The notes below the pieces were generated by a model. That model was not told the origin of the DNA, ran no database searches, and saw only the letters and a program-made list of their open reading frames with translations. Positions 1 through 64,000 of a stretch of 64,000 nucleotides of DNA are shown piece after piece. The DNA is taken from assembly GCA_030447245.1 (NCBI GenBank), contig JAUJPG010000011.1, positions 67,079 through 131,078 on the forward strand, in the 5' to 3' direction. The position numbers were made by a program, and so were the translations under genes. The stretch's first letter is position 1. Each line of letters begins with the position of its first letter. This DNA comes from Chloroflexota bacterium (GTDB taxonomy: Bacteria > Chloroflexota > UBA6077 > JACCZL01).

Positions 1-2
1 TC

Positions 3-782
3 GCCTGCAAGGAGTGGAACCAGCTTCCCGCCACCCGTGGCGGCGAGGCATCGTTGAGCGGCGACAGCTACGACAACACCGTCGCGCTCAGCGGGACCGA
101 CTGGCGGCACGTAAAGTTCATCGAGCAGTTCAACCCGGACCGTGTTGGCGGTCGGTGGTTGATGATGAGCGACGTCTGCAAGCATTGCGTCCAGGCCGGT
201 TGTCTGGAGGCGTGCCCGACTGGTGCGATCATCCGGACCGAGTTCGATACCGTGGTGATCCAGGCCGATGTCTGCAACGGTTGCCGCTACTGCATCTCAG
301 CCTGCCCGTTCGACGTGATCGGGATCAACGAGGTGACGAATACGGCTCAGAAGTGCACGTTGTGCTACGACCGGTTGCAGGTCGGGATGACGCCGGCCTG
401 TGCTCAGGCGTGCCCGACCGCCTCGATTCAGTTTGGGCCGATCACCAGCCTGCGCGAGCGTGCCGACGCGCGCGTGGCCCAGCTCCAGGCGACCGGTGCC
501 CAGGCGTACGTCTACGGCAAGGAAGACATGCTGGGAGGGCTGAACTCGTTCTACCTGCTGGTCGACAAGCCCTCGGTGTACGGCTTGCCCGAAAATCCGC
601 AACTGCCGAGCAAGCAGGCCGGACTTGGTTGGCTTGCTGGCATGGGCAGCGCCGTGGTCGGCGGGCTACTCGGCGCGCTGTCGTTCCGTAAGCATCGGAT
701 GGACGAGCGGCGGCCAGTTGTCGCCGAGTCCCTGCCGCGGGATAGGCGGGAAGTCGAGACGCGCGACGAGGTGCGGCGATGA
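3..782 (+). CDS. fdnH: Formate dehydrogenase-N type iron-sulfur (beta) subunit, 5' partial (continues upstream of window)
   Basis: Frame 3 reads ACKEWNQ...CKHCVQAGCLEACP...CNGCRYCISACPF...CTLCYDRL...CAQACPT, i.e. four 4Fe-4S Cys clusters plus a C-terminal TM helix. The frame is open to the window edge with no start codon. Confidence 0.85.
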   Translation, partial: ACKEWNQLPATRGGEASLSGDSYDNTVALSGTDWRHVKFIEQFNPDRVGGRWLMMSDVCKHCVQAGCLEACPTGAIIRTEFDTVVIQADVCNGCRYCISACPFDVIGINEVTNTAQKCTLCYDRLQVGMTPACAQACPTASIQFGPITSLRERADARVAQLQATGAQAYVYGKEDMLGGLNSFYLLVDKPSVYGLPENPQLPSKQAGLGWLAGMGSAVVGGLLGALSFRKHRMDERRPVVAESLPRDRREVETRDEVRR

Positions 783-1693
783 ACCCGGCCCTGATCGAGC
801 GAGCTAATGCTGTCCACTGGGAGTGGATGGTGTATCTCGAAATGTGGATTGCGGGCATCGCCGCTGGCGCGTACGCAACGGCCGCGCTGCTCGAGTGGTT
901 CGGACAGGGCCGCTCGCCGATCGCGCGGGCGGCCCACCTGCTCACGATGCCGCTGATGGCGCTCGCAGCGCTGCTGCTGATCGTGGACCTGAGCCGCCCC
1001 GAACGGTTCTTCCACATGATCGTGCAGGTCAAGACCTGGCTGCCGAGTTTCAAACCCTGGTCTCCGATGTCAATCGGATCGTGGTTGGTGCTCGCTTTCC
1101 CAGTCTTCGCGTTCGTCTCATTCGTTGACGCGTTGATCGACCGCGGCATGTTCCGCCTGGGCAGCTGGCGGCGGGAGCGGACACTCCACGGCAGCAGCCT
1201 CGGTCGGATCTGGGCGACGCTCGGAGGACTCCTCGCACTCGGTGTGGGCACCTACTCCGGCGTGCTGCTGAGCGCGTCTGAGTTTCCTGGCTGGGCCGAC
1301 TCCTCGCTGATCGGCGCGCTGTTCGTCGTGACGGCGCTGGCGACCGGCATGGCCGCGCTGCTGGTGATTTCGGGGCTCGGGCGGGCAGTTGCTCCACCCG
1401 ACTTGCGCGACCTCGCCAGGGCGGCGACGTTCATGGTGGTCTGGCAGATGGTGTTGCTTGTGATGTTCGTCATCAGCCTGGGGCCGAGCGGCGCGCGGGT
1501 GTACCTGACGGGCCCTTACCTGCTGGCCTTGATCGGGGCGGCGATCCTCGCCGGCATCGCCCCGATCGCTTTGCTCCGGTTCGGAGCCACCCGGCTGCGA
1601 CCGGCCACGGCGGCGCTCGGCGGCATCACGATGCTGCTCGGAGGGTTCCTTCTGCGGTACGCGATCGTCATGGGACCCCAGGCACATGGCTGA
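779..1693 (+). CDS. Membrane anchor subunit of formate dehydrogenase / NrfD-PsrC family polytopic membrane protein
   Basis: ATG overlaps the fdnH stop (ATGA). The 304-aa product has about 8 predicted TM helices and typical NrfD-like composition, in operon position after the FeS subunit. Confidence 0.7.
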   Translation: MNPALIERANAVHWEWMVYLEMWIAGIAAGAYATAALLEWFGQGRSPIARAAHLLTMPLMALAALLLIVDLSRPERFFHMIVQVKTWLPSFKPWSPMSIGSWLVLAFPVFAFVSFVDALIDRGMFRLGSWRRERTLHGSSLGRIWATLGGLLALGVGTYSGVLLSASEFPGWADSSLIGALFVVTALATGMAALLVISGLGRAVAPPDLRDLARAATFMVVWQMVLLVMFVISLGPSGARVYLTGPYLLALIGAAILAGIAPIALLRFGATRLRPATAALGGITMLLGGFLLRYAIVMGPQAHG

Positions 1694-1889
1694 GGTGCAG
1701 CGTGCTTTCGCCCTGGTCCTGCTCATCGGCAGCCTGACGCTGGCAGCCTGCAGCCCGGAGGCGACTCGGGCACGCAGCGGGGGTCCGGGGGCTGACCAGG
1801 GCAACCGCGGAGCTGACGTCGACATGCACGGTCAACGCAATCCAGCCTTCCGGGTTCCGGCCCGCAACCCGGGCCTGCTGGCAGGATAG
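1686..1889 (+). CDS. Small putative lipoprotein (67 aa)
   Basis: ATG overlaps the stop of the membrane subunit. Signal peptide with lipobox LTLAAC; no recognisable domain. Confidence 0.35.
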   Translation: MAEVQRAFALVLLIGSLTLAACSPEATRARSGGPGADQGNRGADVDMHGQRNPAFRVPARNPGLLAG

Positions 1890-2204
1890 GTCCTCCTCGG
1901 AGCCTGCCTCCCCGCCCTCACCCGTAGCCTCCTCAGTGTGGACTGGATCGCGGCCAGTCAACGCACGGCTCCGCGGCGTCAGCACAGGCCCGGCGCAGAC
2001 GAAGCAGTCCGACGAGTGCCAAAAGGGGGGTCGGCGTGCGCGGCCCGCGCTCCGAATTGGCGGGTCCTGCGAAGTTCCTGAGTCCCTCTCACCTCAACCG
2101 TGATTGTGCGTGGGCCTCCTGACCGGGACGGGATTACCCCTGGAGGGGCGTTCGCGACAGTACAATCAGGTTGCCATACTATGCGGCTCGCGTGGAGACC
2201 CCGG

Positions 2205-2630
2205 ATGCCGATTTACGATTATCGCTGTACCGCCTGCGGGCGACGTTCAAGCCTCTTTTACCAGACGTTCTCGGCCGCCGAGAGCGCCGAGCCGCGCTGC
2301 GAGCACTGCGCCTCGGCCGACGTCTCGCGCCTCGTCTCGCGTGTGGCGCAGATCAGGTCGGAGGAGAGCCGGCTTGACGACATGGGCGATGAGAGCGCCC
2401 TTGCCGACGTCGACGAGAACGACCCGCGCAGCATTGCTCGCTGGGCGCGCAAGATGGGCGAGCAGCTTGGCGACGAGGCGGGCGACGACTTCAAGGAGAT
2501 GGTCGACCAGATGGAGGCCGGCGAGATGCCCGACGACGGAGCCATGGATGGTGGCGCGGAGCACGGGCTGGACAGCTTCCCGGGGGCTGGCGCCGAGCTG
2601 GGCGGCGCCGGTCACTTTGGGGACGACTGA
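2205..2630 (+). CDS. FmdB-family zinc-ribbon protein (putative regulatory protein)
   Basis: Starts MPIYDYRCTACG...EPRCEHC (the FmdB CxxC...CxxC signature at the N-terminus) followed by an acidic tail. ATG at 2205. Confidence 0.75.
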   Translation: MPIYDYRCTACGRRSSLFYQTFSAAESAEPRCEHCASADVSRLVSRVAQIRSEESRLDDMGDESALADVDENDPRSIARWARKMGEQLGDEAGDDFKEMVDQMEAGEMPDDGAMDGGAEHGLDSFPGAGAELGGAGHFGDD

Positions 2631-2656
2631 CCGCCGAGGTAGTCCACCCCCGCGGT

Positions 2657-3757
2657 CTAGTCGCCGAAGCAGATCCCGAGGTCGCGCGCCGTCCTGACCC
2701 GCTCGCCATCGGGTGGGACCGTCTTGCGTACGCCGACCGCGTCGCTGAGCGGAACTGCGACGATCTCGGCGCCACGCAGGGCGACCATCGCGCCAAATTC
2801 TCCGCGTTCGACCAGGTGGGCCGCCGCGGCCCCCAGTCGCGTCGCCAGCACGCGGTCGAACGGACTCGGGCTCCCTCCGCGCTGGAGGTGCCCCAGGATG
2901 GCGCAACGGACCTCGTGGTGGATCCGTTGACCAAGCTCTTCGGCCAGCCAGTGGCCGACGCCACCCAGGCGGACGCTAATCGCCAGGGGATCCTGCCTCT
3001 GGAGTGTCATTGCCTGACTGCCGACCTGGTGCGCCCCCTCGGCGATGACGATGATGCTGAATTTGCCGCCCCGCCGATCGCGCTCCTGGACGTACTCAGC
3101 AATCCGCTCAAGTCGGAACGGGATCTCTGGCAGCAAGATGACCTCGACACCGCCGGCGATGCCGGCCTCGAGTGCGATCCAACCGCTGTGGCGCCCCATT
3201 ACCTCCACGATCATCACGCGGTGGTGGCTCTCAGCGGTCGACTGGAGCTTGTCGATGGCGTCGGTCGCGGTGGCGACTGCGGTGTCGAAGCCGAACGTAA
3301 TGTCTGTCGCGGATAGATCGTTGTCGATCGTCTTGGGTACACCCACGATCGGGACGCCGGTCTGGGACAGCTTTAGCCCGATGCTCTGCGACCCGTCTCC
3401 ACCGACCACGACGAGCGCGCCGACGCCCAGTTCGCGCAGCCGGGCCAGCGCGTCTCCGGAGCGGTCGACCGTTTGCACCGTGCCGTCCACCAGGGTCTTG
3501 TAGTTGAACGGGTCGCCGCGGTTGCTTGTCCCGAGGATCGTCCCGCCGCGCGGCAGGAGCCCGCGGACGTGCTCAACGCGGAGCTCACGCACGCCGTCCG
3601 GGCGGAACAGACCCTCGAACCCGTCCAGGATGCCGCAGACGCTCCAATCGAAGCGTGCGTCGGCGGTCTTGACGAACGCCCGCAGCACCGCGTTGAGCCC
3701 CGGACAGTCGCCGCCGCCGGTCAGGATGCCGACGCGCTTGAGGCCACCGTGTGGCAT
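2657..3757 (-). CDS. pfkA: 6-phosphofructokinase (ATP- or PPi-dependent PFK family)
   Basis: MPHGGLKRVGILTGGGDCPGLNAVLRAF...GGDGS...MGR motifs. RBS GGGGGAG lies upstream of the ATG at 3757. The ORF extends to 3796 but the conserved N-terminus begins at 3757. Confidence 0.9.
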   Translation of the reverse strand: MPHGGLKRVGILTGGGDCPGLNAVLRAFVKTADARFDWSVCGILDGFEGLFRPDGVRELRVEHVRGLLPRGGTILGTSNRGDPFNYKTLVDGTVQTVDRSGDALARLRELGVGALVVVGGDGSQSIGLKLSQTGVPIVGVPKTIDNDLSATDITFGFDTAVATATDAIDKLQSTAESHHRVMIVEVMGRHSGWIALEAGIAGGVEVILLPEIPFRLERIAEYVQERDRRGGKFSIIVIAEGAHQVGSQAMTLQRQDPLAISVRLGGVGHWLAEELGQRIHHEVRCAILGHLQRGGSPSPFDRVLATRLGAAAAHLVERGEFGAMVALRGAEIVAVPLSDAVGVRKTVPPDGERVRTARDLGICFGD

Positions 3758-3856
3758 TGCTCCCCCGATCCGATGGGGATTATAGAGGCCGGTCACGGCA
3801 CGGTTCCTGGGCGAACGCGTGGCACGTCCGGTAGCGATGACCTATGCTTCGCGTAC

Positions 3857-4636
3857 ATGGACCAGCCCAAGCTGATCGAGGAGCCGGCGGCCAGACTTGC
3901 CCGCCGGATCGCCCACGCGTCGCGGATCGTGGCGTTCACCGGCGCCGGCGTCAGCACCGAGTCTGGGATCCCGGACTTCCGCAGCCCTGGCGGGGTCTGG
4001 GACCGATTCGCGCCGATCGAGTTCCAGGCTTTCCTGGCTGACCCCGAGGCACGCCGCGAGACGTGGCGCCGTGGCTTGCACACCTACCCGGTTGTGGCGG
4101 CTGCCGAGCCGAACGCGGCGCACCTGGCGCTGGTCGAGCTGGAGCGCGACGGTAAGCTGAGCGCGGTCATCACGCAGAACATCGACGGCTTGCACCAGCG
4201 CGCCGGCCACAGCCCTGAGCAGGTCATCGAGCTACACGGCAATGCCCACGGCGTGCGCTGCCTCGGCTGCGGCGCCTGGTCGTCCCGCGACGCGGTCCAC
4301 CGGCGGGTGCTGGAGGGTGACGATGAGCCGGTCTGCCGTGCCTGCGGCGGGCTGCTCAAGCCAACCAGCGTCTCATTCGGCGAGCCGATGCCGTGGGATG
4401 AGGTTCGCCGCGCCGAGCGGGCTGCGTGTGCGAGCGACCTCCTGCTGGTGATTGGCTCGTCGCTGGTGGTCTATCCAGCCGCGGCGATCCCACGCGGAGC
4501 CGTCCAGACGGGCGTGCCGATGGCCATCCTGAATGCGACTGAGACGCCACTGGACGGACTCGCCGGAGTGGTCGTACGCGGGCGCGCCGCGGAGTTGCTG
4601 CCCGCTATCGTCCAGCAGGCTAAGCGACGGGTGTGA
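3857..4636 (+). CDS. cobB: NAD-dependent protein deacylase, Sir2 family
   Basis: GAGVSTESGIPDFR...QNIDGLH...CxxC...CxxC zinc ribbon...GSSLVVYPAA. ATG at 3857, inside a longer ORF. Confidence 0.85.
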   Translation: MDQPKLIEEPAARLARRIAHASRIVAFTGAGVSTESGIPDFRSPGGVWDRFAPIEFQAFLADPEARRETWRRGLHTYPVVAAAEPNAAHLALVELERDGKLSAVITQNIDGLHQRAGHSPEQVIELHGNAHGVRCLGCGAWSSRDAVHRRVLEGDDEPVCRACGGLLKPTSVSFGEPMPWDEVRRAERAACASDLLLVIGSSLVVYPAAAIPRGAVQTGVPMAILNATETPLDGLAGVVVRGRAAELLPAIVQQAKRRV

Positions 4637-4677
4637 CCGCGCTCTGCGCGTGACCGTTTGGATCGGGTGAGCGCTGG

Positions 4678-6147
4678 ATGCGGACGGCCCGTTTCGACGA
4701 CGCTGTCGCCGCGGCGCTTGACGAGGCGGCCAGGCGCCGTCTGCTTCTGATCGCCAGGTGTCAGGATCGCCAGACCCTGACCCTCGCGGTCAGGGCCGGT
4801 CAGAGCGGTCGTGCACAGAGCCGCCGGATGGTCGGGATCGGCGTCCAGGTGTTCACGGAGCGGGGCTGGTGCGGGTTTGCCGCGAGCGACGACTGGTCGC
4901 CTCGCGCAGTCCGCGAGCTGATCCGCCAGGCTGACGGGATGGCCCGTGCGAGCGGTTCGTTCGAGCCTGACGCAAATCACGCGGCGTTCGCACTCGAACC
5001 CGGCGAGCGGCGGGTGCTCCCGAGGATCGGCCCGAGCGCGACGCCTCGAGTGGAGGCACTGCTCGCGGCGCTCCGAGACGCCAACGGCGCCCTGGCGGAC
5101 CTGGACGGCATCGTCGTCCGGAGTCGCTGTTCGATCGTCGACGACGAATGGCGAATCGTCCGTAGCGACGGGACGGATGTGTCGTTTGCCCTGACGCACG
5201 CCAATCCGCGGCACGATCTGACCGGTCTGTCCGAACCAATCGCCGTCACCGCCTCTGCGTGGGGCAGGGACGGCAGCGTGCTGTTCGACGCCGATGCTGT
5301 CATCGGGTGGGAACGACGTGCGCGCCGCGTTGTGGCCCATGCCCGAGCGGCTCTCGGAGCCCCCGCGCTTGCGCTGGGCAGCGCGAACGTGGTTATCGAC
5401 GCGAGGCTTGCCAAGGGGCTGGCGCACGAAGCTTTCGGCCATGGCTGCGAGACAGACGTCGCGCCGATCTCCGTCCTGGCGACCGACGGTCGCCTGCGCA
5501 TCGGGGAGCGGGTCGGTCCAGAGCACGTCTCGATCCTTGATGAGCCGCTCCACGGCGACCCGGCGAGCCAGCCGATCAGCGCCAATGGGCTCGTCCGCCA
5601 GCCCGTCGAGATCGTCCGCGCCGGGCTCCTCGCTGGTGGCCTCGGCGATCTTTTCTCGTCCGGGGCAGCGGGGGTACCGATCACCGGCGCCTGTCGCGCG
5701 GAGAGCTACCGTGAGCGCCCCACCCCGCGCATGACCAACACTCGGATCGTGGTTGATCGGACGCTGGCCCTCGACGGCGACGCCGAGGATCCTCCGCCCG
5801 AGGTGGTGGCGGCTGCGCTACGATCGGCCGGCCTGTGGCGCGTGGGCGAGTCGACACTCTACTTGACTGGCTACCGGGGCGGCCAGGCGCATCCGTCCCA
5901 GGGCGACTTCGTGTTTGCCAGCGCCGCGACCTACGATCTCTCAGACGACTGCGCGCCGCGACGCCCGGCGGTGTTGAGCGGGCGGACCGAGTCTGTGCTG
6001 TGGGCGATTCAGGCCGGCCTGGGCAAGCTCCAGATCGACACGGTCGGGCTGTGTGGAAAGAACGGGGCGAACGTGGTCAGCAGCGGCGGCTCGCACGCGC
6101 TGCTGGTGCTCGGCGCGCGGGCCGACCTGAAGGTGGGTGGCGGATGA
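4678..6147 (+). CDS. tldD: TldD-family metalloprotease
   Basis: 489 aa with an HEAFGHGCE motif; TldD/PmbA fold family. Confidence 0.85.
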   Translation: MRTARFDDAVAAALDEAARRRLLLIARCQDRQTLTLAVRAGQSGRAQSRRMVGIGVQVFTERGWCGFAASDDWSPRAVRELIRQADGMARASGSFEPDANHAAFALEPGERRVLPRIGPSATPRVEALLAALRDANGALADLDGIVVRSRCSIVDDEWRIVRSDGTDVSFALTHANPRHDLTGLSEPIAVTASAWGRDGSVLFDADAVIGWERRARRVVAHARAALGAPALALGSANVVIDARLAKGLAHEAFGHGCETDVAPISVLATDGRLRIGERVGPEHVSILDEPLHGDPASQPISANGLVRQPVEIVRAGLLAGGLGDLFSSGAAGVPITGACRAESYRERPTPRMTNTRIVVDRTLALDGDAEDPPPEVVAAALRSAGLWRVGESTLYLTGYRGGQAHPSQGDFVFASAATYDLSDDCAPRRPAVLSGRTESVLWAIQAGLGKLQIDTVGLCGKNGANVVSSGGSHALLVLGARADLKVGGG

Positions 6148-7460
6148 ATCTGGCGGATGGGCTGGCCGATTGGCTTAGTGGCCAGCCGGTCTGGGGTGGC
6201 GCCGAGGTGGTCGGCTGGCGCTTCGAACTGGCCGAGGAGGAGAGGCTGCACGCCGGCCTTCGAGGCGGGCGGCTTGGCGGCCCGTACCATCCGCCCGGCA
6301 TCTCAACACTGGTGAGCGGCGAGCTGGATCTCCGTTGGTCTGACGGGCTGCGGACGCTCGCAACGCTGGACCGCCGGGTCGCCAGCGAACGGGAGACTGC
6401 ACTGGCCGCGTGGCGAGCGGAGGCATTCCGCGATCAATCCGCGCCGCCGATCCCCGGCCCGTGTGCCTGTCCGACGGTCGACACGGCCGATCCCCGCGTC
6501 GAGCAGATCGTCCGCGACGACCGTCGGCCATTCCTAGAACTGCTCGGCCGCGCGCGAGCTGCCGGCCGGAGAGAGGGATGCGCGGAGCTAGACGCGACCG
6601 CGGTACTTGGACGCAGCGGACGCACCATCGTTAGCTCCCGCGGGCTGGCGGTCTGCTTTCCCGAGACGACCTGCTCGCTCACCGTGGCGGTCGGCGACCT
6701 GTACGAGGCCGAATTCGCTAAGCGGCGTCTGCCACGGGAGGACGAGCTGGCCGAGCTAGTCGACCGCACGACCCGCACCGCGACGGCGCTCCGCCGCGAA
6801 GAGCAGCTGCCGCCCGGCTCCCTGTCGGTGCTCTTGCTGCCCGAAGTCGTCGAGGCCATGGCCAGGCACTTCCTCGGCGGCAATCTCGCGGGGCGCGCGG
6901 TGTTGGACGGGCGCTCTGCCTTCTCGCTCAAAGCCTTTCGAGACGGTCAGCTCGTTGCTCGCCAGGACCTGGAGGTGATCGTCGACACGACGCTGCCCCT
7001 GGAGTTGGCGACAACGCCGTGCAGCGCCGAAGGTGTCCCTGGTGGGCGGGTGGCGCTCATCGCCGGCGGACGGCTGGTGACGCCGACGCTGGGGATGGCC
7101 CAGGCCCAGAGGTGTGGGTTGCCACCGACGCCGACCCCGCGCGGCGCGCCGGCTCTGCTCTTTCGGGTCACGGGGTCTGAGATCGAACTGGACGAGGCCT
7201 GCGCTCGGCTCGACCGTGGCCTGATCGTGTCGTTTGTCATGGGGCTTCACACCCAACCTGCGCGCACGGGCAGCTACGCGGTCGCGGCACCGCAAGCGCA
7301 GCTCGTGCGGAACGGGGCGGCCGGCGGTCGAGTTCGCGTGCGCCTGGCCGGCAACCTGTTCGACCACCTTCGGGACCGGTCGGCCGCGTTCGTCCGCGTG
7401 CCGCGCGCCCTGAATCCTGGGCTGCTGCTCGCCGAGACGCTCGCAGTTCGGGCGAGCTGA
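6144..7460 (+). CDS. pmbA: TldE/PmbA-family protein (TldD partner)
   Basis: ATG at 6144 overlaps the tldD stop (ATGA). MNLADGLADWL...; a second TldD/PmbA-fold paralog in tandem. Confidence 0.8.
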   Translation: MNLADGLADWLSGQPVWGGAEVVGWRFELAEEERLHAGLRGGRLGGPYHPPGISTLVSGELDLRWSDGLRTLATLDRRVASERETALAAWRAEAFRDQSAPPIPGPCACPTVDTADPRVEQIVRDDRRPFLELLGRARAAGRREGCAELDATAVLGRSGRTIVSSRGLAVCFPETTCSLTVAVGDLYEAEFAKRRLPREDELAELVDRTTRTATALRREEQLPPGSLSVLLLPEVVEAMARHFLGGNLAGRAVLDGRSAFSLKAFRDGQLVARQDLEVIVDTTLPLELATTPCSAEGVPGGRVALIAGGRLVTPTLGMAQAQRCGLPPTPTPRGAPALLFRVTGSEIELDEACARLDRGLIVSFVMGLHTQPARTGSYAVAAPQAQLVRNGAAGGRVRVRLAGNLFDHLRDRSAAFVRVPRALNPGLLLAETLAVRAS

Positions 7461-7522
7461 TAGCGTCATCCGAGAAACGGGGTGGTATACTGGCCCGACA
7501 CGATGCAGGTGTTGACTCCCGC

Positions 7523-7948
7523 ATGACGCAGGCGAGCCGCATCCTGGTTCCAGTCAACGGGAACCCCACCGATGCCGAGATGATCGAGTTGGCCTGCGAG
7601 ATTGCGAAGCGCAGCAAGGGGCTCGTGTATGCCATCCACGTCATCGAGGTGAAGCGGACGATGCCGCTGGACGCGGAGCTTCCGGCCGAGGCGCAGCGGG
7701 GCGAGGACGTGCTCAACCAGGCTGAGCTGGCCGCGGAACACCTGGATCAGGAGATCGAAACGGACCTGCTCCAGGCCCGCGACGTTGGGCCCGCGCTTGT
7801 GGACGAGGCGTTGGAGCGCGGGATCGATCTCATCTTGCTTGGCGTCACCAACAAGAGGCGGCTTGGCGACTTCGACCTGGGCAGGACGGCTCCGTACCTG
7901 CTGAAGCACGCCCCGTGTCGAGTCTGGGTGTGCCGCGAGGCCACGTGA
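7523..7948 (+). CDS. Universal stress protein (UspA family)
   Basis: 141 aa; ILVPVNGNPTDAEMIELACEIAK...LILLG...VWVC, the typical USP architecture. Confidence 0.8.
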   Translation: MTQASRILVPVNGNPTDAEMIELACEIAKRSKGLVYAIHVIEVKRTMPLDAELPAEAQRGEDVLNQAELAAEHLDQEIETDLLQARDVGPALVDEALERGIDLILLGVTNKRRLGDFDLGRTAPYLLKHAPCRVWVCREAT

Positions 7949-7987
7949 TCGGCAGGCTGGCCCCATGTGGTGCGCGAAGGTAGCGTG

Positions 7988-8407
7988 ATGTACGTCGTAA
8001 TCATGGGATGCGGGCGGGTCGGGGCCCGTCTAGCCAAGCTGCTGGTGAATGCCGGACACGAGGTGGCGGTACTCGATGCCTCCAGCGGCGCGCTTGAGCG
8101 CCTTGGTACCGAATTCCCGGGGACCACGATGGTGGGTAGCGGGACCGACGTCGAGACGCTGCGCCGCATCGGCATTGAACGCGCTGACGCCTTCGCGGCC
8201 GTGACCCAGGGCGACAATCGGAACATCATGGCCTCGCAAATCGCCAAGCACATCTTCAACGTGCCGCGCGTGCTGACGCGGATCTACGATCCGATCCGCA
8301 CCGACACGTTCAAGGCGCTCGGGCTAGAGGCGATCAGTCCGACAGTGATCGGCGCGAAGGTCTTTTACACCATGCTCACCGACGAAGAGAGCCAGGAGAA
8401 CGTCTAG
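7988..8407 (+). CDS. TrkA-N (NAD-binding) domain protein, K+ transport regulator
   Basis: MYVVIMGCGRVGARLAKLL, a Rossmann GxGxxG, followed by TrkA-N motifs. Confidence 0.7.
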   Translation: MYVVIMGCGRVGARLAKLLVNAGHEVAVLDASSGALERLGTEFPGTTMVGSGTDVETLRRIGIERADAFAAVTQGDNRNIMASQIAKHIFNVPRVLTRIYDPIRTDTFKALGLEAISPTVIGAKVFYTMLTDEESQENV

Positions 8408-8409
8408 CC

Positions 8410-9072
8410 GTGTACATCATCGTCGCCGGTGGCGGGAAGGTCGGTTTCTACCTGGCGCGCGAGTTGGTCGCCCAGGGCAATGAGGTGCTGGTCATCGAGA
8501 AGGACCGTGGGCGGGTCGCCGAGATGACCAGCGATCTCGGTAGCGTCGTGCTGAGGGGCAACGCCGACGAGGCGTCGGTGCTGGCTGAGGCGGGAACGAA
8601 CCGAGCCGACGTTGTCGTCGCCGTAACTGGCGATGATGAGGACAACCTGGTCATCTGCCAGGTGGCGAAGCGACGCTTCAACGTCCCGCGGACCATCGCC
8701 AGGATTAACAATCCGGCGAACGAGCAGATCTTCCGCCTGCTCGGAATCGACGCAACTGTGAGCAGCACGGAGGTCATCCTGTCGGTCATCGAGCAGGAGA
8801 TCCCATCCGACTCGATGGTGCCACTGGTCCGCCTGCGCGACAGCGATGTTGAGATTGTCGAGGCCACGCTGCCTCTCGGTTCGCCGCTCGCGGGGACGGC
8901 GCTCCGCGACCTGGACCTGCCGCCAGAATCGATTGTCGCGATCGTCATCCGGGACGGCGAACCAATTTTTCCGGGCGGCGGGACTGCCCTGCAGGCGGGT
9001 GACGCGCTGATCGCCCTGACCCGCTCGACGCACGAAGAAGAGCTGCGGCAAACGTTTTTCGCCCGCCGCTAG
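8410..9072 (+). CDS. trkA: TrkA/KtrA-family K+ uptake regulatory protein (TrkA-N + TrkA-C)
   Basis: GTG start. MYIIVAGGGKVGFYLAREL; the C-terminal part is a TrkA-C like domain. Confidence 0.8.
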   Translation: MYIIVAGGGKVGFYLARELVAQGNEVLVIEKDRGRVAEMTSDLGSVVLRGNADEASVLAEAGTNRADVVVAVTGDDEDNLVICQVAKRRFNVPRTIARINNPANEQIFRLLGIDATVSSTEVILSVIEQEIPSDSMVPLVRLRDSDVEIVEATLPLGSPLAGTALRDLDLPPESIVAIVIRDGEPIFPGGGTALQAGDALIALTRSTHEEELRQTFFARR

Positions 9073-9137
9073 GCACCATGACCCGACCCGCGCTGACGCG
9101 CCTGCGCACTCTCCCGGGTGTTCCGATGATGGTCAGG

Positions 9138-10436
9138 TCAGGCGCCGGGCTCCGATAGGCGTGGCGGCTTGTCGTCCTTGACCGCCAGTACGAGAAGGTT
9201 CGCGACAAGAATCGTAGCGGCGATAAAGTAAAAGGTTACCTGCAGGCCGTAGGCGTCGGCGATCGCTCCCCCGGCGACCGGTGCGAGACCGCCCAGAAGC
9301 GACTGCGCCGCGAACAGGATGCCGATGCTCGTGCCGCCAAGCTCCGGCGGCGCGACCTCGAGGGCCCAGGCGTTAAGGACTGGCGTCATCGAATACAGGA
9401 AGAAGCCGACCAGCGCCAGTGCAAGGACGAAGAGCCACTCCACTCGCAGCGCCATCAGCGCCACCAGCATCACGCTGGTGCTGACCATCCCTACCGCGAT
9501 CATCGGACGGCGCCCGATCCGATCGGAGAGCCCGCCTGAGAGCGGGCCGGAGACGATGCCGGCGCCCTGGACGAGGGCGAGATAGGTCCCCACTAACAGC
9601 GGAGCCAGTCCGGCGACAGCGGTCAGGTAGATCGGCAGGAAGACCGACAAGCCGTTCTGGGCCATCGCCCGCGCGCCACCGAGCAGCGCAATCAGCAGCA
9701 TGTTCCGATTACCGAGCAGCGCCCGGAGGCCGCGCCCATAGGCTCGCACGTTCGGCCGCGTCTCGGCGCGTCGATCGCTGACCCGCACCCGGCGCATCAT
9801 CCGCCAGAAAATCAGCGCCATCAGTAGGCCCGGTACGACGTTGGCGATCGTGATCTCGCGCCAGGTCAACCAGGTGAGCGCGATCCCCACGGCGAATGGC
9901 GCGATCGTGTCGCCTACGCTTGCTCCAAGCGAGTGCATGGCCGTCGCGAACCCACGCCGCGTCGGGTACAGCTCAGATAGGCTCGAGAGCGCGGCGGGGT
10001 GATAGAGCAGGTTGCCAACCCCCACGATGGCCAGCAGAGACGCGATCAGGATGAAGTTCGTCGTCAGGCCGAGCAACAGATAGGGGATGCCGGCCCCGGC
10101 GATCGCCAGGCCCATGATCAGCGTAGGCCGGCCCACGATGTCGACGATCATCCCGCCGGGCAGGTTGACCAGGGTGCTCGTGACGCTCCGCAGGCCGATC
10201 AGCAGGCCCACCTGGGTGAGCGTCAAGCCGAGATCCTCGGCGAAGTAGGGTAGCAGGACCAAGAACGCGCCCGGGTACCAGTGCGTCATGGCGTGGCCGA
10301 CAGAGATCCCGATCATGGGCCCGTCGCCGCGTCCGATGCGCGGGAGCCAGCCGGCTCGCGCACGAGGCGCGGCCGAGGTACGTTGGCCGGGCGAGCCCGG
10401 CGGGTCGTTCGGCACCGTTCGCGCCGCGTCGCTCAC
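9138..10436 (-). CDS. MFS transporter
   Basis: 432 aa with 12 predicted TM helices and MFS-type loops. Start uncertain (alternative M at about 10316). Confidence 0.75.
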   Translation of the reverse strand: MSDAARTVPNDPPGSPGQRTSAAPRARAGWLPRIGRGDGPMIGISVGHAMTHWYPGAFLVLLPYFAEDLGLTLTQVGLLIGLRSVTSTLVNLPGGMIVDIVGRPTLIMGLAIAGAGIPYLLLGLTTNFILIASLLAIVGVGNLLYHPAALSSLSELYPTRRGFATAMHSLGASVGDTIAPFAVGIALTWLTWREITIANVVPGLLMALIFWRMMRRVRVSDRRAETRPNVRAYGRGLRALLGNRNMLLIALLGGARAMAQNGLSVFLPIYLTAVAGLAPLLVGTYLALVQGAGIVSGPLSGGLSDRIGRRPMIAVGMVSTSVMLVALMALRVEWLFVLALALVGFFLYSMTPVLNAWALEVAPPELGGTSIGILFAAQSLLGGLAPVAGGAIADAYGLQVTFYFIAATILVANLLVLAVKDDKPPRLSEPGA

Positions 10437-10735
10437 GCACCGCCGCCGATCGGGGGGATCAGGTGGAGCTCGTCCCCGTCGGAGAGTTGTAGCGCCGCTT
10501 CTCGCGGCATCGACACCCGCCGGCCGTTCAGGACCAGGGCATTGACGCCGAACGGTGAATTCTCGTCGTTGGGCAGCGCGGCGAACCGCGGATCGTAGCG
10601 AGCGGCCAGCTCGGCGAAGAGCTTACCGAGGTCCGCGCCGGGTGGAAGCTCAGCCACCAGCGTGCCCGTACCGAGCGAATCGCGCATCCGGTCATACACG
10701 TGGACAATTACGCGGTACGTAGCGCCGGCCGGCAC
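10433..10735 (-). CDS. MoaD/ThiS-family small sulfur-carrier-like protein
   Basis: GTG start; the 100-aa beta-grasp-like sequence ends ...LIPPIGGGA. It overlaps the MFS start by 4 nt and lies immediately downstream of AOR. Confidence 0.65.
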   Translation of the reverse strand: MPAGATYRVIVHVYDRMRDSLGTGTLVAELPPGADLGKLFAELAARYDPRFAALPNDENSPFGVNALVLNGRRVSMPREAALQLSDGDELHLIPPIGGGA

Positions 10736-10751
10736 CCGATGGATCCCCTCT

Positions 10752-12633
10752 CTACGGCGCCGCTACCGCGGGTTTGACCACCTCCATGTCCGCAACGATG
10801 TCGCCCAGTCCCAGTCGCTCCAACGTCTCCGTGTTCGGGACGCCGCTGCCGGGATCCCAGCCGCGTGCCTCGTAGAACTCGCGGCGCAGGGTGTCCAGGT
10901 CGACGACGACGCCGGCGAGCGGGCCTTTTTCGATCGGCGGGTCGCCGTAGGCCCGGCCCGGGATGTGGTAGTTGACCGGACTGATCCCCTCGCGCAGACT
11001 GAACGCCTGGCGTATCGCGGCCACCCGCTGGCCAATCTCGTCAAGGGATTCGACGCTTGTCGGAACGCCGCTGACGGCCTCGATCGTCTCGGTCCATTCC
11101 GAAAAGGAGACGCGGGTGAAGGCGAACATGCATACACCGGCCGAGAAGACCGCCTGACCGAGATTGTTGATGTGGGCGTTGAGACCGCCTTTGCCGGTGT
11201 AGGTGTACTTCTCGACGCTTGGCGTGTCGATGCCGGGGATCGTGCCGCCATTCTCCTGGACCCAGGCGGCCATCTGGGTGTGCCGACCTGGCGTGGCATC
11301 GGCGGCGTAGATCATGCCCCAGCTCGGCGCGTAGCGCGGGTCGTGGGCGGGCGGCTCCTGGCCGCCGATGTGGACTGCCAATGCCTCGGAGCCAGCGATC
11401 TTTTGCGATGCCCGCATGACGCCGTCAGCCAGGACGTCGCCGATGCCCTCGCGCTTACCGATCTTGTCCGCCAGGGCCATGATCGACGCCGCGTCGCCCC
11501 ACTTCAGCTCAATACCGTCAGTGTCCCTCCTGGTGATCAGGCTCTGCTCGAAGCAGTCGATCGCGAACCCGATGACCGACCCGACCGAGATGGTGTCCAG
11601 CCCGTAGCGATTACACAGATCGTTAGCCTTCATGATCGAGTGGATGTTGTCGTTGAGCAGGTTGTTGCCCCAGAGGGCCGAGGTCTCGTACTCGGGCTTG
11701 TGGGTCTTGCCGACCGGGAACTGGGCATCATCCGTTCGGTAGTGACCTCCGCAGGCGATGTTGCACTTCCAGCAGGCGTACTTCTTGTACTCGTGAGCGA
11801 GCATGTTGTCGTCGCTGATCGCCTCCGCCGAGGGAAAGTCTTCCAACCCGCTGCCGGCCCAGTTGCGGACCGGCGAGTCACCGCCGAACGCCGACGAGGC
11901 GGTGTGATTGATCGTGCCGTACTTGGTGAAGTACTTGACCTTGGGATTGCCGGCCATCTCGCGAATGTATCGTTTGCGGATCTCGTTCGCCCGTGCAGCG
12001 TCATGCATCGGCAGCGCGGCGGTCCCGCGGCAGACGATCGCCTTGAGCTTCTTGGCGCCCATGACCGCGCCCATGCCGGAGCGCGCGGCGATGCGGCCTT
12101 CGTCGTTGACCACGCCGCTCATCAACGAGAGCTTTTCGGCCCCGGTCCCGATGACCGCCGACTGCGACTTCGGATAGCGCTCACGCAGCTGAAGCTCGGT
12201 GTCCAACGCGTCGACGCCCCAGAGGTCGCCGGCGTCGCGCAGCTCGGCCGTACCATCCTCGATGAATAGGTAGACCGGCCGGTCAGCGATGCCCTTGAGG
12301 AACACGCCGTCGTAGCCGGCTGCCTTGAGCATCGGACCCCAGTAGCCTCCGCAATTGGCGTCGCCCCAGCCGCCGGTCAGCGGCGACTTGCCGACGACGG
12401 TCCAGCGGTTGGGCGTGATGGCCGGACTGCCGACCAGCACCCCGGTCGTGAAGCCGAGTGTCGCATCCGAACCGAGCGGGTCTACCCCCGGACTGCTGTC
12501 CGTAGATCACCCGCGCCCCGAGGCCGTAGCCCCCAGGTAGTCACGGTACAGATCGTCGCCCGGCTCCTCGACGCCAATCGCGCCGCTGCTCAGGTCGACG
12601 AACAGTGAGCTTGCCCATGTGGCCGCCGATCAT
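10752..12633 (-). CDS. Aldehyde:ferredoxin oxidoreductase (tungsten AOR family); N-terminal ~80 codons disrupted by 3 single-base indels
   Basis: The 562-aa ORF 10752..12440 has AOR family motifs throughout. Upstream, MGKLTV/VDLSSGAIGVEEPGDDLYRDYLG/GYGLGARVIYGQQSGG/VDPLGSDATLGFTTG is spread over three frames (shifts near 12590, 12520 and 12468). RBS GGAGG lies before the ATG at 12633. Confidence 0.8.
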
Positions 12634-12962
12634 GTGATTGCCTCCAATGAAGTGTGCCACCACGCACGTACGAGTCGTCGCGATGCCGACGACCGCGATC
12701 ATACACACGCTGCGAAGGATTCAAGTAGTCGACAACGGAGCCGCTCGGGGCGTGTCGACGTCCAGTTTTCTCAGGGTAACCGATTTGTTGATCGGTCCCG
12801 CCGCCGCACACCCGCGCAGAATGCGAGGCCGACCTTCGAGGACCTCGCGACCGCGGCGTGGTCGTGGACCTGGTCCGTGTCTGGCGTACGCTCGACCGCC
12901 ACCGCCCACGGTGGAATCGACCAGAGCGGAGCCGTGGTCAGTGGTCAGGCAGGCCGTGAGCG

Positions 12963-14133
12963 CTAGGACGCAGGTTTGGGGTGCTCGCGGAAGAAGCGTA
13001 GCATCTCCCTCGAGGCGTCGGGGCCGTCCGGGTCGGTGAAGGTGCCTGCTGGGCTTCCCACCGGACCAGGCATGGCCCCGCGCCGTGGATGACCCAGTGC
13101 TCCCCGACGACATGGTCGCGGGCGCGGTAGATCGAGCAGGTGTAGGGACGGCCGCCAGATACCTGTCCTCGGCTCACGCTTACTGCCGCACTGGACCCAT
13201 TCTCGGAGCAGGTGCGCCGCCCGCGCAGTGGGCCAGCGCCTGAGCGAGCACCTGCTCTCCGTTCCGCGGGTTGACGGTCGTGTCCCGATCGCCATGGAAC
13301 ACGATCGTCGGCACGCTGACGACCGCGTCGGGTTCGCCGCGAACCACGGGATCATCGGCGCCCCGCTGCATTGCCGCGTACGCCGAGCGGAGATTGCGGG
13401 CCGCCCCGTGCGCGAGGCCCGAATGGACGCCGACTGCAGCGTACAGGTCCGGGTAGGTGGCTCCGAGGATCGCGGCCATCGCTCCGCCCGCCGACATGCC
13501 TGCCACGTAGACGCGGCGGCAATCGACGTTGTGCGTGGCCATGACCTGCCGCGTGATGCCGGCGATGAGAGATGGCTCACCCCGATCGGGCTGCTGGTTG
13601 GCGCGCGTGAACCAGGTCCAACACCGGGAACTGGTGGCGGCGGCCGCTTGCTCGGGATAGACGACGAGGAACGGGTCCTCCTCGGCGAGCATATTCAGGC
13701 GCGTGCCCGCGGCAGAGTCGTCGGCGCCCTGGGTGCAGCCGTGGAGCATGACGACAAGCGGCACCGGCTGACCGGTGTAGCCGCTCGGGACGTACAGCTG
13801 GTAGGCGCGCCTACCGGCCCGGCTGCTGTAAGACCCCTTGACGACACGGCCTTCCGGCTGAGCTTCCACGAGCGCCGGATCCGGTGCGAGCGCGGGACCG
13901 GCCGGTGCTGGCAGCGGCACAGCATCCGCGGTCCTCCGGGGAGCTGGCTTATCGCCGACGACGCGGTAGCTGACGTCCGAGGGTTCGGCGGCACGCTCCG
14001 TGGCGTTCTCCGGGACGGCTCGAGCGGCCAGACTGCCAAGGCTGCGCCGGATGACCGCGGTGGCATCGGCAAGTCGCCCGGCGCGGGTGAGGCGTAGGGC
14101 TTCGGTCATCCCCGCGCGCATGCTGTCGTTCAA
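12963..14133 (-). CDS. PHB-depolymerase-family esterase (LpqC-like); C-terminal region disrupted by 3 single-base indels
   Basis: TTG start with RBS GAGGAG. N-terminal 317 aa are in one frame. The C-terminal motifs GGRPYTCSIYRARDHVVGEHWVIHGAG / HAWSGG / SPAGTFTDPDGPDASREMLRFFREHP lie in three other frames (shifts near 13180, 13075 and 13050). Confidence 0.7.
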
Positions 14134-14288
14134 TGGAATGCTCCTCGAGGTGCGATCCTGGCGGCCGGCAATCAGGCGAGGCAGCCCAGCAGACAGTGAG
14201 TCGGCGCTCCTGCCTTCATGCTGCGTGGCGCCTGATCGCTCTGTGCAGCCGGCGACGGGTCCACTCCAGGATGGTGGACCGGCAGTGG

Positions 14289-15200
14289 TTATACCCGCAG
14301 TTTGGGGTCGAAGGCGTCGCGGAGTGAGTCCCCCAGGAGGTTGAAGGCGAACACGGCAGCGCTGATCGCGACGCCGGGCGCAATCGCCAGCCAGGGCGCC
14401 TGTTCCAGGAACTGGACGCCGGCCCCGCGCAGCATCAGGCCCCAGGCCGGCTTCGGCTCGGCGACTCCAAGCCCGAGAAAGCTCAGCGAAGACTCGAGCA
14501 AGATGGCCTGGCCTAGGAACGCGGAGAGCAAGATCAGGTACGGAGCGACGACGTTCGGCATCAGGTGGCGGAAGATGATCCGGGTGTCGGACACGCCGAG
14601 CGCGCGGGCCGCCTCCACGTACTGCATCTGCCGCAGCGTTAGGCCGCTGGAGCGGATCACCCGCGCCACGCGTGGGATGATTGGGATTGTGATCGCGATG
14701 ATTACATTGAGCAGGCCCGTCCCGAGCGCGGCCACCACAGCGACTGCCAGGATGATCAACGGGAACGATAGGATGACGTCGTTCAACCGTTCCAGCAGGA
14801 GATCGGTCTTACCGCCCTTGTAGGCGCCAACCAGGCCGAGGATGGCGCCCGCCGAGCAACCAGCAACCGAAGCGCCGAAGCCGACCACGAGCGCGGTCTG
14901 GGCGCCATAGATCAGCCGCGACATCACGTCTCGTCCAAACTGGTCGGTTCCGAGGAGATGCTCCCTACTAGGCGGCTTAAGCTGGTCGAGGAAGCTCGAT
15001 TCCTCAGGATCGTATGGCGAGACAATCGGCGCGAACACGGCAAGCAAGAGCATCAGGACGACGACGACGCCGCCGGCAAAGCCCAGCGTGCGCCGCCGCG
15101 CAAATTTGGTCACCTGGCTGAGCCAACGCGGACCACGGACTGCCCGCCGAGAGGCGGTGGGCCCGGGGCCGAGCCCGGCCGTCGTGGTTACATCCGCCAT
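14289..15200 (-). CDS. ABC transporter permease (peptide/nickel, DppC/OppC-like)
   Basis: 303 aa, 6 TM helices, ABC transmembrane type-1 EAA-like loop. Confidence 0.85.
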   Translation of the reverse strand: MADVTTTAGLGPGPTASRRAVRGPRWLSQVTKFARRRTLGFAGGVVVVLMLLLAVFAPIVSPYDPEESSFLDQLKPPSREHLLGTDQFGRDVMSRLIYGAQTALVVGFGASVAGCSAGAILGLVGAYKGGKTDLLLERLNDVILSFPLIILAVAVVAALGTGLLNVIIAITIPIIPRVARVIRSSGLTLRQMQYVEAARALGVSDTRIIFRHLMPNVVAPYLILLSAFLGQAILLESSLSFLGLGVAEPKPAWGLMLRGAGVQFLEQAPWLAIAPGVAISAAVFAFNLLGDSLRDAFDPKLRV

Positions 15201-15215
15201 GCTTGTGACCCCTGC

Positions 15216-16169
15216 CTATCGATAGCTCACGCGCGGGTCGAGCCAGACGTAGAGGAGGTCGACCAGAAAGTTGACCAGGACGAACACCGATGCGACGAGC
15301 AGAATCAATGCCTGGGTCATCGTGTAATCGCGCCGGAGGACGGCTTCGACCATCAGTTTACCGATGCCATTCAGGTTGAACACCTGCTCGGTCACCAGAA
15401 GTCCTCCGAGCAGGAACGCGAACTCGAGCCCGATCACCGTCACGACCGGCAGGAACGCGTTGCGCAAGGCGTGCCGTACGACGACCAGGCTTTCGCGCAG
15501 GCCCTTGGCGCGGGCTGTCCGCACGTAATCCTCGCGCATGACTTCAAGCAGCGTCGAGCGCGTCATGCGTGTCGCCACGGCGGAGTAGCGGTACCCGACG
15601 GCCAGCGCCGGCCAGATCAGTTGAGACAGGTTTTCGACCGGGTCCTTGAAGAAGGGGGTGAACGACAGCGGCGGTGAGTACTGGAACGCGATCAGCAAGA
15701 CCAGGATCAGAACGATCCCAAGCCAGAACGACGGGATGGCCAGGCCGGCGATGCTGAAGATCCGGACCGCGTAGTCGATCCAGGTGTCGCGCTTGACAGC
15801 TGCCAGGATTCCGAGCGGGAGGGCGAGCACCGTGGCGATCAACGTGGCCATGATCGTCAACTGAACGCTCAGCTCCAGACGGATCAAGACTTCCTGGATG
15901 ATCGGCCGACCGGTCCACATCGAGAGGCCGAAGTCGAAGCGGACGGCGCCCCAGATCCAGTCAAAAAACTGCGCCAGGAGTGGCTTGTCAAGCCCCAACC
16001 GCGCCCGCTCGGCCTGGATTACTTCGGCGGCGACGTTGCCCCCATCACCAGCCAGCTTGAGCTGGACCACGTCGCCGGGGACCATACGAAGCAGGATGAA
16101 GGTGATGATCGCGACGCCGAGGAGGGTTGGGATCATCAGGAGGATGCGGCTGACGATGTAACCCTGCAC
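15216..16169 (-). CDS. ABC transporter permease (peptide/nickel, DppB/OppB-like)
   Basis: 317 aa, BPD_transp_1-like with 6 TM helices. Confidence 0.85.
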   Translation of the reverse strand: MQGYIVSRILLMIPTLLGVAIITFILLRMVPGDVVQLKLAGDGGNVAAEVIQAERARLGLDKPLLAQFFDWIWGAVRFDFGLSMWTGRPIIQEVLIRLELSVQLTIMATLIATVLALPLGILAAVKRDTWIDYAVRIFSIAGLAIPSFWLGIVLILVLLIAFQYSPPLSFTPFFKDPVENLSQLIWPALAVGYRYSAVATRMTRSTLLEVMREDYVRTARAKGLRESLVVVRHALRNAFLPVVTVIGLEFAFLLGGLLVTEQVFNLNGIGKLMVEAVLRRDYTMTQALILLVASVFVLVNFLVDLLYVWLDPRVSYR

Positions 16170-16285
16170 GGGCGGCTCCTAGCTGGACAGGAGAGGGTGA
16201 GGCTGATGGGGACGGCCCGACGGTCGGCCACTCCCCAGTCCAGGTGCACTCGGTGGCGCCCCGGATGCGGCCCGGCGGGCGGTAG

Positions 16286-18037
16286 TCACTCGCTCAACCA
16301 GACGTTGGTCAGGTCCTGGTTCAGGTAGTGCGATGGCAGGACGCGATAGCCCTGCAGCGTCGAGGCGTGCGGCACGATCCGCTGCCACCACAGGATCGGA
16401 AAGGCGTAGGCCTGGTCGTTGTTGACGCGGTTCTCGAAGCGCCACACCAGCTGCTTGCGCTTCTCGGGATCCGTCTCACGCGTCTGCTGGTCGTACAACT
16501 GGTCGAGCTCGGCGTCCTGGTAGCGGCCGTAGTTGAAGGGGCTGCGTTCCGACGAGATGAATTTGGAGAGCTGAAGGTCGGGCTCATCCAGGTAGTCGGC
16601 GATGAAGTCGATGCAGACGTCGTAGTTCCCGCTGCGCAGGTCGCTGACGTAGCCGCTCGCCTCCAACTGGACCTGCGTGGCGTTCAGTCCGATCCTGCGC
16701 CATTGATCGATGACGAACACGCCGTTCGACTCGTACGGCTGGGGGATGTCGCGGTTCTTGATGGTGAACGAGAAGCCGTCCGGCACGCCCGCCTCGCGGA
16801 GCAGTCGGCGGGCCTCTTCGCGCGCGGCGGCCACGTTCCGCGAAAAACCCTCCATCTTCTCCAGCTCTGCGTCCGGCCGAGCGAAGGTGCTGCCCGGCCT
16901 GACCAGGGCGCCGACCGGCTTGACGAACGTAATCTTGGAGAGTGCTTCCGACCCTTCCCAACGGTCGAGCGCCAGGTTCATGGCGCGGCGGACGCGTGGG
17001 TCGTCGAATGGCTTCTTTTCCGTGTTGAAGACGACGAGCAGGTTGCTGACCCAGGGGCTTTCCTGGACGGTGATCTTGTCGCCTAGCGCCCGGACCAGGT
17101 CGTCGCGGGCCGGCGGGGTGAAGCCGCGGAATTCAACGTGGGCGCGCCCGCCGCGGACCGCCGCTACCTGGGCCGCCGATTCCCGGATGAACGTGGCCCG
17201 GAACCCATCCAGGTAGGGCAGGCCCGGCTGGAAGTAGTCTGGATGCTTCTGGCCTACCCAGTGGGAGCCAGGGACGTACTCGACGAACTTGAAAGGCCCG
17301 GTCCCGAGCACGTTCTTCTCGGGGAACTTCGGGTCGCTCGCCAGTTTGTCGGCGCTGTAGATCTGGTTCCAGGGCGAAGCCAACAGCGACAGCAGCGAGG
17401 CGGAAGGGTACTTCAGCTTGAAGACGACGGTCCTGGGGTCGGGCGCCTCGACGCTCTCGACGGCGGCATACTGGGCCTTGCGGGCGCTGACGATCCCCTC
17501 GGGCGGGTTGATGATCCGATCGTGACTGACCTTGATGTCGCGGGCGGTGCACGGCGAACCGTCATGGAACTTGACGCCGTCACGGATCTTGAACGTGTAG
17601 GTCAACTTGTCGGCCGAGATGTCCCAGCTCTCAGCCAGGTCGGGCATGACCTCCGGGTACTTGTCTGGATCGAACTTGATCAGCAGGCTGTAGTGGGGCG
17701 CGGTCGGGTGCAGCATCGCGAAGGTTGTCTCGCGGTGGGCATCGAACGACGGCGGCTCGGCGCTGACGATGAACTGGAGCTCGCCGCCCGAGCGCGGCTG
17801 GCCTGCCGCGGCGGGCTGGGCGGCGGCCGTTGGCTTGGCGTCGCCGCTCGGCTTGGCCTCGGTCGCCGGCTTGGGCGGCGCGGTGGGCGCCGCGGTCGCC
17901 GGCTCCTTGCCGGCCGGTTTCGTGTCGGCCGGTTTCGTATCGGCCGGCTTGCTGGCCGGCGTCGCGGCGGTCGAGCATGCGGTCGCCGCCAGCATAGCGG
18001 CGGCACTCTGGAGAAAACTTCGGCGGGTGATGCCCAC
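16286..18037 (-). CDS. ABC transporter substrate-binding protein, family 5 (peptide/nickel), Tat-lipoprotein
   Basis: GTG start with RBS GGAGG. MGITRRSFLQSAAAMLAATACS is a twin-arginine signal plus lipobox, followed by a Pro/Ala/Thr-rich linker and an SBP_bac_5 body. Confidence 0.85.
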   Translation of the reverse strand: MGITRRSFLQSAAAMLAATACSTAATPASKPADTKPADTKPAGKEPATAAPTAPPKPATEAKPSGDAKPTAAAQPAAAGQPRSGGELQFIVSAEPPSFDAHRETTFAMLHPTAPHYSLLIKFDPDKYPEVMPDLAESWDISADKLTYTFKIRDGVKFHDGSPCTARDIKVSHDRIINPPEGIVSARKAQYAAVESVEAPDPRTVVFKLKYPSASLLSLLASPWNQIYSADKLASDPKFPEKNVLGTGPFKFVEYVPGSHWVGQKHPDYFQPGLPYLDGFRATFIRESAAQVAAVRGGRAHVEFRGFTPPARDDLVRALGDKITVQESPWVSNLLVVFNTEKKPFDDPRVRRAMNLALDRWEGSEALSKITFVKPVGALVRPGSTFARPDAELEKMEGFSRNVAAAREEARRLLREAGVPDGFSFTIKNRDIPQPYESNGVFVIDQWRRIGLNATQVQLEASGYVSDLRSGNYDVCIDFIADYLDEPDLQLSKFISSERSPFNYGRYQDAELDQLYDQQTRETDPEKRKQLVWRFENRVNNDQAYAFPILWWQRIVPHASTLQGYRVLPSHYLNQDLTNVWLSE

Positions 18038-18058
18038 GATAATTGTCCTCCGTGCCCG

Positions 18059-19801
18059 TCAGGCGTCGAGCCAGACGTGAGCTAAGTCCTGGTTGACGTA
18101 GTGGGAGGGTAGCACCGGGTAGTTCTTGACCGACGAGGAGTACGGTACGATCCGCTGCCACCAGATGATCGGGAAGGCGTACGCCATCTGCTGAATGCAG
18201 CGGTCCTCGAACTGCCAGACGAGTTGGTTCCGCCTCTCTGGATCGGTCTCACGTGACTGCTGGTCGTAAAGCGCGTCAAGCTCGCGGTCGGTGTAGCGGC
18301 TGTAGTTCGACGCGCTGCGGTCCGGGGACAGGAACTTCGAGAGCTGGATGTCCGGCTCGTCGGCATAATCGGCAATGAAATCGACGCTGACCTCGAAGTT
18401 GCCGGCGCGATGGTCGCTGAGATAGGCATTCGATTCCTGCTGAACGTGGGTGACGTTCAGCCCGATTCTACGCCACTGGTCGATCAGAAACACGCCGGAT
18501 GGCTCGTAGGGGGTAGGGACGTCGCGATTCTTGAGATTGAACGCGAAGCCGTCCGGCACACCCGCCTCCCGAAGCAGCCTGCGCGCCTCCTCTCTGGCCT
18601 GGGTCATGTCGCGCGAAAATCCCTCCATCTTCAGCAGCTCGCTCTCGGGCCGATGGAAGGGGCTACCGGGTCGGACAAACGTCCCGACCGGCTTGACGAC
18701 GGTAATTCGCGACAGCGCGTTCGAGCCTTCCCAGCGGTCTACGGCGATGTTGAGGGCGCGACGGACCCGCGGATCGTTGAACGGCGCCTTCTCGGTGTTG
18801 AAGATCGCGATCAGCGTGACGATCCAGGCGCTCTCCTCGACCTTGATCTTATCGCCCATGGCACGGACGAGGTCGTCGCGGGCCGGCGGAGGGAACCCGC
18901 GGAACTCGATCTGGGCGCGCCCACCGCGGATGGCCGCGATCTGGGCGGCCGGCTCGCGGATGAAGTTGGCGCGGAACCCGTCGAGGTACGGCCGGCCCTG
19001 GACGAAGTAGTCTGGGTTCTTCTGCCCTACCCAGTGGGAGCCGGGCACGTACTCGACGAACTTGTACGGCCCGGTGCCGAGCACGTTCTTCTCCGGAAAC
19101 TTCTGGTCGGCGGCTAGCTTGTCGGCACTGTAGATGTAGTTGAACGGTGACGCGAGCAGCGTCAGCAACGCGGCTGATGGGTACTTGAGCTTGAAGACGA
19201 TGGTCCCCGGATCTGGCGCCTCAACGCTCTCGACTGCACCGTAGGATCCCTTGCGCGCGCTGACCACCCCCTCAGGTGGGTTCAGAATTCGATCGTACGA
19301 CGCCTTGATGTCGCGGGCGGTGCACGGGGAGCCGTCGTGAAACTTGACGCCGTCGCGGATCTTGAAGGTGTAGGTGAGCTTGTCAGCCGAAACGTCCCAG
19401 CTTTCGGCAAGGTCCGGCATGACCTCCGGATAGGCGTCGGGGTTGAAGCGGATGAGCAGGCTGTAGTGCGGGGAGAGCGCATGGAGCAGCGCGAACGTCG
19501 TCTCGCGGTGGCCGTCGAACGACGGCGGCTCGGCTCCGACGATGAACTGGAGCTCGCCGCCCGTCCTCGGAGCGGCGGCGGCCGCTGGCGTCTGGGCCGC
19601 ACTCGCCGCGGGTGGCGCCACAGCAGTCGGCTGCGCGGCGACGGTTGGCTGCGCAGCAGGCGGCGCACTCGTCGGCGGCGTGGCCGGCTTAGTCTCGGCC
19701 GGCTTGCTGACCGGCGCGGCGGTCGGCGAGCAGGCCGTCGCCGCCAGCATCGCCACCGAGCTTCGCAGGAACGTTCGGCGCGTTAGTCCCACAGCGGCAC
19801 T
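18059..19801 (-). CDS. ABC transporter substrate-binding protein, family 5; tandem paralog of 16286..18037
   Basis: GTG start at 19801 with RBS GAGGAG. MGLTRRTFLRSSVAMLAATACS; highly similar to its neighbour over its whole length. Confidence 0.85.
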   Translation of the reverse strand, partial: SAAVGLTRRTFLRSSVAMLAATACSPTAAPVSKPAETKPATPPTSAPPAAQPTVAAQPTAVAPPAASAAQTPAAAAAPRTGGELQFIVGAEPPSFDGHRETTFALLHALSPHYSLLIRFNPDAYPEVMPDLAESWDVSADKLTYTFKIRDGVKFHDGSPCTARDIKASYDRILNPPEGVVSARKGSYGAVESVEAPDPGTIVFKLKYPSAALLTLLASPFNYIYSADKLAADQKFPEKNVLGTGPYKFVEYVPGSHWVGQKNPDYFVQGRPYLDGFRANFIREPAAQIAAIRGGRAQIEFRGFPPPARDDLVRAMGDKIKVEESAWIVTLIAIFNTEKAPFNDPRVRRALNIAVDRWEGSNALSRITVVKPVGTFVRPGSPFHRPESELLKMEGFSRDMTQAREEARRLLREAGVPDGFAFNLKNRDVPTPYEPSGVFLIDQWRRIGLNVTHVQQESNAYLSDHRAGNFEVSVDFIADYADEPDIQLSKFLSPDRSASNYSRYTDRELDALYDQQSRETDPERRNQLVWQFEDRCIQQMAYAFPIIWWQRIVPYSSSVKNYPVLPSHYVNQDLAHVWLDA

Positions 19802-20019
19802 CCTCGCCCGCAACCCGTCGCTGGGTGCTGGGGCCGCGGGCGGAGCCGCTGCCGATCCGGGGCGGCACTGCCCGTTGGCGGGACGATATCATAGGTCGCT
19901 CGGTAGTCCAAGGATTGCGGGACTCGGCGACACCTGCGGACTCGGCGTCGATCCGGCCGTGGCGACCTGCTTTTCCTGGGACAGCCGTGGCTCGGACGAT
20001 ATGCAGGCAGGAGGACGCG

Positions 20020-20733
20020 ATGGAGCTGCGGAATGGGGTCACACTTACCTGGCTCGGGCACGCTGCTTTCCGGATTGGCACAGCGGATGGACGCGTTGTC
20101 CTGGTTGACCCCTGGCTGGACAACCCGAAGGCGCCGCCGTCTGCGAAGAACCTGGATCGTGCTGACGCCGTCCTGGTCACGCACGGTCACTTTGACCATC
20201 TCGGCAACACCGCCGAGATCGCCCGACAGCATGGGGCAAAGGTCCTGGCGATCTACGAGGTGGCGACCTGGCTCCAGGGCCACGGTGTGCCCGAGGACCA
20301 ACTCATCCCGATGAACAAAGGCGGGACCGTCGACCTGGACGGCGTGCGCGTGACAATGGTCCATGCCCAGCACAGCTCGGGCATCACTGGCGAGAACGGG
20401 CTCGAGCCGGGAGGTGACGCGGCTGGCTACGTCGTCCGCTTCGGCAACGACTTCAGCCTCTATCACGCTGGCGATACGAACGTGCACGCCGACATGCGGC
20501 TGATCGGCGAGCTGTACCAGCCCCAGGTGGCGCTTCTCCCGATTGGCGGCCACTTCACCATGGGACCGACGGAGGCGGCCAGCGCCGCCAGGATGCTCGG
20601 CGTCAGAGCGGTGGTCCCGATGCACTACGGCACCTTCCCGCTCCTGACCGGCACACCGGCCCAGCTCCGCGAGGCGCTTGGCGCCGCCGAGATCGAGGTC
20701 GTCGAGCTAGAGCCGGGCGGGAGCTTGGAGTAG
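20020..20733 (+). CDS. Metal-dependent hydrolase, MBL fold (UPF0173 family)
   Basis: ATG at 20020 with RBS AGGAGG. HxHxDH (VTHGHFDH) and further metal ligands. Confidence 0.8.
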   Translation: MELRNGVTLTWLGHAAFRIGTADGRVVLVDPWLDNPKAPPSAKNLDRADAVLVTHGHFDHLGNTAEIARQHGAKVLAIYEVATWLQGHGVPEDQLIPMNKGGTVDLDGVRVTMVHAQHSSGITGENGLEPGGDAAGYVVRFGNDFSLYHAGDTNVHADMRLIGELYQPQVALLPIGGHFTMGPTEAASAARMLGVRAVVPMHYGTFPLLTGTPAQLREALGAAEIEVVELEPGGSLE

Positions 20734-21102
20734 CACCCTGTGCTGGAGAGGCGCGTGCGTACGCTGATGTCGGAACCTCCCGATGTCGAGGTCGCGTCTG
20801 ACAGCGACGTCGGCCGGCCGAAACGCAAGAACAACAACGTGCGCCGAGTTGCCGAGGCATGAGAGAAGTGGGTTCCGTGGAAAGGATCATGCGTGTGCGA
20901 CCAAGACCGGCCGGGCTTCCGGTAGTCCTTTGCCTCGACAGCTCGCTCGCGGCCTGATCCGCGAGGCCCAGTCCACGGGCAGGGCGCTCAAGCGCGCAAG
21001 CATCCGACGTCTCGTGAGGGACGCGATCGCTGAGCGGACCATGATCCACCGGGCGCGTGCCCGCGTAAGATCGGCAGACATCCGCAACTAGGAGGTCAGG
21101 TC

Positions 21103-21477
21103 ATGGTCGCTCAGTACGCGCGGGTGGTCGGCGTTGTCATCATCGTGATCGGCGTGGGGGGCTTGTTGCTCGGAGAGCAGTCGCTGTTCGGCCTACTGAA
21201 TATCGACATCGTCGAGGACATCATCCACCTGGTCACAGGCGGGCTGATGGCCTACGTCGGCTTCGCCCGCCCGGACCCCGGCCTGCTCAGGAACGTGGTC
21301 GGCGGGTTGGGAGTCGTCTACCTGCTGGTCGGCCTGCTCGGCTTCGTCGCGCCAAACCTGTTCGGACTGCTGCCGCATGGCTACACGATGGCCGACAACC
21401 TGCTCCACCTCGGGCTCGGCGCCGCCGGGATCGCGGTCGCCTGGTTCGTGCGGCGGGACAGGGCGGCAACGGTCTGA
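21103..21477 (+). CDS. DUF4383-like small membrane protein
   Basis: RBS GGAGG upstream; 124 aa with 4 TM helices. Confidence 0.6.
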   Translation: MVAQYARVVGVVIIVIGVGGLLLGEQSLFGLLNIDIVEDIIHLVTGGLMAYVGFARPDPGLLRNVVGGLGVVYLLVGLLGFVAPNLFGLLPHGYTMADNLLHLGLGAAGIAVAWFVRRDRAATV

Positions 21478-21559
21478 CGCGGGTAGGTGGCCGGGGTCGC
21501 ACGTAGAGGAGCGCAACCGTAGCCGATGGTCTCGATGCTAAACGCTCTCTTCCGCCCCA

Positions 21560-21985
21560 CTACCGCGCGGGCCAGGGCTTGCGCCGCGCCGGTACGCCGG
21601 CTGGTCCAGCGACCAGGCGGTCGGCGGCCAGGCCGGTGGCGAAGGCGTAGATTGCCTTGTGCAGCAGGTCGATCATCTGCTCGTCGACCGGCCACGTCCA
21701 CGGCAACGCACCCACGCCGGTGGCGTTCTCCAACGTCTGGTCGTTGAGCAGGCGCAGGTTCATGAACAGGAACGACCCGACCGGACCACGCACTCCGCGC
21801 TCCGCCATCAGCGCGCGCACGGTGCCAAGCAGGACCCCCTGACCCCAGTGCATGGTCCAGTTCATCCACAGCCGCTCGCGGTCTGGCTTGCTGGGGAGCC
21901 GCAGCAGCCGCTCGAGCGTGTGTCCAGGGACGAACGAGCTAGGCCGATGGGTCAGCACCTGCTCGAGCTTCTCCGCGGCGGTCAT
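21560..21985 (-). CDS. Hypothetical protein
   Basis: Open frame 21560..22078; start chosen at MTAAEKLEQV. No recognised domain. Confidence 0.3.
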   Translation of the reverse strand: MTAAEKLEQVLTHRPSSFVPGHTLERLLRLPSKPDRERLWMNWTMHWGQGVLLGTVRALMAERGVRGPVGSFLFMNLRLLNDQTLENATGVGALPWTWPVDEQMIDLLHKAIYAFATGLAADRLVAGPAGVPARRKPWPAR

Positions 21986-22038
21986 CGCCGTGACTCCCGC
22001 CAACCCTGCCACAAGTCCGCGCACCGCCACACTCCTCG

Positions 22039-22392
22039 TCACTGTTGCACCCTCTCCTGCCGAATGTACGCAACCCAATCATGCTCACGCCCGCTGCGCC
22101 GAGCGTACCCTCGCGGTGCGCCCCGGTAAAAGAAAGGCCCGCCGCACTGGGCCTCCTGTGGGCCGAACCACGTCGCCTGCATTCCCCTGCAGCGGCCATT
22201 GGACTCACCAATCGCCATGCCGGTCAGCGGGCCGATCAAGAAGCCGATCACCCGGCCAACCGGGACGCCCCCGATCCCGGCGACGGCGCCGCCACCCAGC
22301 GCACCCACGACGTCGTCGCTCATCGCGCCGGCTGCCCCCGTGGTGGCCTCACGGCCAGCGAGCCCTCTGCGTGCCACATCGTCGCCTGCCAT
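22039..22392 (-). CDS. Hypothetical glycine-rich (glycine-zipper-like) small protein
   Basis: GALGGGAVAGIGGVPVGRVIGFLIGPLTGMAIG segment. Low confidence; it could be a non-coding GC-rich frame. Confidence 0.2.
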   Translation of the reverse strand: MAGDDVARRGLAGREATTGAAGAMSDDVVGALGGGAVAGIGGVPVGRVIGFLIGPLTGMAIGESNGRCRGMQATWFGPQEAQCGGPFFYRGAPRGYARRSGREHDWVAYIRQERVQQ

Positions 22393-23727
22393 CAGCGTCT
22401 CTCTGGATACGTGCAGTCATCCGGCCCCCGAGCGGGATTACCACGCCGAGAATCGCACTGATCGTGCCAGCTACGCAGGGCGGGGCGGGGTCTCATGGTA
22501 GAGCATCGGCACAATGTGGCTACCGTACCTCGTGCGCCGGTTGCCGCTGATTGTGGGCGCTTGCGCCTCCCGCGCTGCCGGCACTGGCGTGACGCTCCCG
22601 CCCGCGTGGTCGCGCCGGGGCGGGGATAGCGGGGGGTTGTGTTGCCGAGGTCGGCTGGTCGCTGGGAACGCTCGAGCAGACGTGGAAGTCGACCGCGGCC
22701 CACTCTCGTGGAAGCGCCGCTACGTTGACAGGGAAGGGCTGACCGGTCATGCTGACCGCAGACCGACGCCCGAGCCGTTTGGACGGCCGGCCACGCCCGC
22801 CTGGAGGGAAGCCATGCGGTACTACGAGGATGAGGCCCAAGAGGGTCAGACCTGGGAGGGCTGGGATGACGAGACCGGTGAGGGTAACCCAGCGCTCTCG
22901 GAAAACCTCCCGGAGCGTAGCGAGCCGCACGAGTAAGCCGGGGGTCGCAGCTCCAGCTGCCTCCGCTCGCCGATTCCGGTCGGTGTTTTTGCCGTGTCTG
23001 ACCGTCTAGGGAAGCGGTGATCCGCACCTGTGATCCGGGTGACGGAATTGTGACGCGAGCGGCCCACGGCCGGCCCAGGGCCTGTCTGCACAACATCGTT
23101 ACAATAGGATCGTGAACCGACATGAACTATCGGATACGCAATGAGAGGGACTGGGCACGCAACAGCGGCCGTCCCAACCCAGGCGCGGCCGGCCGAGCCA
23201 CGCCAGCCGTCGGCTAGTGCATGGGATGCTGTCGCGGCCAACCAAGGGTGCGCCATGGCGCACCCTTCCGTCGCGGTATGGCCCGTGGCTGACGGTGTAT
23301 AGCCGCTTCCGCCACCGGCGGTGGGCTGGTGTGTGGGAGCGCGTGCTGGCTGACCTCCAGGGTTGAGCCCAGCGACCAACTGGCGCTGCCGGCGCTGTGG
23401 AGACGAAGGCGGTCCGTCGATGTGGACCATGGGTCCGCCTGCGGCCGGACCGAATCGCGGGTGACACGGGGTACAACAGCGGGCCGTGCGGCGCTTTCTG
23501 CGGCGCCGCGGGATCAGTGCCGTTATCCTCCGCCGCCGCACCGAGCCACTGAATCACCTAGTTGGGTGATTCGCGCTCGCCGGCACTCCACGAGCGTCAA
23601 ACGATACGACCTCGAAGTTCTCCAGCTCTACCCGGGTTCTCACACCAACCGGGTTCTCACACCAAGACCACCGCCAATCCGGGGCGGCCCGTGACGCCGC
23701 GCTCGACCCTGCGCGTAAAGGACGTAC

Positions 23728-24903
23728 ATGATCGACTCGCCCTTCCAGAGCTTCTTCATGGGCGGCTTCGAGTGCTCCACTCACCGCCCGCGCTCCGGCA
23801 GACGGCTAGACCTGATTGCGGCAACCGGACATGACACGCATGCCCATGCCGACTACGCGCGGGCGGACGCACAGGGCATCCGCACCGTCCGCGATGGCAT
23901 CCGCTGGCATCTGATCGAGCGACGGGCCAACCGCTACGATTTCACCAGCGTGCTGCCGATGCTGCGCGCCGCTCGGACAGCGGGCGTGCAGGTAGTCTGG
24001 GATCTGTGCCATTACGGCTGGCCGGACGACATCGACATCTTCCGACCAGCATTCGTTGAGCGTTTCGCTCGCATGGTGCGCGCTTTCGCCGCCGTGTTGG
24101 CCGGCGAAACCGATACTGCCCCGGTTGTTGTGCCGGTGAATGAGATCTCGTTTTTCGCCTGGGCTGGGGGCGACACCAGATCGATCAACCCATTCAAACG
24201 GGGGCGCGGCAACGAGCTGAAGGCTCAGCTCATCCGCGCTGCAATCGCGGCGATCGAGGCGATCCGAGATGTCATTCCGGATGTCCGCGTGGCCTCCGCC
24301 GAACCGCTGATCCACGTCATCAACGATCCAACACGGCCGCACGAGGGCGCTGCCGCCGAGGCGTACCGACTGGCCCAGTACCAGGTGTGGGATATGCTCT
24401 GCGGGCGCGAGGCGCCGCACCTCGGCGGCGACATGAAGTATCTCGACCTGGTCGGCGTCAACTACTATCCCGACAACCAGTGGTATTTCGCCGGACCGAC
24501 GGTTGCACGGCCGCGGACGATTGACCGCGCGCACCGCGACTACCGCCCATTCCGACAGATGCTGCGCGAGGTCCACGACCGGTACGGCCGCCCGGTGTTC
24601 ATCGCCGAGACGGGGTGCGAGGACGGCGGGCGCGCCGAGTGGCTGCGCTTTGTCGGCCGCGAGGTGCGCGCCGCCATGCGAATGGGAGTGCCGATCACGG
24701 GACTATGCCTGTACCCGATCCTGGACTACCCCGGCTGGAATGATGACCGCCACTGCCACACTGGCCTCTGGGGCTACTGCGACGCTACAGGCACACGCGA
24801 CGTCTACCAACCGCTGGCACGAGAGGTGCGCCGCCAGCGCCAGTACGTGGCGCGGTTACGATCGGAGGCCGCCAGGGACCAGTCGCTGCTGGAGGCGGTG
24901 TAA
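23728..24903 (+). CDS. Glycoside hydrolase, clan GH-A TIM-barrel (GH1-like beta-glycosidase-related)
   Basis: MIDSPFQSFFMGGFECSTH N-terminus, NEISFF (acid/base NE) and FIAETGCEDG (nucleophile ETG) motifs. Confidence 0.6.
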   Translation: MIDSPFQSFFMGGFECSTHRPRSGRRLDLIAATGHDTHAHADYARADAQGIRTVRDGIRWHLIERRANRYDFTSVLPMLRAARTAGVQVVWDLCHYGWPDDIDIFRPAFVERFARMVRAFAAVLAGETDTAPVVVPVNEISFFAWAGGDTRSINPFKRGRGNELKAQLIRAAIAAIEAIRDVIPDVRVASAEPLIHVINDPTRPHEGAAAEAYRLAQYQVWDMLCGREAPHLGGDMKYLDLVGVNYYPDNQWYFAGPTVARPRTIDRAHRDYRPFRQMLREVHDRYGRPVFIAETGCEDGGRAEWLRFVGREVRAAMRMGVPITGLCLYPILDYPGWNDDRHCHTGLWGYCDATGTRDVYQPLAREVRRQRQYVARLRSEAARDQSLLEAV

Positions 24904-25439
24904 CGCCGTGGAGGAGCCGTTATCTGCGCCTCGCCAGGGGCGAATGCGCCACCACTGCGCCGATGGTGCCGCCGAACCCATTTGCAGCCAGGCCGGAGTA
25001 CTGCAGCGACACCGGTGAGGTGATCGTCGCATGCTTGGCTCGGGAGGGGCGACATGGCTACTGAGCGTGCGCAAGCGGGGTCGGTGAGTCGTGGCGACCA
25101 GTCGGTGAGTGACGGGCTTGGATGCGCTGCATGGTCGCACCGCCCCACGGCTTCGGTCGCGCCGAGGGTCGGGCATGCGTCCGGCGCTCCCGGGCGGGCC
25201 TGCGCGGGGCGATCATGCGCTGGAACGGCTGGCCGGTGGGGGTGCTCCCGGATGCGCGGGTCGCGGGGGGGGTGCGGGTGGGGGCTCGATGCGGTCTAGG
25301 AAACGCGGAGGCGGGCCGCGATGACCCACGGACGTACGTGGTCGAGTACCTCCGGCACGCGCGCAGGCTCTTGGTCGTGAATGAGATCGGCGTACGCCCT
25401 GTGTCTCGCGGTCGCGCAAACCACCGGGCCAGGCCATGT

Positions 25440-25477
25440 CATCTGTTGGCGGCCGCTTCTGGAGCGATGGTCAGATT
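25440..25477. repeat. attL-like direct repeat (38 bp) matching the 3' end of tRNA-Thr plus 20 bp of flank
   Basis: catctgttggcggccgcttctggagc(-)gatggtcagatt is identical, apart from one 1-nt indel, to 31588..31626. Confidence 0.75.
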
Positions 25478-25651
25478 TGCCTGAGTGCCATCCGCGGGCA
25501 TCCGTCAGTGTCCTCCGCCATTTGGTCGCTGAGTGCTTCCGTCCGCCCGCGTCCGCCGTCCACTGCTACAGTCCGCCTGGGTTGCTACATGCGCTGCTAC
25601 ATGCGGGCACTCAGCCGAGCGTCCGCTACGGTCATTGGTCACGAGGATGCC

Positions 25652-25972
25652 ATGCGGATCGCGGCCCTCGTACTCGGGGTGGTAGGCGCTGTCTTCGGTC
25701 TGATCGCGGCGGTGCTGGCCCTTGGGATTGGCGGCGTAGGCTCGGCGTTCAATGCACAGCGAGCCGGTACGGTGGTCAACCTGGGGTTGGGCGCGATCGG
25801 GTTCGCCGTGCTGGGGCTTATCGGCGGGAGCGTGGCGATCGCAAAACCCCGGGCGGCCGCGGCGCTGCTGTCGATCGCGGCCGACCAGCGCACGGCGGCC
25901 CGGCGATGGCTGTTCGACCTCTTCCCTGCCCTGCTGATCTGGACCGGCCTGTTCACGATCGTCGCCCGTTAG
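25652..25972 (+). CDS. Small membrane protein (106 aa, 3 TM helices)
   Basis: ATG at 25652 after GAGGA; MRIAALVLGVVGAVFGLIAAVLALGIGG... Confidence 0.4.
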   Translation: MRIAALVLGVVGAVFGLIAAVLALGIGGVGSAFNAQRAGTVVNLGLGAIGFAVLGLIGGSVAIAKPRAAAALLSIAADQRTAARRWLFDLFPALLIWTGLFTIVAR

Positions 25973-26071
25973 CGGTTGCTGAGGCTACCGGCGAGTGATG
26001 GTAGTGCTTCTACTCAAGCGGTCTGCCAGCGCGGCTACCATGGGGGTGGAAGGCACGTGACGGGGGCGGCG

Positions 26072-26257
26072 ATGACTCGATGGGTCGCAACGCTGTTCGA
26101 TCGGTGGTGTAGCCTGGTGGCTTGGGCCGGCGCGCTCGGAGCGTGCGTCTGGGGCGTCTGGCAGGTCGGCCGGGCTGATCCCGCGGGGTTTACGCTGCTG
26201 TTCCTCGGATCTGTCATGCTGGTGCTGCTGGTGGGCTACCGCCGCCAAAAGACCTAG
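26072..26257 (+). CDS. Small membrane protein (61 aa, 2 TM helices)
   Basis: MTRWVATLFDRWCSLVAWAGALGACVWGVWQV...FLGSVMLVLLVGYRRQKT. Confidence 0.35.
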   Translation: MTRWVATLFDRWCSLVAWAGALGACVWGVWQVGRADPAGFTLLFLGSVMLVLLVGYRRQKT

Positions 26258-26620
26258 GGTGTTCGCCAGCAAGCGGGATGGGAGAGCTTTCGGCCATGAG
26301 CTCTGGCACGCCGCTCGGCAGGAAGTAAGGAGGCGCGCTTCAGCGGCCCTCCGTGATCCTGGCAGCCCGAGCAGTTGTTGAGGCTGTTGGTTGATCCCCA
26401 CTGCACGCTGGTACGGGTGACCGTGCCGGACGGGTCATTCTCGATGCCCCTGTTCATAGCTCGCGACCTCACGTCATCTCGCAACACCGTCCGCTCCGCG
26501 CAAGTTTTGCCGCGCGAGGTGCATCTTAGGTGGAGTAGGGATGCAGTGGGCGCCCACTGCCTGACCCCCAGGAGGACGTTAGAACGGGTGGGGAGACCGC
26601 CCCGAAGGGATAGGCAAGAC

Positions 26621-27223
26621 ATGAAGCAGTGGAGAACTCGACCGGCCGCGGCTGCTCTCGCCGCGGCGTTAGCGCTTGCGTCGCCAGCGGCACCGCTGGC
26701 CCTTGGCCACCACGACGACGCTGTACCCGCGGAGCTGAGCTCCTGGGCCGCCCTCGACGTCGGCCCGGCCGCCTCGGAGGGGGCGGCGTGGCACCACCAG
26801 GGCAGGGGCCGTGGGGGCCCTGGCGCTCAGCGGGACGACGATAAGCGGGATGACGACGAGGTCACCGCGCGGGACCGGGGCCCAGCCGGCGGCCATGGGC
26901 GGGGCCTCGGCCGAGGCCGCGACGTCCAGGACGACGACGAGGTCAGCGGGCAAGGTCAGGGCCGAGGCCGGGGCCTCGCCGGTGGGCCCGCTCGCGGTAC
27001 GGGCGGCGGTGCCACCCGGGGCCGAGACCACCGCGAAGAGGCCCACGAGGGCGACCGCGATTGCTCACCGCCGTGGCAGAACCACGGCCACTACGTGAAC
27101 TGCGTCGCCCGCGGAGAAGTCGAGGTGGACGGCGAGAGCGTGGACGAGGTCGATAACCCGGGCAGCGTCGTCCGCGAGGCCGCCCAGAGCGATGTGGGCA
27201 AGTCCGACGGCGATGGCGACTAG
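26621..27223 (+). CDS. Secreted low-complexity protein (RG/acidic repeats)
   Basis: Signal peptide MKQWRTRPAAAALAAALALASPAAPLA, then HH, RGRG and DDDE repeats, then a C-terminal HGHYVNCVARGEVEVDG segment. Confidence 0.45.
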   Translation: MKQWRTRPAAAALAAALALASPAAPLALGHHDDAVPAELSSWAALDVGPAASEGAAWHHQGRGRGGPGAQRDDDKRDDDEVTARDRGPAGGHGRGLGRGRDVQDDDEVSGQGQGRGRGLAGGPARGTGGGATRGRDHREEAHEGDRDCSPPWQNHGHYVNCVARGEVEVDGESVDEVDNPGSVVREAAQSDVGKSDGDGD

Positions 27224-27512
27224 AGGGGCGCGGACGTCCCGCTCGCGCACCTGTCGAGACGGCACCATACACGGGGATGGAGCAGCTGCCCCACCCCCCT
27301 CTGCGTGCTCGGGATCACGGAGGAAGGCGTCGCGTACTGCCCAGCGACACGCCGCAAAGCCGGAGCTCCCGAGGATGAGCACGGGACTTCAGCGCATCGC
27401 CGCCCCGCCAGGCGAACCCGAGAGGGCGGCTGTTCGCCCAGAGCCGGGCACCAGCCGTACTTGGGTGAAGCGACCGATGTCCGGCGGGGCGGTGTGGTCT
27501 GGACGAGCGCCG

Positions 27513-27608
27513 CTAGAGGATACCGGCCATCCGCAGGATGACGACGGAGATGATGATCGCGACGACTAAGCCGACGATGCCGTAGGGGCCGCCAGGCGTG
27601 TTTCGCAT
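27513..27608 (-). CDS. 31-aa hydrophobic peptide (toxin-like small membrane protein)
   Basis: Strong RBS CAGGAGG 6 nt before the ATG. Product is MRNTPGGPYGIVGLVVAIIISVVILRMAGIL. It is not in the ORF track because it is shorter than 60 aa. Confidence 0.3.
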   Translation of the reverse strand: MRNTPGGPYGIVGLVVAIIISVVILRMAGIL

Positions 27609-27749
27609 GTGGACCTCCTGTGCTCGCCCCGGCGTGGCTGATCCGCCCGGCCGCGTCAAGTGCGCACGCCTGCTTGGCGTTCAGCGCTGACCACGAATGG
27701 AGGCCGGGCTTCGATGTCCGGTGGGGCAGTCTAGCCGACCGCGCTCCTG

Positions 27750-28039
27750 TCAGGCTTGCGCGATGACCTCGTACTCCTCGACGCTCTGGACGGTCGCGCC
27801 GAAGGCCTGGGTGGACTGGGTGCGGGACTGTTCCACCGCCGCCGCGCTGGCGCGTAGGGCCTCCTCGCTCTCCCAGAGGGCCACCGCTATCACCTTGCCG
27901 GATTGGCGGTCGGCCATCCAGTACGCGTCCTTGAAGCCACGCATCTGGCGGATGGCCGGAATGACCTTCTCCTGGATCATGCGCGCGGCTTCGTCGAGAC
28001 TGTCCGGCGGGCCTTGCACGGTAGTCACGCGAGCGAACA
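27750..28039 (-). CDS. ABM-domain (antibiotic biosynthesis monooxygenase / Dabb) protein
   Basis: RBS GGGAGG; MFARVTTVQGPPDSLDEAARMIQEKVIPAIRQMRGFKDAYWMADRQSGKVIAVALWESEEA, the ferredoxin-like ABM fold signature. Confidence 0.65.
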
Positions 28040-28129
28040 TCGTCGCACCTCCCTGGCTGCTCCCGGCGATGCGGGGCGAACCTAGCAGACCATGCCGGGC
28101 GCCTCCTGTCAAGGCGCGAGTGTAGTTAG

Positions 28130-29575
28130 CCAGCAAGAATGTCCGCTTGGTGCGCCAGCAAGAATGGGGAGGCGGGCAGATGCGGTTCACAGCAGCGATG
28201 GTTGGACGGCGCAGTTATGTGGTGGTCGAGCTGGTTCGGGAGGGGCTGCTGAGCCAAGGGGAGGCGGCGGCGGAGCTGGCCTGTCGGCGCGCCAGGTCCG
28301 TCGATTGCGCGCCGGGCTGGAGGGGGTCGGCGGGGAGGCGGGGGCGTTGGGCTATCAGCGGCGGCATCAGCGCCGAATCGGCTAGGCGCGGAGGTGTGGC
28401 GGCGGCGCGGGCGGTCCAGGCGGCGCACCCGCGCTGGAGCGCGCAAGCGATCTGGGAAGAGCTGGAGGCCGCGGGCAGGAGCCGCTGCCGAGCCTGCGCA
28501 CGCTCAGCCGCTGGCTGGGCCTGTGGCGGGCCGGGCCCGGGGACGCCCGGGGCCGCGGCCGGGCGCGGCGGTTCGAGGCCGCGGGGCCGCTGGAGCTGGT
28601 CCAGATGGACACCACCAGCGGGCAGTGGCTCGCAGGCCGTCGGATGGCCTACGTGATCGCTGCTGGACGACTACTCGCGGGCGATCCTGGCCGCCCGGGG
28701 CGGTCACGGCCGACTCGAGCTGGCAGAACCTGCGGGTGCTGGAGCAAGGCGTGGGCGGTACGGGCCGCCGCGGGTGCTGTACAGCGACAACGGCTCGATC
28801 TTCCGCACCACGCGCCACGGCGGCAGCCGCTTCTTCGTCTATCGTCCCGAGGTGCTGGCCGCGAGGCGCCGACCCAGCTGGCGCGCGCGCTCGGCGAGCT
28901 GGGCGCGGTGCTGCTGACCCACACCCCCGGGCAACGCCCGCGCCAAGGCAAGCTGGAGCGCTGAACCGCTTCTTCCAAGAGCGGGTGCTCGCCGACGGGC
29001 CCTACCCGAGCGTCGCGGCGCTCGACGCCGCCCTGCAGGCCTGGGTCGCCCACTACAACGCCCGCCATCGCCACCGCCGGACTGCCTGCGTCCCGGCGGC
29101 ACGCCTGGCTGGGCACGTCCGCCGCCCACTGCCGCCGGGACCCGCCCGCTCGGCGACGTGTGCGCCCTGCGCGAGACCCGCAAGGTCGCCAAGGACCACA
29201 CCATCTCGCTCGACGGCGTGACCTATGGCCTGCCCCGCGAGCCAAACCTGGTCGCCTACACGGTCGAGCTGCGGATCCGACCGCCAGAGCGTCCGCGTCT
29301 GGCACGCCGACCGCTTCGTCGCCGAGCTGCCACACGACGCGCCCGCGCCCCGGGACGGCCTCAGCGTCGACGACCTGCTCGGTCGCATCCTGCCCCAGCT
29401 GAGCCCAAGCAACCCCGCCGCAGGGGCGCCACCGGCGGCTCGCGGCCGCCGCCCAGGTGGGGCCCGTCCAGCAGGACGAACGAGCTTTGAAGGAGGGAGG
29501 TAAGGACCGCCGTTTCCCCGAGCGGAGCGGACATTCTACCTGGCGTAAGAATGCGGACATTCTACGTGGCGTACT
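28130..29575. mobile_element. Degenerate IS element (rve/DDE integrase-core transposase, IS481-like) with imperfect terminal inverted repeats
   Basis: Left end gccagcaagaatgtccgc (28137..) versus the reverse complement of the right end, gccaggtagaatgtccgc (29527..29547). Both ends carry tandem subterminal repeats. Interior encodes rve motifs. Confidence 0.6.
28147..29490 (+). pseudogene. Transposase (DDE/rve integrase core), multiply frameshifted
   Basis: LVQMDTTSGQWLAGRRMAYVIAA / DDYSRAILAARGG / LYSDNGSIF / RFFQERVLADGPYPSVAALDAALQAWVAHYNARHRHRRT / DHTISLDGVTYGLPRE are spread over all three forward frames. Confidence 0.6.
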
Positions 29576-29950
29576 ACAGGCGGGAGTCGATGGTAGAGAT
29601 TTCGATCATCAGCCCTAGCGTTGTGGGCGGCGTCGAGGGCTGGCAGTGGGAGTATCGTGAAAGGTACCGGCCCTGCGCCATGGCGGGGCCGAGACGGCCA
29701 GAAGGGTGAGCCATGTGCGCGGTCGTACGGCGACGCCCCAAGTGAGGTCAACGCGACCTGTCCGGATGACACGGGGGACACCAACCGAACGGGGGCGACG
29801 ACCTGCCGCACAGACTTGTCTGATGAACACCGGGCGTGACCCTTCTGACGAGGACGGGCAGAGGGAGAGAGTCATGGAGCTACTGGCACGGACCGTTATC
29901 GAGCCCGTGCGAGATAGCGCTGCTGTGCGGTGGTGAAGGGAGACAGAAGG

Positions 29951-30220
29951 ATGGCTATTGGCGTGATCTTCGAGGGCCAGATTACCCAGGCGCAGTACGA
30001 CCAGGTCGGCAACGAGGTCGCTCCAGGCAATTCCCCGCCGTCAGGCATGCTGTACCGCGCGGGCGGACCGAGCGAGAACGGCTGGTGCGTCATCGAAGTC
30101 TGGGAATCGAAGGAAGCGGCCCAGCAGTTCTTCGACGCGAAGCTCGGCCAGGCGCTGCAGAAGGCCCAGATCTTGGTGCAGCCGAAGTTCTTCGAGGTCG
30201 TGAACATCATGAAGCCCTGA
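29951..30220 (+). CDS. Small alpha+beta barrel protein (ABM/Dabb-like), 89 aa
   Basis: RBS AGAAGGA then ATG at 29951. MAIGVIFEGQITQAQYDQV...WCVIEVWESKEAAQQFFDAKL. Confidence 0.45.
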   Translation: MAIGVIFEGQITQAQYDQVGNEVAPGNSPPSGMLYRAGGPSENGWCVIEVWESKEAAQQFFDAKLGQALQKAQILVQPKFFEVVNIMKP

Positions 30221-30315
30221 ACAACAGGGCACACAGCAGGCTGAGGATGGGGAGGCAATGCCTCTCCATCCCCCGTCCGGTGCGCGTGCCGCTGCGGGGT
30301 CGACCAGTGGAAGAG

Positions 30316-30516
30316 ATGTTCGTCCGATCCATCCTCGCTCTGCTCGTCGCCCTCACCGGAGCGCTTGGTGCTCCAGGCCAGGCAGCCGCCCAGCCCATCG
30401 ACGTCCACCCCGCCCTCGCGCCCGCATGGCACGCACTCACGACCCTCCGCACCGCCGACGGCCAGGACATCGGCTCGTACTTCGCGCTGATTGCCGAGGC
30501 GACGGGGTCTGCCTGA
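30316..30516 (+). CDS. Small secreted protein (66 aa) with signal peptide
   Basis: MFVRSILALLVALTGALGAPGQAAAQP...; low confidence. Confidence 0.25.
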   Translation: MFVRSILALLVALTGALGAPGQAAAQPIDVHPALAPAWHALTTLRTADGQDIGSYFALIAEATGSA

Positions 30517-31140
30517 CCGTTGCCCTACTCCCCGATAGAGCAGAGGCCGGCTTCGACCCGCGCGGCCAGCAAATAATTGTCAACCATGACCTGCTCGGCG
30601 CGGACCGGACGGCGCGGGCGGCGGTGGTGGGCCGTGCTGTGCGGCGTCTTAGGACGAGACGCCGCACTCCGATTGTGGCTGGAGAGGATCGGGCAGTGAG
30701 GCGAATGGCAGGGCCCTGGCAGAACTGCGGGCACTCTCGAATGAGGATCTGGGCGCCGAGCATGATGAGGTCGCACGCGGCACGCAGACGAACGTCAACT
30801 ACTATCTTGCGGAGCTCACTCGGCGCGATCAGGATCGGCAGACAAGGATCGTCGTTTGGTGCACGGTTGCCACCGCAATCATGACTCTGGTTATGACTAT
30901 GGCGACGATCGAGCTGTACATGAGGGGCTGAGTCCGGGCGGCTCCGCCTCCCGCCACGCCCCGTCGGGCTAGAGTTAGCGCCTGAGGCGCGCCACCCAAA
31001 TCCGGCCCGTCTACAACGACCCAGGCTGCAATGGCGGGGCAATACGGCCGGGCGGAGGGCGGCCGCTGTGCGCGCCGGCTTGCGGAGCCCCCGCGGCCGG
31101 CCTAGATTGGGCGCGATGCCCACCCGCCTCACCCTCGACG

Positions 31141-31443
31141 ACCTGGCCGCAATCGCAGGCGCTCCATCACACGCGACCCCTGCGCAGTTGGCCCGCCAGC
31201 TCAGCAAACCGGCGACCCTAGTAGGCCGGCCCGGTGTTCCCGAGCCGACTTGGCGGGCCGCTAGGCGAGAATCACGCCTTGGTCACCTGGCACCGCGCGC
31301 TCAAGGCCGCCGACCTTCCGAGGATTCGGATGCACGACCTCTGTCACACCAAGGGCACCCTGATGATCGACGAGGACGAGGAGCCGGTGGTCGTCCAGCG
31401 GACGCTGGGGCATGCCCAGCAGTCGGTCACCGCCGACCTCTAG
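31141..31443 (+). pseudogene. Tyrosine recombinase/phage integrase, C-terminal remnant only
   Basis: ...VFPSRLGGPLGENHALVTWHRALKAADLPRIRMHDLCHTKGTLMIDEDEEPVVVQRTLGHAQQSVTADL* carries the HxxR box and LGH box, but the final Tyr box is lost and the upstream frame is broken by stops. Confidence 0.6.
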
Positions 31444-31587
31444 GTGGGCAAGGTTCCGAACGCTCTCAAGAAGGCTGCCGAACGCCACGGCGAGCTGCTC
31501 GACCCTGACACCGCAGCAACCCGGTAGGTGCTGACGACGGCGTTGCTACATTCGCAGCTACAGAACGGACAAGAATCCCTGACACCC

Positions 31588-31626
31588 CATCTGTTGGCGG
31601 CCGCTTCTGGAGCCGATGGTCAGATT
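31588..31626. repeat. attR-like direct repeat (overlaps the 3' 19 nt of tRNA-Thr)
   Basis: Matches 25440..25477. Confidence 0.75.
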
Positions 31627-31682
31627 CGAACTGACGGCCTGCCGCTTACGAGGAGGCTGCTCTACCCCTGAGCTACATCGGC
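31608..31682 (-). tRNA. tRNA-Thr (anticodon CGT)
   Basis: Reverse complement folds as a cloverleaf: acceptor GCCGATG/CATCGGC, D-arm GCTC-AGGGGTA-GAGC, anticodon loop CTCGTAA, T-arm GTCAG-TTCGAAT-CTGAC, CCA encoded. There is one U-C mismatch in the anticodon stem. Confidence 0.8.
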
Positions 31683-31885
31683 AGCGTACGGGACGGTGAA
31701 CTGGTCGCCACCCAGCGAAAGCATACCAACAGCGCCGTGACGCAGGCCAGTCGCGCACAAGGGCTCTCACCGGGCTCGGCGCCGGCCCGAGAACGAGCGC
31801 TCGGCTACGATGGTCGCCTGGGGGGCCGGCTGCTGACGTTGAGAGATGGAACGTTGGTGTGACCGAGGGGTATGAGGAGGAGCCG

Positions 31886-32130
31886 ATGCTGCGCTACACG
31901 GTGCTGCTGTACCCGCGCGAGGAGCGCGAGGACTACGTCCTTGTACCATCGCTCCCAGACTACCTGACAGAAGGAGATACGGTCGAGGAGGCTCGGGCGA
32001 TGGCCCGTGATGCCATCTAAGGGTACGTCGAAGTACTCCGCGAGCGAGGCGTGGAGGTTCCAGTCGAGGATCGACCTCCCAGCGTCTCGGCGGTGGAAGT
32101 GGCGGCGTCCCGAGCGATGTCGGCGTAGTC
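31886..32130 (+). pseudogene. HicB-family antitoxin with in-frame TAA at codon 45
   Basis: RBS GAGGAGG. MLRYTVLLYPREEREDYVLVPSLPDYLTEGDTVEEARAMARDAI*GYVEVLRERGVEVPVEDRPPSVSAVEVAAS is a good match to HicB/UPF0150 on both sides of the stop. Confidence 0.55.
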
Positions 32131-32441
32131 GGACGGCCAGGCTGGCACGCATGCCTGGCCGCGATCGAGCGGCCGCGCGCACAACAGGTGGGCCACGTTC
32201 CCCGGAGTGGATTGGATCGGGTGCGGCCCGCGACCCGCTCGGCTCCTGGATCGCCCAAGGCACACCTGAGCGACCGCGTCGCAGTGAACAAGCTGATATA
32301 CTGCCTGGGCTGGTTTGTTTCGCCGGACGGCCGCCTGGCCGTGGCAGAGTGCCGCCGGGCTGCCGCCCCCCTCCGACGACGCGGCTGACGGAACCGCCAA
32401 GCTCGTTGTGAGGGTCCGCGCTGAGCTACGCCGACAAGACG

Positions 32442-32750
32442 TTGACCTGCCGCGAGTGCGAGCAGGGGTTTATCTTCACCCAGGCCGAGCAGGAGCTCTT
32501 CGCCACCCAGGGCTTTGAGCATCCACCGTCGCGTTGTGCTAGCTGTCGGGCGCTGCGTAAGGCCAGACGTGGCGGTGTTAGTGGGGCCAGCCCAGGTGTG
32601 GGCGGTCGCCGCGATCGCGAGATGTTCCCCGCGACCTGCTCCGGATGTGCGCAGGCCACACAGGTGCCGTTTCAGCCACGCGGCGACCGCCCGGTCTACT
32701 GTTCCGATTGCTTCTCGCGCGAGCGGGGCACGACGGCCTCGGCCAGCTAA
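32442..32750 (+). CDS. Zinc-ribbon domain protein (CxxC-x-FxFxxxEQxF...RCxxCR...CxxC...PVYCxxCF type)
   Basis: TTG start. LTCRECEQGFIFTQAEQELFATQGFEHPPSRCASCR...CSGCAQ...PVYCSDCF. Confidence 0.55.
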   Translation: MTCRECEQGFIFTQAEQELFATQGFEHPPSRCASCRALRKARRGGVSGASPGVGGRRDREMFPATCSGCAQATQVPFQPRGDRPVYCSDCFSRERGTTASAS

Positions 32751-32833
32751 GTTGCTCAATCAGGAATCGATGAGGATGAGGAACCGTCCGTCCGCCGCGC
32801 TCGGTATTCTGATCCAGTTTGAAGGGAGCCTAC

Positions 32834-33133
32834 ATGCCCAAGAAGACGAAACGCCGACCGTTCAAGCGCCGTCCGCAGGATCGCTCTGAGGAGATTGCCA
32901 ACCAGCAGCGTCGCATGGAGGCTGCCGCCCGCAGCCTGCTCGGTACGCGCTCGCCGGACCAGCTCCGAGCCGAGATGGTCGACCGCGAGACTCTGCTCGA
33001 CGAGGCGGACCGGGCCGCGCAAATGGAACCAAACCCCGTCAACCTGGCTCGATACCGGAATGCGCGCACAGAGCTGCAGGCAGCTCGGCGGGCGGTCCAG
33101 ATGGTCGATACCGAGGCGCCCAACGGCGTCTGA
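32834..33133 (+). CDS. Hypothetical basic/coiled-coil protein (99 aa)
   Basis: RBS GAAGGGAG then ATG at 32834. MPKKTKRRPFKRRPQDRSEE... Confidence 0.4.
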   Translation: MPKKTKRRPFKRRPQDRSEEIANQQRRMEAAARSLLGTRSPDQLRAEMVDRETLLDEADRAAQMEPNPVNLARYRNARTELQAARRAVQMVDTEAPNGV

Positions 33134-33203
33134 CGAAGGCTCCCCTTCGTATGGCCGCGCCGCCAGGTGCCTGGCGGCACGAAGTCGGCTGGCGGCCGCG
33201 CGG

Positions 33204-34484
33204 TCAGCCCAGACCCCGGATCTCTGCGAGGGCGGCATCGATCTCCTCCGGGCGGTTCACCAATCCGGGCGCAACCCGCGCGTAACTCCTCCCGTACGGG
33301 GTTGTCGTCGCAATGATCCGCCGTTCACGGAGACGCTGCACGACGGCGCGCGGCTCCAGGCCGCGCACGTCGAAGCAGACCATTCCGGCGGAGAGCTCCT
33401 CCGCCATCGGCGTGTGGAGGGTGACGTGGTCCATCGCAGCCACACCCTCCTTGAACTGGCGGTTCAAGCTGCGAATCCGCGTGGTGACGCGGGCCTTGCC
33501 GATGTGCTGATGAAGCTCGAAAGCCTGAGCGAGCGCCCAGCGGTGCTCGAACGAGTGAAAGCCGCCAGGCGTCATCGCGCCGCCAGGCGTGCCGTTGTCA
33601 GTGAACGACGGAATCGTCGGTGCCGCCGCCGACCAGGCCTCGGGTCGGGCCCAGATCAGACCCGTTCCTCGCGGGCCGAAGAGCCACTTATGGCAACCGG
33701 CGACGAAGAAGTCGCAGCCGAGGTCGGTAGGGGCCTGATCCTCAACCCCCAATCCGTGAACACCATCGATGCAGAGCAGCACGCGATCGGCGTCAGACCG
33801 CCCAGCGTTCGCGTCGCCTACGGCGTCGGCCATGCCGCGGACCGGCAGCTTCACGCCGGTGCTCGAGTGGACCCAGGTGGCGGCCACCACCCGCGTCCGC
33901 GGCCCGATCTCCCTCCTCAGGGCATCGACGATCTCCACCTCGGACGCGGTTGCGGGATCGCGGTAGAGCGGGATGGTGCGCAGTGCCGCACCGCTGCGCG
34001 CGGCCTTCGAGCGGAGCGCCTCGTGAGTGGCATAGAAATCATGCTGCGTGGTGAGGATCTCCTGGTCTGCACGCACATCAAGGCCGTTGTACAGGAGGCC
34101 CAGCCCCATCGTGGTGCTGTCAGTTAGGGCGATTGCCGCTGGGCGGCCGCCAAGGTAGGCGGCCGCCTGGCGAAGCACCTCGGCCTCCAGTCGGGGCCCA
34201 TGCTCCTGGAGGTAGTGGACCGGGTTCTCGTCCAGGCCACGCCGATGGGCCTCAATTGCGTTGCGGACCGGCGTCGGATGCGATGCCAGGTACAACCCGC
34301 CCAGGTGGATGTAGTCGCGGGTGAGGGCGAACTGGTCGCGGATGGCATCCCAGTTGTCCAGCCCGGCCTGGCGGCGATCGGGCGCGCCGGCCAGCCCGCT
34401 CTGCTGGGGCAGGCTTGGCAGGGCGCCGGCCGTGACCGCCAGGGCCGAGCGCGCCAGGAACTCGCGGCGGCTCGACCCGCTCAC
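33204..34484 (-). CDS. Class-V aminotransferase-fold PLP enzyme (cysteine desulfurase / isopenicillin-N epimerase-like) with twin-arginine signal peptide
   Basis: The GTG start overlaps the stop of the upstream gene (GTGA). MSGSSRREFLARSALAVTAGAL is a Tat motif; HKWLFGPRGTG is the PLP-lysine region. Confidence 0.8.
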   Translation of the reverse strand: MSGSSRREFLARSALAVTAGALPSLPQQSGLAGAPDRRQAGLDNWDAIRDQFALTRDYIHLGGLYLASHPTPVRNAIEAHRRGLDENPVHYLQEHGPRLEAEVLRQAAAYLGGRPAAIALTDSTTMGLGLLYNGLDVRADQEILTTQHDFYATHEALRSKAARSGAALRTIPLYRDPATASEVEIVDALRREIGPRTRVVAATWVHSSTGVKLPVRGMADAVGDANAGRSDADRVLLCIDGVHGLGVEDQAPTDLGCDFFVAGCHKWLFGPRGTGLIWARPEAWSAAAPTIPSFTDNGTPGGAMTPGGFHSFEHRWALAQAFELHQHIGKARVTTRIRSLNRQFKEGVAAMDHVTLHTPMAEELSAGMVCFDVRGLEPRAVVQRLRERRIIATTTPYGRSYARVAPGLVNRPEEIDAALAEIRGLG

Positions 34485-34855
34485 GTTGAGAGTCCGCTCG
34501 GGCCGGCGGTCGCCTCGTCGCGGAATAGGAAGCGCCCGAAGAATGGCCGGTTGTTAGCCACGAGGCGGTAGCCGATCTCGACGGCCCAGATCAGCGGCGG
34601 AGTCGAGAGGACGGCCGTGGTGCGTCGCCAGCCGGCCTGCTCGAGCGCGCAGAGCGCTGCTCGGCCGGCGCGGAGGACACGGCCTTCGGGAGTGATCACG
34701 TGCACCGCCCGCGCGCATGCTCGTCTGAGACGCGGCGTCATCGGCGGCGACGGCGCATCTTGATAGGGTACGAACCTCAGCCGCCCAGCCCGATCTTGTC
34801 GCCTGACCCAGACGACGCAGCGTCGTCAAAACGCTCACGCACCGTCCCAGAACAC
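34481..34855 (-). CDS. DUF393/DCC-family thiol-disulfide oxidoreductase with both CxxC cysteines encoded by in-frame TGA (candidate UxxU selenoprotein)
   Basis: Minus-strand frame reads (GTG)FWDGA-TGA-AF-TGA-RRCVVWVRRQDRAGRLRFVPYQDAPSPPMTPRLRR...LIWAVEIGYRLVANNRPFFG. It is collinear with the DUF393 consensus (lfYDGeCplCnrfvrfl.rrDr.g.lrF.plQs...), and the two TGAs (34835..34837 and 34826..34828 on the forward strand) fall exactly at the CxxC positions. The annotated-style ORF 34481..34741 is only the C-terminal 86 aa. Confidence 0.55.
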
Positions 34856-35024
34856 CCAGTAGCGCGGTTCGCCACGCCCGGCCGTCGATCAACGCTGTCG
34901 CTCCTCGGTCGCGGCGCGTGCTGCCGCGGACAGATGGTATCGCATCCTTCTCACACGTGTTTGTGGCTGATGGGAGTCACTATCCCGGCCAGGCCATGCC
35001 GGCCGGCCCGGGTTGGCCGGGCGA

Positions 35025-35759
35025 TCAGGGATGCGCTGGGCGATCAGTTGGAGCCGGGCGCGACGCCCGAGCGAACCGATAGCCCAGCCCACGTTCGGTG
35101 AGGATGAAGCGCGGCCGATCCGGGTCATCCTCGAGCTTGCTCCGCAGGCGACTGACGTACACCTTCAGGTAGTCGGACTGTTCGCGATATTCCTCCCCCC
35201 ACACTCGGGCCAGCAGTGCCTCGCGCGGCAGGACGTGACCCGCGTTCCGCACAAGGTGGTAGAGCACCCGGTACTCCAGCGTGGTCAATGGAACCGGAGC
35301 CCCGGACTTGGTGACCTCGTGACTGTCGAAGTTGATCGTGAGGTTGCCCAAGGTGAATGAGGGCGTAGCGCGGATCGGCGGTGCGAGCTCTGAGCGTCGC
35401 AGGATGGCCTTGATCCTGGCGAGCAACTCGAGCGGACTGAAAGGCTTGGTGACGTAGTCGTCGGCGCCAATCTCCAGACCGCGTACCTTGTCAAGCTCCT
35501 CGCCTCGCGCGGTGAGCATCAACACCGGGGTGTCAGAGACTGCGCGGATCCGGCGCAGCACTTCAAAGCCGTCCAGCCTCGGCAATCCCACGTCGAGCAG
35601 AACGACATCGGGCTGCTGCTCAAAAAAGACCTCTAGGCCCTGCTCCCCGTCGGTCGCGGTGATCACCTCGGCGGCCTGCCACTGGAGCTGCATGCCGAGG
35701 CCAAGGGCTTCGAGCAGGTCGTGGTCGTCGTCGACGATCAGGATCTTCATCGGCCACGA
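35025..35759 (-). CDS. OmpR/PhoB-family response regulator
   Basis: MKILIVDDDHDLLEAL...LDVGLPRLDGFEVLRRIR...winged-helix C-terminus (VYVSRLRSKLEDDP...GYRF). Confidence 0.85.
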   Translation of the reverse strand, partial: SWPMKILIVDDDHDLLEALGLGMQLQWQAAEVITATDGEQGLEVFFEQQPDVVLLDVGLPRLDGFEVLRRIRAVSDTPVLMLTARGEELDKVRGLEIGADDYVTKPFSPLELLARIKAILRRSELAPPIRATPSFTLGNLTINFDSHEVTKSGAPVPLTTLEYRVLYHLVRNAGHVLPREALLARVWGEEYREQSDYLKVYVSRLRSKLEDDPDRPRFILTERGLGYRFARASRPAPTDRPAHP

Positions 35760-37516
35760 GCGTCTGGGTCGCTCCCGGCCGCGCGCGACTGCCCCGAGGC
35801 CTCGGGAAGAACCACGAAGAACGTGGCGCCGCGCCCGGTCCGACTGTCCAGCCCGACGCGGCCGCCGTGCAGCTCGGCAAGCGCGTGGGCGATCGGCAGT
35901 CCCAGGCCGGTGCCTGTCGTCCGGCGCGTCGGCTCGTTGTCGAGCCGATAGAATCGCTCGAAGATCGCCCGCTGCTCGGAGGGCGGGATGCCCGGCCCGT
36001 CGTCGTGCACGGACAGGCGGACTGAACCCGCGGGCGCCGGTCCGACGCGGAGGAGGATGGTACTTCCGGAGGGTCCGTATCTGACGGCGTTGGTGAGCAG
36101 ATTGAGCACGATCTGCTCGAGCCGTCGACGATCGCCGTCGACGGTGCACGGCCGGGAGGAGCTGCTCAGCCGGATAGTCTGGCCACGCTCGTCGGCCAAC
36201 GGGCGGACCGTTGCGACCGCGTCCTCGGCAATGTGGCGCAGGTCCAGCAGGTCGCGATGTAGCTCCAGCCGACCGCCTTCAAGGCGGACCAGGTCCAGCA
36301 GGTCGGTCACAAGGGCCGTCAGCCGATCGCTCGAGCGATCCACATTTCGGAGTAGCCGGCGGTGGGTCTCCGAAACGTCGACCGGTGCCGTCGACAGGAG
36401 GACCTCGGCCGAGGCCTTGATCGACGCCAACGGAGTGCGCAGCTCGTGGGAGACGAGCGACAGGAATTGCGACTTGAGCCGCTCCAGCTCCTTGAGCTGC
36501 TCGCGCTCGCTCACGGCCTCCTCGTAGAGCATCGCATTCTCGAGCGCCACCGCCGCCTGGGCGGCGAACACGCCGAGCAGGCGGGCATCCTGGCGGGTGA
36601 ACAGGCCCTGGGTCTTGTTCGCCACGCGGAGCACGCCGAGTACGCGGGTTGCGCGGAGTGGGACCATCAGCAAGGCTCGTTCGCCGAGCACACGCGCGGT
36701 CTCGCTTCCATCGCGTCGATCCGCCGGCGCGTCGTTGGTGATGTACGGGTGCGCGGTTTCGAAGACCTGGACGCACACGCCGCCCTGGGCGAGTGGAAAG
36801 CTGAGTCGCCGTACCTGGTTCGGACGGTAACCGTGCGGAGACGGGCGTGCGACGAGTGACCCCGCCTCGAGCGTCAGCACGGCCGCGCGGTCAGCCCCAA
36901 GCAAGTGGGCTGCCTGACGGGCGACCTGGGCGCCCACCGCGTCCAGCTCGGCCAGCGCGGCAATCGCTTCGCTGGCCTCGGCGAGGCGCGCCACGTCAGC
37001 CAGTCGATCCTGCAGGGCGTCAAACAGCCGGGCGTTGTCGACCGCCATGGCGATAGACCCCGCGAAGGCCCTCATCAATGCATCCGCGGTCTGCGGAAAT
37101 GGGCGCGCCCGGGCCCGCAGGGCGGTCAGGGTGCCCAACCTCCGGCCACGCAGGAGGAGCGGGATGGTCAGTCGGGTGGACAGTGCGTCGGCCGCCTGGC
37201 CAGCCCAGGGGCGGCGAACGTGCAGCACCTCGACTCCGCCCGGGCCACCCAGGCGGATTGTCGCGGCGTCGGCCCTGACCGCATTGGCAACTAGCTCGGC
37301 GGAGCGCCGCAGCACACCGTCAAGGTCGTCAGCCGCGGCGATGATCCGTGGCATCCGGCCGAGGTGCCGGGCGGCCGCTGTGCCCAAACTGGCTACAGCC
37401 GGCGGTGCGTCGGCTTGCTCGGCTTCGCGGGCAATCACCGCGTCTCGCTCGATCATCTCTCGGCCCCCGCTTGCGGTCCCTCGTCCGGTATACCCCGCGT
37501 GAAGGCCGGCCGCCAC
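35747..37516 (-). CDS. GAF-domain sensor histidine kinase
   Basis: GAF-like N-terminal regions, HisKA (LSLVSHELRTPL) and HATPase_c (GTGLGLPIAHALAELHGG). It overlaps the RR start. Start codon uncertain (alternative at MIERD). Confidence 0.8.
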   Translation of the reverse strand: MAAGLHAGYTGRGTASGGREMIERDAVIAREAEQADAPPAVASLGTAAARHLGRMPRIIAAADDLDGVLRRSAELVANAVRADAATIRLGGPGGVEVLHVRRPWAGQAADALSTRLTIPLLLRGRRLGTLTALRARARPFPQTADALMRAFAGSIAMAVDNARLFDALQDRLADVARLAEASEAIAALAELDAVGAQVARQAAHLLGADRAAVLTLEAGSLVARPSPHGYRPNQVRRLSFPLAQGGVCVQVFETAHPYITNDAPADRRDGSETARVLGERALLMVPLRATRVLGVLRVANKTQGLFTRQDARLLGVFAAQAAVALENAMLYEEAVSEREQLKELERLKSQFLSLVSHELRTPLASIKASAEVLLSTAPVDVSETHRRLLRNVDRSSDRLTALVTDLLDLVRLEGGRLELHRDLLDLRHIAEDAVATVRPLADERGQTIRLSSSSRPCTVDGDRRRLEQIVLNLLTNAVRYGPSGSTILLRVGPAPAGSVRLSVHDDGPGIPPSEQRAIFERFYRLDNEPTRRTTGTGLGLPIAHALAELHGGRVGLDSRTGRGATFFVVLPEASGQSRAAGSDPDARGR

Positions 37517-37574
37517 ACCGCCGCCTCACACGTCATCAGGAGGACCTTGACCTCCGCGGTGTGAGGACAGTGGG

Positions 37575-37615
37575 CGATGGCCTGTTTACCAACAGTTAAC
37601 CCACGTTTACCGGGC
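37575..37615. promoter_or_regulatory. Three direct repeats GTTTACC in the divergent HK/RR-ferredoxin intergenic region (candidate response-regulator binding sites)
   Basis: GTTTACCaacagttaacccacGTTTACCgggccaGTTTACC; spacings are 21 and 13 bp. Confidence 0.3.
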
Positions 37616-37683
37616 CAGTTTACCTGCGCCGAGTACGCTTAGGGGGAAACGGGCGGCGCACGCCGGTCCCGGAGGAGGTTCCA

Positions 37684-37980
37684 ATGACCTACACCATCGC
37701 CGAGCCATGTGTCGACGTCAAGAATCAGAGCTGCGTGGACGTCTGTCCCGTCTCGTGCATCTACATCGGCGACGAGGCTGCCGACCGCATCCTGTATATC
37801 AATCCCGACGAGTGCATCGAGTGCGGCGCCTGTGAGCCGGAATGCCCGGTCACGGCGATCTTCCACGACTCGGCGGTGCCGGCCGAGTGGGAAGAGTACA
37901 CGCCATTGAACGCCAACTGGTTCAGCGATCCCGATGGGGTCCGGGCCCGCATCAACGAGCTCGTGCCGCCGGCCGCCTGA
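37684..37980 (+). CDS. fdxA: Ferredoxin (7Fe FdxA type)
   Basis: RBS GGAGGAGG. CVDVKNQSCVDVCPVSCIY...CIECGACEPECP. Confidence 0.85.
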   Translation: MTYTIAEPCVDVKNQSCVDVCPVSCIYIGDEAADRILYINPDECIECGACEPECPVTAIFHDSAVPAEWEEYTPLNANWFSDPDGVRARINELVPPAA

Positions 37981-38585
37981 TCAGGGCGCTCCGCCGCCGC
38001 CCGCGCCGCCTCCGCCGCCCGCGCCGGGAAAGACTATGGTTGGCAGAGGGATCGCCGGTTTGGCTGCCGGAGTTGGTAGCGCCGGGAGCGGGATGGTCGG
38101 CACCACTATCGGCTGGGCCGGCGGTTGCGTTGGCCGTGGCGCGATCTCAGGGGCCGGTAACGGGGCCAACGTCGGGACCGCGTTGAGCGGACCCGTCGGC
38201 GTTGGCAGCACGAACGCGGGAACAGGCGGAGGAGGTGCCAGGGTCGGGGCGGCCTGCATCGCCGGCTTGGGCGCCGATGTCGGAAAGACCAGTGCTGGGC
38301 CGCCAGCCGCGGGTTGCTCGGGGCCACCGCCGCCTGCCCCCGGCGAGGCCTGGGGTCGAGGGTCTGAGAAGCCGCCGCCTGCCGAAGGCCGTAGCGGGCT
38401 CGTCGTCTGGGCGGGCGCTGCCAGCGGCGAGGGCGAGAGCGCCGGCGTGGGGGACACCGCGGCGGGCGGAGTTGTCGGCCGCGGCGTCGGCGTCGAATCG
38501 GTGCAGGCGCTGGCGACCAGTAGAATGAGTGCCGCCACCGTCGGGATCAGGGAGATAGCTCGTCGACGGTGCATGGTCAGCCTCG
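37981..38585 (-). CDS. Pro/Ala/Thr-rich lipoprotein
   Basis: MHRRRAISLIPTVAALILLVASAC lipobox, then an extended P/A/T low-complexity region and a Gly-rich C-terminus. Confidence 0.45.
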
Positions 38586-38665
38586 AGAAGAGTTGACCGG
38601 CGCCCGGCGTGACGTCACGCGGTGCAGGCGGCGCGAGGGGGCCCGTCCGGCGCTCGGACTGGTGC

Positions 38666-39253
38666 TCACGCTGCGTGCCACCGTGGTCGCGCCGCCAGGC
38701 CGACCACCACCCCGACGAGCCAGCCGGCGACGACGTCGCTCGGGTAGTGTAGCCCGGCGTAGACTCGGCTGATTGATAGCGCCGCGGCAAGTCCGCCCAT
38801 CAGGCCCCCGAAGGTCCGCGCCGTCGGCAGCGCTACCGTGGTCATCGCGGCGGCGCAGGCGGCGTGCCGTGACGGGAAGGACCGGCCCGGTGGGTGCAGA
38901 ACAAGGGTCGCACCAGCTGGCCGCGCGGCAATCGGGCGTGATCGCGTGACGGCGCGGCTGACCACCTCGATCGCGGCAACCGTCATTGCCAGCGCGGCCA
39001 CTATGCGCAGGGCGGTCGTGCGGCGGCGTCGACCGGGTGCGCCGGCGCCGCCCGCGAAAAGCGCGAGGAGTAGGGCGACCTCCAGCTTGGCGCCATGGCG
39101 GGCCGACCTGGCCATTGCCGCGTCGCGCGCCGGCCGCTGCCCGATCGTGCTGGCCAGCCGTTCGTCGACGGACTGGTCGAGACGATGCACGGCCGCGATG
39201 AGGCGCCCAGCGGCACGGCTTGCCAGTGGGACGTTGTACTGGAGTGTCTGCAT
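38666..39253 (-). CDS. PAP2-family phosphatase (membrane)
   Basis: SFPSRHAA...SRVYAGLHYPSDVVAG, the PAP2 signature motifs. Confidence 0.7.
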   Translation of the reverse strand: MQTLQYNVPLASRAAGRLIAAVHRLDQSVDERLASTIGQRPARDAAMARSARHGAKLEVALLLALFAGGAGAPGRRRRTTALRIVAALAMTVAAIEVVSRAVTRSRPIAARPAGATLVLHPPGRSFPSRHAACAAAMTTVALPTARTFGGLMGGLAAALSISRVYAGLHYPSDVVAGWLVGVVVGLAARPRWHAA

Positions 39254-39424
39254 GTTGGCTAGCGGTGAGCGGGACCGTATCACAGGGCTTGGCGAATCGG
39301 CTAACGTTGGGGAAGGCGCCCGGACGCGAGTCGCCAGGCGCACGACGAGCAACGTGGAACGGCACCCGGATGGCGAGCCAGGGAGCACGCGGCGATGGTC
39401 GCGCGTCAGCGAGGAGGAGTGGCG

Positions 39425-40300
39425 ATGGAGATAAAGAAGGTCGGGGTAGTCGGCTGCGGCCTGATGGGCGCTGGCATTGCCGAAGTCTGCGCCCGAGCGG
39501 GCTATGACACCGTGGTGCGGGAGGTCGACGATGGTCTACTCGCCAAGGGGCTAGATCGGCTGCGCACGTCGATGGCCGGCGCGGTCGAGCGGGGTAAGCT
39601 GTCCGACCAAAACCGGGCCGCCGCGGGGGGCCGCCTGCGCGGAACGACCAGACTGGAAGAGCTGGCCGACCGGGACCTGATAATCGAGGCAGTGACCGAG
39701 AGTCTCGCCGTAAAGCGCGAGATCTTTGAAACGCTCGACCGTGCCTGCCCATCCTACACCATCCTGGCCAGTAACACGTCTTCGATCCCGATCATCGACA
39801 TGGCGAGCGTGACCGGGAGGCCGGATCGGGTGCTCGGGATGCACTTCATGAACCCCGTGCCGGTTATGCGGTTGGTTGAGCTGGTTCAGGCCATCACGAC
39901 CAGCGACGAGACGCTGGCGACGTCCCGCGCCTTCGGCGAGGCGGTCGGCAAGCGGGTGATCGTCTCGAAGGACCGCGCCGGCTTCATCGTCAACATGCTG
40001 CTGGTGCCCTACTTACTCGAGGCCATTCGGATGTACGAGAGTGGGTTTGCGACGCGCGAGGACATCGACGTCGGCATGGTCCTGGGCACCAATCACCCGA
40101 TGGGGCCACTCACGCTGCTCGACTACGTTGGGCTCGATACGACGTACTTCATCGCCAACATCCTGTTCGAAGAGTACCGACAATCGCAGTACGCGCCGCC
40201 GCCCTTGCTGAAGCAGATGGTCACGGCCGGATTCAACGGTCGCAAGAGCGGGCGGGGCTTCTATGATTACGCCGCGGGCGAAAAGCCGCCCCAGACGTGA
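39425..40300 (+). CDS. hbd: 3-hydroxybutyryl-CoA dehydrogenase
   Basis: RBS GAGGAGG. MEIKKVGVVGCGLMGAGIA...SNTSS...3HCDH N- and C-terminal domains. Confidence 0.85.
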   Translation: MEIKKVGVVGCGLMGAGIAEVCARAGYDTVVREVDDGLLAKGLDRLRTSMAGAVERGKLSDQNRAAAGGRLRGTTRLEELADRDLIIEAVTESLAVKREIFETLDRACPSYTILASNTSSIPIIDMASVTGRPDRVLGMHFMNPVPVMRLVELVQAITTSDETLATSRAFGEAVGKRVIVSKDRAGFIVNMLLVPYLLEAIRMYESGFATREDIDVGMVLGTNHPMGPLTLLDYVGLDTTYFIANILFEEYRQSQYAPPPLLKQMVTAGFNGRKSGRGFYDYAAGEKPPQT

Positions 40301-41007
40301 GTCGAACGTCGTCCCCGAAGGGTCTGGTCATCTTCGATCTCGACAACACGGTCGTCCATTCGACGATCGACTTCGCCAGAATCCGACGCGACCTGATCGG
40401 CCTCCTGCGAGCACAGCGCATCACGACAGAGTCGGATTCAGCGCTGGCGCGGCGCTCGATCGGCCAGATCATCGAGCTGGCTGATGCCCACGACGGCTGG
40501 GCAGGAACCCACGTCGGCGCCGAGAGCTGGCGGATCGTCCTGGAGTACGAGCGCGCCGGCATGCGCGAGGCCTCGGTCGAGCCAGACGCCACCGAGACGC
40601 TGCAAGTCCTTCGTGACGAGGGTTGGCTGCTCGCGATCCTGACGAACAACGCTCGAGCGGCGACGCTGGATGCGTTGGGCAAGTTCGGGATGACTGACTG
40701 CTTCAACCTCGTCGTTAGCCGCGACGACGCGGCAATGAAGCCGAATCCAGCCGGTATCGACCTGGCACGGGCCGCGTTGGGCGGGTGCGGTCGGACTGTC
40801 ATGGTCGGAGACTCGTGGCTCGACGGGACGGCAGCCGAGCGCGCCAGCGTTCCGTTCGTTGCCTTCCGCCCAAAGCCGGGCTTGCTGGAAGATCGCAAGG
40901 TTCGGGCGTGGACCGTCATCGCTCGACTGGCAGACCTCGCCGAGGTGCTGCCAGGCCTCTGGTCGGGCACGCCGGACTCCTTCGGGGCGGGGCGAGGAGA
41001 CGGATAG
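40297..41007 (+). CDS. HAD-family hydrolase
   Basis: GTG start overlaps the hbd stop. VIFDLDNTVV is the DxDxT motif. Confidence 0.75.
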   Translation: MSRTSSPKGLVIFDLDNTVVHSTIDFARIRRDLIGLLRAQRITTESDSALARRSIGQIIELADAHDGWAGTHVGAESWRIVLEYERAGMREASVEPDATETLQVLRDEGWLLAILTNNARAATLDALGKFGMTDCFNLVVSRDDAAMKPNPAGIDLARAALGGCGRTVMVGDSWLDGTAAERASVPFVAFRPKPGLLEDRKVRAWTVIARLADLAEVLPGLWSGTPDSFGAGRGDG

Positions 41008-42382
41008 GAATCGGCCGTCGACGTCCGGCGAGGCGTCGACGGAAGGCTACCGCGCAGCACTCGCTTGGCTGCTCGCCTTCGCCGACTGGGAGCGAGGGGT
41101 CGGCTGGAACCCAGCCGCTTCAGCCGCTGAACAGTGGAAGCTTGGGCGGGCCCGCCTGCTGCTGGAACTAGCCGGCGCACCAGACCGAGACCGTCGCACG
41201 GTGCTGATCGCCGGGACCAAGGGCAAGGGGTCAACCGCGGCAATCCTCGAGTCCCTGGCGCGGGCGGCTGGCTGGCGAACCGGGCTATACACCCAGCCGC
41301 ACCTGGACACCTTTCGCGAGCGGCTCAGGCTGGACGGCCAGCCGATTTCACAGGCCCTCTTCGTCACGCTCGTCAGCCGTTTGCGGAGGCTGGTTGCGCG
41401 ACTGCGCGCGGATCACCCCGAAGCCGGAGAGCCGACGACGTTCGAGCTGACGACCGTCCTGGCCGTCCTGGCGTGTGCTGAGGCGTCCGTCGATCTCACG
41501 ATCCTGGAGGTCGGACTGGGAGGGCGGCTGGACGCGACGAATGCCGTTGATTCGGGGCTGTCCGTCCTCGCACGGATCGGGTTGGACCACACGGAGATTC
41601 TGGGCAACACGATCGCCGAAATCGCGCGGGAAAAGGCCGGCATCATCCGGCCACAGGGACCGGTTGTGTCGGCGCTCCAGCGGCGAGCGGCCAGAGACAT
41701 GATCCTGGCGCGGTGCGTCGAGGTCGGTGCATGCTGCCGATTTGTCCGCCCACTCCCAGGCGGCGCTCCTGAGGCGACCGGCCAGCAGGTGGTGGTGCGC
41801 TTGCCATCGGGGCCGCCGTTCGCGGCGACACTTCACCTCCAGGGCGCCCACCAGCGTCAGAATGCCGCCCTGGCACTCGCAGCCGCGAGCGAACTGGCTT
41901 CGGCCGGTCTCGCGCTCACGCCAGACTCGGTGCGGACCGCGCTGGCGGAAGCCCGGGCGCCAGGACGGGTGGAGGTGATCCGTGGTGCGCCGACGTGGGT
42001 GTTGGACGCTGCCCACAACGCCGACTCGGCCACGGCACTAGCGCGGACGCTGGACGAAGTCGCGCCGAGTCGCCCCCGGTGGACCGTCCTGGGGATCTTG
42101 CGGGACAAGGATGCCGCGGCGGTGGCCCGCGTGCTCGTGCCAGGCGCGGATGGCATCGTCGTCGCCGCGCCAAAGACCCCAAGGGCGCTGCCTGCCGAGG
42201 AGCTCGCCGACATATGTCGACGGGCGGGCGCTGAAAGTGTGGAGAGTGCCGAGAGCATTGCCGATGCGCTCGACCGCGCGCGAACGGCGGCTGGACCGCG
42301 CGGCACGGTCATCGCCACGGGGTCATTTGCCGTCGTCTCCGAAGCCCGGGCTGCGCTCGGGATGGCCGAGTCGGACGCGTAG
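40859..42382 (+). CDS. folC: Folylpolyglutamate synthase/dihydrofolate synthase (Mur ligase family); start uncertain
   Basis: YRAALAWLLAF...LIAGTKGKGST...; the conserved N-terminus begins near 41040. No ATG/GTG/TTG lies in frame between 40862 and the GTKGKGS motif (ACG at 41039 sits where a start is expected). The track ORF starts at TTG 40859, overlapping the HAD gene by 149 nt. Confidence 0.7.
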   Translation: MPSAQSRACWKIARFGRGPSSLDWQTSPRCCQASGRARRTPSGRGEETDRNRPSTSGEASTEGYRAALAWLLAFADWERGVGWNPAASAAEQWKLGRARLLLELAGAPDRDRRTVLIAGTKGKGSTAAILESLARAAGWRTGLYTQPHLDTFRERLRLDGQPISQALFVTLVSRLRRLVARLRADHPEAGEPTTFELTTVLAVLACAEASVDLTILEVGLGGRLDATNAVDSGLSVLARIGLDHTEILGNTIAEIAREKAGIIRPQGPVVSALQRRAARDMILARCVEVGACCRFVRPLPGGAPEATGQQVVVRLPSGPPFAATLHLQGAHQRQNAALALAAASELASAGLALTPDSVRTALAEARAPGRVEVIRGAPTWVLDAAHNADSATALARTLDEVAPSRPRWTVLGILRDKDAAAVARVLVPGADGIVVAAPKTPRALPAEELADICRRAGAESVESAESIADALDRARTAAGPRGTVIATGSFAVVSEARAALGMAESDA

Positions 42383-42504
42383 CAGGAGGCAGGCCGCTCG
42401 GCGCCGCTCCAGGTCACCCGCACGGTGCCCGCTTGGTCGCGAGTTGCCTCGACCGGCGCTGCCTGGACTATCCTTTGGGTGTGGATCACGTCGAGGAGGA
42501 CTTT

Positions 42505-42693
42505 ATGGCAGCCGGTAGCCTGCGCCGATCGAAACGGCATCGCATCATCGCTGGGGTCGCCGGCGGCATAGCGGAGTGGGTGGGCGCGCCGGTGATCCTG
42601 ATCCGCTTGCTCTGGCTGATTCTGCTGCTTCCCGGCGGCCTGCCAGGCGTCGTCCCCTACGCCATCTGCTGGGTGCTCATCCCTTCGGAATAA
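42505..42693 (+). CDS. PspC-domain protein (62 aa)
   Basis: RBS GAGGAGG. RHRIIAGVAGGIAEWVGAPVILIRLLWLIL. Confidence 0.6.
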   Translation: MAAGSLRRSKRHRIIAGVAGGIAEWVGAPVILIRLLWLILLLPGGLPGVVPYAICWVLIPSE

Positions 42694-42784
42694 CGCGCGC
42701 AGACGCACCCGCCGGTTGTTTTTGACCATAGTGCGAGCGGCGACGACCCCACGGCTCGCCAGCGAGGACGTCATCCCGGGTGTT

Positions 42785-44161
42785 TCAGTCCGGGGGCTGA
42801 CCCCCCGGGCCACCGTCGGGCTTGTCGAGGCGGCGCGAGACGAGCATGTTGACGAACCAGAGGGCGGCCCCAATTGCGAGCAGGATGCCGCCGCGCAGGT
42901 AGATGTCTCCGCGTTGCTGGGTCATCAGCGCCAGGCAGCTGATCGCCCCCAGGATCGGCAGGATACTGGGGGTGGCGAAGTGCGGATAGTCGACCGGGTC
43001 ACGGCGCAGGATCAGCACCGCCACGTTGACGATCGCAAACACGACGAGGAGCAGGGCCACCGTTGTATCGGCCAGCGCCCCGAGGTCGCCAGTAAAGGCC
43101 AGGCCGAGGGCAAGCAGTGTGGTGAACACAATCGCCACCCAGGGCGTCTTCCGCTCGGTATGGGTCTTCCCCAGGACCTTCGGCAGGATCCTCTGGTTGG
43201 CCATTCCATAGATCACGCGCGAGGCCATGATCATGTTGATCAGGGCGGTGTTGGTGATCGCCAGCAGGGCGATCCCGGAGAAAAGAATCAACGGGAAGGC
43301 GGGCGCGCCGGCTTTGACCACCTCCAACAGTGGCCCGGACGACTGCCCGAGCGTCTCCGTCGGCACGACGAGCGCGGCGGTGAAGGAGACCGCAAGGTAG
43401 ACGAGGGTCGCAACTCCCAGGCCGCCGAGTAGCGCACGCGGCATCATCCGGACCGGGTCTTCCGTCTCCTCGGCCATGTTGACGGCGTCCTCGAAGCCCA
43501 GGAACGCATAGAACGCCACGACGGCGCCGCCGAGAATGGCCAGCGGGAGTGCCTCGCCTTGCTTGAAGGTAAAGGGACGAGACACGTCGCCCGAGCCACT
43601 CGCCAGTGCGACAATCCCAATCACGATCACCAGCGCAAGGCCGCTCGCCTCGATCAGCGTCAAGACCATATTCACCCCGATCGACTCGGAGATCCCGCGG
43701 TAGTTGACCAGGGCGAGCACGATCAGGAAGAGGAAGACGACCAGATCGGGAGGTACCTGGATGAACTCCTGCAGGTAGCGGCCGGCGAATGCGCGCGAAA
43801 CGGCGGCGGCCGAGGCGATGCCCGAGGCCACGACGGCGAAGGCCACCATGAAGGTGAAAAACGGCATCTTGAACGCCTTGTTGGTGTAGAGGGCCGCGCC
43901 GGCCGCGCCCGGGTACTTCGTCACCAGCTCGGCGTAGGAGAGGGCGGTCAGGACGGCCAGAACCATCGCGAGGAGGAACGACACCCAGATCGCGCCCCCG
44001 ACCTCATTCGCGACCCCGCCGACCCGAGCGTAGATGCCCGCCCCCAGGATGTCGCCGATCACGAACAGGAGCAGCATTTTCTGGCCGATGCCGCGCTTCA
44101 GCTGCTCGCCCGGTTCCGCTGGCTGCTCGAGCTGATCAGCCCGTCGTTCCGGTGCTTCCAT
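42785..44161 (-). CDS. APC-family amino acid permease
   Basis: 458 aa, 12 TM helices, AA_permease_2-like. Confidence 0.85.
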   Translation of the reverse strand: MEAPERRADQLEQPAEPGEQLKRGIGQKMLLLFVIGDILGAGIYARVGGVANEVGGAIWVSFLLAMVLAVLTALSYAELVTKYPGAAGAALYTNKAFKMPFFTFMVAFAVVASGIASAAAVSRAFAGRYLQEFIQVPPDLVVFLFLIVLALVNYRGISESIGVNMVLTLIEASGLALVIVIGIVALASGSGDVSRPFTFKQGEALPLAILGGAVVAFYAFLGFEDAVNMAEETEDPVRMMPRALLGGLGVATLVYLAVSFTAALVVPTETLGQSSGPLLEVVKAGAPAFPLILFSGIALLAITNTALINMIMASRVIYGMANQRILPKVLGKTHTERKTPWVAIVFTTLLALGLAFTGDLGALADTTVALLLVVFAIVNVAVLILRRDPVDYPHFATPSILPILGAISCLALMTQQRGDIYLRGGILLAIGAALWFVNMLVSRRLDKPDGGPGGQPPD

Positions 44162-44558
44162 CGCTCTGCATTTCCTCTCGCCGGCTTGCGTGAGGCGCCG
44201 CCCGCATTAGGGCGCGCCGCTGCAGGTTACGGTACCCCTGCCCAACTCCTCCGGCAAGGCGGTTGGCAAGCTGATCCTGGCCAAAGCGGTACGCAGCCAC
44301 CTGCACGCCTTCGGACTCGACGGGGATGACGAGCGTGGCCGCGGCTCAGGTGAGGCGAACAGCATACAGGACCGAGCATGCTGCAATCGGAACCATGCCG
44401 CGGCTCACCACGCCGCCGCTGCGATACGCTCCCTGAGCCCCACGGGCGTTCCGCGGATGCTATGGCCTCCTGCTGATTCCTCGGAGGCGGAGTTTTCACT
44501 AAAGTGCGCCTGTCAGGTGGACCGAGAGGGCTCGGTGGGCGGCGCTAGGTAACCCGGT

Positions 44559-45545
44559 GTGCAAGTTACGGTAAGTCCAGGCCACAGGCCGGCGTACCCT
44601 GAAGGTGCATGACTACCTGACGGGGCCGACCGTGGACCTGGACACCTTCATCGTAGCGGTCTTCTGCACGATTGACGACGAGCTGCGCGCGTTGGCCACA
44701 CGCGAGCGGTGGCGGGCGCGCGGTCCGCGTCCCCGCTTGGCCGACAGCGAGGTGTTGACGCAGGAGGTCGTCGGGGAGTACCTCGGCATCGACACCGACC
44801 GGGGCTGTACGCCTACTTCCGCCGCCACTACGGGGCCTGGTTCCCGGCGCTCGGTCGGGTGCACCGGACGACGTTCGTCCGTCAGGCCGCAAATCTGTGG
44901 GCGGTCAAGGAGCGGCTGTGGCAGCAGATCCTCCGGCGGGTGCCGCACGAGCCGACTTCGCGCTGATCGACAGCTTTCCGCTGCCGGTCTGCCAGTTCGC
45001 TCGCGCCCACCGCTGCCGACGGTTCCGCGGCGAGGCGGCGTATGGCAAGGACACGCTGGTCCGCCAGACCTTCTACGGCTTCCGCGTCCACGTGCGGGTG
45101 TGCTGGGCGGCCTGATCGGCCGGGTCCTGCTGGCGCCGGCCAACGTCTCGAGCTCGCCGCTGTGCCGGCCCTCGCCGATGGCACGGCCGGCTGGCTGCTC
45201 GGTGACCGCAACTACCACGCACCGCGCCTGTCGGACGAACTGGCCGGCCGGGGCCTCCGGCTTCCTCGCCCCATTCCGCTGGGCCAGCCGGGACCCACGA
45301 GCCGACGCGGGCGCACCTGCTCAGCCGCTTTCGCTATCGGATCGACACCGTCTTCGGGCAGCTCGTCGACCGCTATCGCGCCAAGCGCGTCTGGGCGCGT
45401 GACTCCTATCACCTCCGCAGCCGCCTCCTCCGCAAGGTGCTCAGCCACACTCTCGCGGTCCACTTCACCATCGAGGCCCAGCATCCGCCGCTACGCCTCG
45501 CCAACCTGCTCTCTGCCTGACAAACCTGCACACCGGGTTAGGGTA
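44559..45545. mobile_element. IS982-family-like insertion sequence (~0.99 kb) with 13-bp perfect terminal inverted repeats; transposase decayed
   Basis: AACCCGGTGTGCA at 44561..44573, and its reverse complement TGCACACCGGGTT at 45531..45543. Confidence 0.65.
44605..45520 (+). pseudogene. IS982-family DDE transposase, multiply frameshifted
   Basis: DTFIVAVFCTIDDEL / YAYFRRHYGAWFPALGRVHRTTFVRQAANLWAVKERLWQQIL / FALIDSFPLPVCQFARAHRCRRFRGEAAYGKD / LSRFRYRIDTVFGQLVDRYRAKRVWARDSYHLRSRLLRKVLSHTLAV are spread across three frames. Confidence 0.6.
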
Positions 45546-45849
45546 GCTCGGACGAGCCACGGGCGCAGCCAGCACGAAGGGCATGCGGCGACGCCCGGGG
45601 AGGCCGTTCGCCCCCAGCACCCGCGCAGCAATCGGGGTGGCCGGCAATCGTTCTCAGCCATGGCCTCGCTGCGTCGAGCCGGGGCCGACGGGGGCCTCGA
45701 GCAATGCCGCACACAACAGCAGCGTCCTGCTGCGCCCGACCGAACGACACCAGCGTGGCGGCGGGACGCGTAGCTACTTGGCCCACTAGCACGTAATGGG
45801 GTCGGTGCCCGAAGGCACCGACCCCGCTGCTGCCCCCGCGCCGTTGCAG

Positions 45850-46727
45850 CTACGCCTGGGGAAGGTGCTGGCGGAACCAGGCGACGGTGCCCTGGTAGGC
45901 GTCGCGGGCGGCGCCCTCGTTGTAGTTCTGGCCGGTGTCGTTGTGGAAGGCGTGTCGGGCGCCAGGATAGACGGCGAGCTGGTAGGTCTTGCCCGGCCGA
46001 GTCGAGCGCCGCCTGGAGCGGCGGCCAGGTCGCGTTGACCCGCTCGTCTTGCTCCGCATAGATCGCCAGGACCGGGGCCGCGAATGTTCGGCACGCTCTC
46101 GAGTGGCGGGGCGGGCCCGTAATACGGGGCCGCGGCGACGACGTTGGGGTCCGTCACCGCCAGGCGCCAGGCCAACCCGCCGCCGAAGCAGTAGCCGACC
46201 ACGCCGACGCCGCCCGGGCGGACGTCGTCCCGGGCGACCAGCGCGGCCACGCCGGCGCTCAGGTCGCTAGTGTTGCGCTCCGGTGTCGCGGCGGTGAGCG
46301 TCGCCGAGATCTGGGCGGGGTCGTTGAATGCGCCGACCCCGCCGGCGCGCAAGAGCAGGTCTGGCGCCAGGGCGGTGAAGCCATCGCGGGCGAAGCGGCG
46401 CGTCACATCGAGGAAGTGCTCGGTCGGGCCGCGGGTCTCGTGGACGACGACGAGGCCCTGATGGGCGCCGGGCGCCGACGGGCGGGCGAGATAGCCGATG
46501 ATGGCTGCCCCGTCTTCAGCGCTGAACACGATCCAGCCAGCCCGGATCGCTGGGTCCTCCGGGGAGACGGTGATCGCGCTGCGCTGGGCGGCCGGGGCCG
46601 CTTCTGGCCCGGCCGCGAGCACCTCGTCGGCGGTCGCCTCGATGCCAAGCTCCTTGAGGAAGCCGACGGCCATCGCGGCGCCGCCGGTAATCAGGCCGAT
46701 GCGGCGCAGCATCCCGCGGCGGCTCAT
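45850..46727 (-). CDS. Dienelactone hydrolase family protein with Tat signal; two single-base insertions disrupt the C-terminal region
   Basis: MSRRGMLRRIGLITGGAAMAVG is the Tat signal; the DLH body runs to about 46080. The conserved C-terminus APVLAIYAEQDERVNATWPPLQAALDSAG / KTYQLAVYPGARHAFHNDTG is in other frames (extra G near 46075 and extra C near 45990). Confidence 0.7.
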
Positions 46728-47413
46728 CTGCCCGGCCTGGTACTGCTCGACGTATTCCTCGGCGACATAGCGTTGGAAGTCGTTGATGCTCACCTCCGTT
46801 GGGTGCCCCATGGCGTGGAGCACGCGCTCACAACCATGCTAGCCGACGCTCCAGGACGCACCAAACATTTGAAGCTTGGTGCCACGACCCGCGCTGCGTG
46901 GAGCATCCTGGTGGTGGAGACCGTGGGGGCTCGACGCCAGGACCGCATCTTGTACGTTGGGTTCCAGAACTGGGCCAGCCTGTCGGAAAAACCTCGCCGG
47001 CGCGCCGAGAAGCGTGCGCAGCAGTACGGGCTTGGCGCTGGTGGTTGCCATTTCCGATCGCCGTCCGGCGGAGGTCACGGGATCGCCGGAAACGTGATGA
47101 GCGCAGCGGGCGGCCGGGCAACCCCGGGCGCGCCGCTCGGGGACAGTCGATCCCCCGGCCCCGCCGGCTGCTATGCTCCCCCCGAGCCTCTCGGAGCGTT
47201 CCGCGGATGCTGTGCCCGCCTGCCGATCCGTCGTCGGGGGGCGCCGTTCGCTAACGGGCGAGGTGACCGGCGTAGAGGATGGCGGCCAAGGACCCTGAGT
47301 GACAACGCGCGCGCAAGCGCGAGAGAACCAGGGGACAGCGCCTGATTCCGGTGCGGATTCCAGTACGTCCGTCGCGCCCGCTGTCCGGGTCGGCTGCGCG
47401 AGTGCGTCCTCTA

Positions 47414-47499
47414 TGGCGGAGGGGGAGGGATTCGAACCCCCGGGGCTTGCGCCCAGCCGTTTTCAAGACGGCCACGTTAGACCACTCCGACACCCCTCC
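47414..47499 (-). tRNA. tRNA-Ser (anticodon TGA, reads UCA), class II with long variable arm
   Basis: GGAGGGGTGTCGGAGTGGTCTAACGTGGCCGTCTTGAAAACGGCTGGGCGCAAGCCCCGGGGGTTCGAATCCCTCCCCCTCCGCCA; anticodon loop CTTGAAA. Confidence 0.85.
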
Positions 47500-47609
47500 A
47501 AGGGCATCGTGCGGATTTTACGGGGCGGCCCGCCGGGTGGGCAACGCCGCGGGCAGGCTACGATATAGGGAGGGCACGCGCGTTGCAGACGCCGTGGGGA
47601 GTGGTCAGC

Positions 47610-47846
47610 ATGAGTCCGTCAATGGCGGCCTGCGCGAACTGTGGGCACGTGTTCTCAGAAAACGAGCTGCTCGGGCGTTGCCCGGAGTGTGGCGGCACCG
47701 AACGTACTCTCCACCGCGAGACGGTCATCGTCGAACGCCCCGACCCAGACACGACCGTGAAGGTCCATCGCGTCGAGGAGCGTCGCCCAGACGGCTCTAC
47801 GGAGATCGTCGACGAGGCGGTGGACGAGTTCAAGGGGTCAGCTTAG
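47610..47846 (+). CDS. Small zinc-ribbon protein (CxxC...CxxC), hypothetical
   Basis: [38 protein letters not shown]... Confidence 0.4.
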
Positions 47847-48589
47847 GGATCGCCGATCTCCGGGGCCGATCCGCTCGCCAGCGGCGTCAGGCCAGCCCTG
47901 CGCAGCTCCTCCACGGTCTCCGGCCGCAGGAGATCCGGCCGGCGTTCGGCGGTCCGCCGCAAGGCCTCGCGACGCCGCCACCTGGCGATCTCGGCGTGAT
48001 TGCCTGACAGCAGTACGTCTGGAACGGTGTGGCCGCGGAATTCGGGTGGTCGGGTGTACTGCGGGTATTCAAGCAGGCCGTCGCCGTGTGACTCCTCGCT
48101 CGTGGAGCTCTCGCCTCCGAGGACGCCCGGCAAGAGTCTTGCGACGGCGTCGATGACCACCATCGCCGGTAGCTCGCCGCCAGTCAGGACGTAGTCGCCG
48201 ATCGACAGCTCGTCGGTCGCCAGGTGTTCACGGACGCGTTCGTCGAAGCCTTCGTAGTGGCCGCAGATCAGGGTAAGCTGGCGGAGCGCCGAGAGCTCGG
48301 ACGCGACGGCCTGGGTGAAGACGCGGCCCTGCGGACTGAGCAGGATCACGGGACTGCCCGGTTGTGCCACTGATTCGGCCGCCGCGAAGATCGGGCCCGG
48401 CTTCAGCACCATGCCCGGCCCGCCCCCGTACGGGTAGTCGTCCACGCTGCGGTGCCGGTCGGTCGCAAACGCCCGAACGTCGGTCAGCTCAACCTGCAGC
48501 AACCCACGTTCGATCGCCCGCCCCAGCATGCTGTGCTCGAGCGGGCCGGCAAACATCGCCGGGAACAGGGTCAGGACGTCTATCCTCAT
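47843..48589 (-). CDS. trmD: tRNA (guanine37-N1)-methyltransferase
   Basis: [13 protein letters not shown]...[12 protein letters not shown]...[10 protein letters not shown]. Confidence 0.9.
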
Positions 48590-48627
48590 CGCTGGCCGCG
48601 CCTGGATCTCAGCGTCGGGCGGCTCGG

Positions 48628-49044
48628 TCACGGCAGCTCGTCGTCGGACAGACCGAAGTAATGTCCGATCTCGTGCAGGACCGTCGCGCGGATCTCCGCT
48701 CGGACCTCGGCCTCGGTGCGGCAGGAGGCCAGGATCGGACCGCGGTAGATCGTGATCCTGTCCGGGACAGCCAGGTGGTAGTTAACCCCGCGGTCGCCGT
48801 AAGGAGTCCCGTGGTACACGCCGAGCAGGTCGTCCTCGCCTGGCGACAGCCCTACTTCGCTGACCTCGCTCTGGGTCGGCCATTCGACGGCGACGACCGC
48901 CACGTTGGACAGCTTGTCCCGGAACGTCGCAGGCAGTGTCTCGAGCACTTCGGCCACTAGCCGCTCGAAGGTCCGGCGGTCGGGCCGGTAGCGGCGGCGG
49001 AGATCTCGGTACAGCCCGATCCGCCGGGCCCGCGTGCCGGTCAT
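48628..49044 (-). CDS. Zincin-like metallopeptidase (Zincin_1/DUF1025-type, HEIGHYFG motif)
   Basis: 138 aa ending ...[17 protein letters not shown]. Confidence 0.7.
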
Positions 49045-49127
49045 CGAGGGGGCGGCAGGAGTGATAGGACCATGCTGGCGACCACGAGCAGGCCGATGAT
49101 CAGGTAGACGATCTGGAGGCGGTTCAT
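49041..49127 (-). CDS. 28-aa hydrophobic peptide between the CBS-DUF21 gene and the zincin gene
   Basis: [28 protein letters not shown]; ATGA overlaps at both ends (49124..49127 and 49041..49044). Shorter than 60 aa, so absent from the ORF track. Confidence 0.3.
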   Translation of the reverse strand: MNRLQIVYLIIGLLVVASMVLSLLPPPR

Positions 49128-50404
49128 GCCCGCTCCTTCGCGCGAGTCACCCGGAGCTTCTTGATCCTGCGGCCGTCGGTGCTGAGGACCACCACCACGC
49201 ACCCGTCGACGCGGATCTCGTCGCCGGGATTCGGCAGCTTACCAAGCTCGTGATAGACCAGTCCGCCGAGGGTGTCGAAGTCCTCGACGTTCAAGTGCAG
49301 ACCGAGCGTCTCGTTGACCTCGCGGACAGGAGCGCGGGCGCTAACCACCGTTTCCCATTCGTCGATCCGCTCAAAGAGCTCTTGTTCATGATCATCATAC
49401 TCGTCCTGGATTTCGCCGACGATCTCCTCCAGCAGATCCTCGATCGTCAGCAGCCCAGCCGTCCCGCCGTACTCGTCGACGGCGATTGCCATGTGAACCC
49501 GCTTGCGCTGGAGCTCGCGCAACAGCTCGTCGACCTTCTTGGTCTCCGGCACGAAATACGGTGGGCGGGCCAGCGGCGCGACCGGATCGTCGAGCGTGCC
49601 TTCACGCAGGTGGCGCAGGATGTCCTTGGCGTAGGCAATGCCGACGACGTTGTCGATGCTCTCCTCGTAGATGGGGATACGCGAATGGCCGCTGGCGATG
49701 ACTCGATCGAGCACCTGGCGGACGGTCGCCTGGCGTGGCTCGGCGTCGACGTCGATCCGCGGCACCATGACCTCGCGCGCTGGCCGTTCGCTGAGTCCGA
49801 AGATACCGTGAATCATCTCGCGCTCGTCCGCTTCCAGCGCGGGGCTGTCCTCGCCTGTCTCAACCAGCATCCGCAGCTCTTCGTCGGCGACGGCGCCTGG
49901 CGCCATGACGCGATCTACGCCAAGCATTCGTAAGCCCGCACGCTCGAGTGCGCGCAGCGGCGCCAGAACGGGCGCCAGGATCGCCGCGCATGCGCTGAGC
50001 GGCGTGAACAGTAGCAGCGCGCTCCCCTCCGGCCTGGCCATCGCCACGGTCCTGGCGCCGATTTGGGCCATCAGGAGCACGAGGACACTACCCAGCACCA
50101 GCAGGGGCGGGGCCAGCGGCGCATCCTCCGCCACCCAGGGTTCGAGCGCCAGGAGGATGGTGCTTCCAATCGCGCCGGCCACGGCGAGCGTGTCGAGGAC
50201 CAGGATCGTCGCGAAGACCGAGGTTGGCTCCTCGGACACCTTGAGGATGGCCTCAGCGCGCGGGACGCCGTCATCGATGAGGTGCCGCAGGCGCGTCCGG
50301 TTCAGGTACGAGAGTGATGCCTGGGCGGCCTCGGCGACGGCCGCGATCAGCAAGGACAGCCCGAATACGATCAGTTTGGCCCACGTGGCGGGCTCGAGTT
50401 CCAT
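49124..50404 (-). CDS. DUF21-CBS-CorC_HlyC family protein (hemolysin-like / CorC)
   Basis: N-terminal 4-TM DUF21, a tandem CBS pair, and a C-terminal CorC_HlyC domain. Confidence 0.85.
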   Translation of the reverse strand: MELEPATWAKLIVFGLSLLIAAVAEAAQASLSYLNRTRLRHLIDDGVPRAEAILKVSEEPTSVFATILVLDTLAVAGAIGSTILLALEPWVAEDAPLAPPLLVLGSVLVLLMAQIGARTVAMARPEGSALLLFTPLSACAAILAPVLAPLRALERAGLRMLGVDRVMAPGAVADEELRMLVETGEDSPALEADEREMIHGIFGLSERPAREVMVPRIDVDAEPRQATVRQVLDRVIASGHSRIPIYEESIDNVVGIAYAKDILRHLREGTLDDPVAPLARPPYFVPETKKVDELLRELQRKRVHMAIAVDEYGGTAGLLTIEDLLEEIVGEIQDEYDDHEQELFERIDEWETVVSARAPVREVNETLGLHLNVEDFDTLGGLVYHELGKLPNPGDEIRVDGCVVVVLSTDGRRIKKLRVTRAKERA

Positions 50405-50420
50405 GGCGATGTAGTCGCTC

Positions 50421-51857
50421 CTAGGTGGAAGGCTCCTTGGCCTCGATCAGCGTGGTTCGCTTGTCGCGCCCGGCCTCACCGGGTGCGCGCCCCGGGACTG
50501 GCCGAGCGGGTGCGCCGACGACGAGCTCACCGGGCTTGACGTCGCGGGTGACGACCGCGCCGGCTCCGGTGCGCGCACCATCGCCGACCTCGACCGGCGC
50601 GACGAGCATCGTGTCGCTGCCGACGAACGCGCCAGCCCCAACGATGCTCCGATGCTTGGCGGCGCCATCAAAGTTGCAGGTCACGGTGCCGGCCCCGATG
50701 TTCGCGTCGGGCCCGATCGTGGCGTCCCCGATGTAGCCGAAGTGGTGCATCCGAGCACCAGCGCCGATCGTGCTTTCCTTCACCTCGGCGTAATTGCCCA
50801 GTTCGACGCCATCCTCTATTCGAGCGCCGGGCCGCAGGTGCGTGAATGGACCGATATGGACCCGGTCGCCGACGCTCGCCTCCTCGACGACCGAAGCCAG
50901 GACCCGGCAGTCCTTGCCGATTTGCGAGTCGCGAACGATGCTATTCGGCCCAATCTCGGTGGCACTGAGAACGCGGGTTGTCCCCTGCAGGTGGGTGTTC
51001 GGGTGCACCACCACGTCCGCCTCGAGCACGACGTCGGTATCCACGAACACGCTCGATGGATCGGTCATCCTGACGCCCGCGTCGAGCCAGTCGCGCCGGA
51101 TGCGATCCAGCACGATCCGGTTGGCCTCCGCGAGCTGCGCCTGGGTATTGATGCCCAGGATCTCGACGGTCTCGGCTGGTCGGACACTTTCCACACTGTG
51201 TCCCTGCGCCAGCGCCACGTTGACCAGGTCAGTCAGGAAGAACTCGCCACTGGGCTGGCGCGCCAGGCGGCCGACTTCCGCCCAGAGCCAGTCGGCCGCG
51301 AACACCATCACGCCGCTATTGATCTCGCGGAGCGCCTCGTACTCGGGCGCGCCACCCGGCAGCTCGATAAGTCGGCTGATCTGACCAGCCGGATCGCGCT
51401 CGATCCTCGCGTAGCCGCTAGGGTCCTCGACTACGCCGGTCAGGATCACGACTGGCGCCCTCCGCGCGGCGTCAATCATCTGTCGGAGCGTGGCCGGCCG
51501 CAGAAGCACGGTGTCGCCGTACAGGACGACCACGACGTCCGAACGGCCACGCAGCAGCTCCCGAGCTTGGAGGACGGCATGTCCAGTGCCGAGCTGCTCG
51601 GTCTGGTAGACGATGCTGACGCTCGGGCCGGCGACTGCGCTGACGGCTTCGGCAGCGTGTCCGACGACCAACGCCGTTGCCACGGGTTGGAGCGCGCGTC
51701 CGATCTCGACAACCTCGCGGACCATTGGACGGCCCGCGACAGGGTGGAGGACCTTTGGGAGTCGGGAGCGCATTCGGGTGCCCTGGCCCGCCGCCAGGAT
51801 TACCACACCGACGCGACTGCTGGTATCAGGAGGATCCGAGGTGGCGGTGTGGTTCAT
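50421..51857 (-). CDS. glmU: Bifunctional UDP-GlcNAc pyrophosphorylase / GlcN-1-P acetyltransferase
   Basis: VVILAAGQGTRM...left-handed beta-helix hexapeptide repeats at the C-terminus. Confidence 0.9.
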   Translation of the reverse strand: MNHTATSDPPDTSSRVGVVILAAGQGTRMRSRLPKVLHPVAGRPMVREVVEIGRALQPVATALVVGHAAEAVSAVAGPSVSIVYQTEQLGTGHAVLQARELLRGRSDVVVVLYGDTVLLRPATLRQMIDAARRAPVVILTGVVEDPSGYARIERDPAGQISRLIELPGGAPEYEALREINSGVMVFAADWLWAEVGRLARQPSGEFFLTDLVNVALAQGHSVESVRPAETVEILGINTQAQLAEANRIVLDRIRRDWLDAGVRMTDPSSVFVDTDVVLEADVVVHPNTHLQGTTRVLSATEIGPNSIVRDSQIGKDCRVLASVVEEASVGDRVHIGPFTHLRPGARIEDGVELGNYAEVKESTIGAGARMHHFGYIGDATIGPDANIGAGTVTCNFDGAAKHRSIVGAGAFVGSDTMLVAPVEVGDGARTGAGAVVTRDVKPGELVVGAPARPVPGRAPGEAGRDKRTTLIEAKEPST

Positions 51858-51917
51858 GCGCTAGGGGCGCGTCCGATGGGGCTGCATCTCTGGCGTTCGC
51901 GGTCGGCGCGAGCGCGG

Positions 51918-51988
51918 CTGGCGAGCCAGGATTCGAACCTGGGATAAGGGTTCCAAAGACCCCTGTGATACCACTTCACCACTCGCCA
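51918..51988 (-). tRNA. tRNA-Gln (anticodon TTG)
   Basis: TGGCGAGTGGTGAAGTGGTATCACAGGGGTCTTTGGAACCCTTATCCCAGGTTCGAATCCTGGCTCGCCAG; U1-A72 pair typical of tRNA-Gln; CCA not encoded. Confidence 0.8.
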
Positions 51989-52150
51989 CCAGGAATGCAC
52001 ACCGTGAAAAACTGTACTCACCGGCCGCCCGGTCCGTCAACCTCGCGGAGCGCAGACGCCGCGCTGGATGGCATCCTCGACGACGACCCCACGGATGACG
52101 TCGCGCGTGACCGAGTGGCGCATTCCAAGGCATAGCCGAGGACCGCGACT

Positions 52151-54235
52151 TCACTCCAAGTCGGGTGGGTCGATCCAGCGGTCGTGCGCCTTGAGCAGCT
52201 CGATCAAACGCGTATCAGCTTCGGCCTGGGGCACGTTCTTCTCGACGCACTCCTTGCCGACGTACAGGTTGACCTTCCCGGGGGCACCGCCAACGTAGCC
52301 GAAGTCGGCGTCCGCCATCTCGCCGGGACCGTTGACGATGCAGCCCATGATCGCGATCTTCACGCCTTTCAAGTGGCCCATCTGCTGCTTGATCAGGTCC
52401 GTCGTCGGCTGGAGGTCAAAGAGCGTGCGCCCGCACGATGGGCAGGCCACGAACTCGGTCTTGGAGATCCGCGCGCCGCTCGCCTGGAGCACGTTGAACG
52501 CCAGGCGCACGGCGCTCCGGTCCTCGCCGCCACGGATCTCGACGCTATCGCCGATGCCGTCGCAGAGGAGCGAGCCAAGCGCTACCGACGACCGCAGCAG
52601 CCGCTCGTACGGGTTGGCCTGGGCGGGGGCAATCAGGTGCAGAGGGCACGGGAGACCGACCGCCGCCAGGCGCGCCGCCAGCAAGCGGTACGCGCGGACG
52701 GTCGCCGAAGCATCCGACGTCTGAATCGCCAGGATCGGCGGAGCCAGGTCGGCCGTGACCACCTTCTGCGCCCAGTCAATCAGGCGTACTACGGATGGGC
52801 CGATCATGTCGCCGTCCGCGAAGGTCTCCAGGAGCAGACCGTGCCGGTGGGCGCGCACGTCCTCGAGCAGTTCGGGGGAGGGTGGTTGGTCCATTGCGGT
52901 CCAGTGCAGGAGATGGGCGTCGCACGGGCCGCCCGATGCGGCGGGCGCATGTGGCCCGATGAGCGCACCCACGGCTACGTCCGGTGCCCGCGCAGCAAGA
53001 CTCTGAACCAGCAACGCGATCTGTTCGCGGTACTCGGAATGATTGATGTCGACGTCGTGCGGCTGGGTCACGTCGTACGGCTGGTTCACCCCGAGCGTGA
53101 TGATGTCCGGAGGAGGATTCCCGAGAGGCTCGGACGTGGCCAGGGCGAGACCGGCCGCGACGGGATCGCCGGCGCCTTCGAGTCGCGCCACCCGGACCGT
53201 GGCGGCGGATCCCAGTGAGATCGGGCCGATTTGCTGCTCGAGGCTGGAGCGACGTGCGTAGCTGTACGGGTCGCGCGTCTCCACGATTCCCTGACCATCG
53301 ACGTACTGACGGGGTTCACGGGCGTTGTACGGGGCGGCGAGCCGGAGGGCGACCGGGAGCTCGGCCTCTGGCTCTTCGGTCAGGGAGACGCGGATCGTGT
53401 CGCCCAGGCCATCGTCGAGTAGTGAGCCGATTCCGACTGCGCTCTTGATCCTCCCGTCCTCGTCGTTACCAGCCTCGGTCACCCCCAGGTGGAGCGGGTA
53501 GTCCATCCCGAGCTCGGTCATCCGCGCGACGAGTAGGCGGTAGGCGTGGATCATCACCTTCGGATTTGACGCTTTCATCGACAGAATGATGTCGCGGTAG
53601 GCATGTCGCTCGGCGATCTGGAGGAACTCCAGCGCGGATTCCACCATCCCGAGGGGCGTGTCGCCGAACCGGTTCATGATCCGATCGGACAAGGAGCCGT
53701 GATTGGTCCCGATGCGCATCGCCACGCCAAGCGCGCTGCACTTGCGAACCAGCGGGACAAAGCGCTCCTCGATCCGCTGGAGCTCGCTCTCATATTCGGC
53801 GTCGGTGTACTCGCGCACGGCGAACGTGCGCGAGTCGGCGTAGTTTCCAGGGTTGATCCGCACCTTCTCGACGTGGTCGGCGGCGATGAGCGCCGCGGCC
53901 GGGTTGAAGTGGATATCCGCGACAAGGGGAGCGCCGATCCCGCGCGCGCGAAGCTGCCGCCGCACCTCCCCAATCGCCGCGGCGTCCTGGGCGTTGGGGG
54001 CGGTGATCCGAACGATCTCGCAGCCCGCGCGGACCAGCCGCTCGGCCTGCGCGACGGTGGCCTCGACATCCCTGGTGCGGGTCGTGGTCATCGACTGGAT
54101 CCGGATCGGGTTCGACCCGCCGACGCCAACATCCCCCACCATCACGACGCGCGTCGGGCGGCGCCGGTAGGTGAAAGCGTCCGGCGTGTATGCCAGGTAC
54201 GTGAGGCTCAGCGGTGGGGCCGCTAACGTCGTCAT
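52151..54235 (-). CDS. ispG: 4-hydroxy-3-methylbut-2-en-1-yl diphosphate synthase, long form with insert domain
   Basis: 694 aa; GcpE TIM-barrel motifs at both ends, a large central insertion and the C-terminal 4Fe-4S Cys motif (CPSCGR...). Confidence 0.85.
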   Translation of the reverse strand: MTTLAAPPLSLTYLAYTPDAFTYRRRPTRVVMVGDVGVGGSNPIRIQSMTTTRTRDVEATVAQAERLVRAGCEIVRITAPNAQDAAAIGEVRRQLRARGIGAPLVADIHFNPAAALIAADHVEKVRINPGNYADSRTFAVREYTDAEYESELQRIEERFVPLVRKCSALGVAMRIGTNHGSLSDRIMNRFGDTPLGMVESALEFLQIAERHAYRDIILSMKASNPKVMIHAYRLLVARMTELGMDYPLHLGVTEAGNDEDGRIKSAVGIGSLLDDGLGDTIRVSLTEEPEAELPVALRLAAPYNAREPRQYVDGQGIVETRDPYSYARRSSLEQQIGPISLGSAATVRVARLEGAGDPVAAGLALATSEPLGNPPPDIITLGVNQPYDVTQPHDVDINHSEYREQIALLVQSLAARAPDVAVGALIGPHAPAASGGPCDAHLLHWTAMDQPPSPELLEDVRAHRHGLLLETFADGDMIGPSVVRLIDWAQKVVTADLAPPILAIQTSDASATVRAYRLLAARLAAVGLPCPLHLIAPAQANPYERLLRSSVALGSLLCDGIGDSVEIRGGEDRSAVRLAFNVLQASGARISKTEFVACPSCGRTLFDLQPTTDLIKQQMGHLKGVKIAIMGCIVNGPGEMADADFGYVGGAPGKVNLYVGKECVEKNVPQAEADTRLIELLKAHDRWIDPPDLE

Positions 54236-54424
54236 GATCGCTCGTCCATAGCGACTGGCTCGTCCAGTCCGAGGGCCGGCAGGTTGCGTCCACCTGAAGG
54301 CTATCGGTCATCGAAGCGGCGCGTCAAGCGATTGGACAAGTCGACTTCCCTTGCCCGGCTGAGGCACGCTGGTTAGACTAGGGAGGGCAACGAAGACGCA
54401 ATCATGTGCACCAAGGAGGGTCCA

Positions 54425-54625
54425 ATGGCTTTCGCGCACGAGAACAGCAAGGGTCAGACCTATTACCTGCATGCCAAAAACGTGACGCTTCGCAACGGCC
54501 GCGAGCAGAAGATCTTCTACTTCGCGCGCGCCGAGAAGAAGGGTGAGTCGCTGGACGCCGTTCCGAACGGCTACAAGGTCGGGGAGAACCAGCGGACGGG
54601 GTTGCCCTTTCTGAGCAAGGCGTAA
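54425..54625 (+). CDS. Hypothetical small protein (66 aa)
   Basis: RBS AAGGAGGG. MAFAHENSKGQTYYLHAKNVTLRNGREQKIFYFA... Confidence 0.45.
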   Translation: MAFAHENSKGQTYYLHAKNVTLRNGREQKIFYFARAEKKGESLDAVPNGYKVGENQRTGLPFLSKA

Positions 54626-54702
54626 CGGAGCGAATCGTGCTCTCGAACCCGGCTGCCTCGCGCCTGGGAGATCCATAGAGCATGCCGCCGTTTCGCGGAG
54701 GC

Positions 54703-55991
54703 CTAGCCTAGCCGTCCAGAAGTCGGCGCCGCCGTGGCTAATGGAGAGACGACGATGGGCGAACGAACAACGTCCCCTCGTCCGGGCTCGCGAACACCGT
54801 AGACGACGACCGCGGCCAGCAAACCGCCGACGGCGCTGGCGACGAGCGTGATGTCGTAGACGCCGGCCGACTCATACACGAGGCCGCCGAGGAAGGCGCC
54901 GATTGCCGAACCAATCGGCATGATCATGTACATCGTGCCGAAGATCGACCCGAGGTGGCGGAGCCCACAGCGGTCGGCGGTGATCGCCGAGGTCAGCGGG
55001 CTAGTGGCGGTCCACGAGATTCCGAGCAGAAAGCTACCCAGATAGAGGGTAGGGAGGTCGCGCGCTTCGAGCAGGACCACAAAGGCCAGGCCGCGCAGCA
55101 GGTAGACGACGGCGAGCACGTTCTTGCGGCGGTAGCGGTCGGCCAGGAATCCGGCGGTCAGGCCGCCGACGATGCTGCAGCCGCCGACGAGTCCGAGCGC
55201 GTTGGCCGCGACCATCGGCTCGAACCCCATGTCCATGGCGAACGGCACGAAGTGCGTGCTGGCGAAGCTCATGGTGAAGCCGCAGACAAAAAAGCCAAAG
55301 CCCAGCCGCCAGAAGTCGGCCGACCGCGCAGCCTCACGGAGCGTCAGCGCCGGAGCGGGTTCGCTGTGCGCGCTCACCGAGCCTTGAGCGCGGGCACCGT
55401 ACGGCCGTAGTCCACGGTCTTCGGGGCGGTTGTGCAGCAGAACCCAGCCGACCGGTAGGACGATCAGCACCATGAAGCCGGCGATCAGCCGGAAGGCGGT
55501 GTCCCAGCCCAGGAACAGCACCGCCAGCATCGCCAGTGGGACCGTCACGAGCTCGCCCAGAGCCGTGCCGGTCGAACCGATTGACATGGCCAGCGAACGC
55601 CGACGGACAAACCAGTGACTGACCAGGGTCGTGACCGTGACCGGTGAGGCGCAGGCGTACCCGAGTGCTAACAGGAACCCGTACGCCAGGTAGAATTGCC
55701 AGAGCTCGCGCACGAAGCTGGTCAGCACTAGCGCCAGGGCTGCGGTGGCGACGCCGAACATGGCCACAAGCTTGGAGCCGAATCGGTCCGCCATGACGCC
55801 CGCCAGCGGACGGAGCAGACCCGCCAGCAAGAGATTGAGAGACGCGGCCAGGCCCAGTTGGGCACGGTCCCAGCCCAGCTCCTCGGTCATCGGCAGGATG
55901 AACACGCCGAACGAGAAACGCGCTCCAGCCGAGGCGAACGTCATCAGGACGATGGCGAACAGCATGATCCAGCCGTAGTAGATGCGCGGCA
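54703..55991 (-). CDS. MFS transporter (OFA/oxalate-formate antiporter-like)
   Basis: MPRIYYGWIMLFAIVLMTFASAG...; 12 TM helices. Confidence 0.75.
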
Positions 55992-56142
55992 TGCTGCCCC
56001 CGACCCGAAGTCGGTCTAAGCGTACCGCGTCAGACTGCTGGTGGTCGAGTGCGCACCCTCGAGGGCGAGCGCGTTGCCGCTGGCGCTTGCCGCCACCGCC
56101 GCGCCCCGGGATAATCGACGCGCCCGGCCACGGACGACGGGC

Positions 56143-58476
56143 ATGGGAGCGGTCACCGTGTTGGGGTACTTCGGGACGAGCGTCCGGCGGACAGAAGATC
56201 CGCGCTTGCTCACCGGCCGCGGCCGCTATGTTGCCGACATCCGCCGGGTTCACGCGGCGCAGATGGTGGTCGTGCGGAGCCCGCACGCCCATGCGCGAAT
56301 TGCCTCGATCGACGTCTCGCAAGCGCGACGTGCGCCCGGCGTACTGGACGTCGTCACCTTTGAGGATTTCGCGGCGAACGCCCGCTCAATCCCGATCCGA
56401 CTGACGCCGCTGCCCTCGCTCGTCGCCTGCCTCCAGTTCCCGCTGGCACGCGACACGGTGCGCTACGTGGGCGATCCGGTCGCGGCGATCGTCGCCGAGG
56501 ACCGGTACCGGGCGGAGGATGCCCGTGAGCTGATCCAGGTAGAGTACGAGCCGCTGCCGACGGTCGTCAACGCGCCGGCCGGCATCGCCGATGGGGCGCC
56601 GCTGGTCCACCCCGCGATCGGCACGAACGTGGTCGCCGAGTGGGTGCTCGACGTCGGCGACAGCGTCGCGGCGTTCGCGGAGGCGGACGTAGTCATCCGG
56701 GAGGAGCTGCGCGTTCAGCGCCACACCGGCGTCCCGCTGGAGACCCGCGGGCTGCTTGCCGAGTACGACGCCGGACCTGGGGTGCTCACGATGTGGGGCC
56801 CAACCAAGGTTCCACACTTCAACCGTGGCGTGCTGGCCTCCCTGCTAGGCATCCCTGAGCACAAGATTCGCTTCGTCGAACCAGAGGTCGGGGGCGGGTT
56901 CGGCGTGCGCGGCGAGTTCTACCCGGAGGATTTCCTCGTCCCGCTGCTGACCATTCGGCTCGGCCGGCCGGTGGGCTGGGTGGAGGATCGCCTCGAGCAC
57001 CTGCTGGCCACCAATCACTCGCGCGAGCAGATCCACCAGATTGAGCTTGCGCTGCGCGCGGACGGAACGATCCTCGGGATGCGAGATCGCTTTCTGAACG
57101 ATCACGGCGCGTACGTGCGGACGCACGGCGCGACGGTTCCAAAACTAACCTCGGCGCTGCTGCCCGGGCCTTACAAGATACCCGCCTATCAGTGCGTCGT
57201 CGCCTGCGTCCTGACCAACAAGACGCCAACCGGAACGTATCGCGGCCCCGGTCGGTTTGAGGCAACGTTCGTCCGCGAGCGGGCGCTCGATCTGGCGGCC
57301 GAACGGCTCGGACTCGACCCCGCCGAGATCCGGCGACGCAACTTCCTGGCGCCAACCGACATGCCGCATGACCTCGGGACCGGCGCGCTGGACGTGCCGA
57401 TTATTTTCGACAGCGGTGAGTACGACCTCCTCTTCACCAAGGCGCTGAGGCGGTTCGACTATGACGGCTGGCGCGCGCGCCAGGAGGCCGCGCGCGCCCA
57501 AGGCCGGCTGCTGGGCATCGGCATCGGCTACTTCGTCGAGAAGACCGGCCTAGGCCCGTACGAGAGCGCGCGCGTTGAGATTGACTTGACCGGGCGCGTG
57601 GCGCTGTACAGCGGGAACGCGTCAGTCGGGCAGGGCATGGAGACCACGCTCGCCCAAATCTGCGCCGATCGGTTGGGCGTCACGCCCGAGCAGGTGACCG
57701 TTATCCACGGCGACACGGCGCTGGTCCCGCACGGCGGTGGCGCCTTCGCCAGCCGCGGGGCGGTCATGGCTGGCAACGCGGCCGACATCGCGGCCATCCG
57801 TGTCCGCGACAAGCTGCTCCGCGTCGCCGCCGCCGTACTCGAGGTCGCGCCCGAGGATCTGGAGCTGGCTGACGGACGAGTTCGAGTCATCGGCGCGCAG
57901 GACCGGGGGATGGGATTCGCGGAGGCCGCGCGCGCCGCAATGCCCGGTCAGCCGTTGTCGGACCGCATGAGCCCGCTGCTTGACGAGCAAGCCTACTTCG
58001 AGACGAGCCAGATGACCTACCCGTACGGCGTTCATCTGGCGGCCATCGAAGTGGACCGCGAGACGGGGCAGATCGAGATTCTTGCCTACTTGATCGGCTA
58101 CGACGTCGGCCGGGCGATCAACCCCATGTTGGTCGACGGGCAGATCGTCGGGGGGGCGGCCCAGGGCATTGGCGGCGCGCTGCTCGAAGAGCTGGCGTAC
58201 GACGAGACGGGCCAACTGCTCGCCTCGACGTTCATGGATTACCTCCTGCCCACAAGCGCCGAGGTGCCCCCGATTGACGTCCTGATCACCGAGGACGCGC
58301 CTTCGCCGCTCAATCCCCTCGGGATCAAGGGCGCCGGCGAGGGAGGGACGGTTGGGGCCGGCGCGGCGCTGGCGAACGCCGTCGCGGATGCGCTCGGGGT
58401 GCCAGTCTGCGACCTTCCCCTGAGCCCCGATCGCGTCCGCACGTTGCTGCGTGACGTGCGCCGTGGGGATGCTTGA
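56143..58476 (+). CDS. Xanthine dehydrogenase/CoxL-family molybdopterin-binding large subunit
   Basis: Ald_Xan_dh_C/C2 motifs (RTEDPRLLTGRGRYVADI..., GGGFGxR..., AGEGGT near the C-terminus). No adjacent FeS or FAD subunit genes. Confidence 0.85.
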   Translation: MGAVTVLGYFGTSVRRTEDPRLLTGRGRYVADIRRVHAAQMVVVRSPHAHARIASIDVSQARRAPGVLDVVTFEDFAANARSIPIRLTPLPSLVACLQFPLARDTVRYVGDPVAAIVAEDRYRAEDARELIQVEYEPLPTVVNAPAGIADGAPLVHPAIGTNVVAEWVLDVGDSVAAFAEADVVIREELRVQRHTGVPLETRGLLAEYDAGPGVLTMWGPTKVPHFNRGVLASLLGIPEHKIRFVEPEVGGGFGVRGEFYPEDFLVPLLTIRLGRPVGWVEDRLEHLLATNHSREQIHQIELALRADGTILGMRDRFLNDHGAYVRTHGATVPKLTSALLPGPYKIPAYQCVVACVLTNKTPTGTYRGPGRFEATFVRERALDLAAERLGLDPAEIRRRNFLAPTDMPHDLGTGALDVPIIFDSGEYDLLFTKALRRFDYDGWRARQEAARAQGRLLGIGIGYFVEKTGLGPYESARVEIDLTGRVALYSGNASVGQGMETTLAQICADRLGVTPEQVTVIHGDTALVPHGGGAFASRGAVMAGNAADIAAIRVRDKLLRVAAAVLEVAPEDLELADGRVRVIGAQDRGMGFAEAARAAMPGQPLSDRMSPLLDEQAYFETSQMTYPYGVHLAAIEVDRETGQIEILAYLIGYDVGRAINPMLVDGQIVGGAAQGIGGALLEELAYDETGQLLASTFMDYLLPTSAEVPPIDVLITEDAPSPLNPLGIKGAGEGGTVGAGAALANAVADALGVPVCDLPLSPDRVRTLLRDVRRGDA

Positions 58477-58688
58477 TACCTTTGGACGGCCGCTTCGGTG
58501 CCGGGCCACTGCACGGGCTCCCGCGTGACTCGATCCGCTGGTCCCCAGGCGGCATGAGTGAACGCTCGCCTGGCCGAACGCCACGGTCGGCCCGATCGTC
58601 GCTCAACCTCGCCGCATCCGCCCGCGCCCACACTGGCTAATCACTAGCGCGGCCGGCTAGTCCGGATCTGCACGGGGTGGACCTGGTC

Positions 58689-59609
58689 CTATCCATTGGG
58701 ATCCTCGTCCGCGAAGCTCAAGGTGCCGGTCAGGTGATCATGACCGATCACCGTGGGCGGGAACACCGCGGTCGCGTGGGGGAGGTAATCCGCCGGCTGA
58801 GTGAGTTTGGCGCTGAAGTGGGTTAGCCACAGGCGCTTCGCGCCAGCCGCCCTCGCCAGCATGGCGGCCTCGCCGAACAGCATGTGCTTGTTCTCGACGG
58901 CTCGCTCCGCGTCGGCGGGATCGCCGTAGGTGCCCTCGGACACGAGCAGATCGGCTTCAGCCAGGAAGCTCGGCAGCTCAGAGGTCGGTCTGGTGTCGGT
59001 GACGTATGCCAGCCGTAGACCTCGACGGTCCGGTCCGAGCACCTCGTCTGCCGCTACGCTACGGCCCTGCCACTCCACAGCGTCGCCGTGTTGCAGGCCC
59101 TTCCACAACGGCACTGGCAGTCCCAGCGCGCGGGCGCGCGCTGGATCGAAGCGCCGAGCACGCGAAAGATCCACCCGGTAGGCCAGGCAGGGGAGCGCGT
59201 GGTCGACGGCGAGGCACCCCAGCTGGGCGCCTGCCCAGGACATGGTTTCGCCGCCGTTGAGCTCCTGGATGACAACCTCATACGGCAGAACGGGGGCGAC
59301 GGCCCGGAGGCCGCGGACCGCGGCTTCTGTTCCGGTCGGACCGAAGATCGTGAGCGGCTCACTCCTTCCGGCGTTGCCAACGGTCAGCAGCAAGCCGGGT
59401 AGGCCGGCCGCGTGATCGGCATGCAAGTGGCTCAAGCAGATGGTGTCCAGCGCCTTAAAGCCCCAGCCGAGGCGGCGCATGCTGATCTGAGTGCCCTCGC
59501 CGCAGTCGAACAGCAGCATCCGCGTCCCGAGTCGGACCAGCAGGGCCGAGAGCCAGCGATTTGGTAGCGGGAACGCACCGGCGGTGCCGACAAGCGCAAT
59601 GTCGAGCAA
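58689..59609 (-). CDS. rnz: Ribonuclease Z / MBL-fold hydrolase
   Basis: LFDCGEGTQ...LSHLHADHAAGLPGLL. Confidence 0.75.
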   Translation of the reverse strand: MLDIALVGTAGAFPLPNRWLSALLVRLGTRMLLFDCGEGTQISMRRLGWGFKALDTICLSHLHADHAAGLPGLLLTVGNAGRSEPLTIFGPTGTEAAVRGLRAVAPVLPYEVVIQELNGGETMSWAGAQLGCLAVDHALPCLAYRVDLSRARRFDPARARALGLPVPLWKGLQHGDAVEWQGRSVAADEVLGPDRRGLRLAYVTDTRPTSELPSFLAEADLLVSEGTYGDPADAERAVENKHMLFGEAAMLARAAGAKRLWLTHFSAKLTQPADYLPHATAVFPPTVIGHDHLTGTLSFADEDPNG

Positions 59610-59672
59610 AGGATCAGTGAACCAGCATGCGCTCGTCGCCAGGAGGGTCCGCCAGGACGCCGCGGACCGGAG

Positions 59673-60476
59673 TCACGCGCCGCTGAAGCGCGCGGGCCGC
59701 TTCTCTTTGAAGGCGCTGACGCCCTCGCGGAAGTCGGCCGAGCGGCCCGCGACCTCCTGAAGCAGCGCCTCCTGCTCCAGCATTCCGTCCAGGTCTGTCT
59801 CCAGGGCGCGGCTCAACCCGCGCTTGGTCAGTCCGAGCGCCAGGCGAGCGCCGGCGGCAAGCCGGGCGGCCAGCTCAGACGCCGCCGTCGGCAGCTCGTC
59901 CGCCGGCACCAGTCGGCTGACTAGGCCGAGCCGTAGCGCCTCATGGGCATCGATACGCTCGCCGAGCAGGCACAGTTCGAGCGCCTTGGCCAGTCCTACG
60001 ATGCGAGGCAGAGCGTACAGGCTTCCGCAGTCAGGGACGAGCCCGATCTTGACGAACGACTGGACGAAACTGGCTCGATCCGACGCGATCCGAAGGTCGC
60101 AGGCGAGGGCGAGGCTCATGCCGGCCCCGGCCGCGACGCCGTTGACCGAGGCGATGATCGGTTTGTCTAACCGTCGCATGGCAAGGATCAGGCTGTTGTA
60201 GTGCTGGCGAAGCAGGTCCCCGAGCGCTGGTGGCTGGCCTTCAGGCATCAGCTCGTGCGCCATCTTGAGATCCTGGCCGGAGCAGAACGCCGTTCCGGCG
60301 CCCGTCACGACGACGACGCGGATGTTGGCGTCGCGGCGGGCTGCCTTGAGCGCGTCCTCCAGCTCGCGGCTCATCTGCGGGGTGAGGGCGTTGTACACCG
60401 CTGGGCGGTTCAGGGTGATCGTCAAGACCCCGTCGGACACCTCGGAGCGAATCGTCTCGTACGCCACCCCGCTCAC
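59673..60476 (-). CDS. Enoyl-CoA hydratase/isomerase (crotonase family)
   Basis: ECH fold; NGVAAGAGMSLALACD. Confidence 0.85.
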   Translation of the reverse strand: MSGVAYETIRSEVSDGVLTITLNRPAVYNALTPQMSRELEDALKAARRDANIRVVVVTGAGTAFCSGQDLKMAHELMPEGQPPALGDLLRQHYNSLILAMRRLDKPIIASVNGVAAGAGMSLALACDLRIASDRASFVQSFVKIGLVPDCGSLYALPRIVGLAKALELCLLGERIDAHEALRLGLVSRLVPADELPTAASELAARLAAGARLALGLTKRGLSRALETDLDGMLEQEALLQEVAGRSADFREGVSAFKEKRPARFSGA

Positions 60477-60491
60477 CTACCCGCTTCCCAT

Positions 60492-61265
60492 TCAGCGGCC
60501 CTCGTACGTCGGCTTGCGCTTCTCGACAAAGGCGTTGATGCCCTCCTTGCTGTCCTGTGTGCCGAAGAGGAAGAAGAACAGCTTACGCTCGTAGTCGATC
60601 CCCTCGGCGAGGGTGGTCTCGAATGCCTTGATGACCGCTTCCTTCGCGAACCGGAGGGAGATGGGCGGCTTTTCCGCCAACTGGAAGGCGAGCCGCTTCG
60701 CTTCGTCGACCACCAGTTCGGCCGGAACGACGCGGTTGGCCAGGCCGCGCCGCTCGGCCTCGTGGGCATCGATGAAGGCGCCGGTCATGATCAGCTCCAT
60801 CGCCTTGAACTTACCGAGCGTCCGGGTCAGGCGCTGGGTGCCGCCGGCACCGGGGATGAGCCCAACGTTGATCTCCGGCTGCCCGAATCGAGCGGTCTCG
60901 GAAGCAATGATGATGTCGCACTGCATCGCCAGCTCACAGCCGCCGCCCAGGGCAAAGCCGCTGACGGCGGCGATGAGCGGCTTCGAGAGTGCCTTGATCC
61001 GGTCCCAGAGCGCGATCCGGCTGTTCGTCAGCATCGTCACCGATGTCTGGGTCGCGAACTCCTTGAGGTCTGCTCCGGCGGCGAAGACGGTTGGGCCGCC
61101 GGTCAGGACCATCGCCCGAATCGCGTCGTCGTGCTCGAAGTCCTCGAGCGCGGCAACCACTTCCTCCATCAGCGGTCCGCTAAGCGCGTTGAGCTGCTTG
61201 GGACGATTCAGGATGACGATGCCGACCGGTCCGTCACGCTCGGTCAGGATGTACTCGTACGCCAT
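60492..61265 (-). CDS. Enoyl-CoA hydratase (crotonase family)
   Basis: AVSGFALGGGCELAMQCD... Confidence 0.85.
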   Translation of the reverse strand: MAYEYILTERDGPVGIVILNRPKQLNALSGPLMEEVVAALEDFEHDDAIRAMVLTGGPTVFAAGADLKEFATQTSVTMLTNSRIALWDRIKALSKPLIAAVSGFALGGGCELAMQCDIIIASETARFGQPEINVGLIPGAGGTQRLTRTLGKFKAMELIMTGAFIDAHEAERRGLANRVVPAELVVDEAKRLAFQLAEKPPISLRFAKEAVIKAFETTLAEGIDYERKLFFFLFGTQDSKEGINAFVEKRKPTYEGR

Positions 61266-61541
61266 CGATACCTCCGTCGAGCGCCAGCGGGGACGCGCGG
61301 AGGCATGGTAGGCGGTGCCGGATCGACCGTCAAGCGCGCGGCTGCCCGGGCTCGCGATGGCCCAGGGGCCACCTCAGCATGAGCCAGTGCGGGCGCGATG
61401 AGTGCGTTTTCGGGGTGGCAGGTCGAGCGCGGTCACGCTCAACCACTGATGATTGACGCGTTCAAGGCGCACCCGACGGCGCTTCGCGGTGGGCTGTGCG
61501 CTTCGGAGGTCTGCCGTAGAGCCCTGTACAGCGCCGGGATG

Positions 61542-64000
61542 CTAGGCTGTCAATCTCACCGCGATGCGAACCGGTTCGGCCGCCTCGAAACGCCCGCGCA
61601 TGTCTGCATCCGGCAACGCTCCGAGGATTCGCTGTACGGCCGTGCCGGCCTCGGCTGCGAGCGAATCATCTCCATCAACGGCGAGCAACTCGGCCGCGGG
61701 GCGCAGAAACAGCGCCGGGTCACCGACCGGGCGCGCCAGGGTGACCGCCCGACTCAGATCGGCGATCGCCTCCTTCGTGCGTCCCAGGGCCCGCAGCGCT
61801 TGCGCACGGGTGGTGAGGCCGATCACCTGGTACTTCACGCGTTCCCGCGCGCGGCTCCGCTCGATCGCATCACCGGCACACTGCAGCACGTCCTCCCAGT
61901 TGCCTCGCGCCAGGGCGATCTCCGCCCGCGCCTCCGCCAGGCGCAGTCTCCAGAGCCACCCATGCCAGCCGGCCGCCTTCTCGACCGACGCCGCTACCTC
62001 CCCGATCAGCTCCTCGGCACGACCCACTTCCTGCCGCCGCGCCAAGTTCAGGAGCAGGTCGATGCCCGCGCTCACGGCGGGGGGCGCGAAGCTGAGCGAA
62101 CGGGCGAGATCGCGCGCTTCCTCCGCGCGCGCCTCATTGCCCTCGAAGTCCCAGACGTCAAGGTGGAACCCTGCCGAGATGGCAATGGCGCGGGCGAGCA
62201 AGGTGTCGACCCCGTACTCGCGGCCGAACCGTCGCGCTTCTTCGAACACCCACATCGCCTCGTCGTATCGTCCCTGGCCGGCCAGGGCGAGACCCAAATG
62301 CGGGAGCGAGAACATCGTCGCCGTGGTGTGGTTTGCCTCACGCGCGGACTGGACGCCCTCGCCACCGCGCTGAACAGCCTCCTCGAGTCGCCCGAGCCAG
62401 TACAGCGAGAGGGAGAGGTAGGTGTAAACCGGCGCGGGGGGCGCGACGCCGAGCTCATGGCCGCGCGCCAAAGCGCGCTCGCATTGGGCGACGCACGCGG
62501 TCACGTCGCCATCGGCGCCCACGGCCGCGGCCAGCCAGCCGCTGGCGGCCGTCTCGAGGTCGCCCCGCCCCAGGCGCTCCGCCAGTGCGAGCGCCTCCTT
62601 CGCCCACTGACGCACGCTGGACACATCCAGCAGCCACCAGCATACTTCCAGGAGATCGACCAGGACTTCGGCGCGTCGCTCCTGCTGCTGTTCCTCAAAG
62701 CCGTCAAGCGCAGCCTGGAGCTCGCGCCGGGCCTCCGGCCATAGCGCCATGCTCGCGTATGCTTTGCCGCACCGGGCCTGCAGGTCGGCCAGAGCCGTGG
62801 TCCAACCCAGGCGCTCGGCGATCATCAGCGCTCGGTGGTAGTGAGCGAGCGCATCGCGCGCCGCCAGCAGTCGCATGGCGTCATCGCCCGCCGCGAGGCT
62901 GAACCGGAGTGCCGGTTCCTCGAGCCCGGCAGCCACGGCGTGGCGAGCCAGCTGCGCCGCCGGCGCAGTGGCCTGCAACGCCTCCAGTGCCCGACGGTGG
63001 AAGACCCGCTGACGGGCGTCGCCGGCCTCAGCGTAAGCCACATCGCGGATCTTGTCGTGCGTGAAGTAGTAGGTGCCGACGGCAGATCCAGCGCGATCGG
63101 CCTCTGCCTCGCGGAGTAGGTGGGCTCGCACCACCGCATCGGCGGCCAGGAGCGCCTCATCCTCGCTCAGGTTGGCCACCCGACACAGCTGTTCGAAGGT
63201 GAAGTCCTGACCAAGTACGGCTGCCGCGGCCAGGAGCTCACGGGCGGGGCGTGCGAGGCGCGCTAACCGGGTGCGGATGACCTCTCGCATCCCCGGCGGG
63301 AGGACCCCGCCGAGAACTGCCGGGTCTGCCATGCCGGCCCGGGGATCGATCTCCCATTCGCCGTCCTCGCGGACTCGCAGGACCAGGGCTCCCCGCTCCA
63401 GCAGCTCCCTGATAATCTCCACTGCGAAGAAGGGCTGCCCGCTGGTCTCGGCGAAGAGCCACCGCGCGACTCGTTCAAGCTCGGGCCTGGCGGGTCGGCT
63501 CTGCCCCGATCGCCGCACCCGGCCCCCAAACCCTTGCACCAGGTGCAGTGTGTCCTCGACGGTGAGCGGACCGAGGTCGATCTCCGTCGCGGCGAGGTCC
63601 CGCCGCAGGCCCACTAGCCACTCGTCGAGCGCGGGCGTATCGGCCAGTGCTTCCGCGCGCAGGCTAAGTAGCAGCACCACGGGTGCGCCACTCTCCGCCC
63701 AGCGTCGCCCAGTGTAGTGCAGCACGTCCAGCGAGCCCGCGTCCGCCCACTGTACATCGTCGACGAATAACACCAAGGGGGCCCGGCCTGCCAGGGCTTG
63801 GCCCAGCCGAGCGACGGCCTCGAACAGCCGAGTCCGGGCCGCCGCTTCATCACCGGGCGGCACTGGCAGATCGGGGTAGCGGTCGCGCAGCTCCGGCAAG
63901 AGGCGGCCAAGCTCGGTCAGCCAGACGTCGCTCAGCAGGTCCTCCGGGGCGTTCTCGCGGTCCAGGCGCGGACGTAGGGCGTCCACCAGCGGCTGGAAGG
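61542..64000 (-). CDS. STAND-type NTPase/TPR regulatory protein (AfsR/MalT-like), N-terminus beyond window
   Basis: VLFVDDVQWADAGSLDVLHYTG (AAA/NB-ARC arm) followed by long TPR-like helical repeats. The frame is open to the window edge. Confidence 0.6.
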   Translation of the reverse strand, partial: FQPLVDALRPRLDRENAPEDLLSDVWLTELGRLLPELRDRYPDLPVPPGDEAAARTRLFEAVARLGQALAGRAPLVLFVDDVQWADAGSLDVLHYTGRRWAESGAPVVLLLSLRAEALADTPALDEWLVGLRRDLAATEIDLGPLTVEDTLHLVQGFGGRVRRSGQSRPARPELERVARWLFAETSGQPFFAVEIIRELLERGALVLRVREDGEWEIDPRAGMADPAVLGGVLPPGMREVIRTRLARLARPARELLAAAAVLGQDFTFEQLCRVANLSEDEALLAADAVVRAHLLREAEADRAGSAVGTYYFTHDKIRDVAYAEAGDARQRVFHRRALEALQATAPAAQLARHAVAAGLEEPALRFSLAAGDDAMRLLAARDALAHYHRALMIAERLGWTTALADLQARCGKAYASMALWPEARRELQAALDGFEEQQQERRAEVLVDLLEVCWWLLDVSSVRQWAKEALALAERLGRGDLETAASGWLAAAVGADGDVTACVAQCERALARGHELGVAPPAPVYTYLSLSLYWLGRLEEAVQRGGEGVQSAREANHTTATMFSLPHLGLALAGQGRYDEAMWVFEEARRFGREYGVDTLLARAIAISAGFHLDVWDFEGNEARAEEARDLARSLSFAPPAVSAGIDLLLNLARRQEVGRAEELIGEVAASVEKAAGWHGWLWRLRLAEARAEIALARGNWEDVLQCAGDAIERSRARERVKYQVIGLTTRAQALRALGRTKEAIADLSRAVTLARPVGDPALFLRPAAELLAVDGDDSLAAEAGTAVQRILGALPDADMRGRFEAAEPVRIAVRLTA

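Follow-up and report, generated by a model that had tools for sequence, protein, structure and literature searches.

The 6187-bp interval 25440-31626 of the window, the 64-kb stretch of DNA that was analysed, is very probably what is left, shrunken and now fixed, of an integrative element that inserted site-specifically at the 3' end of the gene for tRNA-Thr(CGU). The former element may have been a prophage-like element or another integrase-borne island. It is a real but ordinary case, a genomic island of the textbook kind.

The putative integration target, an intact tRNA-Thr(CGU) gene, is located on the minus strand at 31608-31682 and was identified by ARAGORN as tRNA-Thr(cgt) and by the Rfam tRNA model with 62 bits. 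An earlier note on this DNA had reported that 19 nt of its 3' end and 20 nt of flank occur twice, with a 1-nt deletion in the left copy, which was confirmed by sequence comparison. To the proximal att repeat (31588-31626, plus strand) the intact tRNA contributes 19 nt of its 3' end (31608-31626), from the last three T-loop bases through CCA, and the flank downstream of the tRNA contributes 20 nt (31588-31607). The distal att repeat (25440-25477, plus strand) consists of a displaced 18-nt tRNA-Thr 3' fragment and 20 nt of downstream flank. The copies are direct repeats with 38 of 39 positions identical. They agree exactly over 26 nt (25440-25465 and 31588-31613), after which the left copy lacks one C of GAGCCGATGG, a base in the acceptor-stem part of the tRNA, and past the missing C a further 12 nt are exact (25466-25477 and 31615-31626). 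Since the tRNA is on the minus strand, the fragment, at lower coordinates, lies downstream of it; the two share one orientation. The repeat continues 20 nt past the tRNA end, more than restoration of the tRNA requires. Even at 3 mismatches, the 64-kb window has exactly two copies of the 26-mer and two of the 20 nt of flank. A match to the repeat was obtained in none of 100 shuffles (3 mismatches allowed), a third tRNA-Thr 3' fragment is absent from the window at up to 3 mismatches, and exact matches to the 26-mer are absent from the viral and metagenome collections. In the proposed mechanism, attP would have contained its own tRNA 3' part, beginning at the T loop, together with the sequence next to it, so that integration would have rebuilt the complete tRNA at 31608-31682, the original 3' end being displaced 6.1 kb downstream, to 25440-25477.

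The enzyme responsible was presumably a heterobivalent phage-type tyrosine integrase, the gene of which is convergent with the tRNA and ~60 bp from the repeat. What remains of it is a pseudogene of the last ~97 codons (31228-31527, plus strand), recognized by Pfam, alignment and tblastn. Positions 31234-31443 match Pfam Phage_integrase (E=2.4e-7, profile positions 97-162 of 172) and two in-frame stops are located directly upstream, in agreement with the C-terminal integrase remnant with upstream stops that had been noticed earlier. The proposed attL/attR arrangement, in which the tRNA is intact, its 3' fragment is displaced downstream and the integrase pseudogene lies inside the tRNA-proximal end, is likewise borne out. 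The arginine of HxxR is replaced by cysteine (TGT codon, 31342-31344) and the codon of the catalytic tyrosine by an in-frame TAG (31441-31443); the original stop codon is at 31525-31527. An alignment with 29 homologues placed the TAG at the invariant tyrosine of TADLY and the cysteine in HDLRH. In tblastn searches of the window with full-length relatives, only residues 290-386 of a 401-aa relative matched, and no match was obtained upstream of 31228; the first ~290 codons (~870 bp) are missing. The stretch in which they would sit (30517-31227, assigned to neither strand) has no coding-type codon bias and no high-GC3 ORF. Nor was a second integrase or remnant of the same family found by tblastn in the 64-kb window.

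Full-length relatives comprise ~400 aa, with an N-terminal extension, a SAM-like core-binding domain and a catalytic domain. In the four closest relatives with a nearby tRNA (L082, L087, L088 and L092), the integrase gene is ~90-100 bp from a tRNA-Thr(cgt) gene and convergent with it, a layout as in the window. Relatives at 50-60% identity adjoin tRNA-Leu genes. Related full-length integrases exist in the environment.

A motif inside both ends, absent from the earlier note, is new support for the remnant and links both ends to a single former attP. The sequence TTGCTACATNCGCNGCTACA, with 18 specified bases, is present in exactly two copies in 64 kb (25582 and 31543; 0.02 expected), one immediately inside each att repeat. 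On the left, three TGCTACA repeats (25564, 25583 and 25595) form candidate arm-type sites of the P' arm (25564-25601, plus strand), and the block 25582-25601 reads TTGCTACATGCGCTGCTACA. On the right, the two 12-bp-spaced repeats of TTGCTACATTCGCAGCTACA (31543-31562, plus strand) are candidate arm-type sites of the P arm. The window contains four TGCTACA heptamers, all at the island ends, and all the repeats are on one strand. Those at 31543-31562 are the positional homologues of the YTGCTAAC-N4-YTGCTAAC pair in the relatives; a direct-repeat pair with a 12-bp period, which the motif matches, is conserved 3' of the integrase gene in 13 loci, a homologous pair being present in 12 related loci, and in L092 and in the window both repeat units co-vary. 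Position, spacing and concerted variation suggest that the TTGCTACATNCGCNGCTACA copies probably served as arm-type integrase sites in a single former attP, and the integrase probably bound the TGCTACA repeats inside both ends as the P and P' arms.

The relatives also possess a terminator-like hairpin, the stem of which varies whereas the loop, GACCAGATAGG, is conserved across elements targeting tRNA-Thr and tRNA-Leu. The proximal junction of the window lacks the strong hairpin, and the outer edge of its att repeat falls exactly in the hairpin loop. The junction is chimeric, with a 5' half identical to the distal copy and a 3' half of the family type. From these sequence features it might be argued, as a rather improbable proposal, that the element supplies the tRNA 3' end plus the hairpin, that strand exchange or recognition occurs in the loop outside the tRNA, and that the element is perhaps still excisable in trans. 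If true, exchange or recognition in a hairpin loop downstream of the tRNA would represent an unusual att architecture.

The definition of tDNA-integrated islands follows Islander (Hudson, Lau and Williams 2015, PMC4383910; Williams 2002 cited there), and their signature is a 3' tRNA fragment that lies downstream of the tRNA and is oriented like it (PMC4383910). Like these islands, the window has a full-length tRNA, a 3' fragment downstream in the same orientation and an integrase gene, here a pseudogene, inside. The length of the interval (6187 bp) falls within the Islander range of 2-200 kb, and the fragment overlaps no conserved protein domain; ORFs overlapping 25440-25477 gave no Pfam match except for the downstream DUF4064-like part described below. 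The three known crossover sublocations include the T-loop/T-acceptor junction region (PMC4383910), in which the identity block of the window begins. For certain islands, damage '3 bp upstream of the discriminator' has been noted (PMC4383910), which the loss of a base 2-3 nt upstream of the discriminator in the window fragment seems to resemble. Islander asks for an intact integrase gene, whereas the window holds a C-terminal pseudogene alone, which shows ancestry; with its integrase reduced to a pseudogene, the island does not count as 'putatively active'. It further differs in that the shared block extends 20 nt beyond the tRNA and in that the host lineage is poorly sampled, high-GC and, judging by the source names of homologues, probably of the Chloroflexota.

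Lambda-type heterobivalent tyrosine integrases have arm-type sites in attP. The reconstructed attP is similar in having short direct repeats on either side of the core, two at 31543-31562 and three at 25564-25601, and the three-part architecture of the ~400-aa relatives is likewise of this type. In contrast, the window repeats all have one orientation, TGCTAAC/TGCTACA are candidate binding sites, and Xis or IHF sites were not identified in the window element. In the actinomycete elements pSAM2 and SLP1 and the Dehalococcoides ssrA/tRNA islands, the integrase gene points at the tRNA, with its 3' end near attP, and the segment of identity includes the tRNA 3' end and can extend further. Their hosts are Chloroflexi or high-GC bacteria, and remnants, whether decayed or in tandem, are frequent. 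The window integrase, near att and reading towards the tRNA, appears to follow this pattern, but unlike pSAM2 and SLP1 the island carries no replication or transfer genes (rep, tra/FtsK).

The internal decayed insertion sequence (IS) of the earlier note was recovered as a DDE (rve) element (28121-29578, plus strand), recognized by inverted repeats and fragments of a frameshifted rve-type transposase and situated between the att repeats at distances of 2.6 kb and 2.0 kb. Its 26-bp terminal inverted repeats (28121-28146 and 29553-29578) are 81% complementary and start with TGT, the right one has a tandem second copy at 29527-29547, and the flanks, GGCGCGAG and GGCGGGAG, agree in 7 of their 8 bases and may represent an 8-bp target duplication. 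Split over three frames, the transposase gene is now a pseudogene, and its fragments in different frames match Pfam rve_3 (E=6e-5) and Mu-transpos_C_2 (E=1e-3), both below the curated cut-offs. Terminal inverted repeats, possible target duplication and the rve_3 and Mu-transposase C-terminal signatures resemble those of DDE (rve) elements of the IS481/ISNCY type, from which the IS differs by a transposase in at least three frames and the tandem-duplicated right inverted repeat.

Among the cargo, a 106-aa multi-pass membrane protein (25652-25972, plus strand) is DUF4064-like (Pfam E=3e-4, below the cut-off) and matches phrog_6780 over its full length (E=2e-14). A 61-aa ORF with two hydrophobic stretches (26072-26257, plus strand), by its translation a putative small membrane protein, has a weak coding signal and no family match in Pfam or PHROGs; such matches are also absent for a 66-aa ORF (30316-30516, plus strand), an uncertain gene with a signal-peptide-like N terminus in its translation. 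The small membrane proteins that had been described are therefore not in doubt as ORFs of the window. The secreted RG/Asp-rich protein is present as well (200 aa, 26621-27223, plus strand, GC3 0.80); it begins with a sequence resembling a signal peptide, has RG/Asp-rich repeats and ends in a small conserved domain. It is nearly an orphan, with 9 relatives among 1.84 billion representatives, one 74% identical and the others sharing only residues ~144-198. Two ABM-barrel proteins had been claimed. The 96-aa protein (27750-28040, minus strand) belongs to the ABM family of dimeric alpha+beta barrels according to Pfam (E=4e-6; 27.2 bits, cut-off 23.1), whereas the 89-aa protein (29951-30220, plus strand) has no significant Pfam match and a predicted ABM-type ferredoxin-like fold (AlphaFold pLDDT 89.7; Foldseek top matches are ABM-family structures, 4dn9 with TM 0.69). 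Homologues of the latter, 55-88% identical and all of 89-90 aa, constitute a conserved family of small proteins for which Pfam has no model. The other integrase-bearing loci contain none of the cargo genes. The island contains no excisionase, replication, transfer or phage structural genes: a PHROGs scan of the cargo for phage structural, packaging and lysis genes yielded only phrog_6780, of unknown function; no island ORF matched Rep, FtsK/Tra or relaxase in Pfam or NCBIfam; and blastn of the whole island against phage and plasmid collections gave no match.

The term "decayed" that had been applied to the island holds for the integrase, with its 5' loss, Arg to Cys exchange and Tyr to stop change, and for the frameshifted IS but goes too far for the cargo, several ORFs of which are apparently intact and have full-length homologues. 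We infer that inactivation followed integration: the first ~290 integrase codons and probably most of the element's genes would have been deleted, the residual fragment would have gained its two lesions, and the IS would have entered the element and then decayed through frameshifts, so that the element would now be immobile.

The 4-mer distance of the interval is 0.166, compared with 0.114 +/- 0.011 (maximum 0.149) for same-size segments elsewhere in the window, a deviation of 4.7 SD that partly reflects low coding density and the IS and that reaches left to ~22 kb; GC is barely different (0.690 in the interval, 0.678 in the flanks). The flanking genes are ordinary chromosomal ones (peptide ABC transporter, MBL hydrolase, two-component system); the nearest sampled relative has 77% identity in the flanking aminotransferase, and synteny ends before the tRNA. 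The locus could be composite, formed by tandem integrations at one tRNA or by a larger island of ~22-31.6 kb, with the repeat at 25440 marking the latest occupant, an unlikely alternative that nonetheless carries some weight. The leftward reach of the 4-mer anomaly, accompanied by an absence of coding-type ORFs, speaks for it, as does a GH-like gene (23728-24903) whose relatives in a genome-contig search are ~60% (at most 61%) identical and belong to unrelated phyla, and the 20-nt flank in both repeat copies could be the legacy of a previous insertion by a member of this integrase family. Arguing against it are the lack of an additional tRNA-Thr 3' fragment at up to 3 mismatches, of a second integrase remnant and of an extra copy of the arm motif, and the ORFs of 22.0-25.3 kb have no domain matches.

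It is considerably less probable that the remnant is a non-autonomous integrative element, mobilisable in trans by a related full-length integrase, rather than dead. Core repeats with 38 of 39 nt identical, candidate arm sites kept at both ends, apparently intact cargo ORFs and full-length related integrases in the environment would suit such an element. However, the 64-kb window offers no second integrase of the family and no excisionase gene was found in the island, the core of the distal copy has suffered a 1-base deletion, and the decayed IS and the disappearance of most of the element suggest that it has long resided here with no selection to stay mobile. That the repeat is not an att pair at all, but a chance match or a duplication by slippage or an IS, next to an unrelated integrase relic, is scarcely credible. 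Its extension past the tRNA into the flank is what a plain duplication would produce, but the shuffles, the integrase family beside tRNA-Thr(CGU) in four other loci with the same geometry, and the independent motif pair that brackets the interval inside both repeats effectively refute chance or local duplication; the IS, for its part, is kilobases away from the repeats and has its own inverted repeats.

As the remnant of an element inserted at tRNA-Thr(CGU), the interval is of small importance outside annotation and will not surprise the specialist. It identifies 6.2 kb of DNA in a high-GC, poorly sampled genome as of horizontal origin and now fixed, and accounts for two features that would otherwise be called genes by automatic annotation, a fragment of pseudo-tRNA and a short "integrase" ORF. 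A further gain is the description of a hitherto uncharacterised integrase family, probably associated with Chloroflexota, in which the subgroups follow the target, tRNA-Thr(CGU) or tRNA-Leu, and have a recognisable attP layout in common: a 12-bp-spaced repeat pair, followed by a hairpin with a conserved loop and then by the tRNA end. This layout could aid the mapping of islands in Chloroflexota-type metagenome bins, and the family offers candidate att/integrase pairs for genome engineering.

Three tRNA genes were found in the window by ARAGORN, among them tRNA-Thr(cgt) at 31608..31682 on the minus strand (Rfam score 62 bits). The right repeat of the island, 31588-31626, comprises the last 19 nt of this gene, from the final three T-loop bases through CCA, and the 20 nt that follow it. 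The left repeat, 25440-25477, assigned with the right one to repeat family D9, is identical to it over 26 nt, lacks one C and is again identical over 12 nt; similarity ends abruptly at both edges of the pair. Searched for with up to three mismatches, neither the 26-mer nor the 20-nt flank part has more than its two copies in the 64 kb. No match was obtained in 100 dinucleotide-preserving shuffles and a third 3' fragment of tRNA-Thr, sought in the window, was not found. The duplication of the tRNA end and its flank reported in the earlier note, with a left copy 1 nt shorter, is therefore a correct observation that lies far beyond chance. In viral and metagenome contigs, the exact 26-mer had no match. 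The base missing from the left copy (25466 versus 31613-31614) is a G from the GG of the acceptor stem; it lies upstream of the discriminator, at a distance of 2-3 nt. Displaced tRNA fragments show recurrent small deletions ('damage') at a position near the discriminator, as described in the Islander paper (PMC4383910); the deletion in the left copy sits at a like position and may be compared with this damage as a resemblance.

Pfam Phage_integrase is matched by the ORF at 31234..31443 with E=2.4e-7, over positions 97-162 of the 172 in the profile, and the conceptual translation of the remnant, used as a protein query, yielded 30 relatives. In their alignment, the sequence TADLYVGKVP is nearly invariant, and the TAG at 31441-31443 of the window falls exactly on its tyrosine; HDLCH in the window stands against HDLRH in most of the relatives. 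Past the TAG, homology runs on to the normal stop of the family at 31525-31527. Tblastn with six relatives, including a 401-aa protein reconstructed from L083, an integrase-bearing locus, revealed that only residues ~290-386 remain, at 31228-31521. Of the first ~290 residues these searches detected no trace in any frame, and nothing upstream of 31228. Because its 5' end is deleted and two catalytic-site lesions are present (Tyr to TAG, Arg to Cys), the gene is unable to encode an active recombinase, which upholds the earlier description of a C-terminal tyrosine-integrase remnant (HDLCHT).

Twenty related integrase loci were collected by context look-ups and a metagenome scan. The closest relatives with a nearby tRNA (L082, L087, L088 and L092) each lie ~90-100 bp from tRNA-Thr(cgt) in convergent orientation, as in the window, and relatives at 50-60% identity adjoin tRNA-Leu(tag/cag/caa) in the same geometry. 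Full-length genes of ~400 aa occur in L089, L090, L091, L096 and L098; they contain the domains Phage_int_SAM_3 and Phage_integrase and are assigned to phrog_1. Remnants truncated like that of the window are also found in L082, L095 and L100. These remnants fit a simple selective filter: a deletion that took away the tRNA-proximal end would harm the regenerated tRNA, and the 3' end of the integrase gene accordingly tends to persist. In L082, a Chloroflexota MAG, the in-frame sequence preceding the 5'-truncated gene (9850-10000) resembles by eye the N terminus of an IS701-type transposase, which suggests a truncation separate from that of the window, at nearly the same place in the gene. In L083, the gene adjoining tRNA-Leu(cag) (9164-10372) has its full length, although broken up among three frames, and very short ORFs are numerous in the surrounding contig; the splits could be frameshift errors of a long-read assembly or those of a real pseudogene.

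After the integrase gene, all related loci have a pair of direct repeats at a period of 12 bp, in most cases YTGCTAAC-N4-YTGCTAAC; the pair homologous to that of the window was seen in 12 loci. Both repeat units vary in concert, with TTGGAACG twice in L092 and GCTACA twice in the window. The window variant TTGCTACATNCGCNGCTACA, with 18 specified bases, has exactly two occurrences even when three mismatches are allowed, versus 0.02 expected. Its two copies lie inward of the repeats, by 26 bp on the right (31543) and by about 100 bp on the left (25582); a further TGCTACA is located at 25564. The four TGCTACA heptamers of the window, counted on either strand, are all at the two ends of the island. 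At the level of sequence, the TTGCTACATNCGCNGCTACA pair is a second, independent link between these ends. When the ends were joined through one repeat copy, the reconstruction gave an attP, the attachment site of the former element, of ~216 bp with repeats on both arms. This is the layout expected of arm-type sites, which a heterobivalent integrase would bind.

In the relatives, a strong GC hairpin with a T-run directly follows the tRNA; of six relatives, five have fold z-scores between -2.8 and -6.5. Hairpins were assessed by individual folds; column-wise covariation was unusable, the stems being out of register in the alignment. The terminator-like hairpin lies between the integrase gene and the tRNA in L082 (10380-10425), L087, L088, L092, L083, L090, L093, L096 and L099, and the corresponding region of the window is 31563-31607. 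The stem varies by locus, but elements that target tRNA-Thr and those that target tRNA-Leu share a conserved loop, GACCAGATAGG. Of this hairpin, only the 3' half (GGGTGTCAGGGATTCTTGT) is left in the window; in place of the 5' half stands GAAGCGGCCGCCAA, exactly the portion that is also present in the left repeat copy. The outer edge of the repeat (CAGATG) lies in the conserved loop. This chimera fits strand exchange or a recognition site of the integrase family in the conserved loop; it also fits later gene conversion between the repeat copies, that extended out of the tRNA part as far as the loop.

The cargo of the island begins with a DUF4064-like membrane protein at 25652-25972 (full-length phrog_6780 match, E=2e-14), followed by a 61-aa hydrophobic ORF at 26072-26257 and an RG/Asp-rich repeat protein at 26621-27223, which appears secreted, with a signal-peptide-like start. 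The latter is nearly an orphan: of 1.84 billion representatives, nine are relatives at E<=1e-3, one of them 74% identical and the rest matching only a C-terminal domain of ~55 aa (CSPPWQNHGHYVNCVA...). Two ABM-barrel proteins had been claimed earlier. The one at 27750-28040 was confirmed by Pfam (27.2 bits). The other, an 89-aa protein at 29951-30220 with conserved full-length homologues in unrelated genomic contexts, is assigned to ABM on its predicted fold only (pLDDT 89.7, best matches ABM structures), since the hhalign comparison of the two proteins was not significant (probability 10%). Between them lies a decayed insertion sequence (28121-29578). It is bounded by inverted repeats of 26 bp and possibly by an 8-bp target duplication, and the rve/Mu-C fragments of its transposase are distributed over three frames. 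Its right inverted repeat is doubled in tandem (29527-29547 and 29553-29573, 95% identity). At 30.5-31.2 kb, where the missing part of the integrase gene would lie, ~0.7 kb are devoid of coding-type codon bias. A short plus-strand reading frame at 30653-30931 with a hydrophobic tail (IVVWCTVATAIMTLVMTMATIELY), <50 aa from the first start codon and without a family match, may be one of the 'tiny membrane proteins' of the earlier note.

Excisionase, replication, transfer or phage structural genes were not found in the island, blastn of the island against plasmid and phage records gave no match, and the cargo has no evident special function. Nor was cargo found that is common to the window and the related integrase loci; Pfam analysis of ten ORFs of the L090 element identified only an HNH endonuclease. 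K-mer and blastn-short searches of L082, L083, L089, L090, L098 and L102, over the ~10 kb covered, disclosed no distal att site; the elements there either exceed this length or are cut off by the limit of the locus. In view of these results, the 6.2-kb interval is probably much smaller than the original element.

The tetranucleotide profile of the island deviates from the rest of the window by 0.166, compared with 0.114 +/- 0.011 (maximum 0.149) for same-size segments elsewhere; the GC content is nearly equal (0.690 versus 0.678). On the left, the anomaly reaches to about 22 kb, across a stretch with few genes, among them one that is GH-like. On either side of that gene, 22100-23700 and 24900-25440 contain no ORFs with coding-type GC3, have no Pfam matches and are atypical in their 4-mers; they may be older decayed DNA. 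Tandem integrations at tRNA-Thr, or an island larger than the interval, would account for an anomaly and gene-poor DNA that extend this far, but neither additional tRNA fragments nor integrase remnants nor copies of the arm motif were found in support, and such a history is considered rather unlikely. Among the ORFs at 22.0-25.3 kb and at 31.8-32.8 kb, Pfam had no credible match. The GH-like protein (23728-24903, 391 aa) has weak GH1/GH35 NCBIfam matches and no Pfam match. Its best relatives in 185,579 species genomes, ~60% and at most 61% identical, are distributed patchily over Microcoleus (Cyanobacteria), Chloroflexota, Acidobacteriota and Pseudomonas, and it is a poor anchor for finding empty sites. 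Farther out, the flanks consist of ordinary chromosomal genes. The best relative of the flanking aminotransferase beyond its own contig, the single match at 100%, is 77% identical; in its locus, L081, genes follow the order of the window between 36.07 kb and the zinc-finger gene (32.4 kb), after which the locus departs from the window, no tRNA being present there. The 760 bp that separate this zinc-finger gene from tRNA-Thr contain a 53-aa ORF (31859-32020) resembling the N terminus of a HicB antitoxin (Pfam E=1.4e-3, below the cut-off), which may be the remnant of a further gene, across the tRNA from the island.

The repeat pair, the integrase remnant, the association of its family with tRNA-Thr(cgt) and the presence of TTGCTACATNCGCNGCTACA at both ends bear out the decayed, tRNA-Thr-targeted island proposed earlier. 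They support the interpretation of the interval as an integrase-dead island at tRNA-Thr(CGU), with att-derived direct repeats at both ends, in a poorly sampled genome that is probably of Chloroflexota type, to judge by the source names of homologues. Islands targeted to tRNA genes are a well-known kind of element, and the target association of the integrase family is the main new evidence.

Follow-up and report, generated by a model that had tools for sequence, protein, structure and literature searches.

A candidate selenoprotein subfamily of DCC1-like oxidoreductases with in-frame UGA at one or both redox cysteine positions

A gene on the minus strand of a Chloroflexota contig very probably belongs to a subfamily of DCC1-like (DUF393, PF04134) thioredoxin-fold oxidoreductases in which UGA takes the place of one or both cysteine codons of the DxxCxxC motif. 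The gene lies in a stretch of 64,000 nucleotides that was analysed as a whole (hereafter, the window), and its copy there retains both UGAs, a SECIS-type hairpin and an intact domain. Judging from the comparison of related sequences, DCC1-like/DUF393 proteins likely include a widespread, uncatalogued selenoprotein subfamily, in which UxxU is the dominant form and one SECIS decodes two UGAs 9 nt apart. The features of the gene are as follows.

34481..34855, minus strand: DCC1-like (DUF393) coding region with both TGAs, from GTG at 34855 to the stop TGA at 34483..34481; translation predicts a DCC1-like product of ~124 aa with the motif D-G-A-U-A-F-U.
34835..34837, minus strand: TGA1 (putative Sec1), at the first Cys position of DxxCxxC; TGA in 37 of 109 related loci (31 UxxU and 6 UxxC).
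34826..34828, minus strand: TGA2 (putative Sec2), at the second Cys position of DxxCxxC; TGA in 37 of 109 related loci (31 UxxU and 6 CxxU).
34481..34741, minus strand: 86-aa ORF reported by gene callers, which covers only the C-terminal two-thirds of the domain and ends in TGA.

The first-pass annotation of this DNA had regarded the 86-aa ORF as a partial DUF393 domain whose frame continues upstream through two TGAs placed exactly on the CxxC motif, and each of these points was borne out. Minus-strand translation of window positions 34481-34951 gave EERQR, a stop, STAGRGEPRYWVFWDGA, a stop, AF, a stop and RRCVVWVRRQDRAGRLRFVPYQDAPSPPMTPRL; the same frame upstream of ORF 34481..34741 thus reads YWVFWDGA-TGA-AF-TGA-RRCVVWVRRQD. 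The 86-aa ORF alone scored 23.9 bits against Pfam DCC1-like (PF04134), below the cutoff of 27.8, and its match covered only profile positions 49-109. When the upstream part was added, with Cys substituted at both TGA codons for the computation, the score was 63.1 bits over profile positions 1-109 of 113, exceeding the gathering cutoff of 27.8 across the whole domain, and the Pfam alignment placed the TGAs on CxxC. The Asp of the DxxCxxC motif is present (W-D-G-A) and both Cys positions are TGA, which would give DxxUxxU if these codons specify Sec. The start of the PF04134 domain coincides with the GTG codon at 34855. The protein is 60-70% identical to CxxC homologues from Chloroflexota and other MAGs, and a structure prediction, made on a 69%-identical Cys homologue, gave a thioredoxin-like fold in which helix 1 begins with the motif. 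Across both TGAs, the sequence is identical in an independent Logan assembly of run SRR24765285 (contig L028). The 86-aa ORF is identical to P0003, an unnamed 86-aa protein in NCBI and Logan. Databases thus hold an 86-aa fragment for the window locus, and they also hold a 104-aa fragment (P0071) that matches locus L012 in length.

The window gene shares its domain and the position of DxxCxxC with the Cys forms of the DCC1-like/DUF393 family, such as Arabidopsis DCC1 and B. subtilis YuxK. DCC1 is described as a thiol-disulfide oxidoreductase of the DxxCxxC type, acting as a reductant of a complex I subunit (PMC7598583). Unlike these Cys forms, the window gene has UGA at both redox cysteines, and it carries a SECIS hairpin within the codons for A-W-V-R-R, which the DCC1-like Cys forms lack.

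A comparison set of 109 related loci was collected from genomes and metagenomes. The motif was CxxC in 66 loci, TGA-xx-TGA (UxxU) in 31, CxxTGA in six and TGAxxC in six, which makes UxxU the commonest Sec form (31/43); so frequent a recurrence goes well beyond what chance would give. The codon at the TGA1 position was TGC or TGT in all the remaining loci, and both in-frame UGAs align with TGC or TGT in the 66 CxxC loci, as in selenoproteins of the SelB/SECIS type. The check on orthologs that had been proposed for this gene therefore yielded TGC/TGT or conserved TGA at both codons. The only in-frame stops in the 109 loci were TGA, and none occurred elsewhere in the domain, so that the lesions of a pseudogene, which had also been suggested as something to look for, did not appear. 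The UxxU carriers are MAGs named Chloroflexota, Chthonomonadaceae (Armatimonadota), Myxococcota/Polyangium, Planctomycetota and Actinomycetota. The conservation of TGA in at least five phyla supports the central proposal of the first-pass annotation, a DCC protein with UGA-encoded Sec.

The Sec forms have a common hairpin directly after the motif, given here for the window copy.

34798..34816, minus strand: SECIS-type hairpin GUCGUCUG-GGU-CAGGCGAC in the centroid fold.
34816..34809, 34808..34806 and 34805..34798, minus strand: 5' arm, loop and 3' arm of this hairpin.

The stem begins 9 nt after TGA2; from TGA2 to the loop there are 17 nt, and from TGA1 there are 26 nt. Sec forms have a stem of 7-8 bp (8 bp in the window copy) and a GGU loop, and the minimum free energy (MFE) of the hairpin is -9.8 kcal/mol in the window (mean, -12.1). 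The published bSECIS consensus comprises an apical loop of 3-9 nt, an upper stem of 4-16 bp, G at loop position 1 or 2, a UGA-to-loop distance of 16-37 nt and an MFE of -7.5 kcal/mol or lower (PMC13188914). A search for a bacterial SECIS had been recommended for this gene, and the hairpin agrees with the consensus in loop, stem, both spacings and MFE. On its own, the window sequence is uninformative: a single-sequence fold of 91 nt was unexceptional (z = 0.28) in this DNA of 68% GC. An Rfam scan of 34700..34920 with E-values up to 10 gave no match, and a scan of the whole window at gathering scores returned three tRNAs only; Rfam offers no bacterial SECIS model that could be used for this hairpin. 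The argument thus depends on the comparative data. RNAalifold predicted the same helix. In the alignment, 92.9% of the cells were paired, against 15-45% when the 3' partner was slid. Changes on both sides were found in five of the eight pairs (24 cells), and none of 500 shuffles reached as high a value. All seven inner pairs were present in 33 of 34 forms with TGA2 but in only one of 63 CxxC forms. The Val codon was GTC in 27/27 UxxU forms and the Arg codon AGG in 23/23, while both codons are mixed in Cys forms. In some compensatory pairs, one change is synonymous and the other replaces R by K, a pattern indicative of selection on the RNA. UGA and hairpin are thus conserved together with compensatory changes, and the hairpin is absent from Cys forms. 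It was also missing from two of five UxxC forms (L055 and L100).

These data bear on the reading of the gene as an ordinary pseudogene, in which two chance nonsense mutations would have hit the catalytic Cys codons, leaving the N-terminal part untranslated and the 86-aa ORF, if anything, as product. Gene callers report only that ORF, and the upstream in-frame start is doubtful in the window copy, as this reading would have it. However, TGA occupies both codons in 31 loci of several phyla, with TAA or TAG never found there, the hairpin is linked to the TGA forms with covariation, and the domain has no other lesions. Misassembly of a single sequence is excluded by the nucleotide divergence of the related loci, which is ~26%. 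Furthermore, pN/pS was 0.19-0.25 upstream of the annotated Met34741 and 0.14-0.25 downstream of it, with pS of ~0.5. Purifying selection thus acts on the part that is translated only with TGA read-through (pN/pS ~0.2), where a pseudogene would be untranslated. At the level of the family, the pseudogene reading is contradicted by TGA conservation, hairpin covariation and purifying selection, and we consider it very improbable. The first-pass annotation had also argued against a pseudogene, and the covariation tied to Sec forms and the selection on the read-through part speak for its view.

A genome-wide reassignment of UGA (e.g. to Trp or Gly) or a non-specific read-through would also explain in-frame TGAs, and those TGAs themselves are all that suggests it. 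Against this, TGA terminates many well-supported genes in the window, among them the DCC gene, the PvdN-like gene described below, a response regulator gene and a histidine kinase gene, so that stop-codon usage confirms the earlier remark that TGA is an ordinary stop in neighbouring genes. In addition, the in-frame TGAs align with Cys only, and the carrier phyla use the standard code. This explanation is extremely improbable.

In the recoding that we propose instead, the hairpin inside the coding sequence would act as a SECIS and recruit SelB carrying Sec-tRNA(Sec). Both UGAs, 9 nt apart, would be decoded as selenocysteine via this single hairpin, giving a product of ~125-140 aa whose active site, DxxUxxU, would lie where helix alpha-1 begins. 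The UxxU protein would then cycle between diselenide and diselenol, while its Cys homologues would cycle between disulfide and dithiol. We infer that Sec is inserted at both codons, that the two UGAs share one SECIS (i.e. one hairpin at two spacings), and what the redox function and the substrates of the UxxU protein may be. SelB decoding in E. coli is sensitive to the spacing between UGA and SECIS. In E. coli fdhF, the loop lies ~19 nt after the UGA, compared with 17 nt from UGA2 in the DCC gene. The SECIS elements of fdhF and fdnG resemble the DCC hairpin in being located in the coding sequence just after the UGA and in having G followed by G or U at a small apical loop. The DCC hairpin differs from them in its sequence, in the lack of a bulged U, in its 3-nt loop and in its proposed service to two UGAs, at 17 and 26 nt.

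One or both UGAs might instead be read as Cys, by a SelC*-type tRNA (tRNA-ReC) that SelB brings to the same hairpin. The product would then be an ordinary CxxC protein or a mixed CxxU/UxxC one. tRNA-ReC-like genes are over-represented in genomes with UxxU Group 4 [NiFeSe] hydrogenases (~56% versus 2.3%, and 5/5 Armatimonadota), and the authors of that study cautioned that either or both hydrogenase UGAs may be read as Cys (PMC13582414). The phyla with DCC UxxU forms overlap those of the hydrogenases, including Armatimonadota and Chloroflexota. On the other hand, no tRNA was found near the gene in the window or in the 41 Sec-form loci. Reading by tRNA-ReC would still need SECIS and SelB, and it is therefore a variant of recoding and not an alternative to it. 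We regard it as unlikely.

The start of the window copy is less regular than the rest of the gene, owing to the following two features.

34890..34906, minus strand: ancestral translation start, with GAGGAG (34906..34901), an 8-nt spacer and TTG (34892..34890), out of frame with the DCC domain.
34866..34878, minus strand: ~13 extra nt relative to loci L029 and L030 in alignments; the placement depends on the alignment.

The GTG at 34855..34853 is the sole in-frame start upstream of TGA1 and has no visible Shine-Dalgarno sequence. This start had already been flagged as unclear, with GTG 34855 as the only in-frame option, and rightly so, given the out-of-frame ancestral start. The third in-frame TGA upstream, which had been placed 10 codons further up, is actually located at 34891..34889, 18 codons before TGA1 and 12 before the GTG, where it simply overlaps the TTG start (34892..34890), which is in another frame. 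In alignments, this TTG falls opposite the ATG of L029 and L030, the closest relatives. The distance to the TAC of YW is 31 nt in the window versus 18 nt in these relatives, and the ~13 extra nt thus put the ancestral start out of frame. In L111, the closest relative, a TTG stands in frame 14 codons upstream of Sec1, the same distance as the ATGs of L029 and L030. Nearly all of the 39 Sec forms checked have an ATG 11-17 codons before Sec1, whereas the window copy has only the GTG at -6. Because the ancestral start is out of frame, the window copy may start at GTG 34855, carry a 1-nt assembly error or have been recently disabled.

It is quite possible, although we do not favour it, that the family is truly recoded while the window copy is not intact, being either recently disabled or affected by the 1-nt error. 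This would account for the altered distance from a TTG that follows GAGGAG by 8 nt and aligns with the ATGs of L029 and L030, for the retention of an in-frame TTG in L111 and for the missing ATG. Moreover, an aldehyde:ferredoxin oxidoreductase (AFOR) gene on the same contig has three frame changes at G-runs. However, a start at GTG would preserve the whole Pfam domain. Both UGAs and the hairpin are retained, and the other 117 codons are intact and contain neither a further stop nor a frameshift. Most other window genes are intact long ORFs, which argues that indel errors are infrequent; an indel check across the window found frame changes in the AFOR gene only, and the other candidates for split genes were separate intact genes. 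The independent Logan contig L028 ends short of the region with the extra nucleotides.

The DCC gene is followed by one further gene with which it is translationally coupled, via a GTGA overlap.

33204..34484, minus strand: PvdN-like PLP enzyme with class-V aminotransferase fold (Pfam Aminotran_5) and twin-arginine signal (SRREFLARSALAVTAGA).

This gene scored 432.6 bits against NCBIfam PvdN NF051467, below the cutoff of 650. The PvdN-like neighbour and the histidine kinase/response regulator context are common only to the closest relatives L029 and L030 and are not found in other phyla. All-against-all clustering and Pfam scans of nine genome loci likewise revealed no common partner. As for the Sec machinery, ARAGORN, Rfam and Pfam scans of ~40 ORFs detected no selA, selB, selC or selD in the 64-kb window, and no sel genes or tRNA-Sec were found in the locus flanks. 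The presence of selABCD had been deduced from formate dehydrogenase subunits at the start of the window. That argument proved weak, with no clear formate dehydrogenase there: the best match of the Fe-S subunit was FDH-beta at 150 bits against a cutoff of 334.7, and the membrane subunit belongs to the NrfD type. A scan for in-frame TGA flanked on either side by coding signal yielded no other selenoprotein candidates in the window. When extended to all loci, only a DsbA-like gene in the Chloroflexota MAG locus L011 stood out. This divergent neighbour encodes FSDFI-TGA-PWCY, has its own hairpin and represents a catalogued selenoprotein type. It is therefore an independent sign of the Sec trait in the L011 genome.

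No DCC/DUF393 selenoprotein is found among the 119 families of a 2026 catalogue (PMC13188914) or in NCBIfam, and the searchable literature, including the deep-Sep paper and its supplements, gave no match for DUF393, DCC or PF04134 as a selenoprotein. The earlier statement that no DCC selenoprotein had been described thus holds as far as the catalogue, NCBIfam and the literature were checked. The catalogued bacterial selenoproteins with UxxU are a Prx-like thiol:disulfide oxidoreductase (UxxC/UxxU), NF041115 (a metal-binding protein) and TIGR02605 (the FmdB family) (PMC13188914 Table 1). Like the DCC UxxU forms, they have two Sec codons three residues apart in place of CxxC and an in-frame SECIS, but they belong to other protein families, PF04134 being absent from the 119. 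The eukaryotic Prx-like selenoprotein SelL, reportedly described by Shchedrina and colleagues in 2007, is said to form a UxxU diselenide. It shares with the DCC UxxU forms the thioredoxin fold, the replacement of CxxC by UxxU and the capacity for a diselenide, and differs in being eukaryotic, in having its SECIS in the 3'-UTR and in belonging to an unrelated subfamily.

Group 4 [NiFeSe] hydrogenases offer another parallel, with CxxC, CxxU, UxxC and UxxU mixed within the family, a mosaic phylogeny and overlapping phyla (PMC13582414). For both of their UGAs, a single downstream SECIS has been proposed, with G as the first or second loop nucleotide (PMC13582414). Their Sec/Cys residues are metal ligands in a large complex, whereas those of DCC form a redox pair in a small stand-alone protein. 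In contrast to the hydrogenases, UxxU is the majority Sec form of DCC.

The DCC1-like subfamily would add one family to the ~119 known prokaryotic selenoprotein families, and, with its double-Sec redox motif as the most frequent Sec form, it would be a rarity among bacteria. Systematic annotation errors turn bacterial selenoproteins into truncated ORFs, as seen here in the 86-aa and 104-aa fragments. The compact, strongly conserved SECIS signature TGA-N6-TGA-N15-TGGGTCAGG could be used for genome re-annotation. The coexistence of CxxC, CxxU, UxxC and UxxU forms with a shared hairpin allows single-SECIS double insertion and its spacing tolerance to be tested, and the family may likewise be used to test the advantage of a diselenide over a selenenylsulfide or disulfide in a thioredoxin-fold protein. 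If the proposed decoding is true, the extant CxxU and UxxC intermediates would constitute a natural series for the acquisition of a second Sec and for SelB reloading on one SECIS. Finally, the family may serve to mark the use of Sec in soil-type phyla, among them Chloroflexota and Myxococcota, whose selenoproteomes are poorly charted.

In the window, the first-pass annotation had described a DUF393/DCC gene in which two in-frame TGA codons replace the redox cysteines, and this description proved correct. Upstream, the minus-strand frame of the 86-aa ORF (34741..34481) continues as ...R(stop)STAGRGEPRYWVFWDGA(stop)AF(stop)RRCVVWVRRQDRAGRLRFVPYQDAPSPPM... in translation, and the following two TGAs coincide with the two cysteines of the DxxCxxC motif of the Pfam DCC1-like family (PF04134).

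34837..34835, minus strand, in-frame stop TGA1, first cysteine position
34828..34826, minus strand, in-frame stop TGA2, second cysteine position

Against PF04134 (cutoff 27.8 bits), the 86-aa ORF alone scored 23.9 bits and covered profile positions 49-109 only. Adding the upstream part with Cys at the TGAs raised the score to 63.1 bits and extended the coverage to positions 1-109 of 113. In Logan's separate assembly of run SRR24765285, the sequence over both TGA codons was identical.

The Cys-substituted protein, used as a query, matched many full-length CxxC homologues (60-70% identity) and many truncated proteins (76-104 aa) whose first residue lies right after the motif. DNA of relatives was collected from one-genome-per-species contigs (27 loci) and metagenomes (80 loci) with search patterns built from the C-terminal part, which are blind to the motif. 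The motif was then counted at 109 loci, the window and its Logan duplicate both included.

Motif forms at the 109 motif-bearing loci
CxxC: 66 loci
TGA-xx-TGA: 31 loci
Cxx-TGA: 6 loci
TGA-xxC: 6 loci

In-frame stops in these loci were always TGA, and none occurred elsewhere in the domain. Double-TGA genes were carried by MAGs named Chloroflexota, Chthonomonadaceae, Polyangium/Myxococcota, Planctomycetota and Actinomycetota. Nearly all TGA-form genes have an ATG 11-17 codons 5' of the first TGA.

Forms having TGA2 (U denotes a TGA codon in the motif names below) share a hairpin, (G)CCGCCUG-GGU-CAGGCGG(C), located 9 nt past this codon.

34816..34798, minus strand, hairpin of the window copy, GUCGUCUG-GGU-CAGGCGAC

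The hairpin conforms to the published bacterial SECIS model, which specifies a loop of 3-9 nt with G at position 1 or 2, a stem of 4-16 bp, a UGA-loop spacing of 16-37 nt and an MFE of -7.5 or lower (PMC13188914). In the window copy, the loop is GGU, the spacing is 17 nt from TGA2 and 26 nt from TGA1, and the MFE is -9.8 kcal/mol (mean -12.1, versus a mean of -3.3 for the same columns in Cys forms). The 26-nt spacing appears to be usable alone, as suggested by three UxxC forms that keep the standard hairpin. Two other UxxC-type DCC genes (L055:1513-1590 and L100:1513-1590) have different structures in its place: L100 forms a hairpin of 5 bp at a shifted position, its loop being GGGUGG (-7.8 kcal/mol), and the structure in L055 has no G at the loop start. 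These may be independent SECIS solutions or defective genes.

When 39 distinct fragments of Sec forms were aligned, RNAalifold predicted the same helix unprompted. The 8-bp structure was paired in 92.9% of cells, compared with 15-45% when the 3' partners were slid. In five of the eight pairs both partners had changed: C-G became U-A in two pairs and A-U in another, G-C became A-U, and U-A became C-G. No shuffle out of 500 gave pairing and covariation values as high as those observed. All seven inner pairs were present in 33 of 34 TGA2 forms and three of five UxxC forms, versus one of 63 CxxC forms. In UxxU forms, Val of the loop was always encoded by GTC (27/27) and the following Arg always by AGG (23/23), whereas Cys forms had mixed codons and different residues at these positions. 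In some compensatory pairs, a synonymous change at Ala goes together with the replacement of Arg by Lys, and the constraint is therefore on the RNA.

Selection was assessed between the window and its closest relatives L029 and L030 (pS about 0.5). The 40 codons made only through TGA read-through gave pN/pS of 0.19-0.25, and the downstream 75 codons gave 0.14-0.25. A pseudogene reading is therefore untenable at the family level. Together, TGA conservation, hairpin covariation and pN/pS support, for the family, the earlier proposal of a recoded DCC protein, and both UGAs are very probably recoded in a SECIS-dependent manner. A real rival concerns the inserted residue, which would be Cys instead of Sec if the UGAs were read by tRNA-ReC; this tRNA decodes SECIS-dependent UGAs as Cys and is reportedly enriched among genomes encoding UxxU hydrogenases (PMC13582414).

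No selA, selB, selC or selD was found within the 64-kb window. The first-pass annotation had deduced selABCD from formate dehydrogenase subunits at the window start, which turned out to be a weak inference.

54..1693, plus strand, Fe-S subunit gene (Fer4_11), inside which the window opens, then an NrfD-type membrane subunit

The best NCBIfam match of the Fe-S subunit, FDH-beta TIGR01582, reached 150 bits (cutoff 334.7), and the pair is only loosely formate-dehydrogenase-like. A catalytic molybdopterin subunit, itself possibly a selenoprotein, lies just beyond the window edge. At 2100..2630 (plus strand), the window encodes a zinc-ribbon protein of the FmdB family (PF09723) in the Cys form, CxxC...CxxC; UxxU forms of this family are catalogued (PMC13188914).

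A Chloroflexota MAG (L011, DAINSK010000012.1) carries, divergent from its DCC UxxU gene, a second TGA-containing gene.

L011:2289-2921, minus strand, DsbA-like gene, FSDFI-TGA-PWCY (UxxC), TGA at 2861..2859

Substituting Cys for the TGA raised its Pfam DSBA score to 115 bits, compared with 63.6 bits when the ORF is truncated. At 21 nt 3' of the TGA there is a hairpin of 8 bp with GUC as its loop, and the selenoprotein types catalogued in PMC13188914 include DsbA-like UxxC. Therefore, two candidate selenoprotein genes stand head to head, giving indirect support for Sec capacity in that host.

The start of the window copy differs from those of its relatives. L029 and L030 have an ATG with a Shine-Dalgarno sequence 14 codons before Sec1, and L111, the closest relative, has an in-frame TTG at the same distance. 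About 13 nucleotides within 34866..34892 (minus strand) that L029, L030 and L111 lack shift the aligned TTG of the window (34892, minus strand; GAGGAG 8 nt upstream) out of frame, and initiation at this TTG would yield an unrelated protein of 112 aa (ORF 34554..34892). The third TGA reported upstream is present but merely overlaps this out-of-frame TTG. The window copy may initiate at the sole in-frame start, GTG 34855, which sits precisely where the Pfam domain begins, although no Shine-Dalgarno sequence is visible before it. Alternatively, it may have a recent 5' lesion or carry a 1-nt assembly error. An aldehyde:ferredoxin oxidoreductase (AFOR) gene on the same contig has three frame changes at G-runs, whereas other genes are intact.

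10752..12440, minus strand, AFOR gene, with a split N-terminus at 12440..12640

This N-terminus alternates between two frames, switching about three times (MIGGHMGKL / LFVDLSSGAIGVEEPGDDLYRDYLG / GYGLGARVIYGQQS / GVDPLGSD...), and two of the switches are at runs of five G. Either the gene is a decaying pseudogene, or the assembly has homopolymer indel errors at this site.

No conserved gene neighbourhood was found across phyla.

33204..34484, minus strand, downstream PvdN-like PLP enzyme (class-V aminotransferase fold, twin-arginine signal), GTGA overlap

The overlap results from a 10-residue C-terminal extension of the DCC protein. The downstream gene scored 432 bits against NF051467 (PvdN; cutoff 650), and the pairing recurs only in L029 and L030. 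The genes directly upstream on the same strand encode a response regulator of the OmpR type and a histidine kinase with a GAF domain (35025..37516, minus strand; compare L029:1-2633). Response-regulator homologues flank the DCC gene in L029, L030, L001 and L008, with varying strands and architectures; the one in L008 is an RR-GGDEF protein.

The claim that no DCC selenoprotein had been described was upheld in the sources searched. PF04134, DCC and DUF393 are absent from a 119-family prokaryotic selenoprotein catalogue (PMC13188914), NCBIfam release 20 has no model matching the window protein or its Cys homologue, and no paper linking DUF393/DCC with selenocysteine was found in the literature searched, including deep-Sep and its supplements. 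Databases carry the window gene, and apparently that of L012, as truncated unnamed ORFs. Cys/Sec pairs in thioredoxin-fold proteins, UxxU motifs and in-frame bacterial SECIS elements are already well known.

Sequence search detected no solved relative. The AlphaFold2 model of a 69%-identical Cys homologue (P0001; pLDDT 87.4) has the order beta1, CxxC at the N-terminus of alpha1, beta2, alpha2, beta3, beta4, alpha3 and C-terminal helices, and Foldseek returned only weak glutaredoxin and mycoredoxin matches. Arabidopsis DCC1 has been described as a thiol-disulfide oxidoreductase with a DxxCxxC motif, which reduces a subunit of complex I (PMC7598583). Therefore, the window protein is most likely a small redox protein with a diselenide/diselenol as its active pair.

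What the first reader, a model, noticed from the sequence alone, without database searches (positions are those of the whole stretch)
33204..35760. Operon context: response regulator, then the UGA-containing DCC protein, translationally coupled (GTGA) to a Tat-exported class-V PLP enzyme
The candidate selenoprotein's stop overlaps the GTG start of a 426-aa class-V aminotransferase-fold enzyme (cysteine desulfurase / selenocysteine lyase / IPN-epimerase superfamily). That enzyme carries a clear twin-arginine signal (SRREFLARSALAVTAGAL), which is unusual because PLP enzymes of this fold are normally cytoplasmic.

A cytoplasmic Sec/Cys redox protein coupled to an exported sulfur or selenium-handling PLP enzyme suggests an undescribed envelope-directed S/Se trafficking or detoxification module. 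The GAF-kinase/OmpR-type two-component pair lies directly upstream on the same strand, with a 170-nt gap.
Basis: inference. Interest (0 to 1): 0.6.

Follow-up and report, generated by a model that had tools for sequence, protein, structure and literature searches.

The report
Selenoprotein gene beside exported PvdN-like enzyme
The gene layout is as described, but the exported vitamin-B6 enzyme belongs to the known PvdN family, its pairing with the two-selenocysteine DCC protein is confined to one narrow lineage, and nothing points to a sulfur or selenium trafficking module.

Summary
A GAF histidine kinase and an OmpR-type regulator come first. After a 169-nt gap comes a 124-codon DCC/DUF393 ORF with two in-frame TGAs. 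Its TGA stop overlaps (GTGA) the GTG start of a 426-aa class-V PLP enzyme carrying an SRREFL twin-arginine motif.

The functional interpretation is not supported. The PLP enzyme is a full-length homologue of PvdN (PDB 5I90, E 2e-97, 41.7% identity). PvdN is the textbook Tat-exported PLP enzyme, and it converts a glutamate side chain to succinamide, with no S/Se chemistry. The twin-arginine motif is conserved in at least 107 of the 120 nearest homologues, and the family spans many phyla. None of 91 loci encoding PLP homologues at 71% identity or less has a DCC gene nearby. Only three close relatives keep the pair, with 69-112-nt gaps instead of the overlap.

The DCC gene is a well-supported selenoprotein. 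Both TGAs sit at the Cys positions of DGxCxxC. Sixteen distinct sequences carry UxxC or UxxU forms, each followed by a covarying hairpin. Two recent selenoproteome reviews do not mention this family.

Best reading: two independently widespread genes sit side by side in one lineage, and no dedicated module is needed to explain it.

The parts
35747..37516 (-). Sensor histidine kinase, 589 aa, with GAF, HisKA and HATPase_c domains. No secretion or membrane feature was noted.
   Evidence: Pfam GAF_2 1.9e-22, HisKA 1.9e-18, HATPase_c 5.9e-30.
35025..35756 (-). OmpR-type response regulator, 243 aa. Its ATG overlaps the kinase 3' end by 10 nt.
   Evidence: Pfam Response_reg 1e-28 and Trans_reg_C 8.8e-25. 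Present upstream in L087. In L114 only a C-terminal fragment remains, separated from the DCC gene by an inserted gene. Absent in L115.
34856..35024 (-). 169-nt gap between the regulator and the DCC gene. It could hold a promoter.
   Evidence: Poorly conserved against L087. No sigma-70-like or terminator-like consensus was found.
34481..34855 (-). DCC/DUF393 thiol-disulfide oxidoreductase ORF of 124 codons, read as a selenoprotein with a U-A-F-U redox motif.
   Evidence: Translation. PF04134 63.2 bits with Cys substituted. Homologues carry CxxC, UxxC or UxxU at the same columns.
34835..34837 (-). In-frame UGA no. 1 (codon 7), at the first Cys position of DGxCxxC.
   Evidence: TGA in all 16 distinct Sec-form sequences and TGC/TGT in the three Cys-form loci L092, L093 and L108.
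34826..34828 (-). In-frame UGA no. 2 (codon 10), at the second Cys position.
   Evidence: TGA in 10 distinct sequences (window, L087, L101, L102, L104-L107, L114, L115) and in the short L110 fragment. TGC in the UxxC loci.
34798..34816 (-). SECIS-like hairpin GUCGUC-UGGGUCA-GGCGAC. It starts 18 nt after UGA no. 1 and 9 nt after UGA no. 2, and has GGU in the apical loop.
   Evidence: 95.2% of cells are paired across 14 sequences, with two covarying pairs. 0 of 500 shuffles reach the covariation score, and slid registers pair in 18-46% of cells. RNAalifold gives the same stem. The 3' arm Arg codon is CGA in 11 and CGG in 4 of 16 sequences, and the common CGC appears once, although CGA is only 10% of Arg codons in the window.
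34481..34484 (-). GTGA overlap of the DCC stop and the PLP-enzyme start.
   Evidence: Read directly. Replaced by gaps of 100, 112 and 69 nt in L087, L114 and L115.
33204..34484 (-). PvdN-family class-V PLP enzyme, 426 aa, predicted to be Tat-exported.
   Evidence: NF051467 PvdN 432.6 bits over residues 5-420 (cutoff 650). PDB 5I90 E 2.1e-97. 41.7% identity to PvdN. PF00266.
34422..34484 (-). Twin-arginine signal region (residues 1-21: MSGSS-RR-EFLARSALAVTAGA).
   Evidence: TIGR01409 17.3 bits against cutoff 16.7. Aligns to the PvdN signal DRRTFLKQAGI. RR motif conserved in at least 107 of 120 homologues.
33687..33689 (-). Codon of Lys266 in AGCHKWLFGPRGTG, the predicted PLP-binding lysine.
   Evidence: At least 95% conserved in 118 family members and aligned with the HKW of PvdN. 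That this is the Schiff-base lysine rests on general knowledge of class-V enzymes.
32442..33133 (+). Two convergent downstream genes: a treble-clef zinc-finger protein (32442..32750) and a 104-aa protein with no family (32819..33133).
   Evidence: Pfam zf_Tbcl and zf_Tbcl_2. The same pair in the same orientation lies downstream in L087.

Best explanation
This is a lineage-specific juxtaposition of two genes that are each widespread on their own. It sits downstream of a soluble GAF-kinase/OmpR-regulator pair.

**Gene 1, the DCC protein.** It is a cytoplasmic DCC/DUF393 thioredoxin-like oxidoreductase in a selenocysteine form.
- Shown: both TGAs sit at the Cys positions of DGxCxxC, with a conserved hairpin just downstream.
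- Inferred: translation starts at GTG 34855. The two UGAs at codons 7 and 10 are read as Sec by SelB/tRNA-Sec recruited to the hairpin at 34816-34798. This gives a U-x-x-U redox centre.

**Gene 2, the PLP enzyme.** It is a PvdN-family enzyme.
- Shown: homology to PvdN over the full length, a conserved Lys266 and a conserved twin-arginine motif.
- Inferred, by analogy with PvdN: it binds PLP at Lys266 and folds in the cytoplasm. It is then exported by Tat through its SRREFL signal. Outside the membrane it acts on a substrate with a free alpha-amino group, in a reaction related to the Glu-to-succinamide decarboxylation of PvdN rather than to desulfuration.

**Relationship between the two.**
- Shown: the 4-nt GTGA overlap in this genome, and no terminator-like consensus between the genes.
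- Inferred: the two genes are co-transcribed and may be translationally coupled here.

The pairing is confined to one narrow clade and the overlap to this genome. No dedicated S/Se trafficking module is needed to explain it.
For: **PLP enzyme.**
- PvdN model NF051467 gives 432.6 bits over the full length. sufS gives 67 bits (cutoff 475) and SclA 21.7 bits (cutoff 525).
- PDB 5I90 gives E 2e-97 including the signal region. The next best hit is C-DES at 1.5e-19. SufS matches cover only residues ~68-290.
- Identity to PvdN is 41.7% and Lys266 is conserved.
- More than 7,900 homologues were found, across Chloroflexota, Gaiellales, Nitrospira, Acidobacteria, Gemmatimonadota and Myxococcota.
- The RR motif is present in 107 of 120 homologues.
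- No gene partner is conserved across 85 loci.

**Synteny.**
- No DCC hit in L001-L086, L088-L091, or L112-L113.
- The pair is present only in L087, L114 and L115, with gaps of 100, 112 and 69 nt.
- Sec-DCC genes elsewhere sit beside glycogen enzymes, ABC permeases, Ldh_2, and an SDR with malate synthase.

**Sec reading.**
- 16 distinct sequences carry UxxC or UxxU, and W-(V/L)-x-W-D-G is conserved upstream of the first UGA.
- The hairpin shows covariation.
- Codon choice in the hairpin's 3' arm favours pairing.
- 41 of the 120 nearest DCC homologues are gene calls truncated just after the motif.
- TGA is the normal stop in 23 of 37 genes, with no other internal TGA.

**PvdN biology.** Tat export with bound PLP and the Glu-to-succinamide reaction are described in PMC6206403.
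Against: - The pair survives in four diverged sequences (PLP 74-77% identical). It stays intact in L114, where a gene has been inserted just upstream of the DCC gene, and in L115, which lacks the regulator. That is mild evidence for linkage.
- This PLP subfamily differs from PvdN at conserved positions: C238, C257, C264, C370 and T395-P396-Y397. It also scores below the PvdN equivalog cutoff. Its reaction is therefore unknown, and C-S or C-Se lyase chemistry without a catalytic Cys, as in C-DES, cannot be excluded.
- No Sec machinery or tRNA-Sec lies in the window, and the rest of the genome could not be read.
- The window's DCC start leaves only 6 codons before the first Sec, shorter than in relatives.
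- Single-sequence folding of the hairpin region is no better than shuffles.
Confidence: 0.72

Rival explanations
1. The pair is a true functional unit in this clade. The cytoplasmic UxxU DCC protein would serve the PvdN-like enzyme before export, for example by keeping its four conserved cysteines reduced until Tat transport. Alternatively, the GTGA overlap could make translation of the enzyme depend on read-through of two Sec codons, and therefore on selenium supply.
For: Adjacency on the same strand in the window, L087, L114 and L115. It survives an upstream insertion in L114 and loss of the regulator in L115. The subfamily has conserved C238, C257, C264 and C370, of which only C257 has a Cys counterpart in PvdN. 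The genes overlap by 4 nt in the window.
Against: There is no adjacency in the 91 loci encoding more distant PLP homologues or in the 19 metagenome DCC loci, although those PLP homologues keep the same conserved cysteines. The overlap is absent from all three relatives. Synteny at ~75% protein identity is expected from shared ancestry alone.
Confidence: 0.13
2. The exported PLP enzyme would be a cysteine/selenocysteine lyase or desulfurase acting on S or Se compounds in the envelope, working together with the Sec protein.
For: The protein belongs to the class-V fold superfamily, with weak matches to sufS, EgtE, C-DES and SclA. C-S lyases of this fold such as C-DES and Egt2 need no catalytic Cys (general knowledge). 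JGI's automatic names include 'selenocysteine lyase/cysteine desulfurase'.
Against: All S/Se-enzyme models fall far below their cutoffs, while PvdN matches over the full length. The position that aligns by motif with the SufS catalytic Cys is T-P-Y, and V-D-R in PvdN (motif reasoning). No sulfur, selenium, Fe-S assembly or transporter genes lie nearby. Synteny is not conserved.
Confidence: 0.06
3. The DCC ORF is a decayed pseudogene and the TGAs are genuine stops. The PLP gene would then be a stand-alone gene behind a dead remnant.
For: The gene caller kept only the 86-aa C-terminal fragment (P0126). The N-terminus before the first TGA is very short in the window. No Sec machinery lies in the window.
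Against: TGA recurs at exactly the Cys codons in 16 diverged sequences. The protein sequence is conserved upstream of, between and downstream of the TGAs. A covarying hairpin sits at a fixed distance.
Confidence: 0.03

Closest known systems
PvdN of Pseudomonas aeruginosa/fluorescens (PDB 5I90; NCBIfam NF051467)
   Same: Full-length homology (E 2e-97, 41.7% identity), class-V PLP fold, conserved HK(W) lysine motif, and an N-terminal twin-arginine signal that aligns with the PvdN signal. PvdN is exported folded, with PLP bound, by Tat (PMC6206403).
   Different: It scores 432.6 bits, below the 650-bit equivalog cutoff. No pvdM, pvdO, NRPS or other pyoverdine genes lie nearby. The host is a high-GC soil bacterium, most likely Chloroflexota. 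Conserved C238, C264, C370 and T395-P396-Y397 are not shared with PvdN. The substrate is unknown.
PtaA, periplasmic transaminase A
   Same: It is a second documented PLP enzyme exported by Tat with its cofactor. It is also found in species that do not make pyoverdine (PMC6206403).
   Different: It is described as an ordinary transaminase. It was not compared with the window protein by sequence here.
SufS/CsdB cysteine desulfurase-selenocysteine lyase and C-DES C-S lyase
   Same: Same fold superfamily. The PLP-binding core aligns weakly (E 1e-19 to 1e-10).
   Different: Model scores are far below the cutoffs. The C-terminal catalytic-Cys region of SufS is not aligned. These enzymes are cytoplasmic and lack a Tat signal.
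DCC1/YuxK (DUF393, PF04134) thiol-disulfide oxidoreductases
   Same: The domain matches over its whole length, and the DGxCxxC motif sits in the same position.
   Different: One or both Cys are replaced by Sec (UxxC or UxxU forms). No paper in the searched library links this family to selenocysteine.
Known UxxC/UxxU bacterial selenoproteins, e.g. the Prx-like thiol:disulfide oxidoreductase and the UxxU metal-binding protein
   Same: Sec replaces Cys in a CxxC redox motif, double-Sec forms exist, and a stem-loop lies just downstream of the UGA (PMC13188914, PMC9312934).
   Different: The protein family is different (PF04134). Here a single hairpin lies 18 nt after the first UGA and 9 nt after the second.

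Membership tests
PvdN (NCBIfam NF051467 equivalog) | Score at or above the curated equivalog cutoff (650 bits) | tested here: not met
   432.6 bits, E 1.3e-129, residues 5-420 against profile 3-419/425. It is a homologue, not an equivalog.
PvdN (NCBIfam NF051467 equivalog) | Location in a pvdMNO or pyoverdine gene cluster | tested here: not met
   Neighbours are a two-component pair, the DCC gene, a zinc-finger protein, a ferredoxin and a PAP2 protein. No dipeptidase-like, FGE-like or NRPS genes were found.
PvdN-like Tat-exported class-V PLP enzymes (wider family) | Full-length homology to PvdN with the PLP lysine conserved | tested here: met
   5I90 E 2.1e-97 over residues 5-419. K266 is at least 95% conserved.
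Tat substrate | Twin-arginine motif (S/T-R-R-x-F-L) followed by a hydrophobic stretch at the N-terminus | tested here: met
   S5-R-R-E-F-L10 followed by ARSALAVTAGAL. TIGR01409 17.3 bits against cutoff 16.7. The motif is conserved in at least 107 of 120 homologues.
Tat substrate | Tat-dependent export shown experimentally | not testable with these tools
   Shown only for PvdN itself (PMC6206403).
Cysteine desulfurase / selenocysteine lyase (SufS, IscS, NifS, SclA) | Score at or above the family cutoff, with the catalytic-Cys region aligned | tested here: not met
   sufS 67.1 bits (cutoff 475), SclA 21.7 (525), NifS 17.4 (531), IscS 16.4 (304). SufS structures align only to residues ~68-290.
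DCC1-like / DUF393 (PF04134) | Pfam domain above the gathering score, with the DGxCxxC motif | tested here: met
   63.2 bits against 27.8 with both TGAs read as Cys, covering profile positions 1-109 of 113.
Bacterial selenoprotein | In-frame UGA aligned with Cys in homologues, with coding conservation on both sides | tested here: met
   CxxC (L092, L093, L108), UxxC (8 loci) and UxxU (window, L087, L101, L102, L104-L107, L110, L114, L115) occupy the same columns. W-(V/L)-x-W-D-G is conserved upstream.
Bacterial selenoprotein | SECIS-type stem-loop shortly downstream of the UGA, with G/U in the apical loop | tested here: met
   A 6-8 bp stem with a loop containing GGU. 95.2% of cells paired, 2 covarying pairs, 0 of 500 shuffles reaching the score. 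SelB binding itself was not tested.
Bacterial selenoprotein | selA, selB, selD and tRNA-Sec present in the genome | not testable with these tools
   None are in the 64-kb window. The source contig could not be retrieved.
Conserved operon or module (DCC + PvdN-like) | Adjacency conserved across distantly related genomes | tested here: not met
   The pair is present in 3 close relatives only (L087, L114, L115). It is absent from the 91 loci encoding PLP homologues at 71% identity or less and from the 19 metagenome DCC loci.

The most novel reading that the evidence does not exclude
In this Chloroflexota-like clade, the two-selenocysteine DCC protein and the Tat-exported PvdN-like enzyme could form a real functional pair. 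In this genome, the GTGA overlap would then make synthesis of the exported enzyme depend on successful decoding of two Sec codons. That would link selenium supply, or a selenol-based redox check, to an extracytoplasmic PLP reaction. Separately and more securely, the DCC/DUF393 UxxC/UxxU proteins would be a selenoprotein family missing from current catalogues.
Probability: 0.1. Interest if true: 0.6.

Novelty: new variant of a known kind. Interest (0 to 1): 0.38.

Why it matters
The operon itself is of limited consequence. It corrects the idea that a Tat signal on a class-V PLP enzyme marks something undescribed, and it shows that the hypothesised S/Se module lacks comparative support.

Two by-products are more useful.

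1. **A likely uncatalogued selenoprotein family.** DCC/DUF393 appears to exist in Cys-Cys, Sec-Cys and Sec-Sec forms with a compact SECIS-like hairpin. About a third of the nearest homologues look like Sec forms that gene callers have truncated. The family is absent from the 2022 and 2026 selenoproteome reviews. It would add a selenoprotein family found in soil metagenomes, and it offers a natural series for studying stepwise Cys-to-Sec replacement.

2. **A large uncharacterised family of exported PLP enzymes.** PvdN-like Tat-exported PLP enzymes are very widespread outside pyoverdine producers (Nitrospira, Gaiellales, Chloroflexota and others). They have no conserved gene partner, so extracytoplasmic PLP chemistry of unknown substrate is common.

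Tried and rejected
- **Source contig.** Exact look-ups of the window's PLP protein found nothing. The DCC fragment P0126 led only to a 971-bp Logan contig. The rest of the genome, and therefore the Sec machinery, could not be inspected.
- **Single-sequence folding.** Folding the region after the UGAs gave z-scores of 0.10 and -0.95, uninformative in GC-rich RNA. The hairpin was supported only by the comparative alignment.
- **Rfam.** At gathering thresholds it found only three tRNAs, with no tRNA-Sec or SECIS model hit.
- **Promoter and terminator scan.** The consensus scan found nothing between the regulator and the PLP gene. This neither proves nor disproves co-transcription.
- **Neighbour clustering.** Clustering around 85 PLP loci and 21 DCC loci found only lineage-specific neighbours.
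- **Composition.** There is no compositional anomaly around the cluster.
- **Primary PvdN papers.** PMC5104919 and PMC4854569 are not held. PvdN facts come from the review PMC6206403.
- **Rejected: global TGA recoding.** TGA ends 23 of 37 genes, and no other gene has an internal TGA.
- **Rejected: pseudogene.** See the rival explanations.
- **Rejected: cysteine desulfurase or IPN epimerase identity.** Model scores are far below the cutoffs.
- **Rejected: the overlapping +1-frame ORFs.** These are 34554..34892 in the window and the 224-aa call in L087. They have no family, and conservation follows the DCC frame.

Full report
**1. What is in the sequence**

All relevant genes are on the minus strand.
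- A 589-aa histidine kinase lies at 35747..37516, with GAF, HisKA and HATPase_c domains.
- A 243-aa OmpR-type response regulator lies at 35025..35756 (Response_reg + Trans_reg_C). Its ATG overlaps the kinase 3' end by 10 nt.
- A 169-nt gap follows (34856..35024).
- An ORF in the DCC/DUF393 frame then runs from GTG 34855 to TGA 34481. It is interrupted by TGA at codons 7 and 10.
- Its last bases...ACG TGA, overlap the GTG (34484) that opens a 426-aa ORF ending at 33204.
- That ORF begins MSGSSRREFLARSALAVTAGAL and matches Pfam Aminotran_5 (E 9e-28).

An earlier count gave the DCC start as 34857. correct it to 34855.

**2. The PLP enzyme is a PvdN-family protein**

- NCBIfam's best model is NF051467, 'pyoverdine-tailoring periplasmic protein PvdN'. 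It scores 432.6 bits (E 1e-129) over residues 5-420, against profile positions 3-419 of 425. This is below the 650-bit equivalog cutoff.
- Models for S/Se enzymes score far lower: sufS 67 bits (cutoff 475), EgtE 51, SclA 21.7 (cutoff 525), NifS 17 and IscS 16.
- Against solved structures, PvdN 5I90 matches at E 2e-97 from residue 5 to 419. The match includes the signal region (SRREFLARSAL against DRRTFLKQAGI).
- The next hit is the C-S lyase C-DES at E 1.5e-19. SufS/CsdB chains align only across residues ~68-290.
- Identity to PvdN is 41.7%, and the HKW lysine (K266) is conserved.

According to the review PMC6206403, PvdN is a PLP enzyme exported as a folded protein by the Tat system. [quoted passage not shown] It converts the glutamate side chain of pyoverdine to succinamide. 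A second Tat-exported PLP enzyme, PtaA, is also known. A Tat signal on this fold is therefore rare but precedented, and the characterised relative has no sulfur or selenium chemistry.

**3. The family is large, Tat-tagged throughout, and has no fixed gene partner**

- Species-representative genomes carrying close relatives include Chloroflexota, Dehalococcoidia, Gemmatimonadota, Gaiellales, Nitrospira, Acidobacteria, Myxococcota and Thermomicrobiales.
- Of the 120 nearest proteins, 107 match a strict xRRx[hydrophobic][hydrophobic] pattern. Most read DRRxFLVRTGL. Several of the remaining proteins also carry RR or are truncated calls.
- Clustering the ORFs around 85 loci found only lineage-specific neighbours, for example glycine dehydrogenase in Nitrospira.
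- The subfamily differs from PvdN at well-conserved positions: C238 (95%), C264 (86%, next to the His-Lys), C370 (98%) and T395-P396-Y397. C257 (81%) is shared with PvdN.
- By motif reasoning, T395-P396-Y397 occupies the place of the SufS catalytic-Cys loop. PvdN has V-D-R there.

The reaction of this subfamily is therefore unknown. It is not a desulfurase by any test available here.

**4.

- tblastn with the DCC protein found no homologue in the flanks fetched (up to 6 kb per side) for the 80 genome loci L007-L086 and the 6 loci of P0011.
- It also found none in L088-L091, L112 or L113, where the PLP protein is 68-71% identical.
- Conversely, none of the 19 DCC loci recovered from metagenomes has a PvdN-like gene. 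Their neighbours are glycogen enzymes, ABC permeases, a malate/lactate dehydrogenase, and an SDR with malate synthase.
- The pair is found only in close relatives: L087 (PLP 77%), L115 (74%) and L114 (75% over the part present). L111 is a near-identical copy of the window.
- In those three relatives the DCC gene ends earlier, and the genes are separated by 100, 69 and 112 nt.
- The regulator is upstream in L087. In L114 it is separated from the DCC gene by an inserted 836-aa hybrid kinase. It is absent in L115.

The adjacency is real, but it is restricted to one clade in which shared ancestry alone explains it. The GTGA overlap is unique to this genome. It arose because the DCC ORF here runs 10 codons further than in L087.

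**5. The DCC gene is a convincing selenoprotein**

- With Cys substituted for the TGAs, the protein matches PF04134 at 63.2 bits. The TGAs fall on the two Cys of DGxCxxC.
- Related loci show all three states at the same columns:
  - CxxC in L092, L093 and L108.
  - UxxC in L094-L100 and L103.
  - UxxU in the window, L087, L101, L102, L104-L107, L110, L114 and L115.
- The residues before the first TGA (W-V/L-x-W-D-G) are conserved, with third-position changes. The frame is therefore under selection on both sides of the TGAs.
- Directly downstream lies a hairpin, GUCGYC-UGGGUCA-GRCGAC (window 34816..34798). It starts 18 nt after UGA no. 1 and 9 nt after UGA no. 2.
- Across 14 Sec-form sequences, 95.2% of cells are paired. 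Two pairs covary: U-A to C-G in three sequences, and C-G to U-A in six. No shuffle out of 500 reaches the covariation score, and slid registers pair in only 18-46% of cells.
- RNAalifold independently gives the same stem with a GGU loop.
- The 3' arm Arg codon is CGA in 11 and CGG in 4 of 16 sequences, and CGC in only one. Codon usage in the window is CGC 45% and CGA 10%.
- Two of the three Cys-form loci lack the hairpin (read from the sequences).
- TGA is the ordinary stop codon here: 23 of 37 genes end in TGA, and no other gene has an internal TGA.
- Among the 120 nearest DCC homologues, 78 have an intact DGxCxxC. Another 41 are gene calls that begin just after the motif. That is the pattern expected if Sec forms are common and gene callers mis-call them.

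Caveats:
- No Sec machinery is in the window.
- The window's copy has only six codons before the first Sec.
- Single-sequence folding is not significant.

**6. Literature**

- No paper in the library holds both 'DUF393' and 'selenocysteine'.
- None holds 'selenoprotein' together with DUF393, YuxK, 'DCC family' or 'DCC1-like'.
- The 2026 and 2022 reviews that tabulate prokaryotic selenoprotein families do not contain DCC or DUF393, and the 2026 review's main text also lacks PF04134. They do list other UxxU proteins.
- NCBIfam has no model that hits the DCC protein.

The Sec forms of this family therefore appear to be uncatalogued. A mention in supplementary tables cannot be excluded.

**7. Mechanism (steps marked shown or inferred)**

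- Shown: gene order, the overlaps, the domain identities, the conserved Tat motif, the conserved PLP lysine, the TGA-for-Cys pattern, and the conserved hairpin.
- Inferred: the kinase/regulator pair may control a promoter in the 169-nt gap.
- Inferred: SelB and Sec-tRNA decode both UGAs using the one hairpin, giving a U-x-x-U selenol/diselenide centre in a cytoplasmic oxidoreductase.
- Inferred: ribosomes terminating at UGA 34483-34481 can restart at the overlapping GTG.
- Inferred: the enzyme binds PLP, folds, is exported by Tat, and acts on an amino compound outside the membrane, by analogy with PvdN.
- A functional link between the two proteins is possible but unsupported.

**8. Verdict**

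The S/Se module is not supported.
- The PLP enzyme is a new member of a known kind.
- The DCC selenoprotein is a new variant of a known kind, and it is the more interesting element.
- Overall interest is moderate to low for the operon claim itself.

Noticed in passing
window 34798-34837 (-); loci L087, L094-L107, L110, L114, L115: The DCC/DUF393 subfamily exists in CxxC, UxxC and UxxU forms, with a conserved, covarying hairpin (loop GGU) after the UGAs. About a third of the nearest database homologues are gene calls truncated just after the motif. The family is not mentioned in the 2022 or 2026 selenoproteome reviews.
   Followed up: yes
window 33204-34484 (-), residues 238, 257, 264, 370, 395-397: This PvdN-like subfamily has conserved C238, C257, C264 and C370 (81-98%) and a T-P-Y triplet. 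Of these, only C257 has the same residue in PvdN. This suggests a different substrate or reaction from PvdN.
   Followed up: partly
window 10752-12740 (-), in-frame TGA at 12507-12509: The aldehyde:ferredoxin oxidoreductase gene lacks its first ~60 domain residues in the called ORF. The missing N-terminus continues upstream across an in-frame TGA. By recalled AFOR consensus the TGA does not appear to sit at a Cys position, and the local sequence diverges from that consensus, so a nonsense mutation, frameshift or assembly error is more likely than Sec.
   Followed up: partly
window 31234-31443 (+) and 31608-31682 (-): A 69-aa C-terminal fragment of a tyrosine recombinase (Phage_integrase, E 2.4e-07) lies beside tRNA-Thr(CGT). 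It looks like the remnant of an integrated element. The region from about 28.2 to 32.4 kb has few convincing ORFs.
   Followed up: no
window 54-1693 (+): Fer4_11 and NrfD genes at the window edge are the electron-transfer and membrane subunits of a molybdopterin oxidoreductase. The catalytic subunit would lie just outside the window.
   Followed up: no
L114 220-2730 (-): In one relative, an 836-aa hybrid kinase (GAF, PAS, HATPase_c and receiver domains) is inserted between the regulator remnant and the DCC gene. The DCC-PLP pair stays intact.
   Followed up: partly
window 32442-33133 (+); L087 3119-3861 (-): A treble-clef zinc-finger protein and a ~104-aa protein with no family lie convergent to the PLP gene. 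They are conserved in the same arrangement in L087.
   Followed up: no
window 34554-34892 (-); L087 1087-1761 (+): Long ORFs in another frame overlap the DCC gene, and one was called as a 224-aa gene in L087. They have no family match and are typical spurious ORFs of GC-rich DNA.
   Followed up: yes

Follow-up and report, generated by a model that had tools for sequence, protein, structure and literature searches.

A candidate bacterial SECIS element serving two closely spaced UGA codons in a predicted DxxUxxU oxidoreductase gene of the DCC1-like family

The question at stake here is how closely spaced Sec codons are decoded in bacteria, where a SECIS element needs a defined distance to its UGA. 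In Escherichia coli experiments, Sec insertion is reported to be sensitive to the UGA-SECIS spacing and, if so, tolerance of a 9-nt difference in that spacing is not self-evident. To our knowledge, few UxxU cases had been noted before 2026, and merely in passing. A single SECIS for both UGAs was proposed in that year for the UxxU Group 4 [NiFeSe] hydrogenases, in which both cysteines of a CxxC motif are replaced by UGA codons and the CxxU, UxxC, and UxxU forms share one downstream SECIS (PMC13582414). A tRNA that places Cys at UGAs decoded through a SECIS, tRNA-ReC, is reported from around 56% of the genomes that encode UxxU hydrogenases (5/5 in Armatimonadota), and either or both of the UGAs may be read as Cys in this way (PMC13582414). 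Other bacterial UxxU proteins include a Prx-like thiol:disulfide oxidoreductase (UxxC/UxxU), a putative mercuric reductase, and the FmdB family (PMC13188914, PMC9312934). A further UxxU protein, SelL of fishes, is described as having a diselenide (Shchedrina et al. 2007, as cited in PMC2398784); since its SECIS is located in the 3'-UTR, the proximity of the two UGAs raises no difficulty of geometry there. Regarding the bacterial element itself, the published bSECIS criteria comprise a loop of 3-9 nt, a stem of 4-16 bp, at least one G among the two leading bases of the loop (usually G[G/U]N), a UGA-to-loop distance of 16-37 nt, and an MFE of -7.5 kcal/mol or lower (PMC13188914), and the bSECISearch consensus model (Zhang & Gladyshev 2005) is used here as it is summarized in the same article (PMC13188914).

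The locus described here lies in a 64-kb stretch of DNA from an uncultured Chloroflexota lineage, which is referred to as the window, and its features are collected in Table 1. The original prediction had pointed to two overlapping inverted repeats immediately 3' of a pair of TGA codons. The mRNA sequence, both repeats, and their placement proved to be as described, on the minus strand, and the spacings given for them (7 nt from UGA#1 to hairpin 1 and 9 nt from UGA#2 to hairpin 2), the GUCGUC segment shared by both stems, and the single G-U pair are correct. The mRNA reads ...UGG GAC GGU GCG UGA GCG UUU UGA CGA CGC UGC GUC GUC UGG GUC AGG CGA CAA..., and it is numbered from the U of UGA#1 as position 1, so that the window coordinate equals 34838 minus the position. 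The TGA-containing frame translates as V-F-W-D-G-A-*-A-F-*-R-R-C-V-V-W-V-R-R-Q-D-R-A-G-R-L...

Table 1. Features of the two-TGA gene, its neighbour, and the hairpins, in window coordinates.
Feature	Coordinates	Strand	Remarks
DCC1-like (PF04134/DUF393) thiol-disulfide oxidoreductase gene, DxxUxxU motif	34481..34855	-	124 codons
Likely start codon of the DCC1-like gene	34855..34853	-	GTG
Stop codon of the DCC1-like gene	34483..34481	-	
UGA#1	34835..34837	-	mRNA positions 1-3; first Cys of CxxC, predicted Sec
UGA#2	34826..34828	-	mRNA positions 10-12; second Cys of CxxC, predicted Sec; 9 nt after UGA#1
Truncated ORF of the source annotation	34481..34741	-	P0002; 86 aa from Met39
PvdN-like class-V aminotransferase, downstream neighbour	33204..34484	-	Pfam Aminotran_5
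Hairpin 2	34798..34816	-	mRNA 22-40; 8 bp; GUCGUCUG-GGU-CAGGCGAC, one U-G pair
Hairpin 2, 5' arm	34816..34809	-	
Hairpin 2, loop	34808..34806	-	GGU
Hairpin 2, 3' arm	34805..34798	-	
Hairpin 2, conserved core	34814..34800	-	6 bp
Hairpin 1	34811..34827	-	mRNA 11-27; 7 bp; GACGACG-CUG-CGUCGUC; the "perfect 8+8" repeat of the original prediction; unconserved
Small MFE hairpin	34819..34835	-	AGCGUU-UUGAC-GACGCU, UGA#2 in the loop; predicted in the window sequence only

With Cys placed at both stops, the translated gene scores 62.3 bits on the Pfam DCC1-like model, whose cutoff is 27.8 (E=1.3e-16), and X at both stops still yields 42.4 bits (E=2e-10). Members of PF04134, the DCC1-like thiol-disulfide oxidoreductases formerly known as DUF393, are recognized by an HMM score that exceeds the gathering threshold and by the D-x-x-C-x-x-C motif, and the window gene qualifies on both counts. 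The D and the two C residues are invariant in the homologue alignment, where the window gene presents D-x-x-U-x-x-U and its TGAs align with C26/C29; since the full-length Cys homologues read WDGxCGFCRR at this site, the TGAs fall exactly on both invariant cysteines of the DxxCxxC motif. The AlphaFold (AF2) model of P0003, a Cys homologue with 68% identity, has a pLDDT of 83 and shows a strand (E18-22) followed by a helix (H27-39), with the CxxC at the beta1/alpha1 junction. Foldseek matches of this model are almost all of the Trx fold, yet weak, the best one being Mrx1 (prob 0.93, E=0.03). Searches by sequence found no relatives in the PDB, and no NCBIfam model matched the DCC-family protein.

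The source annotation contains only the C-terminal 86 aa of this gene, as a protein that is 100% identical over the 69% of the query that it covers. Selenoprotein genes are commonly reduced in this way by annotation. The window copy has only a GTG as a start, 6 codons ahead of UGA#1, whereas its relatives have an upstream ATG or TTG start. Elsewhere in the window, TGA works as an ordinary stop and, therefore, the genetic code is not reassigned; a scan for in-frame TGAs across the 64 kb found no other selenoprotein genes. The start of the downstream aminotransferase overlaps the DCC stop by 4 nt, and this protein matches the NCBIfam PvdN model with E=1e-129, under the model cutoff. A role of the aminotransferase as a functional partner, possibly a Sec lyase, was considered and rejected because the protein is PvdN-like and its linkage to the DCC gene is kept in the closest relatives only. 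Taken as a whole, the region very probably corresponds to the 5' part of a selenoprotein gene that encodes a DCC-family, putatively thioredoxin-like oxidoreductase with its DxxCxxC active site written as DxxUxxU, and hairpin 2 would be a single bacterial SECIS serving both UGAs.

The recoding of these codons was followed across the family in two scans. One covered metagenomes with a coding-frame pattern that put no constraint on the hairpin arms, and its figures are those obtained among the matches listed; the other covered one genome per GTDB species through downstream peptide motifs and is unbiased as to the TGAs and the hairpin. HMM-confirmed loci from both amount to at least 141 UxxU, at least 46 CxxC, at least 4 UxxC, and at least 1 CxxU, and the unique sequences compared below are 115 UxxU (among the matches listed) and 46 CxxC. 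The first Cys codon is TGA in at least 141 homologous loci and TGC or TGT in the 46 Cys forms, and the same applies to the position of UGA#2. The TGA-NNN-NNN-TGA loci span more than 10 phyla with flanks that vary synonymously, and their hosts belong to Chloroflexota, Armatimonadota, Myxococcota, Binatia, Methylomirabilota, Actinomycetota, Planctomycetota, and Thermoanaerobaculia, among others. Six close relatives, all of them truncated by gene callers, keep the in-frame TGA-NNN-NNN-TGA amid synonymous changes. Sec forms account for 32 of the 78 HMM-confirmed species-level relatives in the unbiased scan, and the upstream in-frame W-D-G is kept in 28/29 of the unique Sec forms of that set. A rough NJ tree shows the Sec forms interleaved with the Cys forms through at least 19 state changes. 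The pattern sought in selenoprotein Sec/Cys pairs is present, namely a TGA aligned with Cys, conservation of both flanks, and TGA-containing orthologues in several organisms. To judge from these alignments, both UGAs are recoded throughout the family and do not terminate translation. Regarding the machinery, neither tRNA-Sec nor SelA, SelB, or SelD was found in the 64-kb window or in approximately 1.2 Mb of related loci (ARAGORN; tblastn with E. coli SelA/B/D), and Chloroflexota are known to include Sec users (PMC13326102, PMC13582414).

The two stems behave very differently across these sequences. At least 6 contiguous base pairs of hairpin 2 can be formed in 107/115 unique UxxU sequences vs. 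0/46 CxxC sequences, in which the maximum is 4, and the unbiased genome set gives 25/29 Sec vs. 0/46 Cys forms (Fisher p=4.5e-16). Covariation was evaluated on an ungapped alignment of 113 sequences with 500 shuffles. In it, 91.9% of the hairpin 2 cells are paired, whereas slid controls reach 15-43%, and 72 cells are compensatory, compared with 21.8±5.2 in the shuffles, none of which (0/500) was as high. Pair 27-35, for instance, is CG in 90 sequences and UA in 24, while pair 23-39 is CG in 54, UA in 35, and UG in 7. The loop is GGU in 92 sequences, GUU in 16, GGC in 4, GAC in 2, and GUG in 1, with G as its first base in 115/115. The same constraint is visible in the coding sequence, where A-W-V-R/K-R is almost fixed in the Sec forms and variable in the Cys forms; AGG is used at codon 11 by 83/115 Sec forms, but is not among the six commonest codons of the Cys forms at this site, which are mostly GAG, CTG, or CGC.

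Folding leads to the same element. From the 72-nt alignment as well as from the 150-nt one, RNAalifold recovers hairpin 2 and no other helix. Hairpin 2 is also the only segment that is more structured in the Sec forms than in the Cys forms; on either side of it, the UGA pair included, the Sec forms are the less structured ones. Across positions 20-42, the mean energy in the family is -12.2 kcal/mol in the Sec forms vs. -6.5 kcal/mol in the Cys forms. Hairpin 2 of the window alone has -11.3 kcal/mol and a probability (P) of approximately 0.99 in the free mRNA. Neither a second SECIS downstream nor an extended lower stem was found by 150-nt alifold, by pairing outward at positions 9-12, or by sliding MFE. 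The small MFE hairpin that encloses UGA#2 was also considered as a conserved element and rejected, as its cells are 39.5% paired, the same as in the shuffles, and its 6 pairs are formed in 2/115 sequences. The co-occurrence with in-frame UGA, the covariation, and the agreement with the published criteria support the view that hairpin 2 behaves as a bacterial SECIS, at least as far as comparative evidence can tell.

The bSECIS criteria were applied by hand to both hairpins. Hairpin 2, with its GGU loop, 8-bp stem, and G at the start of the loop, falls within the limits for each of these features, and its UGA-to-loop distances of 26 nt for UGA#1 and 17 nt for UGA#2 are both inside the 16-37 nt range; this register is fixed across the ungapped alignment, and the energy given above is lower than the required -7.5 kcal/mol. 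Hairpin 1 has an acceptable loop size (CUG), stem (7 bp), and energy (-9.8 kcal/mol), but its G is third in the loop and the distance to the loop is only 14 nt for UGA#1 and 5 nt for UGA#2, below that range. Like the bSECIS consensus, hairpin 2 lies in the coding region 3' of the UGA, with a small loop that begins with G, followed by G or U, and a stem of 6-8 bp; unlike it, hairpin 2 satisfies the spacing for two UGAs at once and has no lower stem or internal loop, within surroundings that are unusually unstructured. The E. coli fdhF SECIS (RF01988, SECIS_2) offers a close geometric parallel, since the core of hairpin 2 begins 11 nt and its loop 17 nt past UGA#2, compared with 11 and 18 nt in fdhF, and GGU(C) is found in both apical loops (GGUC in fdhF). 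However, hairpin 2 lacks the bulged U, has a triloop in place of a tetraloop, and is without the extended lower helix that encloses the UGA in fdhF. There is no sequence or model similarity to SECIS_2 either: fdhF, as a positive control, scores 87.1 bits on that model, whereas Rfam SECIS_2 to SECIS_5 (RF01988-RF01991) gave no match at E<=10 within 34650-34950, and a scan at the gathering threshold likewise detected no SECIS. The comparison with known SECIS covariance models that the original prediction proposed thus returned no score, but since the control shows that the Rfam models represent fdh-type families, this null result does not refute a SECIS.

The original prediction went further and assigned each UGA its own hairpin, with hairpin 1 for UGA#1 and hairpin 2 for UGA#2 alternating through the shared GUCGUC segment, so that sequential SelB-dependent decoding of both codons would be enabled. 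Both stems do exist and are mutually exclusive, and only about 0.03 perfect 7-bp hairpins are expected in a given 30-nt stretch. Moreover, the 14 nt between UGA#1 and the loop of hairpin 1 slightly exceed the estimate of approximately 13 nt for the distance required (PMC4605307). When the 5' side of the mRNA was hidden stepwise to mimic the ribosome, the two stems of the window sequence became near-isoenergetic with positions 1-7 to 1-10 hidden (P of 0.57-0.61 for hairpin 1 vs. 0.37-0.41 for hairpin 2), a state that corresponds roughly to UGA#1 in the A site. However, hairpin 2 returns to 0.98 as soon as position 11 is also hidden, and it is dominant in every occlusion state across the family (median P of 0.98-0.99), with the window in the lowest 6-14%. 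In the free mRNA of the window, the P of hairpin 1 is close to 0, since -9.8 kcal/mol compares with -17.8 kcal/mol for the small hairpin together with hairpin 2. This is also the unconstrained MFE fold of the 43-nt segment, from which hairpin 1 is absent. The competition between the hairpins is, thus, thermodynamically real, although confined to a narrow occluded state, and the window is an outlier within its family. Single-sequence thermodynamics is otherwise uninformative, because that fold has a z of -2.06 while the 71-nt context folds no better than its shuffles (z = +0.25).

The comparative evidence also speaks against this scheme. All seven pairs of hairpin 1 are present in register in 1/115 sequences, which is the window itself, and its cells are 61.6% paired family-wide vs. 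62.3% in the shuffles (473/500 as high), with no excess covariation. Hairpin 1 is not beyond chance on this measure, and perfect hairpins of at least 7 bp occur once per approximately 970 nt in the GC-rich window. Even the nearest relatives (87-89% identity) have RRS[VI]A instead of RRCVV and lack the palindrome. In addition, the 5' arm of hairpin 1 begins at the G of UGA#2 and takes in both the G and the A of that codon, and the UxxC genes, in which UGA#1 is the one codon to be recoded, have hairpin 2 only. Hairpin 1 is, therefore, judged from these alignments to be an incidental palindrome arising from the lineage-private RRCVV codons (CGA CGC UGC GUC GUC), probably without a conserved role and, if anything, a mild hindrance to the decoding of UGA#1 rather than its enabler. 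As a mechanism of the family, a pair of dedicated hairpins appears largely refuted and is very improbable in our estimation; of the two SECIS-like elements originally proposed, hairpin 2 retains that status while hairpin 1 loses it. Still less credible is the reading in which the TGAs are real stops of a pseudogene or split gene and the hairpins mere by-products of GC-rich coding or of A-W-V-R-R conservation. The lone 86-aa ORF of the annotation, the shuffle-like folding of the 71-nt context, the absence of Sec machinery from the 64-kb window, and the missing upstream ATG/TTG start of the window copy would all suit it. Nevertheless, it is contradicted by the comparative data, in which the TGAs fall exactly on both catalytic Cys codons in at least 141 loci spread over more than 10 phyla, the reading frame ahead of them and its W-D-G being kept, in a code where TGA is an ordinary stop; the Cys forms keep the W codon, yet form the hairpin in 0/46 cases, and the Sec forms show compensatory C-G to U-A changes in both directions and AGG or AAG at codon 11. 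A further possibility, unlikely but with more in its favour than the other two, accepts hairpin 2 as a SECIS used by SelB and supposes that one or both UGAs are read as Cys by a tRNASec-like tRNACys (tRNA-ReC/selC*), so that the product would be CxxC, UxxC, or CxxU. Because tRNA-ReC is enriched in genomes with UxxU hydrogenases (PMC13582414), one or both of the DCC codons may be read as Cys; the DCC UxxU family likewise includes Armatimonadota and Chloroflexota genomes, and a Cys-reading intermediate would ease the numerous Sec/Cys switches seen on the tree. Against this, no tRNA-ReC-like or tRNA-Sec gene was detected in the window or the related loci, which make up a small part of each genome. 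The role of hairpin 2 is left unchanged under such a reading.

The arrangement that we favour, one SECIS for two UGAs 9 nt apart, finds its strongest evidence in the natural variants of the motif. The UxxC forms L134, L199, and L205 and the CxxU form L144 carry hairpin 2 in the same register as the UxxU genes and, therefore, hairpin 2 evidently serves either codon; the model with two alternative hairpins, and with it the sequential decoding based on them, is not supported. SelB-GTP-Sec-tRNASec would bind hairpin 2 at its apical part. While UGA#1 occupies the A site, there would be 26 nt up to the loop, and the slack could be absorbed by the poorly structured single-stranded linker and the flexible WHD2-WHD3 hinge of SelB. 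In the estimate of Itoh et al., approximately 13 nt are enough to bridge the A site and the loop, and this hinge absorbs differences in length (PMC4605307), so a 26-nt tether from UGA#1 seems geometrically permissible. Two codons later, UGA#2 would take its place at a distance of 17 nt from the loop, close to the geometry of E. coli fdhF (18 nt), and hairpin 2, by then carrying a SelB complex that is either new or recharged, would direct the second insertion. What the data show is that hairpin 2 goes with UGA, covaries, has a suitable geometry, and agrees with the bSECIS criteria, and that no second structure is conserved; that SelB binds it, that it is used twice, and which residue is inserted are inferred.

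The idea of a single SECIS for two UGAs is not new, having been put forward for the hydrogenases, to which the DCC family adds a much larger controlled data set. Both systems have UGA in place of both cysteines of a CxxC motif, but the protein families are unrelated, the hydrogenase motif being a metal ligand and the DCC motif a redox dithiol; the DCC sample, with 115 unique sequences, exceeds that of the hydrogenases and is accompanied by Cys forms as an explicit control and by statistics on covariation. The DCC proteins resemble the other UxxU selenoproteins in that a Trx-like or metal-binding CxxC becomes UxxU, with a predicted diselenide/diselenol redox centre, although they belong to a different fold family (PF04134). 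SelL differs in using a eukaryotic 3'-UTR SECIS, whereas hairpin 2 lies inside the coding region. No DCC, DUF393, PF04134, COG3011, or YuxK selenoprotein was found in the 2022 and 2026 catalogues, the GOS study, the deep-Sep and BSepDB papers, or the wider searchable literature; the DCC UxxU family, thus, appears to be uncatalogued as a selenoprotein, although a description beyond the searchable sources is possible.

For the decoding of closely spaced Sec codons, the DCC family represents a large natural data set, with 115 unique UxxU genes, their UxxC, CxxU, and CxxC counterparts, and many switches between Sec and Cys. Since it depends on one short, easily mutated hairpin in a fixed register, the hypothesis of a single SECIS for two UGAs is directly testable with a 60-nt reporter. 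We regard as roughly an even proposition the broader statement that DCC/DUF393 UxxU proteins constitute a widespread, diselenide-capable selenoprotein family, whose UxxU/UxxC/CxxU series would show that a single SECIS can direct SelB-dependent decoding at both members of a UGA pair spaced by 9 nt, at 17 and 26 nt from its loop. The DCC UxxU genes are systematically mis-annotated, as truncated ORFs without the active site, and their recognition would add an apparently uncatalogued selenoprotein family that is broad in phylogenetic terms and may have a diselenide redox centre.

Judged from the alignments, the sequence of the DCC1-like thiol-disulfide oxidoreductase bears the imprint of hairpin 2, the conserved predicted SECIS that follows its two predicted Sec codons, UGA#1 and UGA#2. 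In Sec forms of the family (UxxU), the residues A-W-V-(R/K)-R are nearly invariant at codons 8-12 after UGA#1, whereas Cys forms (CxxC) are variable at those positions (E/A/Q, A/V/F, E/L/R), and the compensatory pair GCC->GCU/AGG->AAG links a silent substitution to the replacement of Arg by Lys. Moreover, the flanks of hairpin 2, including the UGA pair, are markedly less structured in Sec forms than in Cys forms, with mean 30-nt MFEs of -5.5 versus -10.2 kcal/mol in the 5' flank (alignment -11 to +10 relative to UGA#1; window ~34848-34828) and -4.4 versus -7.5 kcal/mol in the 3' flank (+31 to +60; ~34807-34778). One possible reason for this weak flank structure is selection that keeps the SECIS isolated and accessible.

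Mixed forms were found as UxxC in four homologous loci (L134, L172, L199, and L205) and as CxxU in L144, and hairpin 2 is in register in four of the five. The exception, L172, has in its place a shifted stem of 5 bp whose loop is the 6-nt GGGUGG; this may be a variant SECIS. One metagenomic contig, L074, carries two UxxU loci, the first of which looks like a decaying duplicate, since it scores only 36 bits and contains an additional in-frame stop.

Features discussed here (window positions, except for L074, numbered on its own contig)
Feature	Position	Strand	Remark
Predicted SECIS imprint on protein	34798-34816	-	
Candidate DCC start region	34853-34891	-	
Cys47 of DCC protein	34697-34699	-	third cysteine
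Extra Cys of window protein	34799-34801	-	codon 13
Annotated ORF P0002	34481-34741	-	86 aa from Met39; source genome annotation
PvdN-like class-V aminotransferase	33204-34484	-	sub-cutoff match to NCBIfam PvdN, E=1e-129
OmpR/MtrA-type response regulator + GAF-domain histidine kinase	35025-37516	-	directly upstream of DCC gene, same strand
tRNA Thr-CGU	31608-31682	-	ordinary
tRNA Ser-UGA	47414-47499	-	ordinary
tRNA Gln-UUG	51916-51988	-	ordinary
Two UxxU DCC loci of L074	1003-1059, 3460-3516		2.4 kb apart

The whole DCC family shares a third, invariant cysteine, located in the ACARAVHV motif; it might serve the UxxU centre as a resolving or partner residue. An additional, lineage-specific Cys lies three residues past the second Sec of the window protein (RRC), and the palindrome of hairpin 1, judged incidental, arises partly from its codon.

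The start of the aminotransferase gene and the DCC stop overlap by 4 nt, a linkage restricted to the closest relatives (L003, L004, and L007) rather than family-wide, and this enzyme resembles the Sec lyase SclA only faintly. In L018 and L099, regulator/kinase pairs homologous to the upstream one lie within 3.6-5 kb of the UxxU gene, and L004 shows a response regulator alone, at the cut edge of the locus. Among the three tRNA genes of the window, Ser-UGA reads UCA codons with its UGA anticodon and is no tRNA-Sec.

Upstream of UGA#1, as far back as the preceding stop (TGA 34891..34889), GTG 34855..34853 is the sole start codon in frame; translation from it gives M-F-W-D-G-A-U and places the two Sec residues at codons 7 and 10. 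An ATG stands eight codons 5' of the W in the relatives L003 and L004. The conserved residues Y-W-V fall 5' of the GTG in the window. Perhaps the N-terminus of the window copy is shortened, or its translation begins at a non-canonical start.

The active site is missing from the annotated ORF P0002, and no other DCC ORF is annotated there. Since the same truncation affects six close relatives (P0060, P0095, P0108, P0012, P0018, and P0041), the evidence points to systematic mis-annotation of the DCC UxxU family.
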